From positions 1 through 56,203 of IMG/VR virus record IMGVR_UViG_2778260992_000008: a stretch of DNA of 56,203 nt, one strand, 5' to 3'. A program made the position numbers and the translations under genes. Within the stretch, counting starts at the first letter, position 1; each line of letters begins with the position of its first letter. The notes under the pieces are model-generated. The model saw only the letters and a list, made by a program, of their open reading frames with translations. It had not been told where the DNA came from and did not search any database. Origin of the DNA: a virus. Lineage: Duplodnaviria; Heunggongvirae; Uroviricota; Caudoviricetes. Shown piece after piece: positions 1 through 56,203 of the stretch.

Positions 1-234
1 TTACGTTTTATCAGTATCAGAAAGCAAGCCTACTGACTTAAAGAACTGCATTACATCTTGATAACGATATACAGGGCGCGACGTAGTTGATAATTCGTGA
101 AGCGGTTCAGGAAATGGGGTACCTGCCGCTTCCCATTTCATTTTCCATACTCTAAAGGTTGTCCTACTTATTCCGCCAAGCATTTCCCTGATCCGTGCCG
201 TAGTTAATAATAATGTCGCGGTTTTATCCATCAC
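1..234 (-). CDS. AlpA/Xis-family small DNA-binding protein (candidate excisionase or regulator)
   Basis: 77-aa ORF; HTH-like segment LLLTTARIREMLGGISRTTFRVW; last gene of the minus-strand arm. Confidence 0.45.
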   Translation of the reverse strand: MMDKTATLLLTTARIREMLGGISRTTFRVWKMKWEAAGTPFPEPLHELSTTSRPVYRYQDVMQFFKSVGLLSDTDKT

Positions 235-884
235 TCATCCCCGGTATATTTAGTTAGCGGGATATCCCCATTAATAATAAATTTTGCCATACCGCGATAA
301 TCACGCGAGTAGTCATTGTCGTGACCGAAATCAATTTCACTTGCCGCATCGAATCCGATAACGACGTTTGCCAGCGCGAACGCAATTTGTGCCAACGCTT
401 TTTCGCGCGGGTCAACGTGAATCCGGTAAGTGTATTGCGTCCATGCAATCGGTGTTTCTGCCTTACGCTCAAGTTTGCTTTGAGCAATGGCCCACTTGTC
501 ACCGATGAAACGGAACATAACCGTGTCGATTACGCAGCCGCTGGCTAAACCGTGACAATCAAGCCACACGCCGCACGGTGGTTTCTCCCCTACAATCCAT
601 TCCGTTTTCTCCGGTTTCGGATCACAGTCGTGGCGTTCGTCTTCGATCAGTTCATCAATAATTTCGCTTTCTTTATTCATGCCGTCATCATCCGTTTCAG
701 AGTAACGCACAAAGCGCCACGTATTAGCCATCAGCGTATAAGATTCACCGCCTACCTTAGATCCGGCGTAATACTCCGTCCCGAAATCGTAATAACTTAA
801 AAACGTAGTTACTTCAAAAGACGGAATATCGCCACGGAAGCGGTGAACCATTTTACCTATTGCAAAAGGGGTTTTCTTTGTCAT
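231..884 (-). CDS. hypothetical phage protein (217 aa)
   Basis: Long ORF whose stop overlaps the downstream gene start by 4 nt; no motif recognised. Confidence 0.45.
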   Translation of the reverse strand: MTKKTPFAIGKMVHRFRGDIPSFEVTTFLSYYDFGTEYYAGSKVGGESYTLMANTWRFVRYSETDDDGMNKESEIIDELIEDERHDCDPKPEKTEWIVGEKPPCGVWLDCHGLASGCVIDTVMFRFIGDKWAIAQSKLERKAETPIAWTQYTYRIHVDPREKALAQIAFALANVVIGFDAASEIDFGHDNDYSRDYRGMAKFIINGDIPLTKYTGDE

Positions 885-885
885 A

Positions 886-1074
886 TTACGCCACCGTTAC
901 ATTGTCAACCTGAATAAAATATTCAGGGTGGTTTTCTATTTCGTGCTGAAAGTGCGCGTGACACAATCGCCACTCCCGCGCCTGGTTGTGAAAGTAATAA
1001 ACGCATTCGCCATCAACCTTATACAAAATTCCGGTAGGTCTAGCCATATAATAACGCGCCATTATTGCCCCCAA
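886..1074 (-). CDS. hypothetical small Cys/His-containing protein
   Basis: 62-aa ORF packed between neighbouring minus-strand genes. Confidence 0.3.
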   Translation of the reverse strand: MGAIMARYYMARPTGILYKVDGECVYYFHNQAREWRLCHAHFQHEIENHPEYFIQVDNVTVA

Positions 1075-1493
1075 CGTTTTATGAATTCCTCGTTTAATTT
1101 CGTATCACCAGACCATTGAACATCATGTTCAGCACCGAACGAGTAAATCAATTCGATTAGTTCGCTGAATTCTGATTTACTCATCCGGCTTGTAGACGTT
1201 CCCAATACAACGAAGCCGGATTTATCCAGGTTAGGGACGACGCCATATTTCTTAAGCCCGGCAGTGAATACCGCTTTCCAGTCTTCCGGCGACAGCTTCT
1301 TACCGTACCAATTAACCTGATCGCTAATGTCGGTTAACAGCGCCCAAAGCAACGCATTTTGGCTTAGCGAGCGGGTTTTCTCCTGGATGGTAATTATCAG
1401 CGGGCTTTTGCTATCAGGCTGGATCTCTCTTATCTGCCTGATAGCATTTTCTTTCACTGCGTCGTTGACTATCTCAAATCTAATTTGCCTCAT
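1062..1493 (-). CDS. ninB: NinB-family recombination protein
   Basis: 143 aa; close match in order and motifs to lambda NinB (SQNALLWALLTDIS..., VVPNLDKSGFVVLGTSTSRMSKSEF...). Confidence 0.8.
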   Translation of the reverse strand: MRQIRFEIVNDAVKENAIRQIREIQPDSKSPLIITIQEKTRSLSQNALLWALLTDISDQVNWYGKKLSPEDWKAVFTAGLKKYGVVPNLDKSGFVVLGTSTSRMSKSEFSELIELIYSFGAEHDVQWSGDTKLNEEFIKRWGQ

Positions 1494-1687
1494 AATACAC
1501 CGTTGCTATTTTTCCATTGCGCCCGTGCGTACATAATCGCCTGCAAAGAAATTAGCCGCGAGCTTGTCATGAATGCGCCTTTTAAATATTTCATATCAAC
1601 CGTAACGGGCTTATCAGGATCATCGCCGCGCATGTACTCCGCGATAGTGCTTAAGTCTTCCACTGTTAAATCCAATTCCTTGTCCAT
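1490..1687 (-). CDS. hypothetical protein
   Basis: 65-aa ORF, 4-nt overlap with ninB start. Confidence 0.35.
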   Translation of the reverse strand: MDKELDLTVEDLSTIAEYMRGDDPDKPVTVDMKYLKGAFMTSSRLISLQAIMYARAQWKNSNGVL

Positions 1688-1696
1688 AATTCCCCC

Positions 1697-1903
1697 TTAC
1701 ACAATCCGCATTGTGTTTCGTAATTCCCCGCGCAGCGCCCGCAATGCATCGCGCATTGGCACAAAAACCCGGTTAAATTTTACGTGTTTATATTTACGCA
1801 TCAGTGGCGGTGTATACACCATTGCGTCGTATACTTCCCACGGATAATAAACGCGCGTATCGTCAACAAACGTTTCAACTGAATAAAAGATTACACGTCT
1901 CAT
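1697..1903 (-). CDS. hypothetical protein
   Basis: 68-aa ORF in operon context. Confidence 0.35.
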   Translation of the reverse strand: MRRVIFYSVETFVDDTRVYYPWEVYDAMVYTPPLMRKYKHVKFNRVFVPMRDALRALRGELRNTMRIV

Positions 1904-2457
1904 AATTCTAACCCCGTTTCCCCGTTAAGTTTTTCGATCTCAAATACTGGTTTATCCGGTAGTAGGCCGTTATTTTTCCGGTATTCGTTCAGGCGGCTGT
2001 CAAAGTCAAACGCGAGATCATTCGCGTGACCGAAGCGACCAGGTTTAAACAGTGAGTAAAAATTAAGGCCGTGTTTATTGGTATCTATGCAAAGCGTTTC
2101 ATCCAGCACCATTAAACGCAGCGTGCGCGAAAGGTAATTCCACGGAATGCCAGTTTCCGCGCTAATATCTCTCATTCGCTTTCTAACGTTGTAGTCAGTA
2201 AATAACGCGGCTACACGCTCGCGTCGTTGTTCGTATAAATATTTAATTCGATAGCCCAGCAAGCGGCGGCGCGGGCCAAAATATGTATACACCCGCTCAA
2301 CCAGATTAGTGTCGATCAGGTGTTTAACTGTTTCCGGCAAGCATCCGGCTTCGTCGTATTCCGCTGATAATCCTGTTTTCTGGCGTAGCTGGTGCATTGT
2401 TGCGATGCCATCAAGTTCAAGGATATTGATAATTTTTGCTTCAAGTTCAATGCTCAT
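1900..2457 (-). CDS. hypothetical protein downstream of helicase gene
   Basis: ORF 1900-2493; ATG at 2457 preceded by GAGG chosen over the upstream non-ATG start. Confidence 0.4.
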   Translation of the reverse strand: MSIELEAKIINILELDGIATMHQLRQKTGLSAEYDEAGCLPETVKHLIDTNLVERVYTYFGPRRRLLGYRIKYLYEQRRERVAALFTDYNVRKRMRDISAETGIPWNYLSRTLRLMVLDETLCIDTNKHGLNFYSLFKPGRFGHANDLAFDFDSRLNEYRKNNGLLPDKPVFEIEKLNGETGLEL

Positions 2458-2536
2458 TGTTTTTCGCCTCGTTTTAAGCGCGAAAACAGCCACCAGAAAG
2501 CGGTCAACTTTCCGGTAAGCCGTTTGCTCAAGTTAA

Positions 2537-3958
2537 TTAAAAAGATGCGTTGTTCTGGCTGTTTCGTGTGGAGAATCGACTTGCCGCCGGACGTTGTTGC
2601 ATTGACTGAATGCAAGCGGACGCCGCGCGGGCCTGGTCGCATGGGATGATGTTGCCGTTATCGTCAAACCGCTGGTAAACAGTCCCCGTTTTCCCGTGAC
2701 GGTTTTTTGAAACGATGATCTCCATATATTCGCGGGCAACCGATTGTTCGTTGTAGTAGCCGTCGCGGTAGACCATGATGATCCGGTCTGCGTCCTGTTC
2801 AAGATTACCGGAATCACGCAGATCAGAATTGTTCGGGCGCTTGTTCGGTCGTTCCTCAACGCGGCGGGATAATTGCGCCAGCGCCGCCACTGGCACGCGC
2901 AACTCTTTCGCCATCATTTTCAATGACCACGACAATTGCCCTACGGCGAGATCATGACGTTCGGCCTTAGCCAGCTTCATTAACCCGATGTAGTCAATCA
3001 TTACCATCCCCAGGTTAGGATGGTCCTGTTTCATCCGTTCGACGGTGGCGCGTATTTCCTCGACCGTTAACTGCGATGCGTCAACAATCCACACATCGAG
3101 ATCGGCAAGGGCACTCATTCCCTGGGCGACGTGCGCCCAACCTTCGTCATCCAGTTTTACCGGATTACGTAGGCAATCCGTTGATAAGTTCCCAGCGCCA
3201 GCGATAGCACGTTCAGTCATCTGATCGAGCGACATTTCAAGCGTGAACAGCAAAACGCCGACCCGTTGACCTTCGCCGCCAGGGTATGGACGTTCAGCCG
3301 CCGCGCGGGCAATTGCCAACGCTAACGCCGATTTACCAGACCCTGGGCGTCCGGCGATAAGCACCAGATCAGTAGCGTTAATGCCGCCTAACATTTCGTC
3401 GAGTGGTTCGATCCCTGTTTTGATGTTGTCAGAATTAACACCACATTCCATACGTTTGCTTAAGACTTCCGTATATTCCTGTACCGCGTCGCGCAACAGC
3501 ACCGGAATAATCTTGTCTTTCGTTGTCTTTAATTTTGAATAGCGGGAATCAAAATATTTCATCGTCTCCCTGACGGCTTCGAGCGTCCCGGTCTCCAGGT
3601 TGTAGCGGATATCGTCTATCAGTTCCAACATTTGCCGCCGCTGATATTCCTCCTGCAATAGAGCTGCGTACCCCTTAAGGTTGGCAGCAGATGGACACGA
3701 TCGCGCCGTTTGCATTAGCGGGACAAAATTTTCGTTACCGATTTCATCACCGACCATCAGCGCGTCAATAAGGTTTCTGTTTCTGGCTTGCGCCCGGATT
3801 ATCTCAAACGCTCGTTTATATAGTGGAATGGTGAAGACTTCAGGATCGAGCGTAGCAAGAACATCTTGCGCGTTAGGAGTAAGACCGCCCAACAGGAGGC
3901 CACCTATCACAGCCGCCTCCCGTTCCTGGCGTAATGAGTTTATTTGCTCAGTCACCAT
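2537..3958 (-). CDS. replicative DNA helicase, DnaB family
   Basis: 473 aa; Walker A GRPGSGKSALALAIA, DnaB-like N-terminal domain and RecA-like core motifs. Confidence 0.9.
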   Translation of the reverse strand: MVTEQINSLRQEREAAVIGGLLLGGLTPNAQDVLATLDPEVFTIPLYKRAFEIIRAQARNRNLIDALMVGDEIGNENFVPLMQTARSCPSAANLKGYAALLQEEYQRRQMLELIDDIRYNLETGTLEAVRETMKYFDSRYSKLKTTKDKIIPVLLRDAVQEYTEVLSKRMECGVNSDNIKTGIEPLDEMLGGINATDLVLIAGRPGSGKSALALAIARAAAERPYPGGEGQRVGVLLFTLEMSLDQMTERAIAGAGNLSTDCLRNPVKLDDEGWAHVAQGMSALADLDVWIVDASQLTVEEIRATVERMKQDHPNLGMVMIDYIGLMKLAKAERHDLAVGQLSWSLKMMAKELRVPVAALAQLSRRVEERPNKRPNNSDLRDSGNLEQDADRIIMVYRDGYYNEQSVAREYMEIIVSKNRHGKTGTVYQRFDDNGNIIPCDQARAASACIQSMQQRPAASRFSTRNSQNNASF

Positions 3959-3976
3959 TATGGTATTGCCTCCGGT

Positions 3977-5095
3977 TTACAAAATGGAATATTCAGGGTA
4001 ATAAACAAAGCGCCCAATTTCCCCATAATCCGGGCTGTAAATTATTACCGCTGCCAGCCGCCGCGACCGCCAGCCGCCATTTGTTGAATAAGCGTCTTTG
4101 CCCGCTAACGTGCCGTGATGTTCAACGATCCCTAACGATGTTTCTACGACAGATTGATGATGTAGGTGGCCCGTGTGAGCGTAAACCGCCGCCGACTTAC
4201 CGAAATCCTCCCGCCAGTCAGAAACGCAGGCAGCCAACAAATTTTCGGGTTTTTTGATAGTGTGCCCGTGGTGGTAAGCAAGGAATGTTTTTCCGTACTG
4301 TGTGTGGTGAACGATAGCAGGGGATACATCAACCGTCACGCGCGGTTCATCTTCATAAAAAGCCGCCAGCGCCGCACGTAGCCAAATCATCCCCGATTGG
4401 TCGTGGTTGCCGGATAATACCTGGATCTCGACATCCTTATGATTTAGTAACATCTTCCCGACCGCACGCCTGACCGACCGGATCGCCACATAAACAAGTT
4501 TTGCGTAGCGACTATCTTGATCAAGAATATGTCCGCTTGTCGGTGTAACCGGGATCATCCCATCAGAATGGAGTAGATCTCCGCCTAACAGCAAAACAGC
4601 CTTTTCAGACATTGGAGCAGCGCCTACAGCGTAGTCGAAGAAGTCATTTAGCACGCGTTCAGCGATCCCGGTGTCGTAGCTTTCGCCGCATTCCGCCCTA
4701 TGCGCAAGCGCCCCGATATGAAGATCGAATACCGGATAAAGGGCCAGGCTTTTTTGGAAATCAATCTCAGGAACTGGCACAGCCTCCGCGCGGGGTATCT
4801 CTTCCGTGAAAGCATCGCAAGCCGCTTGCATTAGCCTTTCCATTTCGTCTCGATCACGGGCCGTTTTAATCCAGCGCATAATCACATTGCCATCCTTATC
4901 AACGAGCAATGATTCACCGTTAACACCGAAGCCAGGAGCGCGACGCGTGGATATTAAACCGCGCTTCGCCAGCCGTGCGCCCAGGCGTTCGACGTTGCGT
5001 TTTGCCATTCCATATTCTTCGGCTATTTGCTTGTAAGTTTTCCCCTTATTGTATTCAGCGATCAGTTGTTCGTCGCTGATCTTTCTTTGTGACAT
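3977..5095 (-). CDS. HTH-domain protein fused to calcineurin-like metallophosphoesterase
   Basis: N-terminal HTH (KTYKQIAEEYGMAKRNVERL); phosphoesterase motifs FDLHIG, GGDLLHSDG, SGNHDQ, YHHGH, HTGHLHH; sits between replication organiser and helicase. Confidence 0.6.
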   Translation of the reverse strand: MSQRKISDEQLIAEYNKGKTYKQIAEEYGMAKRNVERLGARLAKRGLISTRRAPGFGVNGESLLVDKDGNVIMRWIKTARDRDEMERLMQAACDAFTEEIPRAEAVPVPEIDFQKSLALYPVFDLHIGALAHRAECGESYDTGIAERVLNDFFDYAVGAAPMSEKAVLLLGGDLLHSDGMIPVTPTSGHILDQDSRYAKLVYVAIRSVRRAVGKMLLNHKDVEIQVLSGNHDQSGMIWLRAALAAFYEDEPRVTVDVSPAIVHHTQYGKTFLAYHHGHTIKKPENLLAACVSDWREDFGKSAAVYAHTGHLHHQSVVETSLGIVEHHGTLAGKDAYSTNGGWRSRRLAAVIIYSPDYGEIGRFVYYPEYSIL

Positions 5096-5272
5096 AACGT
5101 TATTCCCTCCGGTTCACGGAATGAGTATTTATTCATAAATAACTATTTTTATTAACATGGATTTTCCGGTGACAAAAAAAGTCATCGGTGATAAATCAAT
5201 AACTTACGCAAATTAAAAATAACTACTTAATAAATAACTAATCGTATACATTATAGTTTACATTTTGTATAT

Positions 5273-6184
5273 TCATTGACAGCAAACAATCTCTTTATAT
5301 GTTTCTTCTACCATGTCGAAAACTTCAGGCCTGTAATAAAAAAATTCTTCGCTACCGCTAAATTTTACAGGAAAGTTAATTTTATAATTGCTAAAAGCCT
5401 TATGCATCGTTCTTTCTAATTCATATATATTTTCGGTTGGTCCATATAGCGTTTTCACGATATGCAAATCAGGAATTATAACGCCTGCTTTATGTGCGCT
5501 TCTTAATACCTGATTTCTTCGCTCGTTCTCCTTAACACTTACACCTATTTTCATTTGTGTAGGTACTTCCAGATCATCAACCATGATGTAAAGTTTTCCG
5601 TGATCGTGGGATAAAAAACCGCGTTTACCGCATTTCGGGCAACCGTGCCCGCATTTAAGGTGACTAGGCTTTGCTAACCACTTGTGATTACAAACTTTAC
5701 AGCGACACAATACCTTCTTCGCATCTCCGGTAATTTTCCCTAAAACTTCAACATCATGATTAGCCTTAACAATATTTGCAACTTGTTCTTTGTGTGTTAA
5801 TGTTGCTTTTAATCTCGCGCATTTCGGGCAACCGTGCCCGCATTTAAGGGCATTAGGTATAGACGACCATTCATGTCTACAAACCTTGCATCGACATAAC
5901 ACTTTCGTTTTGTCTCCTGTTATTTCTCCTGTAACTTCAACATCAGGATTAACCTTAGCAATGGCTACAACCTGTTCTTCGTGTGTTAACTTCGCATTTC
6001 CAGCGCATTTTGGACAACCCTGACCTCGCTTGAGGTTGCAAGGTGTAGGCGACCATTCATGTCTACAAACCTTGCATCTACATGTGACTTTTGTTTTATT
6101 GCCAGTAATTTCCCCGATCACTTCAACATCAGGATTGACGTCAGCAATAACTGCAACCTGTTCTTCGTGTGTTAACTTTCTCAT
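5273..6184 (-). CDS. triple zinc-ribbon repeat protein with C-terminal T5orf172/GIY-YIG-like domain
   Basis: Three ~47-aa repeats (LTHEEQV..NPDVEV.GEITG.KTKV.CRCKVCRHEWS...GCPKC); C-terminal KLYIMVDD...ENIYELERTMH...SGSEEFF; AT-rich; start 6184 chosen (ORF extends to 6226). Confidence 0.55.
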   Translation of the reverse strand: MRKLTHEEQVAVIADVNPDVEVIGEITGNKTKVTCRCKVCRHEWSPTPCNLKRGQGCPKCAGNAKLTHEEQVVAIAKVNPDVEVTGEITGDKTKVLCRCKVCRHEWSSIPNALKCGHGCPKCARLKATLTHKEQVANIVKANHDVEVLGKITGDAKKVLCRCKVCNHKWLAKPSHLKCGHGCPKCGKRGFLSHDHGKLYIMVDDLEVPTQMKIGVSVKENERRNQVLRSAHKAGVIIPDLHIVKTLYGPTENIYELERTMHKAFSNYKINFPVKFSGSEEFFYYRPEVFDMVEETYKEIVCCQ

Positions 6185-6324
6185 CGATCCAACTCCACAA
6201 AACGCACCAGACGCTATACAACGCAAAATTCCACCGCGTAACCCACTTGTAAGGGTGCAGTGTCTTTTTCGCGCCAGAGACGCTATCAGGTGGCTAATTT
6301 TCGATTTTTAAGGTGACAGGGTAG

Positions 6325-6426
6325 TTATGGATTAACTAGCAGATACAAACCGCCGAACAAAGCGACATTAACAGCGATAGCCATCGCGATCGCGAAAGCC
6401 AGGGCGAACATGCGTTTACCGTTCAT
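6325..6426 (-). CDS. small hydrophobic peptide (33 aa)
   Basis: MNGKRMFALAFAIAMAIAVNVALFGGLYLLVNP; RBS AGAGAGGA 8 nt upstream; not in track (<60 aa). Confidence 0.3.
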   Translation of the reverse strand: MNGKRMFALAFAIAMAIAVNVALFGGLYLLVNP

Positions 6427-6558
6427 AGCTAAATCCTCTCTCAATCGCTCTCTAACGAGCTAATCGCAAAAAGGTAAGAAGTGTAGCACCCCATGCGATT
6501 TAGCCCGCTGGTGAGCTTGTTTTGTGGGTAATTTTGGTTCTTTAGTGATGATGGATAG

Positions 6559-7668
6559 TCAAAGAGCGCCAGCGCGTGTATCACGTAGCGTTTTTGGTTT
6601 AAGCAGGAAATCAAGTGTCGCAGTAAAGCCATTGCCGAAGTAAAAATCTGAAGCCGTGTTTTTGAACGCCTCAAAGTAAGCAATAAAGCCAGTGATGCTT
6701 TTGTCTTTCAGGTAGTCAGTGAACGCATAGATCTTGCGTTCCAAATCCCGATCCAGTTCGGCAGGTGGTAACAGGCCGTCGAATGTCTGGTTAAATGCTG
6801 ATACCACGACAGCAGCGTTAACAGTAGCTGTAACTCTTCGCCATTGTTCAGCATCAGCCAGATACCCATCAAACTTAGTTACCCGGCAAATGTTGATAGG
6901 CTTAGGTACTCCACTCCGGCTACGCCATTGCGTTAAAGCCCATTCAATTACTAATGTGATCTCATCCTCCGTATATGCCTTACGTGTTTTTGTTTCTGTC
7001 AGTAGTTCGATGAATGGCTTCGTATCACGACATTTGCATCCTGCTTTTTCGTTGTAGAAAGCTAAGCAACGGTAAGCCGCCTCGCTTATCTGAAAGTCAC
7101 CGTCCTGATTGACCGTTTTTTGTCCATTTTCGCTAATACACGAAGTGTATATATCTTTTTCTATTTCTTCTTCTACTTCTTCTTCTACTTCTAATCCATG
7201 GCTATGACATGGTTGTGCCATGGCTGCATCATGGTTGTGCCATGGTTTTTCTTTTTCTGTATCTTGTGAATTATTTACTTCCACTAAAGGATTATCTAAC
7301 TTTTTATTTTTTTTGACGTTTAGCCTTTTAATTGCTTCCCTAAATTCGCTTTTTGATGAAGCCATTGATTGATCAAGTCTTTTTGCTAACGACAAGCATC
7401 TTACAACGCCATGCGAGCAATCGAACAAGCCAACTTCGATGAAGTATCTCATCATTTCTTCTACACGTTTCGGACTTGATCCGACATTACGGGCAATAAT
7501 TCTTGCGTCGTGTTTTAGTTCGAATGTCAGATTATGTTGATCTACTTCGTAGGCTATTAACTCGATGCAGTACCAATAAAGGCCGTATCCTTCCAGACCA
7601 TAATCAAGCAAAACGTTTTGAAGTTTTTCATCGCGGTTCGCATCGCTATCATGCTTAAACCACTTCAT
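6559..7668 (-). CDS. replication initiation / replisome organiser protein
   Basis: N-terminus MKWFKHDSDANRDEKLQNVLLDYGLEGYGLYWYCIELIA resembles phage replisome-organiser N-terminal domains; strong RBS AGGAGAAAAGCAA-ATG; first gene of minus-strand arm. Confidence 0.7.
   Translation of the reverse strand: MKWFKHDSDANRDEKLQNVLLDYGLEGYGLYWYCIELIAYEVDQHNLTFELKHDARIIARNVGSSPKRVEEMMRYFIEVGLFDCSHGVVRCLSLAKRLDQSMASSKSEFREAIKRLNVKKNKKLDNPLVEVNNSQDTEKEKPWHNHDAAMAQPCHSHGLEVEEEVEEEIEKDIYTSCISENGQKTVNQDGDFQISEAAYRCLAFYNEKAGCKCRDTKPFIELLTETKTRKAYTEDEITLVIEWALTQWRSRSGVPKPINICRVTKFDGYLADAEQWRRVTATVNAAVVVSAFNQTFDGLLPPAELDRDLERKIYAFTDYLKDKSITGFIAYFEAFKNTASDFYFGNGFTATLDFLLKPKTLRDTRAGAL
7160..7330. repeat. iteron-like direct repeats plus AT-rich tract inside the replication gene (candidate origin)
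   Basis: CATGGTTGTGCCATGG at 7208-7223 and 7230-7245; CTTCTTCTACTT x2 upstream; AT-rich run 7246-7330. Confidence 0.45.
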
Positions 7669-7975
7669 TTGCTTTTCTCCTATGGTTAAAATGAACGCGC
7701 GGGCGGGTATCCCATTAGCATTAGATAGCAGTGATTGACCGCTTAACAGATCCCGCCGTTGCGTGATATTTGTTTTTCGCTTCGCAGCGACACCGGGTTT
7801 TTAAAGAGCTTTAAGGTATGCGCCTTTTTGTGCTATTCCCTTATCTTTTTTCTTGCATCCTTGCAAGTCTGGCTTTACCTTGTCTGCAAGTTTACAGAAT
7901 GGCATTTACAGGTCAAGACTTGAAAAATACATTTTGTGACTTGCATCAAACTTTTTGGGGCGATAGGGTAGCGAC

Positions 7976-8623
7976 ATGAAAACAAAATGGTATGACTTAG
8001 CAAAACAACTCATGCGGGCGCAAGGTATGAGCCAGGATTCATTGGCGGACCTGATGGGGATCACGAAAGGCGGCTTATCGCACTGGCTGAACGGTCGCCG
8101 TGAGCCAAATCTTAATGATATTGCGCGGATCATGCGGGCGCTTGGTCGTCGGCAGTTTACGGTCACACATGATGGGATGGTTATTGATGATTCACTTTCT
8201 AATACACTGCCGGGAGCGCCACCGCTCGACGTAGGGCGTTATCCGGTGATTGACTGGAAAGACGCAGGAAACTACATGGAAGAAGCAAAACGCGCATCAT
8301 TACCGCACGTTAACACTAGCGTGATTTGTTCGGATGATAGTTATTGGCTGGTTGCAAAAGGTGAATCGATGAACGCGCCGCAAGGATTGAGCATCCCGGC
8401 GGGAACGATGATACTTGTTGATCCACACGCGCCAGCTATTGACGGCAAACTGGTTATAGCCCAATTGGAGGAAGGGCAAACGCCGACGTTTAAACAGTTG
8501 ATTATTGATGGAGGTCAAAGGCTTTTACGCTCGCTTAATCCGTTGTATCCACCAATCCCGCTAAATCCTGAATCAAAAATTATTGGCGTGGTGGTGGACG
8601 CGAAGATCGTAAACCTGCCATAA
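7976..8623 (+). CDS. cI-like repressor, HTH plus S24 LexA-type peptidase domain
   Basis: N-terminal HTH (SQDSLADLMGITKGGLSHWLNGRR); C-terminal GESM Ser and FKQL Lys dyad; divergent from replication genes. Confidence 0.85.
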   Translation: MKTKWYDLAKQLMRAQGMSQDSLADLMGITKGGLSHWLNGRREPNLNDIARIMRALGRRQFTVTHDGMVIDDSLSNTLPGAPPLDVGRYPVIDWKDAGNYMEEAKRASLPHVNTSVICSDDSYWLVAKGESMNAPQGLSIPAGTMILVDPHAPAIDGKLVIAQLEEGQTPTFKQLIIDGGQRLLRSLNPLYPPIPLNPESKIIGVVVDAKIVNLP

Positions 8624-8628
8624 ACATT

Positions 8629-8653
8629 AGCCGCCGGATGGCGGCTTTTCTTT
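8629..8653 (+). terminator. rho-independent terminator after repressor gene
   Basis: AGCCGCC-GGAT-GGCGGCT hairpin followed by TTTCTTT. Confidence 0.55.
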
Positions 8654-8732
8654 GCCCGGAAAACACCAAAACGTAAACCGAAAACGGGTTTTATCATTTG
8701 AATATCAATGAGATAGAAAATATTTTAAAAAA

Positions 8733-8775
8733 GTATACAAAATGGATTGACTCGACATATCACAGGGCGTATATT
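8733..8775 (+). promoter_or_regulatory. sigma70-like early promoter with upstream ACAAAATGG element
   Basis: TTGACT (8747-8752), 17-nt spacer, TATATT (8770-8775); GTATACAAAATGGA immediately upstream. Confidence 0.55.
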
Positions 8776-9098
8776 GCGAATCAAAGGAAGGAAGCAGGAA
8801 ACAAAAAGCACCTTCCAGGCACTTTAAAAATCAGGCTTAACACCTTGTCAACCGTGGAGTAACTCCCCGATGTGGGACCGAAAGCGGCACTGATAACAAG
8901 GCGCATGGGGTGTTTAAAGCGTTACATCCCCCACGAAACCGCACGCAAGGCGACGAGTCAGATCACTTGGATTGAGTGGTGTCACACCGGAAACGGCGAT
9001 GATTGCGGGATTAGTTGAACGATGTTAAGCCATTCTCTTTAACAATCTGGTCGCTACTGAAATGTAGCAAACATGATTTTAACTAAGGAGAAAAGATT

Positions 9099-9389
9099 AT
9101 GAATGCGAAGATCATTTACGGTAACTGTGAGAGCAAATTAAATGCACGGAAGCGCCGCCGGATGAAGCGGGCAGCCGAACAAGACGAAGGCCCGCACATA
9201 CAGAAGATTGATAAAGTGGAAAAAGCTATTCGCTTTGCAAATGAGGAAAGATGCAAATCAAATAGCGTTAAAGAACGTCGCAAGGGCGCGACAAAATGGT
9301 ATCAGGAAAATGAAAGCGGCAACTACTTCCACGCAACGCAGCCGCGCCAGCTTGGGGAGATCCCGTTAGATAAAGTTCGATACCATTAA
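9099..9389 (+). CDS. hypothetical basic protein (96 aa)
   Basis: Strong RBS AAGGAGAAAAGATT-ATG; first ORF after a ~320-nt leader. Confidence 0.5.
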   Translation: MNAKIIYGNCESKLNARKRRRMKRAAEQDEGPHIQKIDKVEKAIRFANEERCKSNSVKERRKGATKWYQENESGNYFHATQPRQLGEIPLDKVRYH

Positions 9390-9419
9390 TACAAAATGTA
9401 TACAATCGGAGGTGACATT

Positions 9420-9539
9420 ATGGTTATTCAGGCGCTTCAATTCAAACTGGCAGTAGCGGAAATGCTTCACGATGCCGAAATGTGGAGCGCCGCGAATAAA
9501 GCCTTATACGTAGTGTTAACAGCGAAGGAGATTAAATAG
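9420..9539 (+). CDS. small hypothetical protein (39 aa)
   Basis: RBS GGAGGTGA; stop overlaps the GTG start of erf. Confidence 0.3.
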   Translation: MVIQALQFKLAVAEMLHDAEMWSAANKALYVVLTAKEIK

Positions 9540-10174
9540 TGAAAACAGAGTTACACAAAAAGCTGTGGACGATTCAGCAAACGCTGAACGCGCCGAAAAA
9601 TCAGCGTAATAATTTTGGCGGGTATAATTACAGGTCGGCGGAGGATATTCTAGAGGCGGTTAAACCACTGCTTCAAAATATCACGCTGACTGTAAGTGAT
9701 GAAATTGTCCTGATCGGCAATCGCTATTATGTGAAAGCAACTGCAACATTAAGCGACGGTGAAGACGTAATAGCGGTAACTGCTTACGCCAGGGAGGAAG
9801 AAAGCAAGAAGGGTATGGATGCAAGCCAGCTAACAGGAGCGACATCAAGTTACGCGCGAAAATATGCTTTGAACGGCTTATTCTGCATTGATGACGCAAA
9901 AGATCCTGATACTGATGCTTACGCGAAACAGACAAATCAACAGCCGCGACAGCAGAAAAACCCGCCAAAACAACAGCAGCAGAAATCGCCGCCAAATCCT
10001 GATGAAGTATTAGCACGTTTCTGTGATGCAGCAGCAAAAGCGCCGGACGCTAACAAGCTGCGTGAAATATTTGGCAAATGTTGGAAATTACTACCGGAAG
10101 GATCGGAACATCGAATCAAGGCAAAAGATGTTTATGACATCCGGGTCGCAGAACTTAACGGGGAGATGGGTTAA
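9539..10174 (+). CDS. erf: Erf-family ssDNA annealing recombinase
   Basis: LNAPKNQ.N.FG.Y.YRS.EDILE..KPLL and IVLIGNRYYVKATAT...GATSSYARKYALNGLF match P22 Erf; GTG start. Confidence 0.8.
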   Translation: MKTELHKKLWTIQQTLNAPKNQRNNFGGYNYRSAEDILEAVKPLLQNITLTVSDEIVLIGNRYYVKATATLSDGEDVIAVTAYAREEESKKGMDASQLTGATSSYARKYALNGLFCIDDAKDPDTDAYAKQTNQQPRQQKNPPKQQQQKSPPNPDEVLARFCDAAAKAPDANKLREIFGKCWKLLPEGSEHRIKAKDVYDIRVAELNGEMG

Positions 10175-10590
10175 TGAGTTTAAATTCAATTACGCTGGGC
10201 GGGAATATCGGAAATGACATGGAAGTCCGCTACACGCAAAGCGGCAAAGCGATCGGTAGCTTCCCGTTAGCTGTAACGAATGGCTACGGCGATAATAAGC
10301 GGACAATGTGGATCACTTGTCTGGTATTTGGTGAGCGTGCGGAAAAATTAGCGCCGCATATCCGCAAGGGTGGAAAAATAGTGGTAAGCGGTCGCCTGGA
10401 TGTTCGGCAGTTTGACCGGAACGATGGCACGAAGGGGACGGCGGTCGAAGTGGCGGTTAATGAGTTCGAATTCATGAACGTTAACCAACAAGGCCAGCAG
10501 CAAGGCCAGCAGCAGAAAGCGCCGCCGCAGCAGCAGAATAATAACGGGAATAATCCGCCGATGGACTTCGACGACGATATTCCTTTTTAG
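10174..10590 (+). CDS. ssb: single-stranded DNA-binding protein
   Basis: OB-fold N-terminus, Gln/Gly-rich linker, canonical acidic tail PPMDFDDDIPF. Confidence 0.85.
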   Translation: MSLNSITLGGNIGNDMEVRYTQSGKAIGSFPLAVTNGYGDNKRTMWITCLVFGERAEKLAPHIRKGGKIVVSGRLDVRQFDRNDGTKGTAVEVAVNEFEFMNVNQQGQQQGQQQKAPPQQQNNNGNNPPMDFDDDIPF

Positions 10591-10597
10591 AATCAAT

Positions 10598-10885
10598 GTG
10601 TTAGCGATGAGTGATTATCTAAAACCGCCACCGCCACCACGAACAAAAGAGCAAGTATTAAAAGAAGCCCGTGATCAAATCGATCATGGGCTTTTTTTAT
10701 GCGGCACGGCAGCGGATCGGATGGCGAAAAGATTTAGTGACCTGTACGCAAAGCAAATATGGTTCGACAACTGGCAGGCAAGTTTTTACCCACTGCAAAG
10801 AAAACCGGATATGCATTGGCCTGAATATGTCGATCCACGTATGCGCAAATATCGCGGTCGTATGGGCCAGGTTATTAATGATTAA
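10598..10885 (+). CDS. hypothetical protein (Pro-rich N-terminus)
   Basis: ORF in track; non-ATG track start, in-frame ATG at 10607. Confidence 0.3.
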   Translation: MLAMSDYLKPPPPPRTKEQVLKEARDQIDHGLFLCGTAADRMAKRFSDLYAKQIWFDNWQASFYPLQRKPDMHWPEYVDPRMRKYRGRMGQVIND

Positions 10886-10898
10886 TGAGGTGTTAATC

Positions 10899-11150
10899 AT
10901 GACAGCTACAACATTAAGCGAAAATAACGGCAGAGGTTTTCAGAGGACTGCGGAAAGTCTTGATGATAGTGACGTATTTGTTGATTTCGGCGGCGGTAGC
11001 TATGAATTCGAAACATCGGCTGGATGGGTAGATAAATGGCCTTTCCCAACGCGCCAGGAATTAAGCGAACGTAAATCATTTGGCGAAGATGCCGAACGCC
11101 TGGCGAATAATAAATGGCTTGATAAATTCATTACGGAGGGTGGCAAATGA
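10899..11150 (+). CDS. hypothetical protein (83 aa)
   Basis: ATG 10899 with RBS GAGGTG; in frame inside track ORF 10671-11150. Confidence 0.4.
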   Translation: MTATTLSENNGRGFQRTAESLDDSDVFVDFGGGSYEFETSAGWVDKWPFPTRQELSERKSFGEDAERLANNKWLDKFITEGGK

Positions 11151-11260
11151 ATCTCGCAAAAATTGCCGCATTGCTTGCGGCTGTAGCGGTGGCGGTGCTG
11201 TATCTCAGCGTATCGCTTTATATTACGGTGGCGATCATCAAACTGATTACTAATATGTGA
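11147..11260 (+). CDS. small hydrophobic peptide (37 aa)
   Basis: MNLAKIAALLAAVAVAVLYLSVSLYITVAIIKLITNM; ATGA overlap with upstream stop. Confidence 0.3.
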   Translation: MNLAKIAALLAAVAVAVLYLSVSLYITVAIIKLITNM

Positions 11261-11268
11261 GGCTAATT

Positions 11269-11388
11269 ATGAAAGTCGGTAAGGATATTGTAACGGTTGC
11301 GCTTTGCGTTATTTGTTTCCTGTTTACGGTTGTGTTTTGCGGAGCACTGGCGGCGGTGATTGGCTTTATTGGTAAAGGGTGGATGTGA
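11269..11388 (+). CDS. small hydrophobic peptide (39 aa)
   Basis: MKVGKDIVTVALCVICFLFTVVFCGALAAVIGFIGKGWM; RBS GTGAGG. Confidence 0.3.
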   Translation: MKVGKDIVTVALCVICFLFTVVFCGALAAVIGFIGKGWM

Positions 11389-11675
11389 TGATGTTATGGG
11401 ATGCAAAGGCGGGTGATCTCGTTGTCTTGCCCGCATATCGTAGTGACCCTGGCCTGGTCGTGCTAAGTAAACCGGAAGATCAGAACGGGATTGTTGAACG
11501 TCCGGTGCTCGTAAAATACCTCGACGGGACACTAATCAAGCCGCGTTATTTTGATGCGGTCCAGCTTAAAGCGCGTAACGTGAAGTTTAAGCCGTTCCGC
11601 GATTACGCCAACAGATACTGGCGGCACTTGTTTGCCGGACTGAACGGAATGTTCGGGGTATTCTATGAATATTAA
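11388..11675 (+). CDS. hypothetical protein
   Basis: ORF in track; ATG 11388 overlaps upstream stop. Confidence 0.4.
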   Translation: MMLWDAKAGDLVVLPAYRSDPGLVVLSKPEDQNGIVERPVLVKYLDGTLIKPRYFDAVQLKARNVKFKPFRDYANRYWRHLFAGLNGMFGVFYEY

Positions 11676-11850
11676 GAAAGTGAAACACTTGAAAGGCGGT
11701 GAGCGAATAAGGGCGTGGTACGGCTACGAATTCACCGTGACGGCCTTCGATCTGCTGGCTGGCGGTGAGGTGGCTATTTACGATGAAGAATATCAGGAGG
11801 TGGGCCGCTGGCACCTGGAACAATATGTCGAGGTGTTAAATGAAAATTAA
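11665..11850 (+). CDS. hypothetical protein
   Basis: 61-aa ORF, overlapping tandem arrangement. Confidence 0.35.
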   Translation: MNIKKVKHLKGGERIRAWYGYEFTVTAFDLLAGGEVAIYDEEYQEVGRWHLEQYVEVLNEN

Positions 11851-12172
11851 ATTCCATAAAGCATATGATAGCGCGACAAATAAGCTATCACTATTTATCG
11901 AATTCGAACGCCGGATCGTGGTTGTACCTTATTCGCGGCGCTTCAATGACGCTGGCGGGCGGCGACAATTCGCGATCGATATGCTGTTACGCGGCTGCGG
12001 CCTTATGCGCCCGCTATCTGATTTGAAACGAATGATGCCTGGATCGTTCGGTCAGATTGATGAAATAGAAATAAGCCCGGAAGAACTGAAACGGGAGCGT
12101 GATTTATTCCTTTCAAGCGAAGGTATCCCGTTTAATTCAGAAACTGAAATGCGCTGGCATCACCCGTTATAA
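11840..12172 (+). CDS. hypothetical protein
   Basis: 110-aa ORF, overlapping tandem arrangement. Confidence 0.4.
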   Translation: MKIKFHKAYDSATNKLSLFIEFERRIVVVPYSRRFNDAGGRRQFAIDMLLRGCGLMRPLSDLKRMMPGSFGQIDEIEISPEELKRERDLFLSSEGIPFNSETEMRWHHPL

Positions 12173-12183
12173 GGATAAATATC

Positions 12184-12804
12184 ATGAACGACATCAAAAC
12201 AGCTTATTCACTTGGCAGCGAAGGCATGTTAATTACTCGCTACACAGAGGACGCAAGTTTTCACGAAGTGGAAACGAAGGACTATCACGAAGTCATTAAA
12301 GATATGGATGCAGGCGCGTATGACGGCGATTTAAACCTGGCCCTGCAAATTGCTGATCTTGTAATGGATGCGTCGATCCGCGATTACGTGTCTTTAAGCG
12401 CGGAAGAGAAAACATCGGTAGCGCGTTACGTATTCTGCCTCACTTTCGTAAAACGCATGGAAGAGGATTTCGGACGCGTGCCAGTACCGGAAGAACTGGA
12501 CCCGCTCGCATATGGTAGCGCGGTGATTGTCCCACTGGGGGACGGGGTGATGGGTAGCGCTTCGTTGCATACAGTCCGCGAACTGATGCGCACTATCCTT
12601 GAGGCTGGCGTGCTTCAGAAAGCGGTTGAAGATGGACACATCGAGAAAAACGCAAAAGAATTTATGCCGCTTATTTATGGCGAGATGGTCGGTAATGACA
12701 TGCGGGCTAATGATTTTGGCGTCCAGGCGGTGGCCTCAGTGCTGAATGAAGCGCGGAAACGTGCACAGCCAATGCCTCACCCGGAAAAACGTGTACTTCA
12801 TTAA
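12184..12804 (+). CDS. hypothetical protein (206 aa)
   Basis: ORF in track with upstream purine-rich RBS; no motif recognised. Confidence 0.5.
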   Translation: MNDIKTAYSLGSEGMLITRYTEDASFHEVETKDYHEVIKDMDAGAYDGDLNLALQIADLVMDASIRDYVSLSAEEKTSVARYVFCLTFVKRMEEDFGRVPVPEELDPLAYGSAVIVPLGDGVMGSASLHTVRELMRTILEAGVLQKAVEDGHIEKNAKEFMPLIYGEMVGNDMRANDFGVQAVASVLNEARKRAQPMPHPEKRVLH

Positions 12805-12807
12805 TCG

Positions 12808-12823
12808 TGTGACATCGTTCACA
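12808..12823. promoter_or_regulatory. perfect CRP-type palindrome TGTGA-N6-TCACA
   Basis: TGTGACATCGTTCACA; lies ~18 nt upstream of a candidate -35 (TTGTCC 12841-12846). Confidence 0.4.
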
Positions 12824-12903
12824 TAAATATACATTTTGTATTGTCCCGCTGTATCCGTTTTGTAAACTGAAGTTAGAAGGTATACAGAACGGAGGGCGGG
12901 AAG

Positions 12904-13086
12904 ATGACAAACTTTGAACGTAACCACAAAAGCAAAGTAAACCCGCATTTCATCATTGAGCGCACGTTAGGCGGACTATTCGCGATCCTGGTCCCGGCGG
13001 CGGCTGTAATGCTCGTTTACATGGTCATCGACCTGATCATTAAAGCCTTTAATAACGGGATCTGTATGTACGCGGTTTGCTATTAA
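12904..13086 (+). CDS. small membrane protein (60 aa)
   Basis: RBS GGAGGG; hydrophobic core LGGLFAILVPAAAVMLVYMVIDLII. Confidence 0.4.
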   Translation: MTNFERNHKSKVNPHFIIERTLGGLFAILVPAAAVMLVYMVIDLIIKAFNNGICMYAVCY

Positions 13087-13097
13087 CGGGGTGCGAT

Positions 13098-13316
13098 ATG
13101 GAACGGGAAATCATGCTGTATTGTGTCGAAGGTGGCGTAGGTCCGGGCGCTTACGTCGCCGGGCGGAAATATCCAGCAAACGAAGTGCTAAGCCATGAAC
13201 AATGGCGGGAGGACGCTTATCACGTAACTGTATGGGGCGCGGACGTCCAGGGCGTCGAGATGATCGGCATCGAGATGTATTTAGGGCGCTTCGATTACGC
13301 GGTTATGGAGGCTTAA
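13098..13316 (+). CDS. hypothetical protein
   Basis: ATG 13098 with RBS GGGGTG; inside track ORF 13077-13316. Confidence 0.4.
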   Translation: MEREIMLYCVEGGVGPGAYVAGRKYPANEVLSHEQWREDAYHVTVWGADVQGVEMIGIEMYLGRFDYAVMEA

Positions 13317-13318
13317 TC

Positions 13319-13417
13319 ATGTGGCTGATTGATTTAATCCTGGCTTGCTGGTTGATTGTTCTGGTTGGTTTTGTCGGGTATTTCGCTTGGGAAGAGGGAA
13401 AACACAATGGACGCTGA
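13319..13417 (+). CDS. small hydrophobic peptide (32 aa)
   Basis: MWLIDLILACWLIVLVGFVGYFAWEEGKHNGR. Confidence 0.3.
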   Translation: MWLIDLILACWLIVLVGFVGYFAWEEGKHNGR

Positions 13418-13496
13418 AATGATCTTTATGGCTTGTTGCTGTGGGATCGTCGCGGTTGGTCTGTTTCTCCGCTGGGTGATTGAAAAATATTTATGA
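13407..13496 (+). CDS. small Cys-containing hydrophobic peptide (29 aa)
   Basis: MDAEMIFMACCCGIVAVGLFLRWVIEKYL; RBS AGAGGG; overlaps the previous mini-ORF. Confidence 0.25.
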   Translation: MDAEMIFMACCCGIVAVGLFLRWVIEKYL

Positions 13497-13504
13497 GGCT
13501 GAAT

Positions 13505-13699
13505 ATGAAAAAGGTTGGCATCTATACATTGCCGGATAACGCTGAATTGGCCGGGATTGGTTTTCTCGGCTGTTATTACTACAACAGTGTAGGCGATATT
13601 TATCGTGTGCGTTTTGTTAATGGTGTGCAGTATTTTTGCAGATTACCAGACGTTACATTGATCGACCTTATCCGGGAGGTATCGTTACATGCGGTTTAA
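13505..13699 (+). CDS. hypothetical protein
   Basis: ATG 13505 preceded by GAGG; inside track ORF 13493-13699. Confidence 0.4.
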   Translation: MKKVGIYTLPDNAELAGIGFLGCYYYNSVGDIYRVRFVNGVQYFCRLPDVTLIDLIREVSLHAV

Positions 13700-13892
13700 A
13701 CATTACAGAGAATGGAAAATTCCAGAAGCAGCAACAAAGGCCGCACCTGGTAATTTTTCGGGCGTTTATTTTTATATGGATGGCAAATGGTATTTCGGCA
13801 GCAGGCCGGATCACTATTATCAAGAAATGTGTAAGCCTCACGTATGGGATATTAAAGAACGCGTGAAAGGCGGGGTAATTGAGGACGTTTAA
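13689..13892 (+). CDS. hypothetical protein
   Basis: 67-aa ORF, overlapping tandem arrangement. Confidence 0.4.
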   Translation: MRFKHYREWKIPEAATKAAPGNFSGVYFYMDGKWYFGSRPDHYYQEMCKPHVWDIKERVKGGVIEDV

Positions 13893-14114
13893 ATGTTAAG
13901 AGAAGTGTTTCACTTTTTTGGGGCGTGGCTTTTAGCCGCGCTTTTATTTTTCCTGGCGTGCGCCGTTGTTATTGCCGTCCTGATCGTCGGCGCAATGTTT
14001 ATCACATGGTCGCTTCCTGATGTTCAGTCGTGGGCGGAATTGCTTTTGGGTATACGCGTGCTATTCGCTTTTAGTGTTTTCGTGGGTTTTTTCTGGGTGG
14101 CCTCGACTTATTGA
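13893..14114 (+). CDS. small integral membrane protein
   Basis: 73 aa with two long hydrophobic segments. Confidence 0.45.
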   Translation: MLREVFHFFGAWLLAALLFFLACAVVIAVLIVGAMFITWSLPDVQSWAELLLGIRVLFAFSVFVGFFWVASTY

Positions 14115-14133
14115 GATGATCCGTGGTGATTAT

Positions 14134-14367
14134 ATGGCTTTATTCAACCTGTCAGAGCCGCAATTCAACGCCGTAAAAACTGCCGCACGCGCGGCGCTTT
14201 CTGCCTGCAAAGCAGAGGTAGAAAGAAACGGATATAGCGATAAAGCCACGCGGCTGATATTAGATAAGCATTATCGCAAGGTCGCCCCGCTAATCAGTAT
14301 TGAGCGTTTTGTGTGGTTGGTGGGATATCTGAATAACCGCTGGGGAGCAGATCAGGATTATTTCTAA
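14134..14367 (+). CDS. hypothetical protein
   Basis: ATG 14134 with RBS GGTGA (alternative ATG 14116); inside track ORF 14020-14367. Confidence 0.4.
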   Translation: MALFNLSEPQFNAVKTAARAALSACKAEVERNGYSDKATRLILDKHYRKVAPLISIERFVWLVGYLNNRWGADQDYF

Positions 14368-14376
14368 GGGGGCGTA

Positions 14377-14915
14377 ATGAAAAATGATTACGGCGGAAGC
14401 CATACGCCAAAAGAAATAAAGGACTTATGGCAAACGCCAAAACCCGTTTTTAGAGGAATGGATCGTGAATTCGAATTCGTCGCGGATGTGGCGGCAAACA
14501 AGGCAAACGCATTAGTTCCGCGATATATAACCGAAGAGATGGACACACTCCATTATCCGTGGGGAGCGGTAGCAATGCCTGGTGAGTATGTCTGGCTTAA
14601 TCCGCCATATTCGAATCCGGGCCATTCGTAGATAAGGCAGCGATGGAACATCACCGAAATCATATTGGCTGTGTAATGTTGTTGCCCGCTGATATCTCTG
14701 TTAACTGGTTTATGAACGGCCTGGAGACGGCAAGCGAATGTCGCTTAATCACGCGCGGGCGGCTGGCGTTTATTAATGCTGCGACGGGTAAGTCAGCAAG
14801 CGGAAACAATAAAGGGAGCTTGTTCTTGATCTGGCATCCACGGTGCAAACATGAATGTATTTTCACGCAGATAACACGTAAAGAGCTATACGCAAGAGGT
14901 GCAAATAATGACTAA
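14377..14915 (+). pseudogene. phage Dam-type DNA N6-adenine methyltransferase, reading frame disrupted
   Basis: ORF 14377-14631 has WQTP...WLNPPYS then stops; downstream frame 14643-14915 carries the VMLLPADIS...WF segment; a 1-nt frame change near 14610-14630 would join them. Confidence 0.55.
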
Positions 14916-15408
14916 GGCAACAGATTTATTGAGACTTGCGGCGGAAACCATAGAGCAAAGAGGTAAGCAAAACGGATACGACAAAAAAGAGGAAAAATCA
15001 GCGCCAAAAATAGCCGCTATTTACAACGCTAAGAAGGGGGCAAATTTAACCCCGCTTGATGTATGGGATCTACTAATTTGTCTCAAGGAGGCGCGATTAG
15101 AAGCTATTTTGAGCAATAATAGCAATCCGACAGACACGCTAATTGATTTGATTAGCTACAACGCGCTAAAAGCAGAACAAATATTAACGGAGCGGGAGGA
15201 AGAACAAAGAAAGAAACAGGCTGTTTTTGAAATGCCGCTGAATAGTGGATTTATAAAAGATGAAGCTATAACCAGTTGTAAGGGATTGCCGCCTTCTATG
15301 CTTAACCCTCAATGTGGTTGCATTTCAACTCGACTTGATTTGAAGTTTGATAGAGCTGAAGCTATTCGTGATAAGAGGTACGATCCAAATGAAAAGGGTG
15401 GTAATTGA
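14908..15408 (+). CDS. hypothetical protein (166 aa)
   Basis: ATG 14908 with RBS AAGAGGTG; no motif recognised. Confidence 0.45.
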   Translation: MTKATDLLRLAAETIEQRGKQNGYDKKEEKSAPKIAAIYNAKKGANLTPLDVWDLLICLKEARLEAILSNNSNPTDTLIDLISYNALKAEQILTEREEEQRKKQAVFEMPLNSGFIKDEAITSCKGLPPSMLNPQCGCISTRLDLKFDRAEAIRDKRYDPNEKGGN

Positions 15409-15892
15409 CAGGTTATTAGCCTGCGTTTATGTCGCCGTTTTCGTGATCATCAATCTTATTGTTAACCATTGCGGCCCGTGGGTAATTCCGATCACCACGG
15501 TAGCCGCCGTGTGTGTCAATATGATGATCCGTGACTTCCTGTTATATGACGGCGGCCTGAAATGGTCGGCTACCACATGCGCCATAGCTGGCGCGATCAC
15601 GGTGCTGATAAATTACGATGCCGGAATGGTGGCGATTGCGTCATTCGTCGCGGTTGTTTCCGGTGCGCTTATTTCTGGCGGTGTTTACCGGGTATTACCT
15701 GGTGACTTTGATTCTAAACGCTGGCCTGCAAATATAGCGTCCGCCATTGGTGATGCGTTAATTTTCCCCACGCTATCGTTTATGGCGTTTATGCCTGAAA
15801 TATCAGCTATGCAATTCATCTCAAAAATGGCGGCGGTAACGGTGATAACTATCATCATGCGCCGCTATTTCACGTTTGAGGGTAGGGAATGA
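15389..15892 (+). CDS. polytopic membrane protein, YhhQ/VUT-like (possible queuosine-precursor transporter)
   Basis: Several hydrophobic helices; resemblance to YhhQ-family segments judged by eye only. Confidence 0.4.
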   Translation: MKRVVIDRLLACVYVAVFVIINLIVNHCGPWVIPITTVAAVCVNMMIRDFLLYDGGLKWSATTCAIAGAITVLINYDAGMVAIASFVAVVSGALISGGVYRVLPGDFDSKRWPANIASAIGDALIFPTLSFMAFMPEISAMQFISKMAAVTVITIIMRRYFTFEGRE

Positions 15893-16677
15893 GCAGGGCT
15901 AAACATTGGTTAAATAAACAGCTTAGAAATTGGGTGGTGTGGTCGCTGTACGACGGCAGCGGGTACGCTGTTAAAGATTGGGCGGACGCTGGTTATAAAT
16001 GTTATTGCTTTAACTATGACGGCGCTAATCACGGCGATTATGACGGGGTAAAAATAATTCATCCAAATATTGAATATGTCAACGTCTGGATTGATAGCCA
16101 TTTCCTGGTAATGTTCTCCCCTGAATTGTCTGTATATCCAGATCCTGACATTATCCTGGGCTTTCCTCCGTGTGATGATCTTGCTGTGTCCGGCGCTCGT
16201 TGGTTCGCTGATAAGCGGAAGAAAGATCCTTACTTTCAGCAGAAAGCAGCGTACAACGCAAAACTGGTAGAAACGCTGGCGAGTATGTATAACGTCCCGT
16301 GGATGGTGGAAAATCCTGTGGGCGCACTGTCAACGTTATGGCGTAAACCTGATTTTATTTTCAATCCGTGCGCTTACGGTGGCTACCTGCCGGAAGATGA
16401 CAAGCATCCTGCTTTCCCGGAATACATCGCTGCCCGTGACGCCTACACGAAGAAAACTTGTATTTGGTGTGGAAATGGATTTAAGCAGCCGCTATTCCGG
16501 CCTGTATCGATGCCGGATGAATGGGAAGACAGTAAACAGCACGCTAAGTTAGGAGGAAAATCGAAACGCACTAAGATGATCCGCTCACTAACGCCGCGCG
16601 GCTTTGCCCGTGCTGTATTCCTGGCTAACGACCGGGCTATCACGCGGACGACGCTTAACCGTGTTTTACCGGATTGA
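15889..16677 (+). CDS. DNA C5-cytosine methyltransferase-like protein with atypical motif IV
   Basis: Motif I-like LYDGSGY; motif IV-like GFPPCDD (canonical PCQ); motif VI-like MVENPVG; only 262 aa. Confidence 0.45.
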   Translation: MSRAKHWLNKQLRNWVVWSLYDGSGYAVKDWADAGYKCYCFNYDGANHGDYDGVKIIHPNIEYVNVWIDSHFLVMFSPELSVYPDPDIILGFPPCDDLAVSGARWFADKRKKDPYFQQKAAYNAKLVETLASMYNVPWMVENPVGALSTLWRKPDFIFNPCAYGGYLPEDDKHPAFPEYIAARDAYTKKTCIWCGNGFKQPLFRPVSMPDEWEDSKQHAKLGGKSKRTKMIRSLTPRGFARAVFLANDRAITRTTLNRVLPD

Positions 16678-16699
16678 TGTTTACAAAATGGCGTCATTG

Positions 16700-16715
16700 T
16701 GTGATGAAGGTCACA
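16700..16715. promoter_or_regulatory. perfect CRP-type palindrome TGTGA-N6-TCACA
   Basis: TGTGATGAAGGTCACA, ~18 nt upstream of candidate -35 TTGTTC (16733-16738) and -10 TATACT (16755-16760). Confidence 0.4.
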
Positions 16716-16840
16716 TAATGGCGCTTTTTACTTTGTTCGGGTGTATCCATTTTGTATACTGCAATCAAACGAAATGCTCTTTAAAAATCCGGCCCCGCTG
16801 AAATGCGGAAACACATCACCTAACAGAATGAGATCAAATT

Positions 16841-17017
16841 ATGAACGATGACAGGTATGCGTGGCATGACGACTACGAGCGCGAATGCGTAATGCGGGCA
16901 ATGTGCAATTTGTGTAACCCCGACAAAGGAGACTGTAACGAGTGCAACAAATGCGTAGATCATTGGCTAAGGGCCGGAGCCGCCGCAAAGCCGAACGAAA
17001 TAGAAAATCGAAAATAA
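16841..17017 (+). CDS. small Cys-rich protein, NinF-like by position
   Basis: 58 aa with eight Cys (CNLCNPDKGDCNECNKC); immediately upstream of ninG; weak RBS. Confidence 0.35.
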   Translation: MNDDRYAWHDDYERECVMRAMCNLCNPDKGDCNECNKCVDHWLRAGAAAKPNEIENRK

Positions 17018-17031
17018 TTGGGGTGATCTTT

Positions 17032-17646
17032 ATGCAAAATCCCAAAAAACCCATAAGACGCCGTTGCAAGTGCTGCGGCGTTTTTTTTGAGCCTAAATAT
17101 CATAATCAAACGTGGTGCAGCGATGAATGTCTGGAAGAACTGAAGTTTGACCAGCTATGCCGCGACCGTGAAAAGGCTATGAAGGCGATGGAACGGAAGA
17201 AACGCCGCGATAGCCAGCGTGATGAACGCAACAGGAAGCGGAAACAGTTAAATCCGCGCAGTTATTGGTTAAAGCAGGCGCAAAACGTGTTTAACGCATA
17301 TATTCGCGAACGTGACGCAGGACAGCCGTGTATATCTTGCGGGACTTATTATTACGAACAATGCGGAATCGATGCGGGACACTGGCGCACAGTAGCGGCA
17401 GCCGGACACCTTCGCTTTAACGAGGATAACGTAAACCTACAATGCCGACATTGCAATCAGGTATTAGACGGCAATGTTGAGTTATACAGAATAAATTTAA
17501 TAAAAAAAATAGGATTAGAAAGGGTTGAGGCATTAGAAAATAATAACGAGACTCACAAATGGACGATCGAAGAATGCAAAGAAATAATAAATATATATCA
17601 GCGTAAATTAGACACATTAAGGAAGGAGAGAGCGCAATGCGCATGA
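17032..17646 (+). CDS. ninG: NinG/Rap-family recombination protein
   Basis: WLKQAQNVFNAYIRERD...CISCG...GH...LRFNEDNVNLQCRHCN...GN match lambda NinG; start 17032 with RBS GGGGTGA. Confidence 0.75.
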   Translation: MQNPKKPIRRRCKCCGVFFEPKYHNQTWCSDECLEELKFDQLCRDREKAMKAMERKKRRDSQRDERNRKRKQLNPRSYWLKQAQNVFNAYIRERDAGQPCISCGTYYYEQCGIDAGHWRTVAAAGHLRFNEDNVNLQCRHCNQVLDGNVELYRINLIKKIGLERVEALENNNETHKWTIEECKEIINIYQRKLDTLRKERAQCA

Positions 17647-17661
17647 TTGGGAGTGTATTGC

Positions 17662-18138
17662 ATGATGAATTGGCACGAATGGTTTTGTTACGATGGTATT
17701 AACCTGATATGGAAAAAGTCACGCGGTAGAATGAAAGCAGGGAGTATTGCTGGGTGTCCAAATGATACTGGTCGCATACGCGTTAGGCTTTTTGGTAGAT
17801 GGTATAAAGCGCACCGTATTATATGGGAAATGCACAACGGCCCTATCCCGGAAGGATACGAGATAGACCATTTAGATCATGACCCTAGCAATAACAGGCT
17901 TAATAATTTTAGATTGGTATTAGGTAAGGAGAACGCGAAGAATAGACCAAAAAATAAAAATAATACCAGCGGGTATACTGGTATCTCATGGGACAAAGGA
18001 AGGGGTAAATGGTCGGTAACGATAATGGTTAATTATAAAACCATTCATCTAGGTAGATTTGATAATTTAGAGGACGCAATAAAGGCAAGACAAGAAGCTG
18101 AAATTAAATACGGTTTTCATCCAAATCACGGTAAGTAA
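17662..18138 (+). CDS. HNH endonuclease with AP2 DNA-binding domain
   Basis: HRIIWEMHNGPIPEGYEIDHLDHDPSNNRLNN then GYTGISWDKGRGKWSV...HLGRFDNLEDAIKARQEAE; AT-rich insertion between ninG and rusA. Confidence 0.75.
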   Translation: MMNWHEWFCYDGINLIWKKSRGRMKAGSIAGCPNDTGRIRVRLFGRWYKAHRIIWEMHNGPIPEGYEIDHLDHDPSNNRLNNFRLVLGKENAKNRPKNKNNTSGYTGISWDKGRGKWSVTIMVNYKTIHLGRFDNLEDAIKARQEAEIKYGFHPNHGK

Positions 18139-18151
18139 GGAGAAAGGTAGC

Positions 18152-18571
18152 ATGAATGAATATTCTTTTAGTCTGCCTTACCCGCCGTCGAATAACCGAT
18201 ATTACCGACATTCACGCGGTTTTCACTATATCAGCAAGGTTGGAAAAGAATACAGGGAACAGGTAAGAGACATCATCGAGCTATTAAATTTAAATATTAA
18301 CCTACCTTGCCGACTGGCAATTGCCATTTACGCCGCGCCGCCGGATAACCGGATCAGAGATCTGGACAATATCCCTAAATGCCTTTTTGACAGCCTTACT
18401 TATGCCGGATTCTGGAAGGATGACGGGCAAATCGACTCAATAAAAATTGTTCGCTGCCGGAAGGTAAAAGGCGGACGCTTGTTTATTAAGATACGCGAGC
18501 GCGGCGACCTGCTACCGGATATTGACGAATACGCGACGAATATGTGGGGTGACAATGAAAAACGAAATTAA
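18152..18571 (+). CDS. rusA: RusA-family Holliday junction resolvase
   Basis: PPSNNRYY...RDLDNIPKCLFDSLTYAGFWKDDGQI typical of RusA. Confidence 0.75.
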   Translation: MNEYSFSLPYPPSNNRYYRHSRGFHYISKVGKEYREQVRDIIELLNLNINLPCRLAIAIYAAPPDNRIRDLDNIPKCLFDSLTYAGFWKDDGQIDSIKIVRCRKVKGGRLFIKIRERGDLLPDIDEYATNMWGDNEKRN

Positions 18572-18737
18572 AGATCTGCAAATTGATATTCAGCGTGATG
18601 AGCATGATTTAGAAACTGTCAGACAAATCCAGGCTTTTCACATGCGCGAATTGCTCGCATTAAAAGAGCTTGAGAGAAAGTTAGTCCAGGCTATTTCTGA
18701 TCGTAAACAACTGGCGGCGCGTTACGGGGGTAAATAA
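18555..18737 (+). CDS. hypothetical coiled-coil protein (60 aa)
   Basis: ATG 18555 with RBS GGGGTGA; inside track ORF 18522-18737. Confidence 0.4.
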   Translation: MKNEIKDLQIDIQRDEHDLETVRQIQAFHMRELLALKELERKLVQAISDRKQLAARYGGK

Positions 18738-19459
18738 TGAATTTAGAATCCATTCTAAAATTCCACTTCCCCAAATCGCCGCGATTATCAGACGAAAGCC
18801 GGGGCACGTCACCGGATGCGCTTAATACAACGGATGCGCTAACCGCTGCTGGTATGGCGCAATCGCGCGTAGAGCTTGGATATAGCGCTTTTTTAGGAAA
18901 GATGGAACTATCGCAAGCCGAAAAACACAGGGCCGTAGTTTTGCTTACAGAGCGTTTAAGAGCTATGGCAAAAGATTACGAATACGTGATGGAATTAAAT
19001 GAAGAACAACGCAATGATCTTATTATTCTTGTTGCCGTTTTCGCGTTTCGGGATTATTGCCAAAGCGCCGCGACGGAAAAAACTTGTATGGAGTGCGGCG
19101 GATATAAATTTACGTTTGACGACTACGGAGAAAAACACCTTTGCAAAAAATGCAAGGGGCATGGGAAAGTTCGCAATCATTGTAAACAATGCAAGGGGCG
19201 TGGCGAAGTACCGGATAAAGCAGCCAGCGAAGCGGCGGAAATGCCAGTTTTCAAAACGTGCCAGCACTGCGGCGGGCGCGGGTACTCGCGTTTCCCGGTA
19301 GATCTTGTCCGCCAGGCGGTTAATCAGCTTGTTTTCCCGGTAAGCCGATCAACCTGGTGGAAAAAATACCGGGTTTTCTATGAAGACGCCATAGCGGAGC
19401 TATTCAAAGAAGAGGCCCGCGCGGAAAGTGAAATCAAACGAGTGACACGGGGTGATTAA
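18737..19459 (+). CDS. DnaJ-type zinc-finger protein (CxxCxGxG x4), possible late regulator
   Basis: CMECGGYK, CKKCKGHG, CKQCKGRG, CQHCGGRG; downstream of nin/rusA where lambdoid phages often place Q. Confidence 0.4.
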   Translation: MNLESILKFHFPKSPRLSDESRGTSPDALNTTDALTAAGMAQSRVELGYSAFLGKMELSQAEKHRAVVLLTERLRAMAKDYEYVMELNEEQRNDLIILVAVFAFRDYCQSAATEKTCMECGGYKFTFDDYGEKHLCKKCKGHGKVRNHCKQCKGRGEVPDKAASEAAEMPVFKTCQHCGGRGYSRFPVDLVRQAVNQLVFPVSRSTWWKKYRVFYEDAIAELFKEEARAESEIKRVTRGD

Positions 19460-19659
19460 TGGATAAGCTGGAAATAAACGATCAGTTTGTCGTTCTCTTG
19501 TTTGAAGATAAAACAGGCGGCGCATGGTGTAAGAAAGTCACTGGTGCGGAAGCGCGTTTAATATTGGGTATGGCAAGCGCGTTAAATGAAGGCGAATTGC
19601 CTGCCATCCCTATTAAGCCTGTCAAAATTTACAAGCGGGGTGACGATGATGAAGCCTAA
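19459..19659 (+). CDS. hypothetical protein
   Basis: 66-aa ORF, ATGA-type junction with upstream gene. Confidence 0.35.
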   Translation: MDKLEINDQFVVLLFEDKTGGAWCKKVTGAEARLILGMASALNEGELPAIPIKPVKIYKRGDDDEA

Positions 19660-19918
19660 ATTAAAAGAACATCTATTTGCAAAGCTGGTTAATGACCTGA
19701 CATTATCCGCGCGGTTGTGCCGTGATACACAACAATTAAGGGCGTGGATAGCAAGGGATTTAAAAAAATATATTGAGCCTGGCGGGCCAGGTGGCGAAAT
19801 CACGATGGACGAAGCCATCAAGCGCCGGACGGCTGAATGGTCAGTGAGTAACACCGGATTAACCGGATACATTGAAGGATATAACGACTGTTTACAGGAT
19901 CATAATGATGACAAATAA
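19646..19918 (+). CDS. hypothetical protein
   Basis: ATG 19646 with RBS GGGGTGA; inside track ORF 19586-19918. Confidence 0.4.
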   Translation: MMKPKLKEHLFAKLVNDLTLSARLCRDTQQLRAWIARDLKKYIEPGGPGGEITMDEAIKRRTAEWSVSNTGLTGYIEGYNDCLQDHNDDK

Positions 19919-20207
19919 ACACTTACATTTAAATTTAAAAGGGGAATACTTTCACGCTATCCGGGCGGGAAAGAAAGTGGAGGAATACAGGCTTTATAAT
20001 GACTACTGGCGGAAACGCCTGGAAGGGCGGGAATACACAAGATTAATCATCAAATGGGGATACCCGGCTAACGACGAGAAGGAACGAATACTTATTCTTC
20101 CTTATATGGGATACACAATCAAGACAATTCAGCATCCTTTATTTGGCGACGATCCTGTTAAAGTTTTTGCTATCAAATGCGATATTTATTGGCAATATAG
20201 GTTTTAG
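19905..20207 (+). CDS. hypothetical protein
   Basis: ATG 19905 with RBS AGGA; inside track ORF 19872-20207. Confidence 0.35.
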   Translation: MMTNKHLHLNLKGEYFHAIRAGKKVEEYRLYNDYWRKRLEGREYTRLIIKWGYPANDEKERILILPYMGYTIKTIQHPLFGDDPVKVFAIKCDIYWQYRF

Positions 20208-20210
20208 AAT

Positions 20211-20423
20211 ATGAAAAGTAACCGCAAGCGCCTTGTAAGGGCATACGACAAAGCATTAAAGGCTTTTGATGATCTGCGACACAATAAACGCCAGCGCCGT
20301 AAATGGGCGCGAATGCTTGTTAGTGAGTGGCATGATGAGGATTTTTTCCTTGAGGCCAGACACATGACGCAGGATGACGCCGACTTATTAGCTGATGATA
20401 ACGTTTACTATATGATGTGGTGA
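20211..20423 (+). CDS. hypothetical protein
   Basis: 70-aa ORF in tandem array. Confidence 0.35.
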   Translation: MKSNRKRLVRAYDKALKAFDDLRHNKRQRRKWARMLVSEWHDEDFFLEARHMTQDDADLLADDNVYYMMW

Positions 20424-20427
20424 TAAT

Positions 20428-20793
20428 ATGCAAATAATCATTGATTATCTTTGCCATGCTGCAAATACGCTTTTCGGTTTCTATCAACAGCCGTTTCTCA
20501 GAGAATGGGATAACATGTTGAACGATATCCTCGACAAAGGATTAATAATGGAAGTCGGGGAACTAACAATCAAATTTAATTACGAAGGCGAAGAATATGA
20601 TATATGGGTAGGTAACAGATGGTATGCATACGCTCATATTTATTCAATTGGCGGTAAATACATTAAACGAAGTCAAGAATTCAGACCACGCTTCCGCACA
20701 ATGCGCCGCCTGCATGATCTGCATATGAAGTTATTCGAAGATCAGGAAGCACGGGAATTATTCAAAATTTACGGGGATAAATCATGGAGCTAA
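20428..20793 (+). CDS. hypothetical protein
   Basis: 121-aa ORF in tandem array. Confidence 0.4.
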   Translation: MQIIIDYLCHAANTLFGFYQQPFLREWDNMLNDILDKGLIMEVGELTIKFNYEGEEYDIWVGNRWYAYAHIYSIGGKYIKRSQEFRPRFRTMRRLHDLHMKLFEDQEARELFKIYGDKSWS

Positions 20794-21014
20794 AAATCTG
20801 GCAGGCTATCGACGTAGTTGATAACGAATTATCTATGTTCGCCACTGACGGAAAGCGCGTGGTGATCGCTACATGGACGCGTAACCATGATGATATCGCT
20901 TTTCGTCGCAAGGCTGCGGAGTGGCTTTTCTCTGATGGCGGCTACACGATGAACATCGCACAGCTTGCCAGAATGAAGGATGAAAAGCTGGTAGACAGCT
21001 ACACAACTGCATAG
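20784..21014 (+). CDS. hypothetical protein
   Basis: 76-aa ORF overlapping upstream gene end. Confidence 0.35.
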   Translation: MELKIWQAIDVVDNELSMFATDGKRVVIATWTRNHDDIAFRRKAAEWLFSDGGYTMNIAQLARMKDEKLVDSYTTA

Positions 21015-21024
21015 CGGGGGAAAT

Positions 21025-21258
21025 ATGCGTATCTATGAGCACAAGCGGGATAAAACCCGCTTTTTTGTTCGTGCTGGCGTGGCGTACCAGTATCACGACT
21101 GCGGATATATTGAGGCGCTTGCTTACGATCTGGACTTCGAACAAGAAAAAGAATGGTTCGATTTCAAAATTTACCGGAAGCGGAAACCAACGCGCGACGA
21201 GCGCCACGCTATCCGCGATTTTCTAATCAGCATTGACCGCTGGGAGGCAGAGGAATGA
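21025..21258 (+). CDS. hypothetical protein
   Basis: 77-aa ORF in tandem array. Confidence 0.35.
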   Translation: MRIYEHKRDKTRFFVRAGVAYQYHDCGYIEALAYDLDFEQEKEWFDFKIYRKRKPTRDERHAIRDFLISIDRWEAEE

Positions 21259-21548
21259 AAGCAAAGAAAGCAGCAGATCAGAAAGCGTTAGTTATCGCAA
21301 CAACGGATGTATCGTTATTCACGAAGGGAGAAGAAATAGATCTTAAATTGCTTTTTGGCATGTTTGAGCCACACGAAAGGCCGTGGTTTGTTCATGAAGA
21401 TAAACAAGGCAATATGCGCGTTGTAGTGCCGGACAGAAACAGCGACATATTTTTTGCTATTCCAGACCCGTTACATGACGAGGAAATGCTGGCGGTATTG
21501 TTGATCGCTGATGCTGTTACTTACAAGGGAAAGAAATATGAAAGTTAA
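21255..21548 (+). CDS. hypothetical protein
   Basis: 97-aa ORF, 4-nt overlap with upstream gene. Confidence 0.35.
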   Translation: MKAKKAADQKALVIATTDVSLFTKGEEIDLKLLFGMFEPHERPWFVHEDKQGNMRVVVPDRNSDIFFAIPDPLHDEEMLAVLLIADAVTYKGKKYES

Positions 21549-21765
21549 ATTCTTGCACGATCACGGCTACCCGTCATTAAAACGCGTAGTAGGGGAAGTG
21601 GTAGACGTTGTTCACTCTGATGATGTGACCTGCGTCATTTTGGGTAAAGACCTTATTGCTCACGGTGCTGATCAGAATTATATCAATCCGGCGTGGTCGT
21701 ACACGTTCAGTCTTGGGGACTTTGTAGGCGATAAGGGGCGCGGGCTGCAAGTAGTCGAGGGTTAA
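21538..21765 (+). CDS. hypothetical protein
   Basis: ATG 21538 with RBS AGGGA; begins MKVKF like two other array members. Confidence 0.35.
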   Translation: MKVKFLHDHGYPSLKRVVGEVVDVVHSDDVTCVILGKDLIAHGADQNYINPAWSYTFSLGDFVGDKGRGLQVVEG

Positions 21766-21769
21766 TATC

Positions 21770-21985
21770 ATGGATGTTTACGAAGATTTATACCTTCAAA
21801 CAAATACCCGCACTTTTTATTTTTTGAAAAACGGCGTCGTATATCGCAGCGATGATGGGGTAATAATGAAGGAGTGGTTATTTAAACGCAAAGACCTGAT
21901 TGATGACCTGGTTTTTGCCGGGATATTCCGTAAACGTCCGGCTAACCTGGAAGAAGAAATGTTGATCGATGAGGTATTAAAATGA
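21770..21985 (+). CDS. hypothetical protein
   Basis: 71-aa ORF in tandem array. Confidence 0.35.
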   Translation: MDVYEDLYLQTNTRTFYFLKNGVVYRSDDGVIMKEWLFKRKDLIDDLVFAGIFRKRPANLEEEMLIDEVLK

Positions 21986-22233
21986 AAGTGAAAGTGAATT
22001 ATTTCAGGGCAAAAGACAAGGCAACAGGGAAGCGTGTAGCCGTCCTGGTTAATGAGGCCAATTACATGTTTATCCTTCAGCCGTGGTGCATAGCTGATTA
22101 TAACGATGATTATCGACGTCATGCTGCGCGGCGGGCGGTTGGCATGAAAGGCTGGCAACCGCGCGACATGCTTAATTATTGCGATTGGAACCTGATAGCA
22201 AAATATACGGTCGATTATAAAGGGGTTTTCTGA
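21982..22233 (+). CDS. hypothetical protein
   Basis: 83-aa ORF, 4-nt overlap; begins MKVKV. Confidence 0.35.
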   Translation: MKVKVNYFRAKDKATGKRVAVLVNEANYMFILQPWCIADYNDDYRRHAARRAVGMKGWQPRDMLNYCDWNLIAKYTVDYKGVF

Positions 22234-22517
22234 TGGAAAGCTATTTTGATCGGATGTTTTGCCGCACAACTTGTAACGAATACAAATTCACTACGGGCCA
22301 GGCTTACAAAATTCACAGGCTGCGCAATGCGACCACTGATCCGATGGTGTTTATCATGGACGACAACGAAGGCGCGTTTTACCAGGTATTCTACTGCGGT
22401 GATCTTGATTATGCACTGGTGAAAAATATCACCGGACAATGGCTTGCGCAGTTTTCCAGATACCCGGCTGATGTTGACACGAAAAATTATTTAAAGGTGG
22501 CTGATAATGCAAGTTAA
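22233..22517 (+). CDS. hypothetical protein
   Basis: 94-aa ORF, 1-nt overlap with upstream gene. Confidence 0.35.
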   Translation: MESYFDRMFCRTTCNEYKFTTGQAYKIHRLRNATTDPMVFIMDDNEGAFYQVFYCGDLDYALVKNITGQWLAQFSRYPADVDTKNYLKVADNAS

Positions 22518-22719
22518 GTGTTCATATTCAAGCAATGACAGTGTTTTCACTCTTGGGCGTGTTTATGACGTTCATATCGTTTATGGCAATGAAGCACACA
22601 GAGTGAGTGATTGCCTTGCCTTGATTGATAATCATGATGAAATTTGGATATTCAGGCCAACTTATCGGGGTGGCGAAATATCCGGTATTGATTTTTCCGC
22701 CAGCTTCGAGCGTTATTAA
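22507..22719 (+). CDS. hypothetical protein
   Basis: 70-aa ORF; begins MQVKC. Confidence 0.35.
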   Translation: MQVKCSYSSNDSVFTLGRVYDVHIVYGNEAHRVSDCLALIDNHDEIWIFRPTYRGGEISGIDFSASFERY

Positions 22720-22728
22720 GGGGGCGAC

Positions 22729-22944
22729 ATGATTTTAACGTGTCACGGATCTGATCTTGATTGTTTCGAAGACGGTTGCCAGTACGAAGCGGAAAAGCCA
22801 GGTGGATTACCAAAAAACCCGTTTTTAGTCGTTACGGACACTTACGGGCACTTATGGTATGCAGCGCCCAGCAAGGCGCGCGGCTGGTGGTTGATTCAGA
22901 ATGAAGATCGCGCGGTTGTGGTGGCCTTTAGGCAGGATGAATAA
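22729..22944 (+). CDS. hypothetical protein
   Basis: RBS AAGGGGG; 71-aa ORF. Confidence 0.4.
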   Translation: MILTCHGSDLDCFEDGCQYEAEKPGGLPKNPFLVVTDTYGHLWYAAPSKARGWWLIQNEDRAVVVAFRQDE

Positions 22945-22968
22945 AACGTGATCTACCCCGCAAAGTTT

Positions 22969-23008
22969 ACAAAATGGCATTGTTCAGGCAGTGCCATTTT
23001 GTTATAAA
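22969..23008 (+). promoter_or_regulatory. inverted repeat ACAAAATGGCA/TGCCATTTTGT overlapping a sigma70-like promoter
   Basis: 11-nt arms at 22969-22979 and 22992-23002; TTGTTC (22980-22985), 17-nt spacer, TATAAA (23003-23008). Confidence 0.5.
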
Positions 23009-23043
23009 GAAGCTGAAGAGAGAATGATGCGGAGGGTAGAAAA

Positions 23044-23316
23044 ATGAAACGCTGGATTAACGAAGAAACAGAGTCCCGCTTCAATGCAATTTGGGATCTG
23101 ATTGAAAAAGAGGACGGCGTTTCTAGTCCCTACCTGAACAATCTTGAGTTCCACTATGTAGAAGCGATGAACGCAGAGCATGACCACGAAGGCGGTGCTG
23201 ATGAATTCGCTAAAAAATACGGCTTCGATGATGCAAACCATATGATTAACAACGTGGTGATGCAGGCAGAGGAAGACTACGAATGCAAATCACTTGAATT
23301 CGCACGCATGGCATAA
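23044..23316 (+). CDS. hypothetical acidic protein
   Basis: RBS GGAGGG; 90-aa ORF. Confidence 0.4.
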   Translation: MKRWINEETESRFNAIWDLIEKEDGVSSPYLNNLEFHYVEAMNAEHDHEGGADEFAKKYGFDDANHMINNVVMQAEEDYECKSLEFARMA

Positions 23317-23326
23317 GGGGGAAAAC

Positions 23327-23467
23327 ATGAACGCTAACGATAAATATCCGGCCTGGGTCTTTGAACTATACGCCCGCTATTTTGAAGAACTGGCACCAGG
23401 GGAAGAAGCATTGAGCATTGACGAATACGCGGAGTGTTTAGGATTTAAAGGGGGCAAAGAAGAATAA
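23327..23467 (+). CDS. small hypothetical protein (46 aa)
   Basis: RBS AAGGGGGAAAAC-ATG; not in track (<60 aa). Confidence 0.35.
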   Translation: MNANDKYPAWVFELYARYFEELAPGEEALSIDEYAECLGFKGGKEE

Positions 23468-23479
23468 ACACGGGGCCGG

Positions 23480-23761
23480 ATGGCCCCCATAAGGAGTGAA
23501 GCAGTGGTTGTTATCAGACTATGGCGCGGTAATAGCAAGTTAGACGGCGAATACAGCCGCGTTGTTGAAGTCGTCAATCTTAAACGGTTTTACGAACTGG
23601 CATACAGCGAAAAACGGGAGAGTGTTTATTTGGACGAATCAATCCCAACGTGGCGCAAGGTAGCAGGTTTGCAGTCGCTGGTTAAACATGGGTTTTGGAC
23701 TGACCATAACACCCTGGAAGATGCAGAACTGGTAAAAACATTCTATGTGGAAGGAGAATAA
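23480..23761 (+). CDS. hypothetical protein
   Basis: 93-aa ORF in tandem array. Confidence 0.35.
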   Translation: MAPIRSEAVVVIRLWRGNSKLDGEYSRVVEVVNLKRFYELAYSEKRESVYLDESIPTWRKVAGLQSLVKHGFWTDHNTLEDAELVKTFYVEGE

Positions 23762-23764
23762 ACA

Positions 23765-24085
23765 ATGGCTAAATTCATCATCATTAAAGTTATGCGCGGC
23801 ACTTTCCCGAACGACGAAAAAGCGTATGGCCCGTTCGCAGGCAAGCCGGGCGCTATCTTCCATGTTGAAACTGAGGAAGGGAAAGCGACATACATTCCGG
23901 TAAGCGAGCCGCCATTCGAAGTGGCACATCTGGAAGAACCGAACAGGATTAAAGCGTTTGTTTGCCTGTCACTGATGATGGGTAACGTGCTCGATAATCC
24001 GGTTGATCTTGAAAACGGGGAACAAGTAGCAGAGTTCCGCATGACTCCAAACGAAGATGGAAACGCAGAAATTGAACGTTTATAA
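23765..24085 (+). CDS. hypothetical protein
   Basis: 106-aa ORF; RBS GGAAGGAG upstream. Confidence 0.4.
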   Translation: MAKFIIIKVMRGTFPNDEKAYGPFAGKPGAIFHVETEEGKATYIPVSEPPFEVAHLEEPNRIKAFVCLSLMMGNVLDNPVDLENGEQVAEFRMTPNEDGNAEIERL

Positions 24086-24308
24086 AATCCGCTGCAAAGG
24101 CAGTTATGACGGATTCACCACGGGGAGCGAATACTTGGGCCATATTGGGTATGGCCCTTTCGGCAACCTGGGGATGAATACGATCGACGATGACGGCGAC
24201 GAGCGAACGTTGGATCTTGATTCTGATGACTTCGAATACATTCCGCCAGTTACCCACTACGCCGTTGATTGTTTCCTGGACGAACAAGAAGACGAGGACG
24301 ACGACTAA
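24057..24308 (+). CDS. hypothetical acidic protein
   Basis: 83-aa ORF with strongly acidic C-terminus. Confidence 0.35.
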   Translation: METQKLNVYKIRCKGSYDGFTTGSEYLGHIGYGPFGNLGMNTIDDDGDERTLDLDSDDFEYIPPVTHYAVDCFLDEQEDEDDD

Positions 24309-24439
24309 TGGACGAATGGTATCAAAATTTACTTATTCTATTCCTTGCTGAAAATTGGGCCTTATTCGAACGCTTTTGTGAACAGCACGGCGAAGACCCT
24401 GAGGATATTTATCACGATCTTGGGGGTGAGGATGATTGA
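24308..24439 (+). CDS. small hypothetical protein (43 aa)
   Basis: ATG overlaps upstream stop (TAATG). Confidence 0.25.
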   Translation: MDEWYQNLLILFLAENWALFERFCEQHGEDPEDIYHDLGGEDD

Positions 24440-24632
24440 GTGTCTTATAGCTGTGATTGTTCTCATTTATATCGCTGGCGCTGGCCTGATGGCTTGTTTT
24501 ATCAAATATAACGATCTCGACCCTAGAAGTTTTGAGATTATTTTCTGGCCTGTAGTGGTGTTTATCGCTTACGTCGAGGCCACGCACGCACAGATCAAAA
24601 GAGCTATTAAGGAGCGTAAAAATGGGAAATAG
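24432..24632 (+). CDS. small membrane protein
   Basis: ATG 24432 with RBS GGGGGTGAGG; two hydrophobic helices. Confidence 0.4.
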   Translation: MIECLIAVIVLIYIAGAGLMACFIKYNDLDPRSFEIIFWPVVVFIAYVEATHAQIKRAIKERKNGK

Positions 24633-24819
24633 CGACCATGAATATGATGGCGTTTATCAGTCATTGGCTACGCGAGCTTATTACCGCCTCGAAGGTGAAC
24701 ACGTTTTGATGCGACTTGGTAGTCTTGATCGGTGGCATGAGCCATTTTTACCTATGACAGCGAAAGAAGTTATCACGATGGTTAATCACAGATACTGGCG
24801 CAAGGTTGGTGATTTGTAA
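24622..24819 (+). CDS. hypothetical protein
   Basis: 65-aa ORF, last gene before terminator. Confidence 0.35.
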   Translation: MGNSDHEYDGVYQSLATRAYYRLEGEHVLMRLGSLDRWHEPFLPMTAKEVITMVNHRYWRKVGDL

Positions 24820-24882
24820 CCATAATCGCGCATAAAAAACAAATAGATTAAAATATTTCCTAACAATGCGAAATTGTATTCA

Positions 24883-24905
24883 CCCGGCATCGCGCCGGGT
24901 TTTTT
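24883..24905 (+). terminator. rho-independent terminator upstream of lysis cassette
   Basis: CCCGGC-ATCGC-GCCGGG hairpin followed by TTTTTT. Confidence 0.6.
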
Positions 24906-24925
24906 GCTTTGTTGGAGGTAAATCT

Positions 24926-25126
24926 ATGTTCGACAAAATACGGGAGGCGTGCGCGTATGTGACCGGGGCCGTAACTGCTTTTTTCGGCGCGATAACCATC
25001 AATGACGTTGCCGTCTTTGTGGGTATCTTATCAACCATAGGCACATTTGCCGTTAATTATTACTTCAAATCACAGGAGAACAAGCGAGCGCAAGAGGAAC
25101 ACGACGCGCGAATGGGGAATAAGTAA
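24926..25126 (+). CDS. holin (66 aa)
   Basis: RBS GGAGG; two hydrophobic helices and charged C-terminus; directly precedes endolysin. Confidence 0.5.
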
Positions 25127-25127
25127 C

Positions 25128-25619
25128 ATGATTAGCCAATCGCTGAAGAATAAAATTATTGCTGCGGCGGCTGGTGGGGCGATCGCTATTGCGGCGGTGA
25201 TGGTTAAACCATTAGAGGGCGTGGAGTACGATCCCTATCGTGATGTTATCGGTGTATGGACCGTTTGTTATGGTCACACCGGAAAAGACATCATGCTGGG
25301 TAAGACTTACACGCAATCAGAATGCGATGCTTTGTTAAACAAAGATCTCCACAAAACCGCAAAAGCGATTGACCCATATATTAAAGTCGAAATATCAGAT
25401 TTTACCCGCGCGGCGCTTTATTCATTCGCCTATAACGTAGGCGCTACCAACTTCAAAACATCAACCTTATTAAAACTACTCAACGATGGCAAGAAATCCG
25501 AAGCGTGCGCCCAGCTTAAACGCTGGATATATGCTGGTGGTCAAAAATGGCAAGGTTTAATCAACCGCCGTGATGTTGAATATGCCGTTTGTGAATGGGG
25601 GGAAACGTGGACAAGATAA
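25128..25619 (+). CDS. SAR endolysin, T4-type lysozyme family
   Basis: N-terminal signal-arrest-release helix [17 protein letters not shown] followed by [23 protein letters not shown] catalytic region. Confidence 0.75.
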
Positions 25620-26077
25620 AGGCGTTAATCATCGCCGTGATTGTTTGCATTGTTGCCGGACTCACCGCCGCGCTTTGTTACTACCAGTCAACCATAAACA
25701 CGCTACAGACTGAACTAACGACAACTCAAGGCGCATTAAAAACGGCAAGTAACACTATCCAGCAAATGAAGGATCGAAACGCCGAACTGTCAAAACTTGA
25801 TAAGAGGTATCACGATGAAATTAAAGCTATCAGGTCCGATATTGCCGATCTGCGCAGCGGTATTGATAGCGGCGCTATCAGGTTGCACGTCAACGCAATA
25901 CCCGTGCGAGTGCCCGACACCACCGGAACCGCCAGCAGCATTGATGGAGCCGCCTGTAGACTCACTTCCGACGCTGAATCGGCTTATCTATCCCTCAGAG
26001 AACAACTAAAAGAGAAAGACGCGAAGATTACCGGATTACAGAGCTACATCAAAACGCAGTGCTTACGCAAAGAATAA
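25595..26077 (+). CDS. i-spanin (Rz-like)
   Basis: N-terminal TM helix then coiled-coil periplasmic region; overlaps endolysin end (GTG at 25607 is an alternative start). Confidence 0.6.
25815..26009 (+). CDS. o-spanin (Rz1-like lipoprotein) nested in +1 frame of i-spanin
   Basis: Lipobox LSGC after signal [20 protein letters not shown]; Pro-rich mature part. Confidence 0.6.
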   Translation: MKLKLSGPILPICAAVLIAALSGCTSTQYPCECPTPPEPPAALMEPPVDSLPTLNRLIYPSENN

Positions 26078-26345
26078 CAGCGCGTGGACGTGTCGCCGTT
26101 TCCGCCAGCCAGCCATAACCGGGTCAATCCTTCCCGCGAGCGACGGCGGAATAGTCAAAAACACGTAATGCCGGATCATCCATCCCATTAACAGGTCGGC
26201 GCTACCTGGGCAGAAGAAAGTGCCATTCACCAATTTTATAAAATTCTGGAAACGGTACTGATGAAGCGCCGTTTTCAGTGTTTTATGTCATTCCTGCCGC
26301 TGTATAAACAGGAAGTAAAAGTAAACCAGACAGGAGATTATTCTG

Positions 26346-26888
26346 ATGGCTAAGGGTAAAGGCTTGAAATTGCCTCATTTCAAAGTACCGCTCTTTGAGC
26401 ATACAACAGTCTTCTTTTGCCCGACCCGCGAAATCTTCTATGAATTTTGCGAGCGTGCACATATTCCAATCGAACCTGATTTCGAACTGGCTGGCGGCCT
26501 GACTTTAACCTGTACAGGTGAGAACGGCGGCAATTTCTATGTTGTAGCTGTATTCGATCATGAGATGGGTACGCTAGTTCATGAATGCGCCCATAGTACA
26601 TTCCATGTATTAAGTGACGTGGGCGTACTGGCGACCACTGACGCAACTCATCCGGCGAATGAAACCTACGCCTACATGATTGGGCGCATGTTTGACACTT
26701 TCTTCCCGATCCTGGCTGAATCAAACGAAGCGGAAGTGGCAGCACAACAGGCGGCGGAAGTGGTAGAGCAAGCGTTAGAACAGGCAGAACAGCCGAAGGA
26801 AGAAGAAAAACCCGCGAAGAAAGGGAAACGTAAGCCGAAGGCAAAAGAAGCGCTTGTACCGCGCGTAATGAGCTTTAGACGGGGGTGA
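26346..26888 (+). CDS. hypothetical protein with HExxH motif and Lys/Glu-rich tail
   Basis: RBS CAGGAG; LVHECAHSTFH; C-terminus EEKPAKKGKRKPKAKE. Confidence 0.45.
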   Translation: MAKGKGLKLPHFKVPLFEHTTVFFCPTREIFYEFCERAHIPIEPDFELAGGLTLTCTGENGGNFYVVAVFDHEMGTLVHECAHSTFHVLSDVGVLATTDATHPANETYAYMIGRMFDTFFPILAESNEAEVAAQQAAEVVEQALEQAEQPKEEEKPAKKGKRKPKAKEALVPRVMSFRRG

Positions 26889-26890
26889 TC

Positions 26891-26962
26891 ATGGGCGACT
26901 TTCTGTTACTAATAGTTTTGTTATTTACTGGCCTTGCATTGCTCGATGTTATAACGAGGTAA
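26891..26962 (+). CDS. mini-ORF 1 of 7, single-helix hydrophobic peptide (23 aa)
   Basis: MGDFLLLIVLLFTGLALLDVITR; RBS GGGGGTGA. Confidence 0.35.
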   Translation: MGDFLLLIVLLFTGLALLDVITR

Positions 26963-26965
26963 CAT

Positions 26966-27061
26966 ATGGATGAGTGCATCATTGCCGGATTAATCGGAAT
27001 ATCTGTATTTCTGGTGGGCTTTGTTATTGCCGTGCTGATAACAGTAAAGAGTAAATTATGA
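26966..27061 (+). CDS. mini-ORF 2 of 7, hydrophobic peptide (31 aa)
   Basis: MDECIIAGLIGISVFLVGFVIAVLITVKSKL; RBS GAGGTAA. Confidence 0.35.
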   Translation: MDECIIAGLIGISVFLVGFVIAVLITVKSKL

Positions 27062-27132
27062 ACGCTTACGATCTCATCTGGTTGTTGGTGCTCATCGTAG
27101 GTATTGGCGTGAATATCTATAGATTATGGTGA
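27058..27132 (+). CDS. mini-ORF 3 of 7, hydrophobic peptide (24 aa)
   Basis: MNAYDLIWLLVLIVGIGVNIYRLW; ATGA overlap with mini-ORF 2. Confidence 0.35.
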   Translation: MNAYDLIWLLVLIVGIGVNIYRLW

Positions 27133-27136
27133 CGCA

Positions 27137-27211
27137 ATGGAGTTTTACGAAATTATAGCATGTGTAGCCTTTGCCTTTGTCCTGTATTTCTGGTGGAAGA
27201 ATGTTGTATAG
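27137..27211 (+). CDS. mini-ORF 4 of 7, hydrophobic peptide (24 aa)
   Basis: MEFYEIIACVAFAFVLYFWWKNVV; RBS GGTGA. Confidence 0.35.
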   Translation: MEFYEIIACVAFAFVLYFWWKNVV

Positions 27212-27219
27212 GTGAAAGC

Positions 27220-27300
27220 ATGAACGCATACGAAATGCTATTGCTGGTGGCTGTTATTGCAGTTATTGCCGTTGATTTTTATCGAGGGTTAAAAAGATGA
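27220..27300 (+). CDS. mini-ORF 5 of 7, hydrophobic peptide (26 aa)
   Basis: MNAYEMLLLVAVIAVIAVDFYRGLKR; RBS AGGTGA; paralog of mini-ORF 3. Confidence 0.35.
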   Translation: MNAYEMLLLVAVIAVIAVDFYRGLKR

Positions 27301-27365
27301 GAGAGTCAGATTTTATCTATATGGTTTTAGCTATTGTCTTTATCGCCCTGGCTTTCGCAATTTAG
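27297..27365 (+). CDS. mini-ORF 6 of 7, hydrophobic peptide (22 aa)
   Basis: MRESDFIYMVLAIVFIALAFAI; ATGA overlap with mini-ORF 5. Confidence 0.3.
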   Translation: MRESDFIYMVLAIVFIALAFAI

Positions 27366-27377
27366 CAGGAATAAGCA

Positions 27378-27461
27378 ATGAAAGAGCTATTCGACTGGTT
27401 GGAAGTATTAACATACTGCGCAAGTTTTGTAGCTTGCGTATATATCATCAATAGATATTGA
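27378..27461 (+). CDS. mini-ORF 7 of 7, hydrophobic peptide (27 aa)
   Basis: MKELFDWLEVLTYCASFVACVYIINRY; RBS AGGA. Confidence 0.35.
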   Translation: MKELFDWLEVLTYCASFVACVYIINRY

Positions 27462-27472
27462 GAGGTGACATT

Positions 27473-27958
27473 ATGGCCCGCACTAAAAAGGCAAAGGCTG
27501 ACGATAAAAAGCCAGCCGCTAAAAAGGTGGGCCGTCCGCATGGATATACCGAAGAGAAAGCATTAGAGATCTGCGAACTGGTAGCGGATGGTCAGAGTAT
27601 TAACAAAATATCGAAAATGCCTGGGATGCCGAACCGTTCAACGATTCTCAAATGGTTTCGGGACGTGCCGGAGTTTTCCACCATGTACGCGCGAGCAAAG
27701 GAAATAGGCTTTGAAGTATTGGCAGATGAAATCATCGATCTGGCTGATGCCGAAGTAAACACGGATAAAGACCAGTTGCGCCGCCATCAACTGATGATTG
27801 ATACCCGTAAATGGCTACTGGCAAAACTGCAACCGCGCAAATATGGTGAGCGCGTCACACAGGAGATCGTTGGTAACAAGGAGGAAGCGCCCGTCCAGAT
27901 TGAAGTCACGAAAGAAGAGATCGCCCGCATCGTCCAGGAAGTAGAAGATGAGGTGTGA
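27473..27958 (+). CDS. terminase small subunit
   Basis: RBS GAGAGGTGA; basic N-terminus with HTH (GQSINKISKMPGMPNRSTILKWF); directly upstream of large terminase. Confidence 0.6.
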   Translation: MARTKKAKADDKKPAAKKVGRPHGYTEEKALEICELVADGQSINKISKMPGMPNRSTILKWFRDVPEFSTMYARAKEIGFEVLADEIIDLADAEVNTDKDQLRRHQLMIDTRKWLLAKLQPRKYGERVTQEIVGNKEEAPVQIEVTKEEIARIVQEVEDEV

Positions 27959-27960
27959 TT

Positions 27961-29433
27961 ATGTTGACCATCAAAGAAAAGGTTATTCAGTCAAAATGCG
28001 AAAAAGATGGCCTGTTCTTCAACCGTTATTTCTACAAGCAGGCAAACGGTACGAAGATGTTAATATCAGGCCATCAAGTAGCCATCCATGATGCGCTACA
28101 ACGTGTTATTAATGGTGAAATTACCCGCCTCATCATTAACATCCCCCCAGGGTATGGTAAAACCGCGATCGCAACAATCAATATGATGGCGCGGTCCCTC
28201 GCAATAAGTCCCCGCACACGATTTCTTCACGTTTCCTATTCCGACAACCTTGCGTTACTCAATTCCTCGACAGTCAGAAACATGATTTGCTCGCAGGAGT
28301 ACCAGAAATTATGGCCCATGAAGATCCGTAATGACGCCAATTCTAAATCAATGTGGTGGACAGAACATGGCGGCGGGGTATATGCCGCATCATCACACGG
28401 TCAGATTACGGGTTTTCGTGCTGGTTACATGGAGCCAGGCTTTAACGGCGCGATGATTATCGACGACCCATTAAAGCCCGCTGACGCTTACTCTGATGTG
28501 ATGCGGGATAAAGTTAACACCAACTACAACGATACGCTTGCTTCACGTCTGGCTGTGCAAACAACGCCAGTCATCGTCATTATGCAGCGCATCCACTACG
28601 ATGATTTGTCCGGCTACCTGTTACGTGGCGGTAGTGGTGAGAAATGGCATCACCTTTGCCTGCCAGTGAAGATCGACAACAGTCTTGACTATTGGGATCT
28701 GTACCCGGAAAACGAATTCGCTATTCCTGTTCCTCACAACCTGCCGGACGGCTGGCTATGGTTGCATAAGCATAGTGATAAAGATGAATCAACTCTTAAA
28801 TCACATCGCCGAACATTCGAAGCTCAATATATGCAGCGTCCGCGCAAGTTCGATCAAGAGGGCGCATTGTGGTCGGAAGCAATGATAACCGCCGCGCACA
28901 GAATGCAGATAACGCAGGACAGGATCCGCACGGTGATAGCAATCGACCCGGCAACAACATCATCGGAAGCGTCGGACGAAACCGGGATCGTGGCGTGTTC
29001 CGCTTATGGTGGCGGCAAGTGCGCTCAGTATTCTGTAGACGGTGACTACTCAGGCCGCATGTCTCCTAACGAATGGGCGCAAGCCTCAATGAACGCTTAC
29101 AACATCCATGAAGCTGACGCGATAGTTATCGAAACCAACCAGGGCGGCGAAATGGCAGAGGCCACGCTACGTAACGCCGGATTCAAAGGCCGCATTGTTA
29201 AGGTGCACGCAAGCAAGGGTAAATTCGCCCGCGCCGAGCCAATATCAGCACTGTATGCACAAGGAAGGGTGGCCCACACAGGCAGCCTGTACATGCTGGA
29301 AAATCAAATGATGGAATACGTGCCAGCTACCGCCAAAAAATCCCCGGACCGACTCGACGCTATGGTGTGGGGCATCACTGAATTGAGTCAGCCTCAAGCT
29401 ATGGGCCTTATGTTACCGAAGCGCCTACGCTGA
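27961..29433 (+). CDS. terminase large subunit
   Basis: Walker A-like PPGYGKT, ATPase core and C-terminal nuclease-like region (IVIETNQGGEM); start ATG 27961 after GAGGTG. Confidence 0.85.
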   Translation: MLTIKEKVIQSKCEKDGLFFNRYFYKQANGTKMLISGHQVAIHDALQRVINGEITRLIINIPPGYGKTAIATINMMARSLAISPRTRFLHVSYSDNLALLNSSTVRNMICSQEYQKLWPMKIRNDANSKSMWWTEHGGGVYAASSHGQITGFRAGYMEPGFNGAMIIDDPLKPADAYSDVMRDKVNTNYNDTLASRLAVQTTPVIVIMQRIHYDDLSGYLLRGGSGEKWHHLCLPVKIDNSLDYWDLYPENEFAIPVPHNLPDGWLWLHKHSDKDESTLKSHRRTFEAQYMQRPRKFDQEGALWSEAMITAAHRMQITQDRIRTVIAIDPATTSSEASDETGIVACSAYGGGKCAQYSVDGDYSGRMSPNEWAQASMNAYNIHEADAIVIETNQGGEMAEATLRNAGFKGRIVKVHASKGKFARAEPISALYAQGRVAHTGSLYMLENQMMEYVPATAKKSPDRLDAMVWGITELSQPQAMGLMLPKRLR

Positions 29434-29517
29434 TTTTGAAATCTGCCTCACAATCCCTCACGAATTTTTCTATTTTTCGCGTAGCGACGCGTAAACGTGT
29501 ATTCAGGAGTAAACATT

Positions 29518-30891
29518 ATGCCTTCAAACCTTGAACTGGCGGTCAATGCTGCATTATCACAACGTCATGCGGCAATGGTCCGCTATGCTGCCGCTAACCC
29601 ATTCTCAATGGGTATTGATGCGAAACGTAACGCAGCATGGAGTGAATACGGATTCAAAGAAGAAATCACCTACACCGATTTATATAAGCTGTATCGTCGC
29701 GGTGGTATCGCTCACGGGGCCATCGAAAAGATAATTACCACTTGCTGGCGCACATCCCCGGTTATCATCGAGGGGACGGAAGATGAACGCGCCGAAAAGG
29801 AAACGCCCTGGGAAAAGGCGATTAAAAAGCAATTTGATAATCGTTTTTGGCGCACTATCTCAGAATGCGACCGTCGCCGCCTCATCGGTCGTTATGCCGG
29901 ACTATTAATCCACGTCAAAGATAACCAACCGTGGGATAAGCCCGTAACTAAGGGAACAGCGATCGAGAAGTTTACGCCTGTGTGGGCTGGCGCACTGACG
30001 CCGAAAGACTTCGAAGAGGATCCAGATAAACCGAACTATGGTCTGCCGACCTGGTGGGAGTACAAAGAACGCATCAACGGGAAGACCGTAGACCGGAAGA
30101 TCCACGCGGACCGGGTTTTCATCTTCGGTGACTATTCTGAAGACGCCATAGCCTTTCTTGAGCCGTCCTATAACGCCTTCGTTTCACTGGAGAAGGTGGA
30201 AGGGGGTAGCGGTGAGTCATTCCTTAAAAACGCAGCGCGTCAACTGGCTATCTCATTCGATAAGGAAATTGATTTTCGGTCCCTGGCTGCGACCTACGAT
30301 TGCGACGTTACGGAACTGCGCGAGAAGTTCAACGAGGCCACCGCTGAAATTAACAAGGGCAATGACGTGATGATGGCGTTACAAGGCGCTACCGTAAGCC
30401 CATTGGTCACAGCAGTAGCCGATCCCTCGGCAACCTATGACGTCAACCTGCAAACCGCCGCCGCTGGTATTGATATTCCTACTCGCATCCTCGTTGGGAA
30501 CCAGCAAGGTGAGCGCGCATCAACCGAAGATCTCCGCTACTTCAATAATCGCTGTATGACTCGACGCGAGGAAATCGGCGGTGAACTGGAAGACCTTTTC
30601 CGCAAACTGGCAGATCTTCGTCTGATTGCAATGCCTGCCGATATATCAGTGATATGGGACGACCTTAACGCCATGACTAAGGCCGAAATGCTGGAAGCGG
30701 CCCATAAGATGGCGCAAATCAATCAGGCGTGTTTAGCCACCGGGGAGCAAATATTCGACGGTGAAGAAATCCGCGAAGCTGCCGGATATGAAGGCCCGAC
30801 GCAGGAAGTGGAGCTGGAAGAAGAGGAAGACGAGGATGAAGATAAAGAAAATAATCAAAAAGATACCGCCGTCCGCAATAATGCCAAATAA
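29518..30891 (+). CDS. portal protein
   Basis: ~460-aa protein directly after terminase with acidic C-terminus; start ATG 29518 after AGGAG. Confidence 0.6.
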   Translation: MPSNLELAVNAALSQRHAAMVRYAAANPFSMGIDAKRNAAWSEYGFKEEITYTDLYKLYRRGGIAHGAIEKIITTCWRTSPVIIEGTEDERAEKETPWEKAIKKQFDNRFWRTISECDRRRLIGRYAGLLIHVKDNQPWDKPVTKGTAIEKFTPVWAGALTPKDFEEDPDKPNYGLPTWWEYKERINGKTVDRKIHADRVFIFGDYSEDAIAFLEPSYNAFVSLEKVEGGSGESFLKNAARQLAISFDKEIDFRSLAATYDCDVTELREKFNEATAEINKGNDVMMALQGATVSPLVTAVADPSATYDVNLQTAAAGIDIPTRILVGNQQGERASTEDLRYFNNRCMTRREEIGGELEDLFRKLADLRLIAMPADISVIWDDLNAMTKAEMLEAAHKMAQINQACLATGEQIFDGEEIREAAGYEGPTQEVELEEEEDEDEDKENNQKDTAVRNNAK

Positions 30892-31777
30892 CACCGAAGA
30901 CCCGACCATGACAGGTAAGTTACGGTCGGGGGCTGATAAGCGGTTTAAAGCGTGCTTAAAGAAAGTGGCGCAACCTTATATCGACATCCTGGACAAGATA
31001 CCCGCGCAAAAGTCACTGAATAAGAAATACACCTTTCAGATATACATGGATGAACTGCAAACATTGCTTGATGATGCTGGTCGAATGATTGATGAGATAT
31101 TCGAGCTATCTGATCCTGATTCATTCTGGTTTTGGCAAAACTATGTGAAGGCCGCTTATCAGCGCGGGACATCTCAAGAACACGCTAACCTGGCTAACCA
31201 GTCGGTCACATATGCCAGGGCTTATCCTGAAGTAGCGGACGTGTTAGCCAGTACACCTTATCGCACCAGGCTTGCACTGGTCCGCACCCGTGTCTTTGAA
31301 GAAATGCGCGGCCTCACTGCGCAGATCAAAAAGGATATGGCCCGCCGATTAACCGAAGGAATGGCCCGTGGTTTAAATCCGCTTGAAATAGCCCGCACGC
31401 TGGAGCAGGAAACAAAATTGCCGCTATACAGGTGCAAACGTATTGCCCGAACGGAAATATGCACAGCGTTGCGCACGGCGCGTATGGATGAGGCCGAAGC
31501 GGCGATAGAAGAATTCAATCTGCGCACTAAGCAATTGCATATTTCGGCATTATCACCAACAACCAGGCTATCACACGCGCGGCGGCACGGGAACACCTAC
31601 ACCATAGACGAGCAAAGGAAGTGGTGGAGTGAATCGCCCAACTCGATTAACTGCAAATGCACCACGATTACCGTATTGGTGGATGAAAACGGTAAGATAT
31701 TAAACAAACGAATCGAACAACGGGCGCAAGAAAATTACAAGGTGGCGCACGCTAAATATGGTAATGATTGGGAGTAA
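30881..31777 (+). CDS. head morphogenesis protein, Mu F / SPP1 gp7-like
   Basis: KRIARTEICTALRTARMDEA motif; ATG 30881 overlaps portal stop. Confidence 0.6.
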   Translation: MPNNTEDPTMTGKLRSGADKRFKACLKKVAQPYIDILDKIPAQKSLNKKYTFQIYMDELQTLLDDAGRMIDEIFELSDPDSFWFWQNYVKAAYQRGTSQEHANLANQSVTYARAYPEVADVLASTPYRTRLALVRTRVFEEMRGLTAQIKKDMARRLTEGMARGLNPLEIARTLEQETKLPLYRCKRIARTEICTALRTARMDEAEAAIEEFNLRTKQLHISALSPTTRLSHARRHGNTYTIDEQRKWWSESPNSINCKCTTITVLVDENGKILNKRIEQRAQENYKVAHAKYGNDWE

Positions 31778-33051
31778 AGACCGTGAATAAAGAATTAATT
31801 CAGGTTAATACCAAATTAACCGCTAATACCATCCGCCGGGAAACATACAACGGGCGGGAACATATTGTCGTCCCGTCCTACACATTACCCTTTAACATCG
31901 TTATGAATCGGGAATATTACCCGGAAGCTGAAATTATCGCTAATTACCAGTCACTGGAGGGCACACTCGCCCCGCTTGGTCATCCTACCGTAGACGGTAA
32001 ATTTGTTTCCGCATTTAGCCCGGAGGGATTAAACACGGGTTTTTGTGGAGCATGGAATAGAAACGTGGAATTACGCGGCAATCGTGTTTATGTGGAAAAA
32101 TGGGTGGACGTGGAAACCGCCAGCCATTCAGAGCAGGGCCGGGAATTATTAACCCGACTGGAAGCGCTGGAGAAAGGCGAAAGCAAGGATCCGATCTGGT
32201 CTTCCGTCGCTGTATATCGTCAACGTATGCCAGCTACTGAAGAGATGAAAGCCCAGGGTGCGGATCACGTAGTGAAAATTATGTCAATTGACCATGACGC
32301 TATTTTACTGCATGAACCGCCCGCCGCATCACCAGAGCAGGGCGTTGGCCTGATGGTTAACACCGACCAGGCGAAACCGTTAATGACGGTGGCGATGAAA
32401 GAAAATAGCTATCGCACCCTTGAAAAACAATTAACCGACGCGGCGCGGGAATTGTTCCCTGATGCCGATTATGTGTATGTGGTGGACTTCACTGATAAAG
32501 AAGTGACGATCGCTACTAATACTGAAAGTGCTCAAGTTTGCGCATATGAAAAACAGGCTGATAAAATTATTCTCAATAATGGCGAACTGCAAACTAACGA
32601 GGATTCCAAATCCTGGTTCGCTCAATTCGCTGAACATCTATCTGATTTATTCATCCTGAAAGAAAAAATCCAGGCCAATAAGAAAGAGGAAACCGACATG
32701 CCTTTGACCAAAGAAGAACGCGCCGATCTGGTAAAAGAAATTAACGAAGGTTTAGCCGCTAATATCGCTAATGCAGTAGCTGAAGCATTAAAACCAGTAC
32801 AGGCAAGCGTAGAAGAATTGCAGACCAACCAGAAAGCAATTAAAGAAGAAATTGCAGCAAACGCAGATAAAGAAGTCGAAGCAAAACGCGCCGCAGTAGC
32901 AAAAGTCCACGGCGAAATTGTTGCTAATGATTTGGGTCGTGAAGCATTAGAAGAAATGTTTAAAAACCTGGGCAAAGCCGCGCCGCTGGCAACCAATGCC
33001 GCCGAAGAAGGCAAAAAAGGCGAAGTGCCAGACTTTAACACTTATTTCTAA
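31768..33051 (+). CDS. capsid scaffolding protein (possibly with N-terminal protease-like domain)
   Basis: 427 aa; C-terminal half Ala/Glu/Lys-rich; positioned between MuF-like and capsid genes. Confidence 0.45.
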   Translation: MGVKTVNKELIQVNTKLTANTIRRETYNGREHIVVPSYTLPFNIVMNREYYPEAEIIANYQSLEGTLAPLGHPTVDGKFVSAFSPEGLNTGFCGAWNRNVELRGNRVYVEKWVDVETASHSEQGRELLTRLEALEKGESKDPIWSSVAVYRQRMPATEEMKAQGADHVVKIMSIDHDAILLHEPPAASPEQGVGLMVNTDQAKPLMTVAMKENSYRTLEKQLTDAARELFPDADYVYVVDFTDKEVTIATNTESAQVCAYEKQADKIILNNGELQTNEDSKSWFAQFAEHLSDLFILKEKIQANKKEETDMPLTKEERADLVKEINEGLAANIANAVAEALKPVQASVEELQTNQKAIKEEIAANADKEVEAKRAAVAKVHGEIVANDLGREALEEMFKNLGKAAPLATNAAEEGKKGEVPDFNTYF

Positions 33052-33067
33052 TTAAGAGGGGATCACA

Positions 33068-33439
33068 ATGTTTCGTTTTCGTCGTGTAAATATTGACGGT
33101 AAATCTATTACCGAAACCTACGCAGCAGGCGAGGAAGTTTTGCCGGGTAAACTGGTTTCCCTGGTTGATGGCGTGTTTATGAACGCTACCGACGCAACAG
33201 GTCGCCTGTATATCGTTAACCCTGCATATCATGAAGGTAAGGGTATTGGCGATGCTATCGCAGCAGGTGAAACCGTTGTAGCTGACTACGTGGAAGAAGG
33301 GCGTGAATTCGCCATGCGTCTTGATGCTGGTAAATACGTGAAAGACCAGGCTATCAAGCTGGGCGATGTAACCGTCGCATTCTGCCAGGAAAACGTCACC
33401 TTAGAAGACGTTGATTTTGTCCGCGTCCGCGTCGCTTAA
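33068..33439 (+). CDS. head structural/decoration-like protein
   Basis: 123-aa ORF with RBS AGAGGGG immediately upstream of major capsid gene. Confidence 0.35.
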   Translation: MFRFRRVNIDGKSITETYAAGEEVLPGKLVSLVDGVFMNATDATGRLYIVNPAYHEGKGIGDAIAAGETVVADYVEEGREFAMRLDAGKYVKDQAIKLGDVTVAFCQENVTLEDVDFVRVRVA

Positions 33440-33457
33440 TTTTAGAAGGGGAAAAAC

Positions 33458-34507
33458 ATGTACTTTACCAAAGAAAATTTAGCCGCTAATAGCCGCCTTC
33501 AGGCACATTGGGCTGAACTGTGGGCGCAACGTAACATTTACAACAACCAGCACAACGCCATGATTGCAGCCAATAAGGCAAACATGACCACTGAAATGCT
33601 GGCATGTAACGCCGTTGGCGGCTTCGAGAAGGAATTCTGGAAAGAAATTGATAACCAGATCATCGAACTGAACACCGAAGAGATCGGTATCGAGATCGTA
33701 AACGACTTGATGGCTGTACAAACCGTGCTACCTATCGGTAAAACTCTGAAAATGTATAGCGTCGCTGGCGATATCAACGATGAAGTGGTCATGTCTATGG
33801 ACGGTCAAGTTCCGCATGGCTTCGACCACACTGAATACGGTAGCGATGGCGACCCGATCCCGATGTTCGCAGCGGGTTACGGTGTTAACTGGCGTCACGC
33901 CGCTGGCCTGAATACCGTAGGTATCGACCTTGCACTGGACAGCCAGCGCCTGAAACTGAAAAAATTCAACAAAGCACGCGTAGATTTCTACCTGAACGGG
34001 AATGAACGCATGGTTGTTGACGGTCATAAAGCAATGGGTCTGAAAAACCACAAAAACACCCAACAACTAACCCTGACCATTGACCTGACTACCGCAGGCT
34101 TTGAAGAAATTATCGATTTCTTCACCGTTGGCGAGTTCGGCGTACTGGCACGCAATAACTTTGTTGCTAAGTATGATCGTCTGTGGGTATCCCCTGAAAT
34201 TATGGCTAACCTGGCCCGTCCGCACATCGTTAACGGCGCGATCGTTGGTAGTGTCCTGGATATCATCAAACCGTTTGCTCCGGTTGGTGAAATTACCCAA
34301 ACCTTCGCCCTGAAAGGCAACGAAATCCTGGGTTATCAACGTCGCAAAGATGTAGTCACCCCACTGATTGGTATGACTACTGGTGTTGTGCCGCTGCCGC
34401 GCATGATGCCGACCGACAACTACAACTTCCGCATTATGTCGGCTGAAGGTTTACAAATCACTTCCGACATGCTGGGCCGTTCCGGTGTCGTTTACGGTCA
34501 CGATTAA
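33458..34507 (+). CDS. major capsid protein
   Basis: 349 aa; RBS AGAAGGGGAAAAAC-ATG; followed by a strong terminator. Confidence 0.6.
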   Translation: MYFTKENLAANSRLQAHWAELWAQRNIYNNQHNAMIAANKANMTTEMLACNAVGGFEKEFWKEIDNQIIELNTEEIGIEIVNDLMAVQTVLPIGKTLKMYSVAGDINDEVVMSMDGQVPHGFDHTEYGSDGDPIPMFAAGYGVNWRHAAGLNTVGIDLALDSQRLKLKKFNKARVDFYLNGNERMVVDGHKAMGLKNHKNTQQLTLTIDLTTAGFEEIIDFFTVGEFGVLARNNFVAKYDRLWVSPEIMANLARPHIVNGAIVGSVLDIIKPFAPVGEITQTFALKGNEILGYQRRKDVVTPLIGMTTGVVPLPRMMPTDNYNFRIMSAEGLQITSDMLGRSGVVYGHD

Positions 34508-34527
34508 TCTAAATGTTTCCTGTAACT

Positions 34528-34555
34528 CCCCGGCGCGATGCCGGGGATTTTTTTT
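34528..34555 (+). terminator. rho-independent terminator after major capsid gene
   Basis: CCCCGGC-GCGAT-GCCGGGG hairpin followed by T8. Confidence 0.7.
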
Positions 34556-34573
34556 GTATGTGGAGCAAGCAAA

Positions 34574-34960
34574 ATGGTTACTACTGAACAGGCGCGGGAC
34601 TATCTCGACAGCCAGGGGATAGAGTTACCCGACATCATTCTGGATTTGATGGTGGAGCAAGCAAATAGCGTTAATGAATGTCTTGATGCTAACTATCCGG
34701 CCTCCACTGCAACGCTAATACAACTTTATCTGATCGGCCTGTTAGGACTCACGCAGGCGAATAAATATATTTCCTCACAGACAGGTCCGAACGGTGCAAA
34801 CCAGTCCTACCGCTATGTCGATTTCAACAAGAAACTGAAAGCGGCGCGGACGTTGCTTTATTCCGTTGATAAGCACCATTGCACGGCTGAACTGATTCCG
34901 GCAGATCCTGAAGCCACCGCGCACGCCGGGATCTGGATTGGTAAAAGCGGGAGGTTGTAA
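34574..34960 (+). CDS. head-tail connector/adaptor protein
   Basis: Position after capsid gene; ATG 34574 with RBS TGGAG. Confidence 0.4.
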   Translation: MVTTEQARDYLDSQGIELPDIILDLMVEQANSVNECLDANYPASTATLIQLYLIGLLGLTQANKYISSQTGPNGANQSYRYVDFNKKLKAARTLLYSVDKHHCTAELIPADPEATAHAGIWIGKSGRL

Positions 34961-34962
34961 CC

Positions 34963-35148
34963 ATGTGGAACGACCTAACGTTACCGGATCCGGTATTACC
35001 GAAGCCATTTACCCGTGTGTGGGTGAAGACTGACACCGGGCGACAGGTTGCCGCCTATCTCAATGATACTGGTCAATGGGTAATTCTTTGCCCGCGCGTG
35101 GCGAAAACCCATCCAAAAATCATCAAGTGGAGTTACGGTTATGAGTAA
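34963..35148 (+). CDS. hypothetical small protein
   Basis: 61-aa ORF in head-tail joining block. Confidence 0.35.
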   Translation: MWNDLTLPDPVLPKPFTRVWVKTDTGRQVAAYLNDTGQWVILCPRVAKTHPKIIKWSYGYE

Positions 35149-35527
35149 GATTGCCCGATTCAGTTACAAGGCATTAGCCACTATTTACCCCGTAACGTAT
35201 GACGACTGGAACAATTCGAAGGTATACGGGCAACCTTACCTGATTGATTGCGCCTGGACGGCGACGGAAGGTAAAGACGAAGACGAGCGCGGGAGTGAAA
35301 CCGATGTTAGTTACGTCATATTTACCGAACTGCTTTACAACCTGCAACCAGTGGAGCGCCCCCGGAAAGGGTGGATGATTGCCCCAGGTGATACCACGGC
35401 TTTTTCTGATCCGCTTGAGGCTGGCGCGAATGAGATCTCCGGTGTGGTTGAATGGGACATGAGCATGTTTAACGACACGCCGGATTATAAAATCATTACA
35501 GGTAATAGCGTGCAAAGTAAATATTAA
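35141..35527 (+). CDS. head-tail joining / head closure protein
   Basis: 128-aa ORF by position; overlapping starts. Confidence 0.35.
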   Translation: MSKIARFSYKALATIYPVTYDDWNNSKVYGQPYLIDCAWTATEGKDEDERGSETDVSYVIFTELLYNLQPVERPRKGWMIAPGDTTAFSDPLEAGANEISGVVEWDMSMFNDTPDYKIITGNSVQSKY

Positions 35528-35538
35528 AGGGGTTTTCT

Positions 35539-35973
35539 ATGCCTATTAAGGGTGTTAAGCGTGTACGCGAGCGTATAAAGCAAGAATTAAAAGAGATAGC
35601 CGATAAGAAGACCGCCAGTGTTTTATGGCGTGTTGGCATGATTGGCGGCGGATATGCGGCATTATTAACGCCAGTGGACACCAGTTTTCTAATTAATAGC
35701 CAATATCAGGAAATTGATAACACGCCAACCGGAATGCAATTGCGCCTGGGATATACGGCACGCTATGCGGAATGGGTGCATGATATGCCGGGTAAATTAA
35801 AAGGCCAACCGCGCGAAAACTTCGGGCGCACTAGTGACGGGGTGGAGTTCGGCGGCGGCACGGGGAATGGTGAATATTGGGATCCAAACGCGGAGCCGGA
35901 ATTCTTGCGCAAAGGTATTGACGAAAACTTAGGAGAAATTACGCGAGAGATTGAGCGAGGTTATCAAATATGA
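35539..35973 (+). CDS. HK97 gp10-like tail component
   Basis: GYAALLTPVDTSFL...YAEWVHDMPG...GEYWDPNAEPEFLRKG resembles HK97 gp10 family. Confidence 0.5.
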   Translation: MPIKGVKRVRERIKQELKEIADKKTASVLWRVGMIGGGYAALLTPVDTSFLINSQYQEIDNTPTGMQLRLGYTARYAEWVHDMPGKLKGQPRENFGRTSDGVEFGGGTGNGEYWDPNAEPEFLRKGIDENLGEITREIERGYQI

Positions 35974-36356
35974 AACGCAGCGAAGTCTACGACAATATAA
36001 GAGATTGGATTCAATCCCACGGCTATGATGAAGGTTATATCTTACAGGCCCGTTTCTGGAATGAGCGACCGGATACAAACAATGATCGTTATATCGTGAT
36101 CCAGCAAAACGGCGGCGCGGCGGGGGAAGAAGCTATCACCCGCGATTATTTCCGCATCCTGGTTATTTCCTCTCGCAATGATAAAAATATCAGTGAAGTG
36201 GAAGATCTTGCCGATGCTATCCGGCAAAGTATGTTAACTGAATTTAAAACTGATAAAATTGTTCACATGAAACCAACTGGCGCTATTCCGGCGATCATGA
36301 CGAAGGAAGGGCGCTATATATTCACAGTAGCTTTCCAAGCCATAATATCTAGATAA
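35970..36356 (+). CDS. tail completion / terminator-like protein
   Basis: 128-aa ORF immediately upstream of major tail gene. Confidence 0.35.
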   Translation: MKRSEVYDNIRDWIQSHGYDEGYILQARFWNERPDTNNDRYIVIQQNGGAAGEEAITRDYFRILVISSRNDKNISEVEDLADAIRQSMLTEFKTDKIVHMKPTGAIPAIMTKEGRYIFTVAFQAIISR

Positions 36357-36369
36357 GAGGTAAAAGAAT

Positions 36370-36876
36370 ATGTCTACAACTTGCCAGAAAGGCGCATTCA
36401 CAGGGCGCGACGTCGCGGTGTTTTACGCTATTGCTTGCCCTAACGCGAAGCCAGCGGATGAAGATTATTTAGAGCTTGGCATGATGCGTGCTAAAACGCT
36501 TTCCGTCGAATGGGAAACCGCAGACGCCACCGCTGACAAATCCGCTGATTACACCAAAGAATCACTGGTAACTTACAAATCTGTTTCTTTCTCCGGTGAT
36601 GGCGTATCCCGTACCGAAGAAATCTATAATCAGAAGGCATTGAAACGCCATACCATCAATCCAGGTGAAGCCACTGGCGGACAGCCTTATGTATGGTTGA
36701 AAATTGTTTCCCCGATGGACGTAACAGAGGGACCATTCCTTTGCACCAACTTTGAAGAAGACGATCCACACGATGACGTTTGCACCTGGTCGATCGAATG
36801 TTCCAGCGCCGGACAAGTCACCTCCGATGACCTCCCGGCGGAAGAAGTCGCCGAAGACGGAGTTCCTACTGAATAA
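36370..36876 (+). CDS. major tail protein
   Basis: 168 aa; RBS AGAGGTAAAAGAAT-ATG; followed by terminator and chaperone/tape-measure genes. Confidence 0.55.
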   Translation: MSTTCQKGAFTGRDVAVFYAIACPNAKPADEDYLELGMMRAKTLSVEWETADATADKSADYTKESLVTYKSVSFSGDGVSRTEEIYNQKALKRHTINPGEATGGQPYVWLKIVSPMDVTEGPFLCTNFEEDDPHDDVCTWSIECSSAGQVTSDDLPAEEVAEDGVPTE

Positions 36877-36884
36877 CATTTAAT

Positions 36885-36909
36885 GGGGCCATCCGGCCCC
36901 TTTTCTTTT
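36885..36909 (+). terminator. rho-independent terminator/attenuator after major tail gene
   Basis: GGGGCC-ATCC-GGCCCC hairpin followed by TTTTCTTTT. Confidence 0.6.
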
Positions 36910-36915
36910 AGGGTG

Positions 36916-37602
36916 ATGATTATGATTCATGTTCGTACCGGACAATTTGAAATTAAGGTTGATGGTCACGCATATATATTTAATCCATCCTTTGCAGCTA
37001 TGGCGCGAATCGGTGATGATTCCGAACTGGTGCGCTACTTTGCCATTGTTCATGGTGGAAGGTATCCGAAAATCTTCCCTATCGATCCAGACCTTCGCAA
37101 ACGGGTTTTAGCGCGGTGTTATGGTGAACTGGTGCAGACGGCTATTCACATTCTGAAATCATGCGCAGAAAGCGAAATAGGGCCGCTGGTGGGCGAGTGT
37201 AGATTTACTCCGGCGGGCAAATTACGGTTGCGCCCTGGCTTGCTGCCAACTCAGGACGTCATCACGCTGGCGCAACATTGCATGTACCACGGTTTAATCG
37301 GTGACATCCCCGGTAACAAACAACAAACTGATAAGCAGGAAGGGGAATATAAATCAACGTTCGATGTTCTTGATTACGTTTATTCCGCCGTTGCTCATCT
37401 TGGACTATCTGAATCAGAGGCGTGGGCCATGACCATGACCGGATATAGGGCCGCTGTACGCGCTAAAACGCCGCCAGAAGCGAAAAACGAGAAAAGACGA
37501 CCAGATGCCGCCATAGATAAAAAGGCTTATGACGATGGGATGCAGGCCGCAAGAAAGGCACTGGAAAGAATGAAAAAATTAAAACAGAAAAAAGCCCGGT
37601 AG
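36916..37602 (+). CDS. tail assembly chaperone (putative)
   Basis: Position between major tail and tape-measure genes; ATG 36916 (track ORF begins 36883 inside the hairpin). Confidence 0.4.
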   Translation: MIMIHVRTGQFEIKVDGHAYIFNPSFAAMARIGDDSELVRYFAIVHGGRYPKIFPIDPDLRKRVLARCYGELVQTAIHILKSCAESEIGPLVGECRFTPAGKLRLRPGLLPTQDVITLAQHCMYHGLIGDIPGNKQQTDKQEGEYKSTFDVLDYVYSAVAHLGLSESEAWAMTMTGYRAAVRAKTPPEAKNEKRRPDAAIDKKAYDDGMQAARKALERMKKLKQKKAR

Positions 37603-37614
37603 TTCCGGGCTTTT
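37593..37614. terminator. bidirectional hairpin terminator
   Basis: AGCCCGG-TAGTT-CCGGGCT with T-runs on both strands; sits between convergent genes. Confidence 0.55.
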
Positions 37615-37616
37615 GT

Positions 37617-38228
37617 TTAGTTCCAGTGGCAAGCATTTTTCACTTTGTTGATATGTTTTTCTAAGCCTTCGATGTTGAATGTTGCTTTTTCGATATAGCC
37701 CGCTTCCGGCAATGTTTCGATAATGAATTGTTTCTCGTTAAGCATTTTTTTAATCATCGGGATGGCTTTTTTGCCGTTCCATAATCCCAGGGCTTTATAG
37801 TTAGTTGCCCGTTGCCATTCTGCTTTCACCGCTTTATGTTCCCCGATCCGGTAGGTAACTTGGGTGGTATCGCCAGCATCCGCAATCATGTTATGCCAGG
37901 CTACAAACATTTTTGTTGTATTGGCTTTGCATTCGATAACTAATACCGGTTTATTTTTCTCTTTTGCTTTCAGTGCCGGGAAATCATCAAGCTGACCGTT
38001 AAATTTTACCGCTTTGACATGTAGCTGTACATTGGGTGTATCGTGCATATCGTCCTTACCTTCCCACACGGCCCACTGTTTCCCAATGTTATCCCGTTCC
38101 ATTTCTTGATGTTTTTCAGCTATTTCTTTTTCAAATTGTTTAATATTTTCAAGGCTTTTTGCTTGTTGTTCGCAACCAACCAGCCCAACCAGCGCCGCCA
38201 TTATTGCCACTTTCGCTAACCGTTTCAT
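37617..38228 (-). CDS. lipoprotein (accessory gene, opposite strand, inside tail module)
   Basis: Signal peptide plus lipobox MKRLAKVAIMAALVGLVGC; ATG 38228 with GGGG RBS; own promoter and terminator. Confidence 0.6.
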   Translation of the reverse strand: MKRLAKVAIMAALVGLVGCEQQAKSLENIKQFEKEIAEKHQEMERDNIGKQWAVWEGKDDMHDTPNVQLHVKAVKFNGQLDDFPALKAKEKNKPVLVIECKANTTKMFVAWHNMIADAGDTTQVTYRIGEHKAVKAEWQRATNYKALGLWNGKKAIPMIKKMLNEKQFIIETLPEAGYIEKATFNIEGLEKHINKVKNACHWN

Positions 38229-38276
38229 AAAACACCCCGTTTGCCTTGAATTACTAACCACTTCCTATAGCTTCTT

Positions 38277-38316
38277 TATACAAAATGGAGTCGTTAAAGC
38301 AAATCCATTTTGTATA
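38277..38316. promoter_or_regulatory. perfect inverted repeat TATACAAAATGGA-N14-TCCATTTTGTATA with divergent promoter elements
   Basis: 13-nt arms at 38277-38289 and 38304-38316; TATAAA-like hexamers at both ends, one per strand. Confidence 0.55.
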
Positions 38317-38354
38317 AAATAGTTACACAGATCACAAAAACGGAGATCAACGCT

Positions 38355-41237
38355 ATGGCTAAAAATGTAGGCGCGATTGAATACACGGTCGACGCCAAAA
38401 CCGGGTCGCTACTGGTTGCACAGAAAGAAGTAGACAAAGCAACCGGAGCGATGGAAAAAGACCTGCAACGGGTAGACACCGCCGCTGATAAGGTGAGTAA
38501 ATCCCTGGCTGGCTTATCCACGGTCGCCCGTGCGGTTGGCGCGGCACTGGTGACAAGAAAGATCATTGACTACGCCAACGCCTGGCAAGAAGTAAACAAT
38601 AAGCTGGTTAACTCCGTCCGGTCAAATGAATCACTGGAAGAAGTTACAAACCGGGTTTTTAAAGCCGCACAGAAATCAATGTCACCACTGGACGCCACCG
38701 CCGCGCTTTACTCCAAATTGGAACGCGCAACGCGTGACAGTGGACTAAGCGGGCGTGACCTGGCAAGCATCGTGGAAACGATTAACAAATCCTTTCAGGT
38801 GTCCGGTGCATCCGCAAGCGAAATGGAAGGCGGGATCAGACAATTGGCCCAGGCTTTGGGGTCTGGTGAATTGCGCGGCGATGAATTTAATAGCGTAATG
38901 GAGAACGCGCCACGCCTGGCGGAAGGTATCGCAAAATCAATGGGCGTATCCAGTACCGCATTACGTGAAATGGCGAAGGATGGCAAGATCACGAAAGATA
39001 TAATTATCGCAGCGGTCCGGGCGATGAAGTCCGAAGTCGATAAAGAATTCAGCAATATGGCGATCACCATGTCGGACGCCTTCACCGTCGCCACCAACAA
39101 CGCGACTAAGTATTTCGGTGAAAACTCCGTGATCCGTAGCGGGATTAACGCGTTTAACAGCACGCTGATTACCCTATCTGAAAACCTGGACGTTGTAACC
39201 GCCTCAGCCATCGCGCTTGGTGCTGTAATGGGTGGTCGGGCGTTGGGTGGCATTATCCAGGCAACGGCGGAAAACATCCGGCTGGCAGCCGCCAACCAGA
39301 AAGCAGCACAGGCCGCCGCGCAGCAGGCAGCAGCAGAAGCCAACCTGGCACGCCAGCAGCTACACACAGCCGCCGCCGGACTTAAAGCAGCATTGCAGGC
39401 AGAAGGGGAGGCCCGCGCCCACTACCAGGCCGCGCAGGGTACAAACGCCCACACCGCCGCGCTTGCTCGTCTCCGTGTAGCGCAAGCGCAAACCGCCGCC
39501 GCTTACACGGCTATGCGCACCGCTGCCACCACGGCTAACGCGGCAATCGTTGCTTCCGGTACAGCAGCAAAAGCCGCCAGTATCGGGATGCGGATCTTTA
39601 ATGGCGCGTTAGGGTTACTTGGTGGCCCCGCTGGCGCAATCATGACCGCCGCTATTTGCTTGGGTACGCTTATCCTTAACATGGAAAGCACCGAAGAGAA
39701 AGCCGCCAACGCAAAAGCCAAAATCGACGAATTGGCTATGTCGTTCGACGATATGAGCAAAAATGAACTGGAAGCGGCCTTAATTGAGATAAACAAACAA
39801 CTCAAAGACATTGAGGAAAACGCCCGGAAGGCAAAAGCCGAACTGGATCGTATGGTGAAAAACCGCGCTATCCTGGAAAAATTAGCACAGAGTGAGGATC
39901 CAGAAATTGCCGGGCCTGCAAAGGCGGCGTTAGGCATTGCCGATGACAATATGAAAACCTTAGAGGGTAAGGTTGACACAGCTAATAAAAACCTTGAAAA
40001 AGCCAACGAGAAAGCCGACGAAGCAAAAGCCCGCATTAATGGTACATACGTTCCGCCGAAACCTACCGGAACAGGAAGCGGCAGCGGTGGCAGCGGTGGC
40101 AAGGACGGGAAGGGCAAGAAACCGAAAAAATCTGATTGGGATAAGTTAGGCGATGAAGGCTTAAATATTTCCGACCAGTACAACAAAGACGCCGCCGCAA
40201 TGCGTAAACTTGGCGAAGAACAAAAAGCCCTGGATGCAGCGTACAAGCAAGGGAAGATCACTTATCTGGAATATACAGCCGCGAAGGAGGGCGCAAGCAA
40301 GGCACTGGCTGACACGCTGAAACAGTTACGCGAGGAAGAACAGCAAGCCAAATGGGACAGCCTTGTCTCTGATGAAGACAAGAAAAAAGGCCAGGTAGAC
40401 CCTATTCAGCAGTTGCAAAATGAATGGACTATCAGAAAGCAAATGCTCACTGATTTAGGCGCTACACAGGCCCAATTAAAAATGGAAGAGTTAGCCTATG
40501 AACAACAGCTAACCGCGCTCAAATGGGAACAATGGCAGGCACAAAGCGACACTAACGCGCTTATTGGTGATTGCGTCAACGGTTTAACAAGCGGCATGGG
40601 TAACGCCATTACCGGATTAGTCAATGGCACGCAATCCCTTAGCGAGATGTTTGCTAACCTGGGTAGTAACATCCTCGGCACGGTAGGTAACCGCTTATCT
40701 CAGATTGCAGCAAACTGGATAGCCGATCAGATCATGATGGAAAGCCAGAGCAAGGCAGCGCAAGCCAGTACCACGGCGGGCGCGGTAGCGGCGCAAGGTC
40801 AGATCGCAGCGGCAGCGGCCCCGGCAGCGGCGGCAACGGCGGCTTCAACTGGCGGTAGCTGGGCGGCGGCTGGTGCGGCGGCATTATCTGCGATCATGAC
40901 GCTGGCGACATCCATTTTTGGCGGCGGGCGTTATCATGGGGGTAGCGTAACTGGTGGCAACCTATACCGCGTGGGTGAGCATAACAAGCCAGAATTATTT
41001 CAGGCCACTAACGGGCGGCAATACATGATCCCCGGCGAAAACGGTCGCGTGGTAAGCAATAGCGCGATGGGTGGCGGCGGCATCAATATGCCTGTTAACA
41101 TCACAGTAAACACGACAAATGGTTTTGGCGAAGAAGACAGCAAGCGCCTACAACAGACAATCGAGAATACGGCAATGGGGATTATCAGGCGCGAAAGCCA
41201 ACGCCCTGGAGGCATGATCCAACCGCGCAAAAAATAA
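38355..41237 (+). CDS. tail tape measure protein
   Basis: ~960 aa, Ala-rich coiled-coil with Gly-rich C-terminal segment; ATG 38355 with RBS GGAG. Confidence 0.85.
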   Translation: MAKNVGAIEYTVDAKTGSLLVAQKEVDKATGAMEKDLQRVDTAADKVSKSLAGLSTVARAVGAALVTRKIIDYANAWQEVNNKLVNSVRSNESLEEVTNRVFKAAQKSMSPLDATAALYSKLERATRDSGLSGRDLASIVETINKSFQVSGASASEMEGGIRQLAQALGSGELRGDEFNSVMENAPRLAEGIAKSMGVSSTALREMAKDGKITKDIIIAAVRAMKSEVDKEFSNMAITMSDAFTVATNNATKYFGENSVIRSGINAFNSTLITLSENLDVVTASAIALGAVMGGRALGGIIQATAENIRLAAANQKAAQAAAQQAAAEANLARQQLHTAAAGLKAALQAEGEARAHYQAAQGTNAHTAALARLRVAQAQTAAAYTAMRTAATTANAAIVASGTAAKAASIGMRIFNGALGLLGGPAGAIMTAAICLGTLILNMESTEEKAANAKAKIDELAMSFDDMSKNELEAALIEINKQLKDIEENARKAKAELDRMVKNRAILEKLAQSEDPEIAGPAKAALGIADDNMKTLEGKVDTANKNLEKANEKADEAKARINGTYVPPKPTGTGSGSGGSGGKDGKGKKPKKSDWDKLGDEGLNISDQYNKDAAAMRKLGEEQKALDAAYKQGKITYLEYTAAKEGASKALADTLKQLREEEQQAKWDSLVSDEDKKKGQVDPIQQLQNEWTIRKQMLTDLGATQAQLKMEELAYEQQLTALKWEQWQAQSDTNALIGDCVNGLTSGMGNAITGLVNGTQSLSEMFANLGSNILGTVGNRLSQIAANWIADQIMMESQSKAAQASTTAGAVAAQGQIAAAAAPAAAATAASTGGSWAAAGAAALSAIMTLATSIFGGGRYHGGSVTGGNLYRVGEHNKPELFQATNGRQYMIPGENGRVVSNSAMGGGGINMPVNITVNTTNGFGEEDSKRLQQTIENTAMGIIRRESQRPGGMIQPRKK

Positions 41238-41242
41238 AATAA

Positions 41243-41270
41243 CCCCCGGCGAAAGCTGGGGGTTTTCTTT
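41243..41270. terminator. bidirectional hairpin terminator after tape measure gene
   Basis: CCCCCGGC-GAAA-GCTGGGGG followed by TTTTCTTT; T-rich on the opposite strand too. Confidence 0.6.
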
Positions 41271-41448
41271 ATTCAACTTCGTCATTTTTAAATTCGTTGT
41301 TTACATAAAGCTGTAATGCGCTTATCAGTTCGGCGGCTTGCTTTTTGTCTATGACGATTAATTCGCAGTCACTTTCAAGCCATAATCTTTCGTCATATTC
41401 AATGCTAAGATTAATCCGCCGACAACCTTCCGTTTCATGAATAATCAT
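41269..41448 (-). CDS. small acidic protein (59 aa)
   Basis: MIIHETEGCRRINLSIEYDERLWLESDCELIVIDKKQAAELISALQLYVNNEFKNDEVE; RBS GGGGGAAATA; ends at the bidirectional terminator. Confidence 0.35.
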   Translation of the reverse strand: MIIHETEGCRRINLSIEYDERLWLESDCELIVIDKKQAAELISALQLYVNNEFKNDEVE

Positions 41449-41539
41449 TATTTCCCCCTATAATCGACCATTCCGCGCAATATATCCCCTTCCGAAAATT
41501 ACCAACCAAATATTCCAGATCTCCCGCCATGTAAATTTA

Positions 41540-41689
41540 TCATCTTCCATATCTCACCCCATCGCGCTTATAAGGCTTGTTATCAGCAAACGGGATTAAC
41601 GCATCGTTTGCCACCTGGCGATTAAACCAATCTTTCAGGACAACCAGGGAAAACCGGATGCCGTAGCTATGTAATTCGTGCCATTTCAT
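41540..41689 (-). CDS. small hypothetical protein (49 aa)
   Basis: ATG overlaps stop of upstream 84-aa gene (ATGA). Confidence 0.25.
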   Translation of the reverse strand: MKWHELHSYGIRFSLVVLKDWFNRQVANDALIPFADNKPYKRDGVRYGR

Positions 41690-41940
41690 TTATGACACCC
41701 CCGCACGCCGCATAATTCATTGTATTTATGATGCTCAACAATCAACCAAACTTTTAGATCCTGGCTGTAAAGCCGCCAATCAGGGTTGATATCGAATTTA
41801 AAACCATAACCATCTCGTAACTTTTTGGGGTGGGCTTCTTTATTTAGGAAAGCATTTAATAAAGCCTTACCCTTTTTGATGATCCGGTCCTGCGCGTTTT
41901 TTTGTGCTTTCAAATTTTTATCAATCGCTACCAGTTTCAT
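41686..41940 (-). CDS. hypothetical basic protein (84 aa)
   Basis: ORF in track; second gene of a tightly packed minus-strand cassette. Confidence 0.45.
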   Translation of the reverse strand: MKLVAIDKNLKAQKNAQDRIIKKGKALLNAFLNKEAHPKKLRDGYGFKFDINPDWRLYSQDLKVWLIVEHHKYNELCGVRGCHK

Positions 41941-41958
41941 AGCCCACCCCCATCATCC

Positions 41959-42126
41959 TTAGTTGACCGCTTTCAGGTAAAAATCCCGGTATTCGTTTTC
42001 CTTCACGTTCATGTAGAATTGGCCCATTTTAAATGCATCGTCGAAGCCTTTAACGATCGCCACTTCCACTTGTTCGAATGCGTCGTTAAGCATCACGACC
42101 GCGTAGTGTTTATCGTTGCGTTTCAT
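41959..42126 (-). CDS. small hypothetical protein (55 aa)
   Basis: ATG 42126 preceded by AAGGAGG; track ORF 41959-42201 begins further upstream. Confidence 0.4.
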   Translation of the reverse strand: MKRNDKHYAVVMLNDAFEQVEVAIVKGFDDAFKMGQFYMNVKENEYRDFYLKAVN

Positions 42127-42295
42127 CTTGGGCCTCCTTTGTTGGTACTGCTTTTCTTCTTGCTTTCTGTATACATCTTGTTGCGTCCTGTGTGAAGCCA
42201 TTTTGTAAACTGGTTATAATTCTTGTGATGAAGTTCTCATTTTTCGCGTAGAAGCGCGTAAAGATGTACACAAAATGTAACTTATAGGGGGAATT

Positions 42296-42649
42296 ATGCC
42301 GGAAGTGTTTACCTGGACGCCGCAGCGTAGCTACAGCGTAACCAGGGAGCCGAACGTTTCAGTTATTAAGCTGGGTGATGGTTATGAACAAAGGCAGACA
42401 AAAGGGATTAACCCTTTGCTTGATAGCTATAGCCTTGTCTTTAAGGGTACAAGCGCCGGATGCGGTGACGCTGGCAATCCAGCGATCCAGGCGGAGGCGT
42501 TTTTACGGGCGCGCGGCGCGGTCGAGGCGTTTTACTGGACGCCATCAATGGATGGGGAGCAAAGGCTTTTTGTCTGCCGAAAATGGAACATGACAAAGGA
42601 TGGCCCTGTGTTCACGCTAACCGCGACGTTTGAGCAAGTGATGAATTAA
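42296..42649 (+). CDS. minor tail protein M (lambda gpM-like)
   Basis: GDGYEQRQ...YSLVFKG...EAFLRARGAVEAFYWTP...FTLTATFEQVMN parallels lambda M. Confidence 0.8.
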   Translation: MPEVFTWTPQRSYSVTREPNVSVIKLGDGYEQRQTKGINPLLDSYSLVFKGTSAGCGDAGNPAIQAEAFLRARGAVEAFYWTPSMDGEQRLFVCRKWNMTKDGPVFTLTATFEQVMN

Positions 42650-42659
42650 AGGGGGCAAT

Positions 42660-42845
42660 ATGTACGGGATGTGCGTTAAGACTGGCGATGAATCATTTAC
42701 GCTATTCGAAGACTATCAGATCGATAATCTCACGGTGATGAGTGATAAAGGGGATATCTGGTATTTGCATGACTACGGCGACGGGTATGTGGGATGCAGA
42801 TCTTACGAAGGGAAGGAATATTTATTCTTGATTGAGGGCGTTTAA
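42660..42845 (+). CDS. hypothetical small protein
   Basis: 61-aa ORF with RBS AAGGGGG. Confidence 0.4.
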   Translation: MYGMCVKTGDESFTLFEDYQIDNLTVMSDKGDIWYLHDYGDGYVGCRSYEGKEYLFLIEGV

Positions 42846-42846
42846 T

Positions 42847-42933
42847 ATGCTGGTTGATGGCTTAGTAATGGTATTTATTATCGCGGTAAGTATGGCTATT
42901 TTTTACGAAATCGATAGTCGGAACGACAAATAA
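42847..42933 (+). CDS. small hydrophobic peptide (28 aa)
   Basis: MLVDGLVMVFIIAVSMAIFYEIDSRNDK; ends just before terminator. Confidence 0.3.
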   Translation: MLVDGLVMVFIIAVSMAIFYEIDSRNDK

Positions 42934-42940
42934 AATAACA

Positions 42941-42961
42941 CCCCGCCGAAGCGGGGTTTTT
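42941..42961. terminator. bidirectional hairpin terminator
   Basis: CCCCGC-CGAA-GCGGGG followed by TTTTTCG; between convergent plus and minus genes. Confidence 0.6.
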
Positions 42962-42965
42962 CGTG

Positions 42966-43103
42966 TTAGAAGTTCATGTGCATCAAGCCCATTGGGTGAG
43001 CGTGCGCCATGTTCTCAGCTATTGCGCACCAATCCCAATCCGCAGCGTGCACGCCAAATACTATCAAGCCCATTGCGATTAGCGCTAAAACTTCGATTTT
43101 CAT
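42966..43103 (-). CDS. small secreted His/Met-rich peptide (45 aa)
   Basis: MKIEVLALIAMGLIVFGVHA signal-like N-terminus then ADWDWCAIAENMAHAHPMGLMHMNF; RBS GGGGTGAACC. Confidence 0.35.
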   Translation of the reverse strand: MKIEVLALIAMGLIVFGVHAADWDWCAIAENMAHAHPMGLMHMNF

Positions 43104-43114
43104 GGTTCACCCCA

Positions 43115-43186
43115 TTAATTCAGAAAGGCATAAACGATGGCAATCGCGCCAGCCACTACCAAAACATTTTCGATTACTTCATCCAT
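43115..43186 (-). CDS. small hydrophobic peptide (23 aa)
   Basis: MDEVIENVLVVAGAIAIVYAFLN; RBS GGCGGTGA. Confidence 0.3.
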   Translation of the reverse strand: MDEVIENVLVVAGAIAIVYAFLN

Positions 43187-43195
43187 AATCACCGC

Positions 43196-43444
43196 CTATA
43201 AGTTATCACGCAGATAATTAACGCCCTTGTCAGTGACGAATGAATGATTAACCTGGTTTTCATCCGTCATAATAATGAATAACTTTTCCTGTAAGTATTT
43301 TGCTTTTGGGTACAGCGTTAAACAGACCTGATACAGTATCCCGCGCTCAATCAGCAAATCAATAAATTCGTGCTCATGATAACCGATGAGACGGGCGGCC
43401 TGTTTCAACGTGTACACATAATCACCGTGATTGCGCCGCCCCAT
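43196..43444 (-). CDS. hypothetical protein (82 aa), possibly DNA-binding
   Basis: ORF in track; YTLKQAARLIGYHEHEFIDLLIERGIL has HTH-like character. Confidence 0.4.
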   Translation of the reverse strand: MGRRNHGDYVYTLKQAARLIGYHEHEFIDLLIERGILYQVCLTLYPKAKYLQEKLFIIMTDENQVNHSFVTDKGVNYLRDNL

Positions 43445-43452
43445 GTTGCCGC

Positions 43453-43806
43453 CTATTTATCAAAGCAACTTAAATTATCGATACAGAAGTCTTTAGCAGC
43501 ATTTTCGTATTCGCGTTTTGCTTCAGGATCGTCAGCCGGGAAGCCTTTTGCGTGGATTTCACCAGGGCAAGACTGATCCATAGAGTCTGCAAATTCAACA
43601 TTGACGTTAAAGTTAATATCTTTCGGGTTCATATCTTCCACCTTCTCGGCTATTTGTACCGGAGTTATTTTGAATTCCCTGGCGCGCCCGAAGAAGCGAA
43701 CAAGTTTTTCTCCTTCCTCGACTGCCATTTCGTAACTGTCATGTAAGCCGTAACCTTCCCAATCCTTACTGCCTGCCATCCATACATCGAGACGGTATTT
43801 TTGCAT
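43453..43806 (-). CDS. hypothetical acidic protein (117 aa)
   Basis: ATG 43806 four nt after upstream stop; track ORF extends to 43860. Confidence 0.4.
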   Translation of the reverse strand: MQKYRLDVWMAGSKDWEGYGLHDSYEMAVEEGEKLVRFFGRAREFKITPVQIAEKVEDMNPKDINFNVNVEFADSMDQSCPGEIHAKGFPADDPEAKREYENAAKDFCIDNLSCFDK

Positions 43807-43807
43807 T

Positions 43808-43975
43808 TTACTGATCCCCGCTTTTAATCGGTTTAATCCGGTAGCCCAGGACGCGATCATCTTTTTCCGATAGGTCGAGGGCCGTTTCTAGGGCGTCGCC
43901 AGGGTTATCGAATTCAGCCTCGATATCACGCCCGTTACTCATGAATAAGGTCAGTCGCCATAGTTTATCGTTCAT
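43808..43975 (-). CDS. small hypothetical acidic protein (55 aa)
   Basis: MNDKLWRLTLFMSNGRDIEAEFDNPGDALETALDLSEKDDRVLGYRIKPIKSGDQ; RBS AAGGGCGCGGG; first gene downstream of minus-strand promoter. Confidence 0.35.
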   Translation of the reverse strand: MNDKLWRLTLFMSNGRDIEAEFDNPGDALETALDLSEKDDRVLGYRIKPIKSGDQ

Positions 43976-44023
43976 CCCGCGCCCTTTTGTGCCATTTTGT
44001 TAACTGTGCTTCCGTTTGAGTAA

Positions 44024-44061
44024 AATATACATATTGTACAAACCGCGATCAATCCATTTTG
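44024..44061 (-). promoter_or_regulatory. sigma70-like promoter for minus-strand cassette, with upstream CAAAATGGA element
   Basis: On minus strand: CCAAAATGGA-TTGATC-N17-TATATT; same layout as the promoter at 8733-8775. Confidence 0.5.
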
Positions 44062-44106
44062 GTATGATTTGGCGTGACGCAGATCACAAAATCAGAAGGT
44101 GAGAAA

Positions 44107-44811
44107 ATGCGCAATATACCGACAGAGATGATTATTGATTCCGTGGACGCTGGCGTGGGCGCGGTGATTGACTTGTTCGAATTGGACTTGTCGCCCCTGG
44201 GTGGGGAAGTTATCCGCTTCCATTCTGGCACGAATGGTTATTACGGTGATGTAATTTGGAAAGGGATTGCATACAACAGCTACCCGATCGAGGTTAGCGG
44301 CTTTGAGATGAAAAACGAGGGCGTTTATTCGCGGCCCCAAATGGCGGTCGCCAATATGGGCGGCCTTGTTACCGGAATGAACAACGATTACAACGACCTG
44401 GTAGGAATGAAGGTAACGCGCCGCCAGGTGGCGGTAAAGTACCTGGACGCTGTTAACTTCCCTAACGGCAATCCCGATGCAGATCCATCTATCGAGGCCG
44501 TATCGGTTTACGTTGTCGAGGCAATGAGCGAAGAAACCGCCGACCAGGTGCAATATGAACTGGCAACGCCGATTGATGCAGATAAGGCCATCATCCCAGG
44601 GCGCACCATCCTTGCGGACGTTTGCCAATGGCAATACAAAGGCGATGGATGCGGCTACGCTGGCGGGCCAGTTGCCACCGACAAAGACACACCGACCAAT
44701 GACCCGACGCTGGACAAATGCAGCCACCGCCTAAGCGGTTGTCGCTTGCGTTTCCCGCGCCCAAATCCGCTACCGATTTCGTGCTTTCCTGGTTCGGGTA
44801 AGGTGAGCTAA
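44107..44811 (+). CDS. minor tail protein L (lambda gpL-like)
   Basis: GFE.NG....RP...V.N..G.VTGM and CQWQYKGDGCGYAG match lambda L; ATG 44107 with RBS AAGGTGAG. Confidence 0.85.
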   Translation: MRNIPTEMIIDSVDAGVGAVIDLFELDLSPLGGEVIRFHSGTNGYYGDVIWKGIAYNSYPIEVSGFEMKNEGVYSRPQMAVANMGGLVTGMNNDYNDLVGMKVTRRQVAVKYLDAVNFPNGNPDADPSIEAVSVYVVEAMSEETADQVQYELATPIDADKAIIPGRTILADVCQWQYKGDGCGYAGGPVATDKDTPTNDPTLDKCSHRLSGCRLRFPRPNPLPISCFPGSGKVS

Positions 44812-44813
44812 TT

Positions 44814-45545
44814 ATGGCGCTTGAAGATGAAATGTTTTGCTATGCCGCCGCTCGACCGTTTGAGGAAGTTTGCGGACTGGTGATAAATAACGAGCGTTTT
44901 TATCCGTGCAAGAACGTGTCTGAAACGCCGTGTAACAGTTTCAAGATTTCGCCGGACGATTACATCAAAGCGGACGGAATGGGCGCTATAACCGCCGTTT
45001 TCCACTCTCACGTTGATGATATTCCGGTATTGTCGGCACTGGATCGACAACAGCAGGTTATTTCCGGGCTACCGTGGTTTTTATATTCCGATGGCAAGAT
45101 CAGAAAATTCCGTCCGGTGGCGCACCTGTTAGGCCGAAAGTTCATACACGGAACGACTGACTGTTACACGCTTTTCCGGGACGCTTATCACCTTTGCGGT
45201 GTGGATCTGCCGGACTTCGAGCGCCTTGATGGGTGGTGGCTACGTGGTGAAAACCTGTATTTAAAAAACTTGCCTTTAAACGGGTTTTTCCAGGTTGACG
45301 CGCAAAACATCCAGCCGGGCGACGTGATCATCAGGCAACCATTTAAAGGCGCGGATCCGTGTCATGCGATGGTTTACCTGGGGAATAACACGGTTTTGCA
45401 TCATGACCATGCCGGACTATTGAGCCGCCGCGAGCAAATGCGGCCCGCGTATGTTCGACAAACGCATTCAATATGGAGATCTGACAAATGCTCAAATTTA
45501 GATTTACGGGCAATCTTCGAAGATATTACAGCAAAGTGTGTTTAA
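44814..45545 (+). CDS. tail tip assembly protein K (JAMM/MPN plus NlpC/P60-like domains)
   Basis: FHSHVDD metal-binding motif; C-terminal Cys/His region (TTDCYTLFRDAYH...); lambda K position. Confidence 0.8.
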   Translation: MALEDEMFCYAAARPFEEVCGLVINNERFYPCKNVSETPCNSFKISPDDYIKADGMGAITAVFHSHVDDIPVLSALDRQQQVISGLPWFLYSDGKIRKFRPVAHLLGRKFIHGTTDCYTLFRDAYHLCGVDLPDFERLDGWWLRGENLYLKNLPLNGFFQVDAQNIQPGDVIIRQPFKGADPCHAMVYLGNNTVLHHDHAGLLSRREQMRPAYVRQTHSIWRSDKCSNLDLRAIFEDITAKCV

Positions 45546-46018
45546 ACGTTGATACGCCCGCGCAAGGGCTTCGCTTATTGACCGCACAGAATAAGGAATT
45601 TAAGCGAGCGTTTTTAAGTACACCATTGCGCTTACGAATTGCCGGGAGGGATTACAACGAAGAAACCGCACCCGCCGCCGTTAATAACAAATATCCAGAC
45701 GGAACAACCATCATTATTGCCCCGGTGGTTGAAGGTGGTTTAACCGGGATCGGGTTAGCTGGTTGGATCTTAATTGGGATTTCAGTAGTTAGCGTGGCGT
45801 TTTCTATTTTCATGTCACTGAACATGAAAACGAAAACATCAGCCGAAAGCGCACAGGATAACAGCATAACGAATAACACTTACACCAGTGTAGAAAACAG
45901 AGTAGGCCAGGGCCGACCTGTTCCGATCTTATTGGGTGAAATGAAAATAGGTTCGAATGTTGGTTCTTTGGGTATTGACACAACCAATAATAAAGACGCC
46001 TTAGACGTTGTAAGTTAA
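45488..46018 (+). CDS. tail assembly protein I (lambda gpI-like)
   Basis: Overlaps K end as in lambda; hydrophobic middle segment; PILLGEMKIGSNV like lambda YGEMRVGS. Confidence 0.7.
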   Translation: MLKFRFTGNLRRYYSKVCLNVDTPAQGLRLLTAQNKEFKRAFLSTPLRLRIAGRDYNEETAPAAVNNKYPDGTTIIIAPVVEGGLTGIGLAGWILIGISVVSVAFSIFMSLNMKTKTSAESAQDNSITNNTYTSVENRVGQGRPVPILLGEMKIGSNVGSLGIDTTNNKDALDVVS

Positions 46019-46030
46019 TAGGGGGTTACT

Positions 46031-49000
46031 ATGGGCGGCGGTGGTGGTAAAACAAAAACACCTGAATTATTGAATGATAACTTATATCATAAACAGTTTT
46101 ATCGCGTGCTGGATATATTAAGCGAAGGACCGATTTATGGTCCCGTTAATACGACCGCGCCGTTAAACTGCGTGATGTTGAATGATACACCTATAACCGA
46201 TGAAGTGGGAAATACCAGTATTCCGGGCGTTAGTGTCGCCTGGCGGCCTGGTACGCTCGACCAATCCCCGATTAATGGTTTTAATGCCATCGAATCGACG
46301 GTAATGGTTAACGCAAAAGTAACGCATGACACCCCACTGGTTAGGACGGTATCAGACCCGAACGTGACGCGCGTCCGGTTAAATATTGGCGTGGACTCAC
46401 TAGTGGAAAGCGACAGTGAATCTAATCAGCACAATACAACGGTTATAATGGCGATCGACGTTAAGCCTTCGTCATCGTCTACCTGGTCGGCGGTTAAAGC
46501 CGTTTCTATCACTGGTAAAATTAGCGGCGAATATCTGGAATCACACATCATTGACGCGCCAAGTGAAAGCCCGTTTGATATTCGCGTCCGGCGCGTCACC
46601 GCTGACAGTGTAAGCGACTTATTGCAGAATGATACCCGCTGGAATAGCTACAGTGAGATCATCGACGATAACCTGGCTTACCCTTACACAGCCGTAGCAG
46701 GTGCGGTAATTGACCATGACCAGTACGCTGACACACCCACCCGCACTTATCATCTGCGCGGCCTGATTGTTGATGTACCGGATAACTACGACCCGGAAAC
46801 GCGTACTTATTCCGGTTTATGGCTGGGTGGCTTTAAAAAGGCGTACACCAATAACCCCGCGTGGTTGTTCCGCTACCTGATCAAAAACGACCGTTTCGGC
46901 CTTGCTCGACAGGCTGGTTATATTGATGTTGACGATGGCGCTTTATACACGCTTTCACAATATTGCGATCAGTTGGTTGATGATGGCTACGGCGGAAAAG
47001 AGCCACGCCTTACCCTTAACGCCTATATCACCGAACAAAAAAGCGCCCGTGATTTACTGGATAACATCGCCGGAATGTTCCGTGGCATCGCATTATGGGA
47101 CGGGCAGCGCCTTACCGTGATGATTGATGCGCCGCAAGACCCGATTGCAACCATCACAAACGCAAACGTCGTTGATGGCGCTTTCACCCGTTCAAGCATC
47201 GCCCGTGCCGAACGTTACAACGCGGTTGTTGTGTCCTGGACCGACCCGGAAAACGGCTGGGAGCAAACAAAAGAGTATGTATCAGATGATGAACTGATCG
47301 CCCGTGACGGTTACAACGAAACCACGCTGGAGGCGTTCGGATGCACATCACGCGGGCAAGCATACCGCGCGGGCAAATGGCTGATAGAAACAGCAAAACG
47401 CGAGCCGTCAAAATTCACGTTTAAAATGGCCCGTGACGCGATTCACTTTACGCCAGGGGATATCATCGAGATCCTCGACAATAACCGCGCGGGCGCTCGT
47501 TTAGGCGGTCGTATCGTGGCGAACAATGGCAAGGTGATAACGGTCGATAAGGTTGATTCAGAATACATTACCGCAGGTGACACCATCAGCTTACTCGATA
47601 GCGATGGCAAATTTAAAAAGCACCAGATTACCGGGGTGAATGGAAATGAGATCACCTTAGCGGCGGCCCCGGCATGGATACGCAACGGGACCGTTTTCGC
47701 TGTATCCACTGAAGCAGCAAAACCCGTTTTGTGTCGGATCACCAGTGTAGCCGAAACTGAAAATAACAGCGTGTACACCATCGAGGCCGCGCAGCACGAC
47801 CCAAATAAACAGGCGGTAGTCGATGAAGGCACAATCTTCGAAATCAGCAGCGACACGCTAAATCACTTCCGCGTGCCGAACATCGAAAATTTGAAAGTGG
47901 TAAACGTTGGATCAGAGACAGTTCAATGCCGCGCCACCTGGGAGACACAGACAACAACGCGTAGCCTGACTTTTGAGATCCGCATATACAACGCAGACGG
48001 GCGCGTGGTGGCAAGCTACGAAACGCAGAATTACCGATATGAATTTTTCGGCCTTGAATGCGGGAATTACTCGTTGGGCGTGCGCGGGCGTAATGATGCT
48101 GGCATGAAGGGTGCGGAAACGCTGGTAGATCTCATCGTTGGAGCGCCAGCCGCGCCGACTGGTGTTAATTGGGTGCCAGGTGTTTTCCAGGCAACCGTCT
48201 ACCCGATCAACAGCACCACACTAACGACCGATACCACTTACGAATTTTATTATGCCGGGGAAAACCAGATCACTGACTTCAGCCAGGTAACAACATCAGC
48301 GCAATTCACCGGGCGCGGGTATCAATGGACCTTCGGCGGGATGGCAACGGGGCACACGTATTACGTTTACGTGCGCACAAAAAACGCTTTCGGTGTATCT
48401 GACTTTATCGAAGCCAGCGGTAAACCTTCCGAAAACTTCGAAGAAATCACGGATGCCGTGCTGAATGAAGTTATGGAAGGCGAACAATTCCAGAACATGA
48501 TCAAGGACTCCATAGACGAAGTAACAGGCGGTTTAATGGGTGACGTGGAAGAACTGAAACAAACCACGGTAGACATTGACCAGGCTGTTACCGATCTGAA
48601 GGAATCAACCGCCGATCTGGAAGAACGTGTAAAAAACAATGAGGACGGAATTGGGGAGCACGAAAGCCAGATTAACGAAATCAGCGTAGAATTGACGGAG
48701 CAGGAAAACGAGCTAATGCAGACCCGCGCCAGCCTGCAAAACGCAGCCATTGCGCTTATGAATAACTCATTAGCCAACACCAGCACCCGCACCACGTTAA
48801 CGGCGCAATATAAGAGCCAGAAAGCGGAAACGAAAGCAGAAATTGAGCGCATTGATTCAGTTATTGCTACAGAGAAGGAGGCGACCGCGCAGGCGCTTAC
48901 CACGCTTGAAAGCAAGGTGAATGACGAAATCAGCGCCAACTTAACCGAAATGCAGCAGACGATCGCAACGCTGGAGGAATCGACAAGCCAATCAATCGAA

Positions 49001-50005
49001 AAACTGGAAAGCCAGGTAAACGAGGATATCCAGGCCAGCTTAACGGAGATTAACCAGACAATCACCAATCTGGAATCATCCACGGCTGAATCCATTAATA
49101 ACCTTGAAGCGAAAGTAGACGGCGATATCTCATCAGCGATCAGCAGTATGGATCAGGCATTAGCTACGCATGAACAAGCCAACGCTACACAGTTTGCCAG
49201 CCTGCAATCTCAGATTGATGAGAATGAAGCGGCAATCACTGAAACTAATCAGACGATTGCAACCAATGAGCAAGCGACCGCGCAGAAGCTGGAGCAATTG
49301 CAAGCCCAAATCGATGATGATGTGTCGGCAGCCATTACCGAAATGCAAACGGCACTTGCTACCCACGAAAAGGCCAACGCTACACAGTTTGCGGAGATTA
49401 GCGCATCACTGGAAGCAAACGAAGCAACGATCACGGAGTGGGGCGAAGCGTTTACATCTTACAAGGAATCAACCGCCACGCAGATCGAAAGCATCACGGC
49501 CTCAATCGACGGGCAATCGGTATCAATCGAAGAAAACAAAACCGCAATTGCCGGTATTGAAACAGATATGTCGGCAACGTGGAGCATTAAGATCGCTACT
49601 GACAATAACGGCATGAAGTATGCGTCCGGGATTTCGTTAGGTATGACCGGATCAGGAAGTAGCACACAATCACAATGCATTTTCCTTGTTGACCGCTTTG
49701 TGCTAATGACGGCGGCAAACGGCACATATACGACACCTTTCTATGTTACAAACGGTGCAATGTATGTGCGCGAAGCGTTTATTAAAGACGCATCAATCAC
49801 TAACGCGAAAATTGGATCTTACATCCAGTCCAATAACTATGTTTCCGGTAGCACTGGCTGGAAGCTGGATAAATCCGGTACATTCGAAAACTATGGCGCG
49901 GTGAGTGGTGAAGGCGCAATGAAATTAACAAATACCACTATTTCAGTAAAAGACGGTAACGGCGTTTTACGCGTCCAAATTGGGCGGATTACCGGATCAT
50001 GGTAG
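46031..50005 (+). CDS. host specificity / central tail fibre protein J
   Basis: 1324 aa; conserved gpJ N-terminal region; quasi-repetitive coiled-coil region ~48500-49500. Confidence 0.85.
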   Translation: MGGGGGKTKTPELLNDNLYHKQFYRVLDILSEGPIYGPVNTTAPLNCVMLNDTPITDEVGNTSIPGVSVAWRPGTLDQSPINGFNAIESTVMVNAKVTHDTPLVRTVSDPNVTRVRLNIGVDSLVESDSESNQHNTTVIMAIDVKPSSSSTWSAVKAVSITGKISGEYLESHIIDAPSESPFDIRVRRVTADSVSDLLQNDTRWNSYSEIIDDNLAYPYTAVAGAVIDHDQYADTPTRTYHLRGLIVDVPDNYDPETRTYSGLWLGGFKKAYTNNPAWLFRYLIKNDRFGLARQAGYIDVDDGALYTLSQYCDQLVDDGYGGKEPRLTLNAYITEQKSARDLLDNIAGMFRGIALWDGQRLTVMIDAPQDPIATITNANVVDGAFTRSSIARAERYNAVVVSWTDPENGWEQTKEYVSDDELIARDGYNETTLEAFGCTSRGQAYRAGKWLIETAKREPSKFTFKMARDAIHFTPGDIIEILDNNRAGARLGGRIVANNGKVITVDKVDSEYITAGDTISLLDSDGKFKKHQITGVNGNEITLAAAPAWIRNGTVFAVSTEAAKPVLCRITSVAETENNSVYTIEAAQHDPNKQAVVDEGTIFEISSDTLNHFRVPNIENLKVVNVGSETVQCRATWETQTTTRSLTFEIRIYNADGRVVASYETQNYRYEFFGLECGNYSLGVRGRNDAGMKGAETLVDLIVGAPAAPTGVNWVPGVFQATVYPINSTTLTTDTTYEFYYAGENQITDFSQVTTSAQFTGRGYQWTFGGMATGHTYYVYVRTKNAFGVSDFIEASGKPSENFEEITDAVLNEVMEGEQFQNMIKDSIDEVTGGLMGDVEELKQTTVDIDQAVTDLKESTADLEERVKNNEDGIGEHESQINEISVELTEQENELMQTRASLQNAAIALMNNSLANTSTRTTLTAQYKSQKAETKAEIERIDSVIATEKEATAQALTTLESKVNDEISANLTEMQQTIATLEESTSQSIEKLESQVNEDIQASLTEINQTITNLESSTAESINNLEAKVDGDISSAISSMDQALATHEQANATQFASLQSQIDENEAAITETNQTIATNEQATAQKLEQLQAQIDDDVSAAITEMQTALATHEKANATQFAEISASLEANEATITEWGEAFTSYKESTATQIESITASIDGQSVSIEENKTAIAGIETDMSATWSIKIATDNNGMKYASGISLGMTGSGSSTQSQCIFLVDRFVLMTAANGTYTTPFYVTNGAMYVREAFIKDASITNAKIGSYIQSNNYVSGSTGWKLDKSGTFENYGAVSGEGAMKLTNTTISVKDGNGVLRVQIGRITGSW

Positions 50006-50011
50006 AATTAA

Positions 50012-50040
50012 GGGGCCGACTTGTTCGGCCTCAGTTTTAT
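50012..50040 (+). terminator. weak hairpin terminator after J
   Basis: GGCCGA-CTTGT-TCGGCC followed by TCAGTTTTA. Confidence 0.35.
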
Positions 50041-50055
50041 TAAGGAGGTGCAATT

Positions 50056-50367
50056 ATGGCTACTTTCGGCGTAGCAACCTGGGACGCCAGCGGCAAAGCT
50101 AACAACTACGGGATCAAACCTTCAGTCGTGGTTGGTTATATTTCCCTATCCTCCGGGCAAGTATCCGGCACGTATACTTTTACAGTGCCGACCGGATGTA
50201 AATTATCCTACGGTATGACACTTGATTATGGCACAACGTCAACGACGCGCAGAAAGATCACTATTTCGGGTGGTACTGTTTCCATTTCCTCAGCAGGAAA
50301 CACGGTAGGCGCTAATATATGGCCCGCGTCACAGTGTGAAATTGTTATATTTGCGGAGGTGGCTTAA
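50056..50367 (+). CDS. hypothetical tail-associated protein (MATFG paralog 1)
   Basis: 103 aa; RBS AAGGAGGTG; begins MATFGVATWDASG. Confidence 0.45.
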   Translation: MATFGVATWDASGKANNYGIKPSVVVGYISLSSGQVSGTYTFTVPTGCKLSYGMTLDYGTTSTTRRKITISGGTVSISSAGNTVGANIWPASQCEIVIFAEVA

Positions 50368-50960
50368 TGGCAACCTTCGGAGCTTATTTGAGATTAAGTA
50401 ACGGGAATATTTTCGTTACACCGGAAGCGACGCCGCTTTGCTTATATAAACGGGTGGCATTAACATCATCGAATCAAACCGTCGCCGTGCCACCCGGAAA
50501 ACCCGTGATGGTATTTGTGAAAAGCACTACCGCCGCCGCTGTATTAGCTTATAGAAATAGTTCATCGACTTTACTGATCGGTGCTGGTTCGGGGTATGCG
50601 TATATTTTCAGTATTTTCCCGCCATCGCTGCCGAAATGGGGAATGGCTATCTGGAACGCTTCCGGGGAACTGGTGCTAACTAATGAATCAAGAATATTAA
50701 CAGACCTTGTAACCGTGGGGACAGCAGGATCAAGTGGCGGGATTTATATAGACCAGACGTTATCCGGTTCTTATGCTATTTGCCCCCAATTGTTAGGGGC
50801 GCTCGTTGGACAGGGTAGTGCCTCCATTTATGCGGCGGCTTATTACAACGGAAGCACGACCAGAATTTACGGTATCCAGGCGGGTAGCGTATATGCACCA
50901 ACTGGCTATATCAACCACGGGAACGCTATCACCGCCATTAAAACCGACGCCTATGATTAA
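50367..50960 (+). CDS. hypothetical tail-associated protein (MATFG paralog 2)
   Basis: 197 aa; ATGA overlap; begins MATFGAYL and shares WNASGE with paralog 1. Confidence 0.45.
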   Translation: MATFGAYLRLSNGNIFVTPEATPLCLYKRVALTSSNQTVAVPPGKPVMVFVKSTTAAAVLAYRNSSSTLLIGAGSGYAYIFSIFPPSLPKWGMAIWNASGELVLTNESRILTDLVTVGTAGSSGGIYIDQTLSGSYAICPQLLGALVGQGSASIYAAAYYNGSTTRIYGIQAGSVYAPTGYINHGNAITAIKTDAYD

Positions 50961-51196
50961 TTCAGTTCCGGGCAATCCGTTTTCTTGAAGTGGTCAACGC
51001 TTACCCATTGAAAATTAAACGGATACCCGGCCTTAACCATTTTATGACCGCCAACATCCGCGACACCGAAGACTGCAACCGCATATTCATTACCGCCAGT
51101 TTGATAAATTGCCGTGCATTCACGTTTAGGCATGTCAGCGCAACCAACCAGACCAGCAACCATTGCAACGATAGCGATATTTTTTAAGCCTTTCAT
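50957..51196 (-). CDS. Cor-like lipoprotein (candidate superinfection exclusion)
   Basis: Signal plus lipobox MKGLKNIAIVAMVAGLVGC; ATG 51196 with RBS GGAGGG; between J and side tail fibre, where cor sits in lambdoid phages. Confidence 0.45.
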   Translation of the reverse strand: MKGLKNIAIVAMVAGLVGCADMPKRECTAIYQTGGNEYAVAVFGVADVGGHKMVKAGYPFNFQWVSVDHFKKTDCPELN

Positions 51197-51355
51197 TGTC
51201 TTACCCTCCGTTGTTTCGTTGGTTGTAGTATCCACAAACTGTATTTTCTCAACATTGATATAAATCAACAAATACATTTTGTATAAACCAAAAATGTAAC
51301 ATAGATCACAAAATGGTAGAATTATTCCGTTAATTAACATAATGGAGTCATTGCA

Positions 51356-54300
51356 ATGATCTACACCATTGGAAATATTGCCGTATCCGGTAACACGCTG
51401 ACCGGGACGGGCACAAATTTTAAAGCACCCTTATCTATGATCCGCGTAGGGTGCACCGTTATTGTAAAAAGCGACCCTATCCAGATCTTTTCCATCACTG
51501 AAATTGTCAGTGAAACGGAATTATCTGTGACCCCGGCAGCATCACCGGATATTCCGGCGGGTACTGCTTACAGTATTTTATTGTGTGATTCGATCTCAGT
51601 TGATGGGCTGGCGCAAGACGTAGCGGAAGCATTACGGTATTTTACCGGGCAAGAGTCAGAGATCTATGCTGCCGTTGAATACTGGAAAAATTATGGTGAT
51701 GCCGCGCAGGTGGAAGCATTGTTAACCGCTATCCAGGCGGAAACAGCGCAATCAACCGCCAACGCCGCAGCCACCGCCGCAGACGTTGAAACAACCGCCG
51801 CAGCACTGAATGAAGCTGTAGCAGCAAAAGACGCAGCGGAAGCAGCAGCCGCCAACGCAGAGCAGCAGGCCGCCACCGCCACCACGCAGGCGACTACCGC
51901 TACCGAACAAGCTACCGCCGCAGCGGAAGCAGCAGCAGAAGCAAAAGATCATCGTGGCACGGCTTACATCTGGATGAATGAGGCTATCAGCCAGGCGACA
52001 ACGGCTACCGAGCAAGCGACCATCGCTACCGAAAAAGCAACGGCAGCGACCGATGCCGCCACCGCCGCACAGGAAGCACTGACGCTTACCCAGGAAGCCC
52101 GCGACACTGCCACCCAACAGGCAACCATCGCTACCGAACAGGCCACTATCGCTACTGACGCCGCCAACGCCGCCGAAACAAGCGCCGCCAACGTCGCAGC
52201 AGACGAACAAGAAATTGCAGCCAATGCAGCCGCAGCAGCAGAAGCAGCCACCGCCGCCGCATTATCAGAAGCTAATGCGAAAACTTACGCGGAGCAAGCA
52301 AAAGCACTATCAGAAGACTCATTATCCCTTATCGGCTTGGGCGCTGATCGCCGTGATTGGCCCGATTGCACGACTGATCCATCAGCCTATATTGGCTTTG
52401 TTCGTCTGGAAGAAGCCACCGCGACGGGTTTCCCGTCTATCGCTTCCGGTGAAGTCTACCTGGTAGGCTGGCTGGCACGCGGTGACGGCCTGTTCATCAA
52501 TGGTTGTTTCGTAGGTACGAATACTCGCTCGCTCTACACCTACATGTATAACAATGCCGATGGGACTTACGGCTGGACCCGTCACGCCCGGAAGGACGAA
52601 GTAAGTCGCTTTGTTCAGCGCGGCGGTGAATCGGAGGTGTACAGTGGCGATGGTCGTAAATATTTTTTCATAAACAACATGGACGGGACTTATCATTGGG
52701 GGGCTTACGATACAAGTACGGGGCAAACCGTTCCGTTACAAGTATCTTGCGGCGGTACAGGTGGGCGTAATGCCGGACAAGCCCGCACCAGCTTACAGGT
52801 GATGTACGAACAAAAAACTGACCTCGGAGATACGGATCTAAACACCCTGACTGGTGAGTATTCCGGTTTCTATCGCCAGAAAACCAACGCAAAAGCCACC
52901 ACTGAACATAATTACCCGTGCAACTATGCGGGCGCGCTTGTCGTGCTGGGGAATAGTGCTAATAGTGATTCGGGATGTACGCAAATTTATTACCCCTATA
53001 ACTATAGTGATTTGTATTATACCCGTTGGTGTAATGGTTCTGATCTTAATTGGTCCGACTGGTGCGAGCATCGCGGCTACTGGACAATCCTTAATAACAT
53101 TGGCTTAGGTGCATCACCTCGCCATTGTAATGATCTCACGGGTGATCCATTCTCTTATATTGGCTTCTTACGCCTGACTCCGGCGGGGACCACTGGCTAT
53201 CCTGACGTCGCAACAGAAGCGGGCGAGGGCGCTTTGAGTGGTTACATCTGCCGTAACGATGGTGAACCTTCATACTCCGGCTTATTTGTCGGTGCTACGA
53301 CTGGCGCGGCCTACACCTACCGCTATAGCTTAGGTGGTGGCGTTCAATGGCAAAGAATTCCGCGAGCTAATGACTTAAGCCGTTTTGTGCAAAACGACTC
53401 AACAACGCGCATGTATGGCCCGACAGGCGATCGCTTCTTTGAGATCCACACCAACGGTAATTGGGGTGTTTACAGTACCGCTGATTCCGCGTGGATACCG
53501 TTAGGTATTGCACAGGGCGGCACAGGTGCAACAGACGCAGCCACGGCCCGCACTAATTTAGGGTTAGGCACTACAAACGATGTGCAGCATCAGAATCTGA
53601 CGCTGACCCGTACAAGCGACGGGACAGATGGTTGGGTAGCTGGTGGTATGACCAAATCTAAACTTTTAGGTACTGACGGCACTGTACGCGCCGAGGGCTG
53701 GATGTATGCAGAATGCAACGCAAGTAGCCCAACGCAAATGACCTTTGCCATCCATTCAGCGACCGAAGGCTACAAATATTTGTCTTTCAATACGAAAGGC
53801 CAGATCCTGGCTGAAACGGCTATTTTCCGTTCAACCTACGTTAACCCGTTGGTTATTGAAAGCACTACCCCGACAGTCAGCTTTAACGAAACCGACCGCC
53901 CGGATGGCGCACCTTATTACAACTTTATTGCCGATGGCGGCAACTGGCGTATTCAGAAAAACGGCGACGGGTATGATGGTGAATATGTAATAAGTTATGA
54001 CTATAAACTCAACGAGATTCAAGTACCTAACTTGCTTGCTACGGCTATCCAGAAACCTTTAAACCTCGATCAGACCAAAACAAATCTGCAAATCCCTTAC
54101 ACCGGGGTGAGCCATTGGACCGACTACAACGCCCCGGAAGGCGCGGAAGCAACCAAATACTATCCGGTTATTATTTCTCAACCGTCATACTTCAACGGTG
54201 ATTTCTTTGTCGAAGTCGCTATGCGCACACGCTCAATACAGGGCGCTGAAGAACCTAACTGTAACGCCATTCACCTATGGATGCGTGATGGTGGCTGGTC

Positions 54301-56203
54301 TGATATGGGTCAAGGTTGTTTCGGTCATTATTGCGCTTACGCTTCCAACGAAGTAGCTATCCTTTGTGTGCGCGGTACTGACAAAGGCCAATATCCACAC
54401 AATGCAATCTATGTTCGCGGTGACGCTTTCCCTATTCGTCTTGCCGCCACGGTTGGCTGCACTGTAACAATACCTACAGCAGACTGGAAACCTTCAACCG
54501 CAAGCGATAGCCCGACTTATAAATGGGGTATCACTGATTCCGCCGATGGCCTTGATCTCGATACCTATGGTATCGCGGGTAACTTGCTTGATTTCACGCA
54601 TGGTAAAAGCGGTTTTTATTCTGACAAGCAATTCCGTCATGCTAATGGCGATGGCTATCTTTATAACCACATGACGGTTGGCGCTCTCAATATAACATCC
54701 ACGGAAGCGTTTAACTTCCGTGGCACGTCTAACTTTTACGGGACCGTTAATTGTGGTTATGGCTATTATTCTGTAAGCGATGATGTAACGAAATGCGCAT
54801 ACTATTCACGCCTGATTGACTCATCAGGGAACATTCTCGGACAAGGTGAATTCCGCGTAGGAGAATACGCCGCGCAAATTGTTGTACGCGATCTCACAGA
54901 TACCGCCGCGCATAAATTCTTTAACTTCAACAAAGACGGCACATTCCATGCGCCTAACGGTTGCGTTACCCACACTGGCGCGGACTGGAGCGGGCACACA
55001 TCCGATAACATAAACAAATTTAAGCCTATTGCTGGCAGCACTAACGGGCCATCAGATCCGACCGTTTTTGGTGGTTTCCATGTTAGTTTCAGCGGTAACT
55101 ATGCTACCCAATTTGCTGGGCGTTTATCCCAATTTTGGGCCAGAAGCATTGAAGCGGGAGTAGATCAAGGCTGGAAACGCTTATTGACTACAGATGACTT
55201 AAGCGCATCCACTGATTTAACAGTCAACAGCCTGACCACTACAACAGCCGTTAGATCTGGTGGTGGCGATCTGCATATTCTCGGTGATACCGCATACCGT
55301 GAAGCGATGAATTGCGGCCTTACTGGTTATGACTCCACCGGACAGAATATGAGCTGGTATCTCGGCACATATAAGAGCCAGGAATATAAAGTTTACTTCG
55401 AAGACTATTTAGGTTCCGAAGGTATCGAGCTTAACGGTGATAATGGTTCCGTTAAATTGTACACTGGCGGCCTGGCGACAGGAACACCAGCAGAGCTTAC
55501 GCTTTATGATAACCAGTGTTTATCAACTGTAAACTATACCATCAAACCCGCTTCGTCCTCATGGGATAGATATTTCACAATGGAAAATAGCGGCACAGCT
55601 TACCATAACGGCACTTATCAATTTTGGGGTAATGCTGTTTATGATGGTAGTAACATTACAGGTGATCGCTATAGTGTCTTTGAATGGAAGTTAGACACTG
55701 GTTATTTAGCCTATTTGGAACGTTCAGCCGATGGTTCTCAGAAGCTACAGGTTAACGGCGGCATACATTGCACAGCAGTTACTCAGTCCTCCGACCGTGA
55801 TTTGAAGGACAATATCGAGGTTATACCGGACGCCACCGCCGCGATCCGCAAGATGAACGGCTATACCTACACTCTGAAAGAAAACGGCCTACCTTACGCC
55901 GGGATTATCGCACAGGAAGCAATGGAGGCCATCCCGGAAGCGGTAGGATCTTTCATGTGGGAAGGTGAAGAACTGGAAGGCCCGACACAGGACGGTCGCG
56001 AACTACGCGAAACGGCACGTTACCTCAATGTTGACTATGCCGCCGTGACTGGTTTACTTGTTCAGGTGGCACGCGAAACAGATGATCGCGTTACCGCGCT
56101 GGAAGAAGAAAACGCCAGCTTACGCGCGAACATTGCTGTTATGGATGAACGCATCACAAAACTTGAAGCACTGGTCCAGCAGTTGACCGGAAGCGAAGAA
56201 TAA
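51356..56203 (+). CDS. side tail fibre protein with C-terminal intramolecular chaperone (S74-like) domain
   Basis: 1615 aa; Ala/Thr-rich repeats ~51700-52300; duplicated ~150-aa domain; C-terminal SSDRDLKDNIEVIPDATAAIRKMNGYTYTL; stop at window end. Confidence 0.75.
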   Translation: MIYTIGNIAVSGNTLTGTGTNFKAPLSMIRVGCTVIVKSDPIQIFSITEIVSETELSVTPAASPDIPAGTAYSILLCDSISVDGLAQDVAEALRYFTGQESEIYAAVEYWKNYGDAAQVEALLTAIQAETAQSTANAAATAADVETTAAALNEAVAAKDAAEAAAANAEQQAATATTQATTATEQATAAAEAAAEAKDHRGTAYIWMNEAISQATTATEQATIATEKATAATDAATAAQEALTLTQEARDTATQQATIATEQATIATDAANAAETSAANVAADEQEIAANAAAAAEAATAAALSEANAKTYAEQAKALSEDSLSLIGLGADRRDWPDCTTDPSAYIGFVRLEEATATGFPSIASGEVYLVGWLARGDGLFINGCFVGTNTRSLYTYMYNNADGTYGWTRHARKDEVSRFVQRGGESEVYSGDGRKYFFINNMDGTYHWGAYDTSTGQTVPLQVSCGGTGGRNAGQARTSLQVMYEQKTDLGDTDLNTLTGEYSGFYRQKTNAKATTEHNYPCNYAGALVVLGNSANSDSGCTQIYYPYNYSDLYYTRWCNGSDLNWSDWCEHRGYWTILNNIGLGASPRHCNDLTGDPFSYIGFLRLTPAGTTGYPDVATEAGEGALSGYICRNDGEPSYSGLFVGATTGAAYTYRYSLGGGVQWQRIPRANDLSRFVQNDSTTRMYGPTGDRFFEIHTNGNWGVYSTADSAWIPLGIAQGGTGATDAATARTNLGLGTTNDVQHQNLTLTRTSDGTDGWVAGGMTKSKLLGTDGTVRAEGWMYAECNASSPTQMTFAIHSATEGYKYLSFNTKGQILAETAIFRSTYVNPLVIESTTPTVSFNETDRPDGAPYYNFIADGGNWRIQKNGDGYDGEYVISYDYKLNEIQVPNLLATAIQKPLNLDQTKTNLQIPYTGVSHWTDYNAPEGAEATKYYPVIISQPSYFNGDFFVEVAMRTRSIQGAEEPNCNAIHLWMRDGGWSDMGQGCFGHYCAYASNEVAILCVRGTDKGQYPHNAIYVRGDAFPIRLAATVGCTVTIPTADWKPSTASDSPTYKWGITDSADGLDLDTYGIAGNLLDFTHGKSGFYSDKQFRHANGDGYLYNHMTVGALNITSTEAFNFRGTSNFYGTVNCGYGYYSVSDDVTKCAYYSRLIDSSGNILGQGEFRVGEYAAQIVVRDLTDTAAHKFFNFNKDGTFHAPNGCVTHTGADWSGHTSDNINKFKPIAGSTNGPSDPTVFGGFHVSFSGNYATQFAGRLSQFWARSIEAGVDQGWKRLLTTDDLSASTDLTVNSLTTTTAVRSGGGDLHILGDTAYREAMNCGLTGYDSTGQNMSWYLGTYKSQEYKVYFEDYLGSEGIELNGDNGSVKLYTGGLATGTPAELTLYDNQCLSTVNYTIKPASSSWDRYFTMENSGTAYHNGTYQFWGNAVYDGSNITGDRYSVFEWKLDTGYLAYLERSADGSQKLQVNGGIHCTAVTQSSDRDLKDNIEVIPDATAAIRKMNGYTYTLKENGLPYAGIIAQEAMEAIPEAVGSFMWEGEELEGPTQDGRELRETARYLNVDYAAVTGLLVQVARETDDRVTALEEENASLRANIAVMDERITKLEALVQQLTGSEE

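What the first reader, a model, noticed from the sequence alone, without database searches (positions are those of the whole stretch)
51356..56203. Very long side tail fibre with Ala/Thr-rich repeats, a duplicated domain and a self-cleaving chaperone-type C-terminus
The 1615-aa protein has degenerate ATxATEQAT repeats (about 51700-52300) and two homologous ~150-aa domains (about 52340-52800 and 53110-53580). The C-terminus (SSDRDLKDNIEVIPDATAAIRKMNGYTYTL...) resembles intramolecular-chaperone domains that are auto-cleaved after folding. The repeat and domain content is likely to determine host range.
Basis: partly seen in the sequence, partly recalled or inferred. Interest (0 to 1): 0.4.

Follow-up and report, generated by a model that had tools for sequence, protein, structure and literature searches.

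The report
Prophage side tail fibre, self-cleaving chaperone
This is an ordinary, if unusually long and modular, side tail fibre gene of an E. coli prophage, whose last 137 residues are a well-known self-cleaving folding chaperone.

Summary
All four observations hold. ORF 51356-56203 encodes 1615 aa. It has an Ala/Thr-rich repeat region, two homologous ~155-aa units (aa 325-480 and 581-735, 41% identity, E=2e-31) and a Pfam Peptidase_S74 C-terminus (E=2.8e-12).

The repeats are heptads with Ala at the a and d positions, with no proline in 223 residues, so they most likely form a trimeric coiled-coil shaft about 31 nm long. The N-terminal ~113 aa are the anchor domain found in T1-like lateral fibres, some lambdoid side tail fibres and the RAD2 depolymerase DpK2.

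The motif S1479-D-R-D-L-K1484 aligns with the scissile Ser1264 and Lys1269 of phage T5 pb1 and is invariant in relatives. Cleavage would release a 137-aa chaperone.

The gene follows gpJ in a prophage of the mEp021/MagusPhagus group. It is the last prophage gene, with no tfa gene and host mppA 102 bp downstream.

Relatives lack or swap whole modules. The most variable segment is the tip just before the cleavage site, which makes the tip the likelier specificity determinant than the repeats.

The exact protein is already in NCBI (WP_244585270.1, auto-annotated). It is a new member of a known kind and of low interest. Autocleavage itself is inferred, not shown.

The parts
51356..56203 (+). Side (lateral) tail fibre gene, 1615 aa plus stop. 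It is identical to NCBI WP_244585270.1.
51356..51694 (+). N-terminal anchor domain (aa 1-113), which attaches the fibre to the tail tip.
   Evidence: The region matches the N-terminus of DpK2 (7lzj/7vyv/7vz3) over aa 3-179 with E=1e-25. tblastn finds it in 897 phage records, including T1-like lateral fibres, the HK140/mEp043/mEp234 side tail fibres and RAD2. It is 94-96% conserved among relatives.
51698..52324 (+). Ala/Thr-rich heptad-repeat region (aa 115-323), predicted to be a trimeric alpha-helical coiled-coil shaft about 31 nm long.
   Evidence: Lag-7 identity is 0.33 against 0.18 +/- 0.022 in shuffles, and the apolar period is 3.48. Positions a and d are 75-88% apolar, mostly Ala, with 0 Pro and 2 Gly in 223 aa. 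The DNA repeats have a 21-nt period. The homologous DpK2 N-terminal region was seen as an extended triple-helical bundle (PMC8552709). Relatives carry indels here.
52328..52795 (+). Duplicated unit, copy 1 (aa 325-480). It consists of a ~95-aa N-subdomain and a ~68-aa fibre repeat that ends in the GGTGxxxAxxARxxL motif.
   Evidence: The AF2 core is beta-rich with pLDDT 76-87.
52838..53080 (+). Knob-like domain (aa ~495-575) between the two copies, resembling the R-type pyocin fibre knob.
53096..53560 (+). Duplicated unit, copy 2 (aa 581-735), ending in GGTGATDAATARTNLGLG.
   Evidence: The motif also matches the SU10 tail fibre 7z47_D. This copy is more variable among relatives than copy 1.
53561..55207 (+). 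Middle to distal shaft (aa 736-1284). It includes the widely shared block aa ~900-1290.
   Evidence: PHROG 6578 matches with E=1e-287. tblastn finds the block in 239 phage records, including MagusPhagus, mEp044, T5-like Salmonella phages, Seurat-like phages and rV5-like phages. It is 88-95% conserved among close relatives.
55208..55789 (+). Distal tip of the mature fibre (aa 1285-1478). The hypervariable stretch aa 1361-1478 (DNA 55436-55789) is the candidate receptor-binding region.
   Evidence: Pairwise identity is 0.63-0.69 here, against 0.88-0.98 in the flanks. Module junctions in P0042 and P0054 fall at aa ~1281-1285. Ayreon's side tail fibre is 53% identical over the tip plus chaperone.
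55790..56200 (+). S74-type intramolecular chaperone (aa 1479-1615, 137 aa). The predicted nucleophile is S1479 (55790-55792) and the predicted general base is K1484 (55805-55807). The predicted scissile bond is S1478|S1479.
56036..56188 (+). C-terminal long helix of the chaperone (aa 1561-1611), probably a trimerising coiled coil.
   Evidence: AF2 predicts a helix at model residues 826-876 with pLDDT 65-79. phmmer matches coiled-coil proteins here. T5's chaperone has a central trimeric coiled coil (PMC4690869).
46031..50005 (+). Context: the central tail fibre gpJ homologue (1324 aa), immediately upstream in the tail module.
   Evidence: phrog_31 matches with E=0. Pfam FNIII-A_GpJ, Phage-tail_3, Ig_J and Phage_Tail_Tip are recorded for it.
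50957..51340 (-). Context: a Cor-like superinfection-exclusion gene on the opposite strand, between J and the fibre gene. The host contig's gene call is shorter (79 aa, 50957-51196).
   Evidence: phrog_1119 matches with E=1.8e-23.

Best explanation
The gene encodes the homotrimeric side (lateral) tail fibre of a temperate E. coli siphovirus of the mEp021/MagusPhagus group. Running from N- to C-terminus, its parts are:

1. An anchor domain that docks on the tail tip.
2. A coiled-coil shaft of about 31 nm, built from Ala-rich heptads.
3. A tandem pair of beta-rich units, with a pyocin-type knob after the first.
4. A long beta-structured shaft shared with many coliphage fibres.
5. A variable distal tip that most likely binds a surface glycan, such as O-antigen or LPS, as the primary reversible receptor.
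6. A 137-aa S74 intramolecular chaperone.

The proposed mechanism is as follows. The chaperone trimerises through its C-terminal helix and templates folding of the interdigitated tip. Once the trimer is correctly folded, Ser1479, activated by Lys1484, cleaves the Ser1478-Ser1479 bond. The chaperone is released and the receptor-binding tip is exposed. This explains why no separate tfa gene is needed.

Shown here: the domain homologies, the catalytic motif and its conservation, the gene context, and the modular variation among relatives. Inferred: trimerisation, actual cleavage, the coiled-coil structure and the nature of the receptor.
For: Tail fibre identity and position:
- PHROG tail-fibre families cover the protein.
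- The N-terminal anchor is homologous to DpK2 and to 897 phage records annotated as lateral or side tail fibres.
- The gene lies downstream of gpJ.
- The structural region is about 82% identical in DNA to the mEp021-group phages and MagusPhagus.

S74 chaperone:
- The Pfam S74 match scores 47.2 bits against a cut-off of 22.
- S1479, D1480, R1481 and K1484 are invariant in 24 and in 34 relatives.
- The motif aligns with T5 T1263-S1264-DARL-K1269, whose roles were shown by the S1264A mutant and by structures (PMC4690869).
- S16 gp37 aligns in the same way.
- The predicted chaperone is 137 aa, against 133 aa in T5.
- AF2 predicts a C-terminal helix.

Context and other parts:
- The fibre gene is the last prophage gene. 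A terminator-like hairpin lies 30 nt after the stop and host mppA starts 102 bp downstream, so there is no tfa.
- Heptad statistics come, and DpK2's triple-helix bundle.
- The tip is hypervariable next to a conserved chaperone.
Against: - No experimental evidence exists for expression, trimerisation or cleavage of this protein.
- Pairwise BLASTP against the T5 pb1 C-terminus is not significant. Homology rests on the Pfam profile and the motif alignment.
- The Arg/Asp folding-sensor residues described for T5 could not be located by sequence.
- Monomer AF2 models were poor, with mean pLDDT of 58-63 and only 31-47 over the S74 part. Fold searches gave TM <= 0.2.
- No receptor information is available.
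- The window lacks the integrase, so the inducibility of the prophage is unknown.
Confidence: 0.85

Rival explanations
1. The protein is an enzymatic tailspike or depolymerase rather than a non-enzymatic fibre. On this reading the N-terminal anchor carries a glycan-degrading domain, as in DpK2 or the K1F endosialidase, which also uses an S74 chaperone.
Against: The depolymerase match is confined to aa 3-179, which is the anchor and helical bundle and not the catalytic beta-helix. No Pfam enzyme, beta-helix or lyase domain was found anywhere, even at E<=5 on sub-fragments. PHROG and phage-record annotations of all blocks are tail fibre or lateral tail fibre. The 1615-aa length with a ~210-aa coiled coil is typical of a fibre.
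Confidence: 0.05
2. The S74-like domain is present but is not cleaved. It would remain as a permanent C-terminal cap, or be an inactive relic, and the fibre would function as the full-length chain.
For: Cleavage was not observed here. The upstream folding-sensor Arg could not be identified. According to the T5 paper, some auto-chaperone C-termini, such as the P22 tailspike fin, are not cleaved.
Against: The catalytic Ser and Lys sit at the correct spacing and are invariant across 34 relatives, while the adjacent tip diverges. The whole chaperone is 88-98% conserved, which points to purifying selection on function. In T5 an uncleaved chaperone masks receptor binding.
Confidence: 0.07
3. The Ala/Thr-rich region is a disordered low-complexity linker, or possibly a site of antigenic variation or glycosylation, rather than a structured coiled coil.
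For: Composition is extreme at about 39% Ala and 16% Thr. This region was not included in either AF2 model. It shows indels among relatives.
Against: The region has strict 7-residue periodicity with apolar residues at a and d, an apolar period of 3.48, no proline and only 2 glycines in 223 aa. The homologous part of DpK2 is an extended triple-helical bundle in cryo-EM.
Confidence: 0.08
4. The gene is a silent remnant in a defective prophage and makes no functional fibre.
For: No integrase lies within the window. No sigma-70-like promoter was found directly upstream. No complete E. coli RefSeq genome carries a match covering at least 80% of the gene.
Against: The 4.8-kb ORF is intact, with the same length and architecture in about 25 relatives at 79-90% identity. 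The window holds a full set of head, tail, replication and repressor genes. Gene order matches the cultured phage MagusPhagus, in which an integrase-sized gene follows the fibre gene. The integrase is therefore expected just outside the left end of the window.
Confidence: 0.1

Closest known systems
[quoted passage not shown]
   Same: Both are long lateral fibres of siphoviruses. Both end in an S74 intramolecular chaperone of similar size (133 aa in T5, 137 aa here). The scissile Ser and the Lys at +5 align. Neither needs a separate assembly chaperone. In T5 the tip binds O-antigen and is unmasked by cleavage.
   Different: No detectable sequence similarity exists outside the S74 motif. T5's bullet-shaped receptor domain was not recovered by fold search. 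T5 pb1 attaches through a collar protein and lacks this N-terminal anchor, the Ala-heptad coil and the duplicated units.
Phage lambda side tail fibre Stf with its Tfa chaperone
   Same: The genomic position is the same: after J and moron genes, and next to the attachment site. The role as an accessory lateral fibre is the same. Both have a long Ala/Ser/Thr-rich proximal region. This last point comes from my own knowledge of lambda Stf and was not tested here.
   Different: No tfa gene follows here. The lambda-type N-terminal domain PF08400 was not detected. Folding is predicted to be intramolecular through S74.
Klebsiella phage RAD2 depolymerase DpK2 (PDB 7LZJ; PMC8552709) and T1-like (Drexlerviridae) lateral tail fibres
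   Same: The N-terminal anchor and the start of the helical bundle are homologous (aa 3-179, E=1e-25, about 45% identity).
   Different: Beyond about aa 180, DpK2 carries a catalytic beta-helix and beta-sandwich. Here there is a fibre shaft and an S74 chaperone instead.
Tail fibres of Escherichia phages MagusPhagus (PP925836, 1160 aa) and Ayreon (MF807953, 'side tail fiber protein')
   Same: These are the closest cultured relatives. MagusPhagus is 72% identical in the anchor and 67% identical in the aa 900-1290 block, and sits in the same genome type. Ayreon is 53% identical over the tip plus chaperone.
   Different: Both are shorter. Neither matches over the full length. The megablast match covers only 19% of the gene for MagusPhagus and 6% for Ayreon.
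R-type pyocin fibre PA0620 knob domains (PDB 6CL6/6CU2)
   Different: The similarity is weak (E=0.0073). The knob here is internal, between two repeated units, rather than near the receptor-binding foot.
K1F endosialidase C-terminal intramolecular chaperone domain (founder of MEROPS/Pfam S74)
   Same: It belongs to the same Pfam family, PF13884, with the same Ser-Lys autoproteolysis logic as described in PMC4690869.
   Different: There it is attached to an enzymatic tailspike of a podovirus. It was not aligned directly here.

Membership tests
Peptidase S74 / C-terminal intramolecular chaperone domain (PF13884) | Profile match above the curated threshold | tested here: met
   PF13884 matches aa 1479-1530 with E=2.8e-12 and 47.2 bits against a cut-off of 22.
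Peptidase S74 / C-terminal intramolecular chaperone domain (PF13884) | Nucleophilic Ser at the domain start, with the activating Lys five residues downstream | tested here: met
   S1479 and K1484 align with T5 S1264 and K1269. Both are invariant in 24 and in 34 relatives.
Peptidase S74 / C-terminal intramolecular chaperone domain (PF13884) | Position at the extreme C-terminus of a fibre or spike protein, with a size of about 130-150 aa | tested here: met
   aa 1479-1615 is 137 aa and ends at the stop codon. T5's chaperone is 133 aa.
Peptidase S74 / C-terminal intramolecular chaperone domain (PF13884) | [quoted passage not shown] | tested here: inconclusive
   A long helix is predicted at aa 1561-1611 with pLDDT 65-79, and phmmer matches coiled-coil proteins there. 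The rest of the domain was modelled at pLDDT 31-47 as a monomer. The trimeric state was not modelled.
Peptidase S74 / C-terminal intramolecular chaperone domain (PF13884) | Folding-sensor Arg/Asp from the neighbouring chain upstream of the scissile bond | tested here: inconclusive
   R1438 and D1459 are invariant upstream. Their spacing differs from T5's R1250 and D1239, and no reliable alignment of the tip was obtained.
Peptidase S74 / C-terminal intramolecular chaperone domain (PF13884) | Autoproteolytic release of the domain after trimer folding | not testable with these tools
   This needs protein expression or virion mass spectrometry.
Siphovirus side/lateral tail fibre (T1-like / DpK2-type anchor) | Homologous N-terminal tail-attachment domain | tested here: met
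   aa 3-179 match DpK2 with E=1e-25. 897 phage records match, 846 of them over at least 80% of aa 1-120.
Siphovirus side/lateral tail fibre (T1-like / DpK2-type anchor) | Gene located in the tail module downstream of the central fibre gpJ | tested here: met
   J lies at 46031-50005, followed by three small moron genes and then this gene.
Lambda Stf/Tfa-type side tail fibre | Separate tail-fibre assembly chaperone gene (tfa) immediately downstream | tested here: not met
   In the host contig a terminator-like hairpin and the host mppA-like gene follow within 102 bp.
Lambda Stf/Tfa-type side tail fibre | PF08400 prophage tail fibre N-terminal domain | tested here: not met
   Pfam gave no hit on the whole protein or on aa 1-325 at E<=5.
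R-type pyocin fibre knob domain | Sequence or fold similarity to the PA0620 knob | tested here: inconclusive
T5 pb1-type receptor-binding 'bullet' domain | Homology of the tip preceding the chaperone | tested here: not met
   BLASTP found no similarity. No pb1 hit appeared in the Foldseek search of the PDB, although the model was of low confidence.

The most novel reading that the evidence does not exclude
The internal module, made of a ~95-aa subdomain, a ~68-aa fibre repeat and a pyocin-type knob, could be more than shaft. It might be an additional, laterally exposed receptor-binding site. Its gain or loss would occur by recombination between the IGLGA-flanked units, giving 1 to about 4 copies among otherwise near-identical prophage fibres. 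That would tune host range or reach and would make this a multi-receptor fibre with both a lateral and a terminal binding domain.
Probability: 0.15. Interest if true: 0.4.

Novelty: new member of a known kind. Interest (0 to 1): 0.15.

Why it matters
The finding matters little for discovery. Every module has many relatives in cultured coliphages, and the exact protein is already in NCBI with an automatic tail-fibre/S74 annotation.

It has practical value as a well-delimited example of a chaperone-independent side tail fibre. The module junctions are clear: the IGLGA units at aa 326 and 582, and the DDLSAS junction at aa ~1280. These could guide chimeric-fibre engineering of lambda-like particles, because a tip plus S74 cassette needs no cognate Tfa.

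Tried and rejected
- **NCBIfam scan of the whole protein.** It gave nothing relevant.
- **Pfam on five sub-fragments at E<=5.** It found no further domains.
- **Self-BLAST of the whole protein.** It returned only the self-hit. Chunked BLAST was needed to find the duplication.
- **Pairwise BLASTP against the T5 pb1 C-terminus.** It was not significant.
- **Word-indexed homologue search with the duplicated module.** It returned only 16 mostly partial or chimeric proteins. The exhaustive HMMER search was more informative.
- **Search for an att core repeat.** I looked for an exact repeat of 13 nt or more between the 150 bp downstream of the gene and the window. None was found.
- **Depolymerase reading.** It was considered and rejected because the similarity stops at the anchor and helical bundle.
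Full report
**Observation**

The window contains an intact ORF at 51356-56203 on the + strand. It starts with ATG and encodes 1615 aa, and its stop codon is the last codon of the window.

- **Composition.** Residues 101-300 are about 39% Ala and 16% Thr. The literal ATxATEQAT motif occurs three times, and a relaxed form occurs five to six times.
- **DNA repeats.** Tandem Repeats Finder and the repeat finder both see 21-nt periodic copies at 51854-52173.
- **Duplication.** A chunked self-BLAST and a pairwise BLASTP show that aa 325-480 and aa 581-735 are homologous. They share 41% identity over 158 columns, E=2e-31.
- **C-terminus.** Pfam PF13884 (Peptidase_S74, 'chaperone of endosialidase') matches aa 1479-1530 at E=2.8e-12, with 47.2 bits against a cut-off of 22.

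**What the repeats are**

The period is seven residues. Identity at lag 7 is 0.33, against 0.18 +/- 0.022 in 2000 shuffles, none of which exceeded 0.26. The apolar/polar signal has a period of 3.48 residues.

Set in heptad register, two positions spaced 3 and 4 apart are 75-88% apolar, almost all Ala. There is no proline and there are only two glycines in 223 residues. This is the signature of an alpha-helical coiled coil with Ala at the a and d positions. About 210 residues would give a rod of roughly 31 nm.

The protein's first 179 residues align with the N-terminus of the Klebsiella phage RAD2 depolymerase DpK2 (PDB 7LZJ and relatives, E=1e-25). The authors of that structure saw this part in cryo-EM as 'an extended triple helical bundle' (PMC8552709). 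The coiled-coil reading is therefore inferred from sequence statistics and supported by a homologue. It is not shown directly.

**Identity and context**

The N-terminal ~113 aa occur in 897 phage records. These include T1-like phages annotated as 'lateral tail fiber protein', the lambdoid phages HK140, mEp043 and mEp234 annotated as 'side tail fiber protein', and RAD2. PHROG tail-fibre families cover most of the protein.

Upstream lie the following genes:
- the tape measure protein and the M/L/K/I homologues;
- a 1324-aa gpJ homologue at 46031-50005;
- two small membrane or outer-membrane morons;
- a Cor-like exclusion gene on the opposite strand.

The structural region is about 82% identical in DNA to the temperate mEp021-group phages and to phage MagusPhagus.

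The exact protein is NCBI WP_244585270.1, 'tail fiber domain-containing protein [Escherichia coli]'. On a host contig that carries it, the fibre gene is followed by a terminator-like hairpin 30 nt after the stop. A host SBP_bac_5 (mppA-like) gene starts 102 bp downstream, followed by genes for an MscS-type channel, a DUF2534 protein, a Usp protein, a Crp/Fnr-type regulator, a DNA methyltransferase (ogt-like) and an AbgT-type transporter. I read this gene order as the E. coli mppA-ynaI-uspE-fnr-ogt-abgT region from my own knowledge. The fibre gene is thus the last gene of the prophage, and there is no tail-fibre assembly (tfa) gene.

**The S74 chaperone**

The motif S1478-S1479-D-R-D-L-K1484 aligns with T5 pb1 T1263-S1264-D-A-R-L-K1269. 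In T5 the S1264A mutation blocks autoproteolysis, Lys1269 activates the serine, the Thr1263-Ser1264 bond is cut, and the 133-residue chaperone masks the receptor site until it is released (PMC4690869).

S1479, D1480, R1481 and K1484 are invariant across 24 and across 34 relatives. Salmonella phage S16 gp37 aligns in the same way. The predicted chaperone is 137 aa and ends in a long predicted helix at aa 1561-1611.

Three points remain open:
- Pairwise BLASTP against T5 is not significant, so homology rests on the Pfam profile plus the motif.
- The upstream Arg/Asp folding sensor could not be located.
- Cleavage itself is untested.

**The duplicated unit and the knob**

An exhaustive HMMER search with the two copies found 757 cluster representatives at E<1e-3, 174 at E<1e-10 and 30 at E<1e-30.

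- The full ~165-aa unit is confined to about 40 representatives.
- Its C-terminal ~68 residues (RFVQ...GGTGAxDAxxARxNL) recur 3-5 times per protein in many fibres.
- The last ~25 residues recur up to 18 times per protein.

The 'domain' is therefore a ~95-aa subdomain fused to a common fibre repeat.

Monomer AF2 models were of low confidence, and fold searches otherwise gave only generic phage-fibre or beta-propeller-like hits.

**Modularity among relatives**

About 25 relatives share the full architecture at 79-90% identity. Other relatives differ by whole modules:

| Relative | Difference from this protein |
|---|---|
| P0027, P0028 | lack aa 325-580, joined between the IGLGA motifs at aa 326 and 582 |
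| P0035 | also lacks about 125 residues of the coil |
| P0042 | joins aa ~675 to aa ~1281 |
| P0054 | keeps aa 1-737 and 866-1285, then has a different, non-S74 C-terminus (PF13385) |

The aa 900-1290 block occurs in 239 phage records of several families, and the tip plus chaperone occurs in 315.

Sliding-window conservation shows four variable stretches: the coil (aa 161-280), copy 2 (aa 561-720), aa 881-920 and the tip (aa 1361-1480). The anchor is 94-96% conserved and the chaperone 88-98%. A variable tip abutting a conserved chaperone is the pattern expected if the tip carries receptor specificity. The repeats more likely set fibre length.

**Comparison and verdict**

In function and maturation logic the protein resembles T5 pb1. 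In genomic position and role it resembles lambda Stf, but it fails two lambda-type features: there is no tfa gene and no PF08400 N-terminal domain. Its anchor is of the T1-like/DpK2 type.

No complete E. coli RefSeq genome and no cultured phage record carries a match covering at least 80% of the gene. This exact mosaic is therefore uncommon, but every piece is familiar. This is a new member of a well-known kind, of low general interest.

Noticed in passing
window 50056-51340: Three small accessory genes sit between gpJ and the fibre gene. They are an outer-membrane protein (phrog_557), a membrane-associated moron (phrog_425) and a Cor-like superinfection-exclusion gene on the minus strand (phrog_1119). 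Cor is associated with FhuA-dependent phages, which hints that this phage's gpJ uses FhuA. The ORF list gives Cor as 127 aa, but the host-contig gene call gives 79 aa.
   Followed up: partly
window 1-228 and 56201-56203; L001 14849-14950: The window is cut exactly at gene boundaries. It starts at the stop codon of a minus-strand Xis-like DNA-binding gene and ends at the fibre gene's stop codon. No integrase lies inside the window. In MagusPhagus a 411-aa gene follows the fibre gene, so int and attL probably lie just left of the window. The prophage sits immediately upstream of the host mppA-like gene. No att core repeat of 13 nt or more was found.
   Followed up: partly
L001 14878-14901 (30 nt beyond the window end): A strong terminator-like hairpin with a 10-bp stem (GAAACGAGGC...GCCTCGTTTC) and a TTTTT tail directly follows the fibre gene.
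   Followed up: yes
window 51197-51355: An AT-rich intergenic stretch (about 39% GC) lies between Cor and the fibre start. The simple scan found no sigma-70-like promoter on the + strand there. The fibre gene may depend on late read-through transcription that runs antisense across cor.
   Followed up: no
proteins P0121, P0125, P0128: Several 'partial' E. coli database proteins combine the duplicated fibre unit with unrelated Pfam domains from terminase, GntR/HTH and ParB families. These are probably assembly or gene-calling chimeras rather than real fusions.
   Followed up: no
phage records MG065635-MG065672: Records named 'Campylobacter phage' (128-143 kb) carry the same fibre blocks, at the same identity, as rV5-like coliphages. 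This suggests that the host labels are questionable.
   Followed up: no
window 55400-55799 versus 51800-52199: GC content varies along the gene. It is 62% in the Ala-heptad region, 44% in the hypervariable tip and 53% in the S74 part. This fits a mosaic origin.
   Followed up: no
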